IMG/VR virus record: IMGVR_UViG_2740892230_000025
DNA: 4,368 nucleotides
Direction: 5' to 3' (one strand)
Origin: a virus
Lineage: Duplodnaviria > Heunggongvirae > Uroviricota > Caudoviricetes
Shown here: one piece after another, positions 1 to 4,368 of the stretch
Layout: the number at the start of each line of letters is the position of its first letter
How positions within the stretch are numbered: the stretch's first letter is position 1
Program-made: the position numbers and the translations under genes
The notes under the pieces: generated by a model
Databases searched by the model: none
What the model was told of the DNA's origin: nothing
Seen by the model: the letters and a program-made list of their open reading frames with translations, nothing else

Positions 1-158
1 ATCAGAACAATCACGTGGTGATTCAGAACGACGGCACCAACGGACAGGCGGGGCCGCAGCTGATGAAGGCGGTGTATGACATGGCCCGCAAGGGGGCGCA
101 GGATGAGATTCAGGCGCAGATGCGTGATGGCGGCGTCTTTTCCGGAGGCAGGCGATGA
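1..158 (+). CDS. H: Tail tape-measure protein, C-terminal fragment (5' partial, copy 1); stop TGA 156-158
   Basis: Frame starting at nt 3 translates QNNHVVIQNDGTNGQAGPQLMKAVYDMARKGAQDEIQAQMRDGGVFSGGRR*, closely resembling the lambda gpH C-terminus as I recall it; stop overlaps the M start (ATGA). Confidence 0.75.
   Translation, partial: QNNHVVIQNDGTNGQAGPQLMKAVYDMARKGAQDEIQAQMRDGGVFSGGRR
144..148 (+). promoter_or_regulatory. Shine-Dalgarno (GGAGG) for M, 6 nt upstream of ATG 155
   Basis: GGAGG at 144-148 directly seen; appropriate spacing to the ATG. Confidence 0.5.
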
Positions 159-240
159 AAACATTTCGCTGGAAAGTGAAGCCGGATATGGAGGTGAACT
201 CGCAGCCATCGGTGCGTGAAGTGCGTTTTGGTGACGGGTA
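155..240 (+). CDS. M: Tail tip assembly protein M, N-terminal fragment (copy 1), truncated by N gap
   Basis: MKTFRWKVKPDMEVNSQPSVREVRFGDG matches the lambda gpM N-terminus (MKTFRWKVKPGMDV...VRFGDGY) from memory. Confidence 0.85.
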
Positions 241-250
241 NNNNNNNNNN
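241..250. other. Assembly or stitching gap (N x10)
   Basis: Run of 10 N; flanking tiles are redundant, not contiguous. Confidence 0.95.
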
Positions 251-373
251 CCCAACGGGCGGGCAGGGCCGCAGCTGATGAAAGCGGTGTATGAGATGGC
301 CCGCAAGGGGGCACAGGATGAACTCCGGCTGCAGTTGCGTGATGGCGGTATGTTATCAGGGAGCGGTGGATGA
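251..373 (+). CDS. H: Tail tape-measure protein, C-terminal fragment (diverged copy 2); stop TGA 371-373
   Basis: PNGRAGPQLMKAVYEMARKGAQDELRLQLRDGGMLSGSGG*; paralogous to 36-158 with several amino-acid differences. Confidence 0.75.
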   Translation, partial: PNGRAGPQLMKAVYEMARKGAQDELRLQLRDGGMLSGSGG

Positions 374-399
374 AAACCTTTCGCTGGAAAGTGAAGCCG
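370..399 (+). CDS. M: Tail tip assembly protein M, first 10 codons (copy 2), truncated by N gap
   Basis: ATG 370 overlaps the H stop (ATGA); MKTFRWKVKP is identical to copy 1. Confidence 0.8.
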
Positions 400-409
400 N
401 NNNNNNNNN
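400..409. other. Assembly or stitching gap (N x10)
   Basis: Run of 10 N. Confidence 0.95.
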
Positions 410-615
410 AAACATACCGTGTGACGCTTTCCGTGACCCGGGAGGAGGCCCGGCATCTGGAAGCGTTCCTGGCAGAGCACGGAGGCTGGAAGGCATTTTT
501 GTGGAAGCCACCCTATGCATACCGGCAGATAAAGGTGACCTGTGCCGGGTGGTCTGCGCGGGTCGGGATGTTGCGCGTTGAGTTCAGCGCGGAGTTTAAG
601 CAGGTGGTGAACTGA
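410..615 (+). CDS. M: Tail tip assembly protein M, C-terminal two-thirds (5' partial); stop TGA 613-615
   Basis: TYRVTLSVTREEARHLEAFLAEHGGWKAFLWKPPYAYRQIKVTCAGWSARVGMLRVEFSAEFKQVVN* matches lambda gpM (..TYSVTLSV..EHGGWKSFLW..RVEFSAEFEQVVN) from memory. Confidence 0.85.
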
Positions 616-632
616 TGCAGGATATTCACGAA
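615..632 (+). CDS. L: Tail tip protein L, first 6 codons (MQDIHE), truncated by N gap
   Basis: ATG 615-617 overlaps the M stop (ATGA); lambda gpL begins MQDIRQE. Confidence 0.75.
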
Positions 633-642
633 NNNNNNNNNN
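633..642. other. Assembly or stitching gap (N x10)
   Basis: Run of 10 N. Confidence 0.95.
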
Positions 643-902
643 ACTCTGGGAAATCGACCTGACGGTACAGGGCGGTGAGCGGTATTTTTTCTGTAATGAG
701 CTGAATGAAAAAGGGGAGGCGGTCACCTGGCAGGGGCGGAAGTACCAGGCATACCCGATTGACGGCAGTGGCTTTGAGATGAACGGGAAGGGCAGCAGTG
801 CCCGCCCGTCGCTGACGGTGTCGAATCTGTTTGGTCTGGTCACCGGGATGGCGGAGGACCTGCAGAGCCTGGTGGGGGCCACGGTGGTCCGCCGCCGGGT
901 GT
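643..902 (+). CDS. L: Tail tip protein L, internal fragment (copy A), partial at both ends
   Basis: Frame from 644: LWEIDLTVQGGERYFFCNELNEKGEAVTWQGRKYQAYPIDGSGFEMNGKGSSARPSLTVSNLFGLVTGMAEDLQSLVGATVVRRRV, close to lambda gpL residues ~23-110 from memory. Confidence 0.85.
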
Positions 903-912
903 NNNNNNNNNN
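903..912. other. Assembly or stitching gap (N x10)
   Basis: Run of 10 N. Confidence 0.95.
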
Positions 913-1390
913 CCGGTCACCTGGCAGGGGCGGCAATATCAGGCATACCCGATTGACGGCAGCGGTTTTGAGATGAGCGGGAAGGGCAGCAGTGCCAGAC
1001 CGTCGCTGACGGTGTCCAATCTGTTCGGTCTGGTCACCGGGATGGCGGAAGACCTGCAGAGTCTGGTGGGGGCCACGGTGGTCCGCCGCCGGGTGTATGC
1101 CCGTTTTCTGGATGCGGTGAATTTTGTGGCGGGCAATCCGGAAGCGGACCCGGAGCAGGAGCTGAGCGACCGCTGGGTGGTGGAGCAGATGTCAGAGCTG
1201 ACGGCCATGACAGCCTCGTTTGTGCTGGCAACACCGACGGAGACGGACGGGGCGCTGTTTCCTGGTCGCATCATGCTGGCGAACACCTGTATGTGGGATT
1301 ACCGGGGAGATGAATGCGGGTATAACGGTCCTGCGGTGGCGGATGAGTTCGACAACCCCACCACGGATATCCGTAAGGACAGATGCAGCA
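913..1390 (+). CDS. L: Tail tip protein L, internal fragment (copy B; re-covers 719-902 and extends to the Cys-rich C-terminal domain)
   Basis: PVTWQGRQYQAYPIDGSGFEMSGKGSS...YARFLDAVNFVAGNPEADPEQE...TETDGALFPGRIMLANTCMWDYRGDECGYNGPAVADEFDNPTTDIRKDRCS; matches lambda gpL from memory. Confidence 0.9.
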
Positions 1391-1400
1391 NNNNNNNNNN
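1391..1400. other. Assembly or stitching gap (N x10)
   Basis: Run of 10 N. Confidence 0.95.
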
Positions 1401-1633
1401 CCGAGACGGACGGGGCGCTGTTTCCCGGTCGCATCATGCTGGCGAACACCTGTATGTGGACCTACCGCTCTGATGAGTGTGGTTACACGGGCGGGGCTGT
1501 GGCGGATGAGTTCGATAAACCCACCACCGATATCCGTAAGGACAGATGCAGCAAGTGCATGCGCGGGTGTGAACTGCGCAGGAATGTCGGCAATTTTGGC
1601 GGTTTCCTTTCCATTAATAAACTTTCGCAGTAA
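1401..1633 (+). CDS. L: Tail tip protein L, C-terminal fragment (copy C) with 5-Cys cluster; stop TAA 1631-1633
   Basis: ETDGALFPGRIMLANTCMWTYRSDECGYTGGAVADEFDKPTTDIRKDRCSKCMRGCELRRNVGNFGGFLSINKLSQ*; the lambda gpL C-terminus ends ..NVGNFGGFLSINKLSQ as I recall. Confidence 0.9.
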
Positions 1634-1643
1634 ATCCCGGTTT

Positions 1644-1755
1644 ATGACACAGACTGAATCAGCGATTCTGGCGCATGCCCGGCGGTGTGCGCCTGCGGAG
1701 GCGTGCGGCTTCGTGATAAGCACGCCGGAGGGGGAGTGGTATATCCCTTGTGTGA
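1644..1755 (+). CDS. K: Tail tip assembly protein K, N-terminal fragment (copy 1), truncated by N gap
   Basis: MTQTESAILAHARRCAPAEACGFVISTPEGEWYIPCV matches the lambda gpK N-terminus (MTQTESAILAHARRCAPAESCGFVVSTPEGERYFPCV) from memory. Confidence 0.85.
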
Positions 1756-1765
1756 NNNNNNNNNN
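1756..1765. other. Assembly or stitching gap (N x10)
   Basis: Run of 10 N. Confidence 0.95.
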
Positions 1766-1781
1766 CAAACTTTCGCAGTAA
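1766..1781 (+). CDS. L: Tail tip protein L, last 4 codons + stop (KLSQ*), copy belonging to the next tile
   Basis: aaa ctt tcg cag taa (1767-1781) duplicates the L C-terminus at 1619-1633. Confidence 0.65.
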
Positions 1782-1786
1782 ATCCA

Positions 1787-2408
1787 ATGACACAGACAGA
1801 ATCAGTGATTCTGGCACACACCCGGCGGTGTGTGCCTGCGGAGTCGTGCGGCTTCGTGGTGAGAACGCCGGAGGGGGAGCGGTATCTGCCGTGTGTGAAT
1901 ATTTCCGCAGAGCCGGAGGCGTATTTTCGTATCGCACCGGAAGACTGGCTGCGGGCAGAGATGCAGGGGGAGATTGTGGCGCTGGTTCACAGTCATCCCG
2001 GTGGTCTGCCCTGGCTGAGCGAGGCCGACCGGCGGCTGCAGATAAAAAGTGCACTGTCCTGGTGGCTGGTCTGCCGGGGGGACATTCATAAATTCCGCTG
2101 TGTGCCACATCTGACAGGACGGCTCTTTGAGCACGGGGTGACGGACTGTTACATGCTGTTCCGGGATGCATACCATCTGGCGGGAATTGATATGCCGGAT
2201 TTTGAGCGTGAGGATGACTGGTGGCGCAATGGTCAGAACCTGTACCTGGACAATATGGAGGCGACTGGTTTTTACAGGATTTCCCTGCCTTCCGCACAGC
2301 CTGGCGATATCCTGCTGTGCTGCTTTGGCGCATCGGTGGCCAATCATGCCGCCATATACTGCGGCAACGGTGAACTGCTTCACCATCTGCCTGAACAACT
2401 GAGTAAAC
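1787..2408 (+). CDS. K: Tail tip assembly protein K (copy 2), N-terminus through both peptidase domains; 3' end truncated by N gap
   Basis: MTQTESVILAHTRRCVPAESCGFVVRTPEGERYLPCVNISAEPEAYF...EIVALVHSHPGGLPWLSEADRR...GVTDCYMLFRDAYH...NHAAIYCGNGELLHHLPEQLSK; near-identical to lambda gpK from memory. Confidence 0.9.
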
Positions 2409-2418
2409 NNNNNNNNNN
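2409..2418. other. Assembly or stitching gap (N x10)
   Basis: Run of 10 N. Confidence 0.95.
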
Positions 2419-2877
2419 AGCCGGGGTGACATTCACAAATTCCGCTGCGTTCCGCACCTGACCGGACGGCGCTTTGAACACGGGGTGACGGACTGTTACA
2501 CCCTGTTCCGGGATGCGTACCATCTGGCGGGGACTGAAATGCCGGATTTTCATCGCGAGGATGACTGGTGGCGCAACGGCCAGAACCTGTACCTGGACAA
2601 TATGGAGGGAACGGGCTTTTACCGGGTGCCCCTGTCCTCTGCACAGGCGGGCGATATTCTGCTGTGCTGCTTTGGTGCTTCGGTACCGAACCATGCCGCC
2701 ATTTACTGTGGCAACGGTGAGCTGCTTCACCATCTGCCTGAACAACTGAGTAAACGGGAGAGGTATTCCGAAAAATGGCAACGACGAACGCATTCTGTCT
2801 GGCGTCACCGCCACTGGCACGCATCTGCCTTCACGGGGATTTACAACGATTTGGCCGCCGCCTCAGCCTGTATGTGA
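2419..2877 (+). CDS. K: Tail tip assembly protein K, C-terminal fragment (copy 3; re-covers 2072-2408); stop TGA 2875-2877
   Basis: RGDIHKFRCVPHLTGRRFEHGVTDCYTLFRDAYHLAGTEMPDFHREDDWWRNGQNLYLDNMEGTGFYRVPLSSAQAGDILLCCFGASVPNHAAIYCGNGELLHHLPEQLSKRERYSEKWQRRTHSVWRHRHWHASAFTGIYNDLAAASACM*; matches the lambda gpK C-terminus from memory. Confidence 0.9.
   Translation, partial: SRGDIHKFRCVPHLTGRRFEHGVTDCYTLFRDAYHLAGTEMPDFHREDDWWRNGQNLYLDNMEGTGFYRVPLSSAQAGDILLCCFGASVPNHAAIYCGNGELLHHLPEQLSKRERYSEKWQRRTHSVWRHRHWHASAFTGIYNDLAAASACM
2756..2763 (+). promoter_or_regulatory. Shine-Dalgarno-like GGGAGAGG for I, inside the K coding region
   Basis: Purine-rich GGGAGAGG 11 nt upstream of ATG 2775. Confidence 0.4.
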
Positions 2878-2961
2878 ACACGGCAGCGGAAGCCATTCGC
2901 GCCCTGTCGATGCAGATGCCGGGCTTTCGCCGTCAGATGAACGAAGGCTGGTACCAGATAC
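2775..2961 (+). CDS. I: Tail assembly protein I, N-terminal fragment; start overlaps the K 3' end by 103 nt in another frame
   Basis: MATTNAFCLASPPLARICLHGDLQRFGRRLSLYVNTAAEAIRALSMQMPGFRRQMNEGWYQI; the first ~45 residues match the lambda gpI N-terminus as I recall it. Confidence 0.9.
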
Positions 2962-2971
2962 NNNNNNNNNN
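2962..2971. other. Assembly or stitching gap (N x10)
   Basis: Run of 10 N. Confidence 0.95.
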
Positions 2972-3381
2972 GGCGCTGTCGTTACAGGTGCCCGGATTCC
3001 GCCGTCAGATGAACGAAGGCTGGTACCAGATACGTATTGCCGGTGATGACACGGCACCGGAGGCGGTGTACGCCCGTCTTCACGAACAGCTGGGTGAGGG
3101 AACGGTCATCCACATTGTGCCGCGACTGGCCGGGGCCGGAAAGGGTGGACTGCAGATTGTGCTGGGGGCGGCAGCCATCGTGGGCTCTTTCTTCACGGCC
3201 GGAGGCTCGATGGCGTTATGGGGTACAGCCCTGAGTGCCGGTGGTTTTTCTGCCACCACGATGCTGTTTTCACTGGGTGCCAGCATGATACTGGGCGGAG
3301 TGGCCCAGATGCTGGCCCCGAAGGCAAAAACACCGGATTACCGCGCAACGGATAACGGCAGACAGAACACGTACTTTTCCT
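2972..3381 (+). CDS. I: Tail assembly protein I, middle fragment (re-covers 2901-2961 in a diverged copy)
   Basis: ALSLQVPGFRRQMNEGWYQIRIAGDD...VIHIVPRLAGAGKGGLQIVLGAAAIVGSFFTAGG...FSLGASMILGGVAQMLAPKAKTPDYRATDNGRQNTYFS; matches lambda gpI from memory. Confidence 0.9.
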
Positions 3382-3391
3382 NNNNNNNNNN
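3382..3391. other. Assembly or stitching gap (N x10)
   Basis: Run of 10 N. Confidence 0.95.
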
Positions 3392-3623
3392 TGGTGTGGC
3401 ACAGATGCTGGCCCCGAAGCCAAAAACACCGGAATACAGGGCAACGGATAACGGTAAACAGAACACGTACTTTTCGTCGCTGGATAACATGATTGCCCAG
3501 GGGAACCCGATGCCGGTGCCTTACGGTGAAATGCTGGTTGGTTCACGGCGAATCTCCCAGGACATCAGTACCCGTGATGAAGGCGGTGGCGGAAAGGTCG
3601 TGGTTATCGGGCGGCAGGGGTAA
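3392..3623 (+). CDS. I: Tail assembly protein I, C-terminal fragment (re-covers ~3297-3381); stop TAA 3621-3623
   Basis: GVAQMLAPKPKTPEYRATDNGKQNTYFSSLDNMIAQGNPMPVPYGEMLVGSRRISQDISTRDEGGGGKVVVIGRQG*; matches the lambda gpI C-terminus (..QNTYFSSLDNMVAQGN..YGEM.VGSR..SQEIST.DEG.GG.VVVIGR) from memory. Confidence 0.9.
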
Positions 3624-3630
3624 AAAGAAT

Positions 3631-3654
3631 AAAAAAATCCCGCAGAGTTGCGGG
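3631..3654 (-). terminator. Putative intrinsic terminator oriented for the minus strand (GC stem 3639-3644/3649-3654 followed on minus RNA by U7 = plus-strand A-run 3631-3637)
   Basis: Plus strand reads aaaaaaa-t-cccgca-gagt-tgcggg; the reverse complement is hairpin + TTTTTTT. Stem conserved in the second copy at 3971-4002. Confidence 0.4.
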
Positions 3655-3758
3655 GACAGACAAAGATTAACGTTAAGGAGTTATTTTTGTTTCTGGTGCT
3701 CGGGCAAAAAAAACATTAACGCAGAGAAATTATTAGCACCACAGTCAGTTTGTGAAAA

Positions 3759-3774
3759 TGTGAAGATATTCAGA
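3759..3774. promoter_or_regulatory. Imperfect dyad TGTGA-N6-TCAGA (CRP-half-site-like), conserved in both spacer copies
   Basis: TGTGAagatatTCAGA at 3759-3774; TGTGAagaaatTCAGA at 4102-4117. Resembles the CRP consensus TGTGA-N6-TCACA with one mismatch; weak. Confidence 0.2.
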
Positions 3775-3793
3775 AGTTTTATTCAGTCATGAT

Positions 3794-3826
3794 ACAGGCA
3801 TCCTCCGGGATGCCTGTTGTTTTTGT
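3794..3826 (+). terminator. Putative intrinsic terminator or attenuator upstream of J (10-bp stem 3794-3803/3808-3817, loop TCCG, then TGTTTTTGT)
   Basis: ACAGGCATCC-TCCG-GGATGCCTGT followed by a T-rich run; same element at 4137-4167 with a compensatory T:A to C:G change. Confidence 0.5.
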
Positions 3827-3858
3827 GCGTAACAGTTATCACAGTAAAGGGTGAGACA

Positions 3859-3928
3859 ATGGGCAAAGGTGGCGGCAAGGCGCACACGCCGGTAGAGGCA
3901 AAGGACAATCTTAAGTCCACGCAGATGA
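3859..3928 (+). CDS. J: Tail tip host-specificity / central tail fibre protein J, first 23 codons (copy 1, ATG start), truncated by N gap
   Basis: MGKGGGKAHTPVEAKDNLKSTQM matches the lambda gpJ N-terminus (MGKGSSKGHTPREAKDNLKSTQL) from memory. Confidence 0.85.
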
Positions 3929-3938
3929 NNNNNNNNNN
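3929..3938. other. Assembly or stitching gap (N x10)
   Basis: Run of 10 N. Confidence 0.95.
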
Positions 3939-3965
3939 GTGGTGGTTATCGGGCGGCAGGGGTAA
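3939..3965 (+). CDS. I: Tail assembly protein I, last 8 codons + stop (VVVIGRQG*), second copy
   Basis: Duplicates 3597-3623 with one synonymous change (gtc to gtg). Confidence 0.7.
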   Translation: MVVIGRQG

Positions 3966-3970
3966 AGCAT

Positions 3971-4002
3971 AAAAAAATCCCGCAGTGTATGGAGGCTGCG
4001 GG
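3971..4002 (-). terminator. Putative minus-oriented intrinsic terminator, copy 2 (7-bp stem 3979-3985/3996-4002, 10-nt loop, adjoining A7 on plus = U7 on minus)
   Basis: aaaaaaa-t-cccgcag-tgtatggagg-ctgcggg; stem retained relative to copy 1 while the loop differs by an indel. Confidence 0.4.
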
Positions 4003-4136
4003 AACAGAAAATGAAGATTAACCACAGGGAGTTTTGTTTTTATTGGCCCGAAAAAACTGTAACGCCCGGGAATGATATCTGCCACGGGGGCGTACAGAAA
4101 ATGTGAAGAAATTCAGAAATTTTATTCCGTCATGAC

Positions 4137-4167
4137 ACAGGCACCCTCCGGGGTGCCTGTCGTTTTT
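4137..4167 (+). terminator. Putative intrinsic terminator or attenuator upstream of J, copy 2 (stem 4137-4146/4151-4160, loop TCCG, then CGTTTTT)
   Basis: ACAGGCACCC-TCCG-GGGTGCCTGT + T5; paired positions 4144/4153 are C:G where copy 1 has T:A. Confidence 0.5.
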
Positions 4168-4195
4168 GGGGCATAAACAGATTCAGACATCAGAC

Positions 4196-4206
4196 AGGAG
4201 AGGGGG
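4196..4206 (+). promoter_or_regulatory. Shine-Dalgarno (AGGAGAGGGGG) for J copy 2
   Basis: Purine-rich AGGAGA ending about 10 nt upstream of GTG 4212. Confidence 0.5.
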
Positions 4207-4211
4207 ACAGA

Positions 4212-4368
4212 GTGGGTAAAGGTGGCGGCAAGGCGCACACGCCGGTTGAGGCAAAGGACAATCTTAAGTCCACGCAGATGATGAGCGTGATTGATGCCAT
4301 CGGTGAGGGACCGGTGGAAGGTCCGGTGAAGGGGCTGCAGAGTATTCTGGTGAACAAAACCCCGCTGA
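4212..4368 (+). CDS. J: Tail tip host-specificity / central tail fibre protein J, N-terminal 52 codons (copy 2, GTG start), 3' partial at window end
   Basis: (V/M)GKGGGKAHTPVEAKDNLKSTQMMSVIDAIGEGPVEGPVKGLQSILVNKTPL matches lambda gpJ (MGKGSSKGHTPREAKDNLKSTQLLSVIDAISEGPIEGPVDGLKSVLLNSTPVL) from memory. Confidence 0.85.
   Translation, partial: MGKGGGKAHTPVEAKDNLKSTQMMSVIDAIGEGPVEGPVKGLQSILVNKTPL

Follow-up and report, generated by a model that had tools for sequence, protein, structure and literature searches.

The small RNA (sRNA) gene dealt with here is already known from two sources, as EcOnc22-24 (2014) and as PasB (2021). PasB is encoded by prophage PP6 of the EPEC strain E2348/69, on the minus strand of NC_011601.1 (1466343->1466261; 83 nt) and flanked by the genes E2348C_1436 and E2348C_1437 (Pearl Mizrahi et al., 2021, Table S6, PMC8550237). 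In the RefSeq annotation, the gene for the tail assembly protein I ends at position 1466255 and that for gpJ starts at 1466496, both on the plus strand. The RNA was verified by northern analysis with the probe AATCCCGCAGTGATCGCGGAGCT, its level changed in a delta-hfq strain by log2 values of -6.8 and -2.4, and RIL-seq yielded Hfq-dependent chimeras with about 37 partners, in which PasB was almost always the second RNA, as expected of an sRNA (Pearl Mizrahi et al., 2021, PMC8550237). Since its baseMean values (482-1082) lie far above those of the flanking I (5) and J (15) mRNAs, PasB is independently transcribed (Pearl Mizrahi et al., 2021, PMC8550237).

EcOnc22, EcOnc23, and EcOnc24 were found on the plus strand of the O157:H7 Sakai prophages Sp15, Sp14, and Sp11, respectively, as Hfq-CRAC peaks present in at least three data sets; they run at about 85 nt on northern blots and are destabilized in a delta-hfq mutant (Tree et al., 2014, Table S2, PMC4104026). 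No predicted Rho-independent terminator is ticked in the table of that study for EcOnc22-24, nor for AgvB (Tree et al., 2014, PMC4104026), and a later review still gives their targets as unknown (Sy and Tree, 2021, PMC7873438). The coordinates of Table S2 refer to an old Sakai assembly and are shifted by about +139 nt against NC_002695.2, at least between 1.94 and 2.93 Mb. This offset was calibrated with AgvB1 (listed at 1941783-1941835, in Rfam at 1941920-1941981; +137 to +146) and with StxS/EcOnc15 (listed at 2925956-2926022, with a 3' fragment ending at tR' at about 2926080-2926163; +124 to +141). A reading of the Sakai coordinates at face value, which places EcOnc22-24 over a sense-strand terminator near J, was rejected after this calibration. 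All three genes are located in I-J spacers of NC_002695.2, where the tail genes are on the minus strand, so that the RNAs are antisense to them; the I-J spacers of Sp11, Sp14, and Sp15 are identical.

In the literature examined, PasB and EcOnc22-24 are nowhere equated, and the term 'EcOnc' is absent from a recent preprint on the Pas sRNAs (Zhu, Shabalina and Storz, 2026). EHEC homologues are given for PasA and PasD, not for PasB, in the original description (Pearl Mizrahi et al., 2021, Table S6, PMC8550237). The 2026 survey used blastn with a word size of 28 and a query coverage above 75 (Zhu, Shabalina and Storz, 2026), and because of these stringent settings it has probably missed alleles as divergent as those described below. 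The two names appear to denote one family. We report here on a hairpin followed by U7 that is found twice in a stretch of viral DNA, and conclude, with a probability of roughly 0.9, that it represents the Rho-independent terminator and the Hfq-binding 3' module of a reverse-inserted PasB/EcOnc22-24 sRNA gene, most likely that of a trans base-pairing regulator.

The I-J Spacers of the Analyzed Window

The window, by which we mean the entire stretch of 4368 nt that was analyzed, is a chain of fragments split by runs of 10 N (241-250, 400-409, 633-642, 903-912, 1391-1400, 1756-1765, 2409-2418, 2962-2971, 3382-3391, and 3930-3939), in which two related lambdoid tail regions alternate. The fragments carry tail genes in the order end of H, M, L, K, I, and start of J. 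Because the window is stitched together and is not contiguous genomic DNA, open reading frames running across the N runs are artifacts. The I-J spacers are on the last two fragments. That of copy 1 lies between the TAA stop codon of I (3621-3623) and the ATG start codon of J (3859), that of copy 2 between the I stop codon (3963-3965) and the GTG with which J starts (4212). Aligned with each other, they agree in 84% of the columns.

On the sense strand of copy 1, the sequence AAGGAG (3675-3680), the complement of CUCCUU in the predicted sRNA, constitutes a strong Shine-Dalgarno sequence, and a TTG codon 6 nt behind it opens a 10-codon reading frame, MFLVLGQKKH (3675-3719, plus strand). Comparable mini-ORFs of variable frame and length are present in copy 2 and in the EPEC spacer. 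The reading frame behind AAGGAG is probably incidental, and the idea of a conserved small ORF behind the plus-strand TAAGGAG was dropped since frames and lengths vary among the alleles. Spacers of the copy 2 type also possess a 7-nt repeat, CAGACAT/CAGACAG, directly upstream of the J ribosome-binding site (4181-4198), of which one further locus (L025) has two extra units.

A Hairpin and a U7 Tail Next to the I Stop Codon

The first-pass annotation of the window had drawn attention to an A7 run followed by a GC-rich stem-loop in both spacers, placed it 8 nt behind the I stop codon, and read it as an intrinsic terminator of the minus strand that has no U-run on the plus strand. Both elements are present at the coordinates it gave. 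The close spacing holds as well, although the figure of 8 nt becomes 7 for copy 1 and 5 for copy 2. On the plus strand, copy 1 is composed of A7 (3631-3637), a single t (3638), cccgca (3639-3644), gagt (3645-3648), and tgcggg (3649-3654), and copy 2 of A7 (3971-3977), cccgcag (3979-3985), a 10-nt loop, and ctgcggg (3996-4002). The corresponding minus-strand sequences are 5'-CCCGCA-ACUC-UGCGGG-A-UUUUUUU and 5'-UCCCGCAG-CCUCCAUACA-CUGCGGGA-UUUUUUU.

The hairpin of copy 1 (3639-3654, minus strand) consists of 6 bp and the loop ACUC and folds with -10.9 kcal/mol (z -3.7), while that of copy 2 (3978-4003, minus strand), in which a flanking U-A pair lengthens the stem to 8 bp, has a 10-nt loop and folds with -13.9 kcal/mol (z -4.9); none of 200 shuffled sequences was as stable as either of them. 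With stems of 6-8 bp containing five to six GC pairs, followed by A and the U7 tail (3631-3637 in copy 1, 3971-3977 in copy 2; both minus strand), the two elements have the properties of canonical intrinsic terminators, and U7 is at the same time the expected proximal-face site for Hfq. A terminator scan listed the copy 1 site on the minus strand only (CCCGCAACTCTGCGGG ATTTTTTTAT), as one of three terminator-like sites in 809 nt (0.6 +/- 0.8 in shuffles). The hairpin of copy 2 is absent from this list because its 10-nt loop exceeds the limit of 8 set by the scanner. The probe used for the PasB northern (AATCCCGCAGTGATCGCGGAGCT) reproduces the hairpin under study in its sense-strand form, and PasB as annotated ends with the final U of U7, which is 6 nt away from the I stop codon.

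We gathered 53 distinct alleles of this module from IMG/VR. CCCGCAG...CTGCGGG-A-U7 was present in all of them, in a collection for which the search pattern fixed the 3' half of the hairpin and in part U7; the 5' half, which was left free, is intact in 52 of the 53. The stem is invariant among the collected alleles and displays no covariation, and since it never varies, covariation argues neither for nor against the hairpin. Its upper part and the loop vary by indels from allele to allele, as had been noted for the two copies of the window, namely a retained stem and a loop altered by an indel. Copy 1 has lost 11-13 nt of the loop relative to EPEC PasB and represents the 6-bp stem version left after this deletion.

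A Predicted Minus-Strand Promoter and the Internal Parts of the RNA

A search of the spacer for minus-strand promoters, as suggested in the first-pass annotation, revealed a sigma-70 promoter in copy 1, TTCACA-16-AATAAT (3729-3756, minus strand; -35 at 3756->3751, -10 at 3734->3729). Its counterpart in copy 2, TTCTGT-16-TATCAT (4072-4099, minus strand; -35 at 4099->4094, -10 at 4077->4072), aligns with the promoters of copy 1 and of EPEC PasB (TTCACA-16-TATAAT). When the start is placed about 7 nt below the -10 hexamer, the predicted PasB-family sRNA of copy 1 extends from 3722 to the last U of U7 at 3631 (minus strand; about 92 nt) and that of copy 2 from 4065 to 3971 (minus strand; about 95 nt), both supported by a covariance model (CM R1; see below) and by their folds. 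Each copy thus has a predicted promoter of its own from which, with the predicted starts, an RNA of about 80-100 nt would arise. Since promoter and terminator are both on the minus strand, each spacer contains a transcription unit that is complete and reverse-oriented. Judged from the RNA-seq-derived 5' end of its homolog PasB, the copy 1 RNA may alternatively begin near 3706; the annotated 5' end of PasB lies about 15 nt downstream of the start inferred from TATAAT, a mismatch that points to processing or to imprecise mapping.

The -10 hexamer reads TATAAT in 26, AATAAT in 15, and TATCAT in 7 of the alleles (48/53), and the promoter spacer of the module is 16 bp. The -35 hexamer is variable; it is TTCACA in 33 alleles and weak in copy 2 and in Sakai-type alleles (TCCGGC in Sakai). 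The RNA starts with GCGUUA, a U-run, and a variable segment. An (A-R-N)x5 repeat, AGAAACAAAAAUAAC, follows in copy 1 (3681-3695, minus strand), a likely Hfq distal-face site and candidate seed; copy 2 has four such triplets, and at least three consecutive ARN triplets occupy this position in 42 of 43 unique alleles (mean in shuffles about 1.45). Behind the repeat is a CUCC stretch, (A)CUCC(U/A)U(A), complementary to a Shine-Dalgarno sequence; in copy 1 it takes the form UCCUUA (3675-3680) within the anti-Shine-Dalgarno-like ACUCCUUA (3674-3681). Next comes a conserved U-rich stretch (GUUAAUCUUC across the alleles), which in copy 1 reads GUUAAUCUU (3663-3671, minus strand), lies directly 5' of the terminator, and contains the nearly invariant UUAAUCUUC. 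A variable linker separates this stretch from the terminator and U7.

A U7 tail is the motif recognized by the proximal face of Hfq and an ARN tract that recognized by its distal face. The window alleles possess both sequence correlates of Hfq binding, U7 and (ARN)4-5, in agreement with the Hfq dependence seen for the homologous alleles. ARN motifs as elements of Hfq-sRNA recognition were described in the study that reported EcOnc22-24 (Tree et al., 2014, PMC4104026). For the Sakai allele, an RNA of 91 nt is predicted. With the shift of about +139 nt, the Hfq peak of EcOnc22 corresponds to nt 18-78 of this RNA and takes in the 5' half of the terminator as well as the ARN tract and the U-rich stretch.

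Relatives of the Window Alleles in Other Prophages

Both window copies are found where the described genes are found, in the I-J spacer of a lambdoid prophage and on the strand opposite to the tail operon, and in both the 3' end CCCGCAG...CTGCGGG-A-U7 is no more than about 8 nt away from the I stop codon. For a comparison over the full length we used the covariance model CM R1, whose 20 alleles include EPEC PasB and Sakai EcOnc22-24 but none that resembles copy 1 or copy 2. It matched copy 2 with 81.4 bits (E 1.4e-13; 3971-4065, minus strand) and copy 1 with 59.6 bits (E 1.1e-9; 3631-3722, minus strand), in each case over the full length; these were the only two strong matches in the window, the next one scoring 9.7 bits. 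An alignment of the window copies with the spacers of Sakai Sp15 and of EPEC extends over the entire spacer length. Relative to the EPEC PasB transcript, the window alleles are 74-77% identical and the Sakai allele is 74% identical. Against a background of varying flanking DNA, the 53 alleles conserve the -10 hexamer, the ARN tract, the U-rich stretch, and the terminator with U7.

Copy 1 is present at 100% identity in many O157:H7, O121, O145, and O55 genomes, and so is copy 2. Related spacers belong for the most part to Stx1- and Stx2-converting phages. An STEC genome contains a median of 4 related places and as many as 11, and the family is found in about 15-20% of the complete E. coli genomes, often in many copies. 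RefSeq annotates no RNA feature at the matching genome places. A search of the window with all Rfam families at E<=1 gave nothing near a gathering score, and Rfam has no model for the PasB/EcOnc22-24 family; the best overlap, Hrs1 on the plus strand, reached 22 bits against a gathering score of 56 and was treated as a chance match. A scan for the dyad pattern of the module (see below) in one genome per species returned 42 matches, almost all of them chance occurrences in unrelated phyla, and the real ones were confined to E. albertii and two tiny, contamination-like contigs. The family therefore appears to be restricted to Escherichia, in agreement with the 2026 survey (Zhu, Shabalina and Storz, 2026).

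The Dyad and the Boundary of the Conserved Module

Upstream of the -35 hexamer of copy 1 is an imperfect dyad, TGTGA-N6-TCAGA (3759-3774), that resembles a CRP site in 9 of 10 core bases, and a pattern match, TGTGAAGAAATTCAGA (4102-4117), is present in copy 2; the CRP-like pattern thus occurs twice in the window, with 0.16 occurrences expected. In the sense of the RNA it reads TCTGA-N6-TCACA and is invariant in all alleles collected, an invariance that was in part imposed by our module filter, which required the half-sites. The flanks AAAA.TTCTGAA and TCTTCACATTT are conserved beyond the bases that the filter required. Because, relative to the start that the -10 hexamer predicts, the dyad has its center near -44.5 and not at the class II position of -41.5, we take CRP control as a lead only, and the dyad as a putative cAMP-CRP activation site in that sense.

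With the dyad, the conserved module comes to its promoter-distal edge. Many prophages have wholly different DNA on the J side of the dyad, yet the segment from the I stop codon to the dyad is kept; the most frequent allele type of IMG/VR, for example, has a 343-nt spacer with an unrelated J-proximal segment. Since the dyad is retained where the J-proximal DNA switches, it belongs to the sRNA unit and presumably has a regulatory role. The I-J spacer as such is a hotspot of recombination and insertion, in which unrelated segments are found beyond the dyad and the sRNA module is kept (L027 at 7758-8100; L022, L030, L017, L031, L007, and L020). A few places hold broken copies or foreign DNA. The promoter of L082 is replaced right at the -10 hexamer (around position 6073 of the reverse complement), L092 carries at 1650 a truncated sRNA fused to a fragment of the L gene beside a second, intact tail module, and L130, a 546-bp 'Asaia' contig resembling E. 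coli contamination, has unrelated IS-like DNA before the dyad at 449.

These allele data could be extended to a broader reading, in which the PasB family is larger and more modular than published and comprises at least five allele types, with variable segments set into a constant scaffold of promoter, dyad, ARN tract, terminator, and U7 that occupies most lambdoid I-J spacers of STEC. The family might then be under the control of cAMP-CRP or of another dyad-binding regulator, and might gate J in cis together with a sense-strand terminator. We consider this reading as a whole doubtful.

Relation of the sRNA Unit to the Late Operon

Both spacers contain, in addition, an intrinsic terminator of the sense strand. 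That of copy 1, a 10-bp stem followed by UGUUUUUG, is located at 3794-3825 (plus strand), outside the sRNA module and 34 nt upstream of the J start; that of copy 2, with the tail CGUUUUUG, is located at 4137-4168 (plus strand), upstream of the J GTG. The sense-strand terminators thus lie inside the late operon, 34-45 nt before J, and presumably stop transcription that is not antiterminated ahead of this gene. One pair of their stem has changed in a compensatory manner: it is U-A in copy 1 and C-G in copy 2 and in the Sakai and EPEC spacers, and further alleles show wobble or mismatched intermediates. In L027, whose spacer is of a non-homologous type, the matching place before J is taken by another terminator that looks bidirectional. 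The terminator at 3794-3825 was also considered as the end of a second sRNA, for which neither inspection by eye nor the scan disclosed a convincing plus-strand promoter.

One may ask in this context if the unit acts chiefly in cis, with the RNA or convergent transcription directed at the I-J mRNA and modulating synthesis of the host-specificity protein J, its trans targets being secondary. In favor of this, 80-95 nt of the I-J intercistronic transcript are perfectly matched by the complementary RNA, many otherwise mosaic prophages keep the unit at one position, and two spacer types that are not homologous both have a sense-strand terminator between the unit and J. However, neither I nor J mRNA is among the PasB RIL-seq partners listed, the RNA is expressed while the late operon is silent, and it overlaps neither the I coding sequence nor, at a distance of about 135 nt, the J ribosome-binding site. 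A predominantly cis-antisense function is therefore rather improbable.

The same palindrome also folds in the sense mRNA, and directly behind a stop codon, where it is found, is a common place for mRNA stabilizers. The hairpin could consequently be seen as an element of the plus-strand late mRNA that stabilizes the 3' end of I, serves as an RNase processing site, or terminates in both directions, its minus-strand appearance being incidental. However, the stem is followed on the plus strand by GACAGAC in copy 1 and by AACAGAA in copy 2. Neither is a U tract, and the scan reported the element on the minus strand and not on the plus strand; hence the hairpin is neither a sense-strand nor a bidirectional terminator. 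Moreover, promoter, ARN tract, and U7 are conserved together with it on the minus strand, the EPEC RNA was detected with an exactly matching 3' end, and a separate, proper terminator of the sense strand is present farther downstream. A plus-strand role is thus very unlikely. That the element is a decaying remnant of a reverse-oriented insertion without present function, as the first-pass annotation had offered for one of its explanations, is hardly tenable, the insertion hotspot and the visibly broken loci L082, L092, and L130 notwithstanding: the unit is complete, an sRNA 'moron', whose -10 hexamer, ARN tract, terminator, and U7 are kept in 53 alleles that diverge elsewhere by about 25%, which reaches a median of 4 and a maximum of 11 copies in an STEC genome, and whose homologs are expressed and bound by Hfq.

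Proposed Mode of Action

We return to the interpretation as a PasB/EcOnc22-24 sRNA gene. The sigma-70 promoter, about 90 nt from the hairpin, would fire toward I in lysogens, in which the late operon is silent. RNA polymerase would halt at the hairpin and U7, 5-7 nt short of the I stop codon, and an RNA of about 80-95 nt would be released. Hfq would then bind to the U tail and the ARN tract, and thereby stabilize and protect the sRNA, and the single-stranded ARN/CUCC region, the candidate seed, could pair with target mRNAs of the host and of accessory elements. Firing, termination, and protection by Hfq have been demonstrated for the EPEC and Sakai alleles, and we infer the same steps for the window alleles, which on the strength of their sequence would be expressed like PasB. 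In view of the (ARN)n tract, the CUCC stretch, the U-rich stretch, and the approximately 37 chimera partners in EPEC, a trans base-pairing regulator is most likely, the RIL-seq chimeras being the evidence for trans action. The exact start site, the seed, and the targets of the window sRNAs are predictions.

The first-pass annotation had suggested that transcription from inside the spacer toward I yields an antisense or small RNA, and this is what experiments have established for PasB and EcOnc22-24 at the homologous locus. The same annotation regarded a minus-strand terminator at this place as unexpected; it is not, since it belongs to a described sRNA gene. That such a gene can be recognized from sequence alone is a useful validation. 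To join PasB with EcOnc22-24 and to show the diversity of their alleles is a small addition, not a discovery, and the conserved dyad, the ARN tract, and the CUCC stretch provide concrete handles for experiments. As the family is carried by Shiga-toxin and other virulence-associated prophages, a regulatory role in EHEC and EPEC physiology is plausible.

Comparison with Known Phage-Encoded RNAs

Lambda OOP RNA is, like the RNA considered here, a short transcript with its own promoter and intrinsic terminator that runs against the surrounding phage operon. It differs in that it overlaps the 3' end of cII, acts in cis through RNase III, is encoded in the early region, and is unrelated in sequence; it is not known as an Hfq-dependent trans regulator.

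AgvB, AsxR, and HnrS (EcOnc01, 02, and 10-12), encoded by prophages of EHEC, are likewise short, Hfq-dependent, multicopy 'morons' with their own promoter and intrinsic terminator in the late regions of lambdoid prophages, and AgvB shares ARN-type distal-face motifs with the PasB family. However, these genes are located downstream of PR' near the lysis genes and not in the tail operon, and their sequences are unrelated. AgvB and AsxR (RF02702 and RF02703) were ruled out for the window by location and because neither model gave a match in it at E<=1; the AgvB model scored 96.5 bits at the Sakai control locus. HnrS, considered as a multicopy prophage sRNA, was ruled out since it corresponds to EcOnc10-12 and is found elsewhere in the prophage, and so was EvrS, which is unrelated and located in CP-933N.

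EcOnc22-24 and the window RNAs are both encoded in the I-J spacer and antisense to the tail genes, and the Sakai allele, with its poor -35 hexamer TCCGGC, aligns with the window copies and is a different allele. PasB and the window alleles have in common the I-J locus, the antisense orientation, the terminator core, the promoter layout, the upstream dyad, and a similar length, whereas they differ in the 5' third of the RNA, the linker, and the terminator loop.

Follow-up and report, generated by a model that had tools for sequence, protein, structure and literature searches.

Lambdoid late operons are transcribed by Q-modified RNA polymerase, which reads through terminators, and the products of the M, L, K, I and J genes are all low-copy tail-tip proteins. 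The hairpin described here, which lies just upstream of J, resembles the Rho-independent terminators of E. coli and its phages in having a GC-rich stem of 9-10 bp, a UNCG-type tetraloop and 5-6 U residues 3' of the stem, on the strand of the operon; it differs from them in being located inside a Q-antiterminated late operon, right before a gene, and not at the operon end. A further parallel is offered by tR'/6S RNA and by StxS, a short RNA that Stx phages produce when transcription terminates downstream of PR' (PMC7547250), since in these cases a late-operon terminator is passed only by Q-modified polymerase and can define a short RNA. The tR'/StxS site, however, has a mapped promoter, a mapped 3' end and a function that has been shown, whereas the I-J hairpin is a predicted element.

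Two further systems are relevant to the same junction. Tree et al. (2014) described the Hfq-bound sRNAs EcOnc22/23/24 in the Sakai prophages Sp15, Sp14 and Sp11, which appear as an RNA of ~85 nt on northern blots and are destabilised without Hfq. The same sRNA is known as PasB in EPEC E2348/69, where it is 83 nt long (NC_011601, 1466343 to 1466261, minus strand; probe AATCCCGCAGTGATCGCGGAGCT). In addition, morons are autonomous promoter-gene-terminator insertions in lambdoid late operons (Juhala et al. 2000, as cited in PMC4104026). In this work we show that the I-J spacer of Stx phages and related prophages holds both a PasB-type gene and, on the opposite strand, a terminator-like hairpin that has counterparts in lambda and other phages.

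Results

Two I-J spacers with a terminator-like hairpin

The window, which is the whole stretch of 4,368 bases analysed here, is a mosaic in which short fragments are linked by N10 runs (Table 1). Nearly all of the fragments are present twice, as two alleles of one lambdoid tail-gene region in which the end of H is followed by M, L, K, I and the start of J; the doubled segments correspond either to two related prophages or to two assembly branches. Since the window is an N10-joined chain and not one locus, open reading frames that cross N runs are artefacts. The I-J spacer measures 235 nt in copy A (3624-3858, with the I stop ending at 3623 and the J ATG at 3859) and 246 nt in copy B (3966-4211, with the I stop ending at 3965 and the J GTG at 4212), as compared to 60 nt in lambda (I ends at 15444, J starts at 15505). 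The lengths given in a preliminary description of this DNA, including ~60 nt for lambda, were thus correct. Megablast searches with the spacer identified matches in ~1,270 of the 5,426 complete E. coli genomes searched (435 of these with the full length) and in ~140 records of Stx-converting and related phages; the I-J spacer carries no annotation in any of these matching records.

Both spacers contain a hairpin on the plus strand, and the perfect 10-bp stems, TCCG loop, T-rich tail and coordinates previously reported for the two copies all match the sequence (Table 1). Within their 24 nt, the two hairpins differ solely at T3801/A3810 versus C4144/G4153; these positions pair with each other, and the matched change noted earlier is therefore real, with pairing kept as U-A in one copy and C-G in the other. 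The stems hold 6-7 G-C pairs, and the 4-nt loop, of the UNCG type, is closed by a C-G pair. On the plus strand 5-6 U residues follow, the tracts directly after the stems being UGUUUUUG and CGUUUUUG, and on the minus strand there is no U-run 3' of either stem. The hairpins are separated from the start of J by 41 nt (copy A) and 51 nt (copy B) of variable sequence, and the alignment columns G66 and T67-T70 (GUUUU) are invariant in 21 distinct homologues.

A consensus scan scored each hairpin as a plus-strand terminator-like site (10 pairs, 4-nt loop); three such sites are present in the region, compared to 0.9 expected, the third being on the minus strand (3654-3639). Folding of 45-nt plus-strand RNA segments yielded -20.2 kcal/mol for copy A and -25.6 kcal/mol for copy B (z ~ -4), and none of 200 dinucleotide shuffles folded as well. 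Stem A alone accounts for -17.9 kcal/mol, as predicted on the reverse-strand fold. The locus thus displays both structural hallmarks of an intrinsic terminator, namely a GC-rich stem with a short loop and a U-rich tract immediately 3' of it. The earlier terminator reading is borne out as far as this plus-strand hairpin and U-run are concerned, while termination itself is predicted from them.

No Rfam 15 family covers the hairpin at E <= 1, and the only match was a sub-threshold one to Hrs1 at 3630-3692; a description of an I-J terminator was likewise not found in the literature. A small open reading frame that runs through the hairpin (20 aa from ATG 3789; 14 aa from ATG 4132) was considered and rejected, since it has no Shine-Dalgarno sequence, its ATG is missing in locus L011 and it is absent from lambda.

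Table 1. Positions of the features of the window discussed in the text (numbering of the whole 4,368-base stretch)
Feature	Copy	Position	Strand	Evidence
Hairpin, 10-bp stem ACAGGCATCC/GGATGCCTGT, loop UCCG	A	3794..3817	+	sequence, consensus scan, folding
T-run TGTTTTTGT, 3' of hairpin	A	3818..3826	+	sequence, consensus scan
Hairpin, 10-bp stem ACAGGCACCC/GGGTGCCTGT, loop UCCG	B	4137..4160	+	sequence, consensus scan, folding
T-run CGTTTTTGG, 3' of hairpin	B	4161..4169	+	sequence, consensus scan
PasB/EcOnc22-24-like sRNA gene	A	3631..3722	-	alignment to E2348/69 PasB and Sakai EcOnc22
PasB terminator: stem; U-run	A	3639-3654; 3631-3638	-	minus-strand terminator scan
PasB predicted sigma-70 promoter, TTCACA-16-AATAAT	A	3729..3756	-	consensus scan
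PasB-like sRNA gene	B	3971..4065	-	alignment
PasB terminator: stem; U-run	B	3979-4002; 3971-3978	-	read from sequence
-10-like TATCAT of PasB	B	4077-4072	-	read from sequence
Motif AAATGTGAAGAnnTTCAGAAnTTTT (25 nt), just upstream of PasB -35	A; B	3757..3781; 4100-4124	-	recurs at leftward sRNA modules
Gene I (tail assembly), 3' end	A; B (fragment)	3392..3623; 3940-3965	+	homologous records annotated 'tail assembly protein'
Gene J, 5' end (GTG start in copy B)	A; B	3859..3929; 4212-4368	+	gpJ annotation in matching genomes
N10 runs		241-250, 400-409, 633-642, 903-912, 1391-1400, 1756-1765, 2409-2418, 2963-2972, 3382-3391, 3930-3939		

The spacer is enlarged by an antisense sRNA gene

The spacer had been viewed as indel-rich non-coding sequence, but the published sRNA gene PasB/EcOnc22-24 sits inside it, on the strand opposite to the tail genes, and explains its length; the extra ~175 nt with respect to lambda correspond to this inserted antisense gene with its own promoter and terminator. 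Both window copies share with PasB and EcOnc22 the core AACUCCUUAACGUUAAUCUUCA and the terminator CCCGCAG...CUGCGGGAUUUUUUU (minus strand), and the terminator stems of the two copies differ by a 9-nt indel. The start of copy A was inferred from the -10 element, and the equivalent of the published 5' end lies at ~3706. At the position of the PasB promoter, E2348/69 carries TTCACA-16-TATAAT (11/12 matches), and the NC_011601 record confirms that PasB is located between the I and J genes. This E2348/69 promoter (locus L004, 793-766, minus strand; NC_011601 ~1466358) predicts a PasB start ~15 nt upstream of the published 1466343; the primary transcript may be ~98 nt long and then be processed, or the published end, which derives from coverage, may be approximate.

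In order to place the Sakai sRNAs, the coordinates of Table S2 of Tree et al. (2014), which were given for an older version of the Sakai sequence and at 2.23 Mb are ~128-135 nt below those of NC_002695.2, were calibrated via HnrS (EcOnc10). HnrS was itself placed by its described features (CUUCU anti-RBS, complement to the mazF 3' end, and terminator), at positions 2172-2237 (plus strand) of locus L001, in Sakai Sp12. Once the offset is corrected, the peak of EcOnc22 maps to the half of the Sp15 I-J spacer nearer to I and to the opposite strand from the tail genes. In agreement with this, the northern probe GGGAGAGAACGATGAAGATTAAC... is tail-gene-strand sequence, so that the RNA detected is antisense to the tail genes. 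Two other assignments were discarded: EcOnc22 maps onto the hairpin with uncorrected Sakai coordinates, which is ruled out by the offset calibration and by the strand and position of the northern probe, and HnrS (EcOnc10-12) is located between Rz and terminase, and not between I and J.

PasB and the hairpin thus occupy the same I-J spacer, and PasB accounts for the spacer length, for the hairpin at 3639-3654 and for the larger part of the conserved sequence on the left side of the hairpin studied here. The latter does not belong to PasB: it lies on the tail-gene strand, at least 72 nt to the right of the PasB start and beyond the PasB promoter, and the two do not overlap. The suggestion that the hairpin forms the 3' end of a small RNA is not supported by these data, since the documented sRNA of the spacer is encoded on the opposite strand and ends at the 3639-3654 hairpin.

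A second sRNA, on the plus strand, is an unlikely explanation for the hairpin. Such an RNA (~55-85 nt) would arise in the PasB promoter region, for example by divergent transcription from the symmetric PasB -10, and would end at the hairpin, creating a back-to-back two-sRNA locus. Indeed, a highly conserved, AU-rich stretch of 40 nt leads up to the U-tailed, terminator-like hairpin, as in Hfq-dependent sRNAs; the PasB -10 region, when read on the plus strand, displays nAT[T/G]AT hexamers in 4/4 sequences compared, and the Hfq-CRAC screen, which dropped sense sites <100 bp from a coding region, would have missed such an RNA. However, a crude consensus scan identified no plus-strand sigma-70-like promoter in the window spacers or in E2348/69, and the conserved upstream block is mostly the leftward sRNA module, which recurs without the hairpin. 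Moreover, lambda carries a hairpin at this junction with 22 nt between it and the I stop, which leaves no room for an sRNA gene. Among the EPEC RIL-seq entries listed there are no chimeras at the hairpin coordinates, although this is weak evidence, and among the entries listed in published screens, Hfq-bound RNA at the spacer is found on the opposite strand only.

A hairpin upstream of J in lambda and other phages

The I-J spacer of lambda contains AAACCGCC-UGCG-GGCGGUUU-UGUCAUUUAUGGAG (DNA: GTGAAACCGCC-TGCG-GGCGGTTT-TGTCATTTATGGAGCGTGAGGAATG), followed by the J ribosome-binding site. This hairpin and its T-run (~15467-15495), which are unannotated in NC_001416, make up nearly the whole 60-nt spacer together with that ribosome-binding site; 22 nt separate the stem from the I stop, and ~22 nt lie between the hairpin and the J start. 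The same place is occupied by AAGCCACC-UUCG-GGUGGUUU in a prophage of Edwardsiella piscicida with a 57%-identical J (as DNA, AAGCCACC-TTCG-GGTGGTTT-TTCTGTTTCTGGAG; from a protein-anchored scan of genome contigs, at least one locus). Loci fetched by J-protein similarity provided further variants, AGCCGCC/GGCGGCU and GACCUCC/GGAGGUU, which share the context TTT[A/C]TGGAG. When pairs are counted from the loop outward, pair 3 is G-C, A-U or U-A and pair 6 is A-U, G-C or G.U; these compensatory changes were read from the sequences and their individual folds, because unequal loops misregister two classes in the MAFFT alignment.

Plus-strand hairpins followed by a T-run are also observed in other gaps of the lambda late region (L417), namely E/FI (7163-7180), J/lom (18920-18935) and lom/stf (19612-19633). 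The loop of the site that follows capsid gene E is C(UUCG)G.

We then compared 58 distinct 150-nt regions upstream of J, from loci that were anchored on the J protein and hence unselected for a hairpin. A plus-strand terminator-like site is present in 55 of these related, non-independent sequences, which comprise ~6 hairpin classes with unrelated stems, as opposed to 9% of dinucleotide shuffles; minus-strand sites are found in just 3/58. The count tested sub-stems, since greedy G.U extension otherwise consumes the T-run, and the lambda I-J hairpin is then missed. The three regions without any site include deletions of an alternative hairpin and a spacer that carries sodC, indicating that some prophages can dispense with the element.

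A covariance model of the lambda-type I-J hairpin (R1, five training sequences) was employed in a 70-kb search with filters off, and ranked both window hairpins directly behind its own training sequences. Scores were 20.9 bits for 4139-4179 (E ~8e-4) and 15.1 bits for 3796-3825 (E ~0.065); these values are modest and only roughly calibrated, and part of the score would accrue to any GC hairpin that has a U-tail. In the R1 alignment, the UCCG loop and a GUCGUUU tail are common to the window hairpins and many of the lambda-type variants.

Both window copies carry a plus-strand hairpin with a T-run, before the J ribosome-binding site, at the same junction and on the same strand as in lambda. At a minimum, then, the window hairpin corresponds in position to the I-J hairpin of lambda, and the two are probably homologous. 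The two differ in stem sequence, with four pairs changed on both sides if they are homologous, and in placement, since the lambda hairpin is ~22 nt from J, whereas those of the window are 41-51 nt away and are parted from I by PasB. The hairpin is thus an ordinary terminator-like element common to lambda-type phages, lambda included. Given that lambda, Edwardsiella-type and other prophages carry a hairpin and T-run with different, compensated stems, a structure at the I-J position is evidently maintained, and the hairpin is probably selected. Selection had previously been argued from the window itself; it is the compensated stems of the relatives that support a maintained structure, and the window pair alone is thin.

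These comparisons also bear on what kind of element the hairpin could be. A DNA-level role, as a palindrome bound by a dimeric protein or as a recombination site, is highly improbable: the 10+10 inverted repeat is perfect, but it has a conserved T-run on one side only and tolerates G.U-type variants, and the unrelated stems found at the same position in relatives are incompatible with a sequence-specific site. A role in mRNA stability, processing or translation, as a 3' exonuclease barrier for M-L-K-I or an insulator of the J ribosome-binding site, is rather unlikely, although it has several points in its favour; the U-run would then be incidental, or would act as an S1/ribosome standby site. 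In lambda and Edwardsiella the hairpin and U-run lie ~10-12 nt before the GGAG of J, UUU[A/C]UGGAG is conserved, lambda has a like hairpin just 3' of the highly expressed capsid gene E, and late transcription is Q-antiterminated, so that a terminator would be bypassed. In the window, however, the hairpin is 41-51 nt from J with variable sequence between, and coupling to the ribosome-binding site is thus not conserved. In addition, all classes have a U-run 3' of the stem, a feature that a barrier to exonucleases would not require.

Covariation within the window's hairpin type

The fetched loci together provided 102 instances of the window hairpin type, which reduce to 9 hairpin haplotypes and 26 distinct local sequences; pair statistics were calculated on 21 distinct sequences. 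In these, 98.1% of cells are paired, as compared to 33-49% for slid registers. Six of the ten pairs never vary, two vary on one side as G.U wobbles, and one further pair departs solely by an unpaired C.A, in the E2348 type, so that one-sided changes are mostly wobbles. The single pair that changes on both sides is T3801/A3810, which occurs in C-G, U-A, U.G and C.A forms, and the observed covariation score was reached by 11/500 column shuffles.

The distribution of this pair was followed in the 5,426 complete E. coli genomes. The C-G haplotype is present at 2,479 places (699 genomes) and U-A at 833 (532 genomes), while U.G and the unpaired C.A are found at 71 (67 genomes) and 73 places (42 genomes), respectively. 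U.G and C.A are recombinants of the two alleles, with a crossover in the loop, and flanking markers switch accordingly. All hairpin variants fold at -16.6 kcal/mol or better, the C.A recombinant attaining this value through a register slip. Since C.A is as frequent as U.G, there is no visible selection against the mismatch. The compensatory change thus represents one event between two linked alleles, with a chance probability that we estimate at roughly a few percent, and is suggestive. As an argument for selection, the two-sided change stands, but the two window copies alone are weak evidence, given that the recombinants are equally common; the survey of homologous spacers similarly reveals a stem that is kept almost throughout, yet with an uncompensated form in circulation. 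A metagenome scan anchored on the left flank recovered ~17 true copies among 120 stretches, the rest being mostly chance matches, and revealed no new stem variants.

It could be argued from these results that the hairpin has no selected function, and is a palindrome that hitch-hikes with a mosaic J-upstream module, the compensatory difference reflecting alleles linked by chance. There is a single covarying pair, its four combinations are all represented, and the mismatched recombinant is no rarer than the wobble one; the block is 93% identical, leaving little time for purifying selection to show, and the element is wholly absent in some prophages. We nevertheless consider this improbable, since lambda, Edwardsiella-type and other phages carry independent hairpin sequences, with compensatory changes, at this position, and since sites are ~six-fold enriched over shuffles, on the plus strand only.

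The I/J junction as an insertion site

The 25-nt motif AAATGTGAAGAnnTTCAGAAnTTTT precedes every leftward sRNA module, including modules that have no copy of the studied hairpin behind them, and is doubled in tandem-sRNA spacers (L006 9949/10128, L061 4151/4330, L081 7423/7602, L047 4543/5014). Possible roles are those of an UP element or of a site bound by a regulator of PasB-type promoters. Its recurrence without the hairpin indicates that the conserved block 3757-3781 belongs to the PasB module, and not to the hairpin.

A scan of viral contigs for junction variants, performed with the anchor AAATGTGAAGANNTTCAGAA, which lies outside the hairpin and proved to be a motif adjoining the -35 of every leftward sRNA module on its upstream side, revealed three arrangements to the right of the anchor: (a) the studied hairpin, then J; (b) another GC-rich hairpin, AAACCCCGGTATC-TGCT-GATACCGGGGTTTCTCTTT, then J; and (c) a second leftward sRNA module in tandem, followed by type (a). 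The type (b) hairpin, which is stronger than the studied one (-29.8 kcal/mol), is found in L128 and ~60 other J-anchored loci, ~95-120 nt upstream of J; L144 and L102 have lost it by deletion, and L138 retains a truncated form. It is preceded by an A-run and followed by a T-run, and so looks bidirectional. In L032, at ~4750-4850, an IS3-family insertion (transposase start MNKKTKRTFTPEF) splits a type (b) module to the right of the PasB promoter motif. In L151, where I ends at 349 and J starts at 1201, an antisense sodC-like gene (Cu,Zn-superoxide dismutase; ~540-1100, minus strand) with its own minus-strand terminator adjoins a remnant of the PasB terminator, and there is no plus-strand hairpin before J.

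The presence of these alternative modules (PasB, tandem sRNAs, sodC, IS) points to the I/J junction as a moron insertion site. It takes up antisense PasB, tandem sRNA modules or antisense sodC in different prophages. The studied hairpin, in contrast, is not the moron's own terminator; it is older than the insertion and has the opposite orientation.

Discussion

On balance, we favour the view that the hairpin is a conserved I/J element of terminator type, in a spacer enlarged by PasB, that stops polymerase lacking the Q modification. It would be the version found in Stx phages and EHEC prophages of a conserved sense-strand element right upstream of J, and the antisense PasB gene, including its promoter and terminator, would have been inserted between the I stop and this element. 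Polymerase without the Q modification would stop at the hairpin, be it from leakage in the lysogen or from rightward transcription that arises in or crosses the PasB locus, and J and the genes beyond it would be kept silent outside the lytic cycle. In lytic growth, Q-modified polymerase would pass, and on the read-through transcripts the hairpin could block 3' exonucleases and thus guard the M-L-K-I message. That transcription does end at the hairpin, and the biological role that this would serve, we infer from the features described above. Term-seq data for Sakai have been published (cited in PMC13502914 and PMC7547250).

The preliminary description had also proposed that the element sets the dosage of J relative to M-L-K-I. 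We found no support for this role, since the five products are all low-copy proteins and Q-modified polymerase should read through; given such read-through, the hairpin also has no obvious function in the lytic cycle.

It is also conceivable, but quite unlikely, that the hairpin gates the I/J junction together with PasB, with a rightward anti-PasB RNA that, unless made by Q-modified polymerase, ends at the hairpin and either titrates PasB or is cleaved through it. Rightward transcripts that cross the spacer, those of the late operon included, do contain the exact complement of PasB. If this were true, the anti-PasB RNA of lysogens or of early induction would represent either the I message's 3' end or divergent transcription from the symmetric PasB promoter, and expression of J, the tail fibre, would be coupled to a virulence-linked host sRNA network.

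The PasB sRNA has already been published, while the I-J hairpin is unannotated, and our observations do not overturn the current understanding of this region. They do put the junction of Stx and lambdoid prophages in order, as I, an antisense PasB gene, a terminator-like hairpin and J, and indicate that the insertion of PasB spared an older element that is also present in lambda. The lambdoid late operon thus carries terminator-like hairpins in its few intergenic gaps. If the I-J hairpin terminates unmodified polymerase, as we favour, it would be a fail-safe that silences the receptor-binding protein J in lysogens, and would provide a natural boundary for moron insertions.
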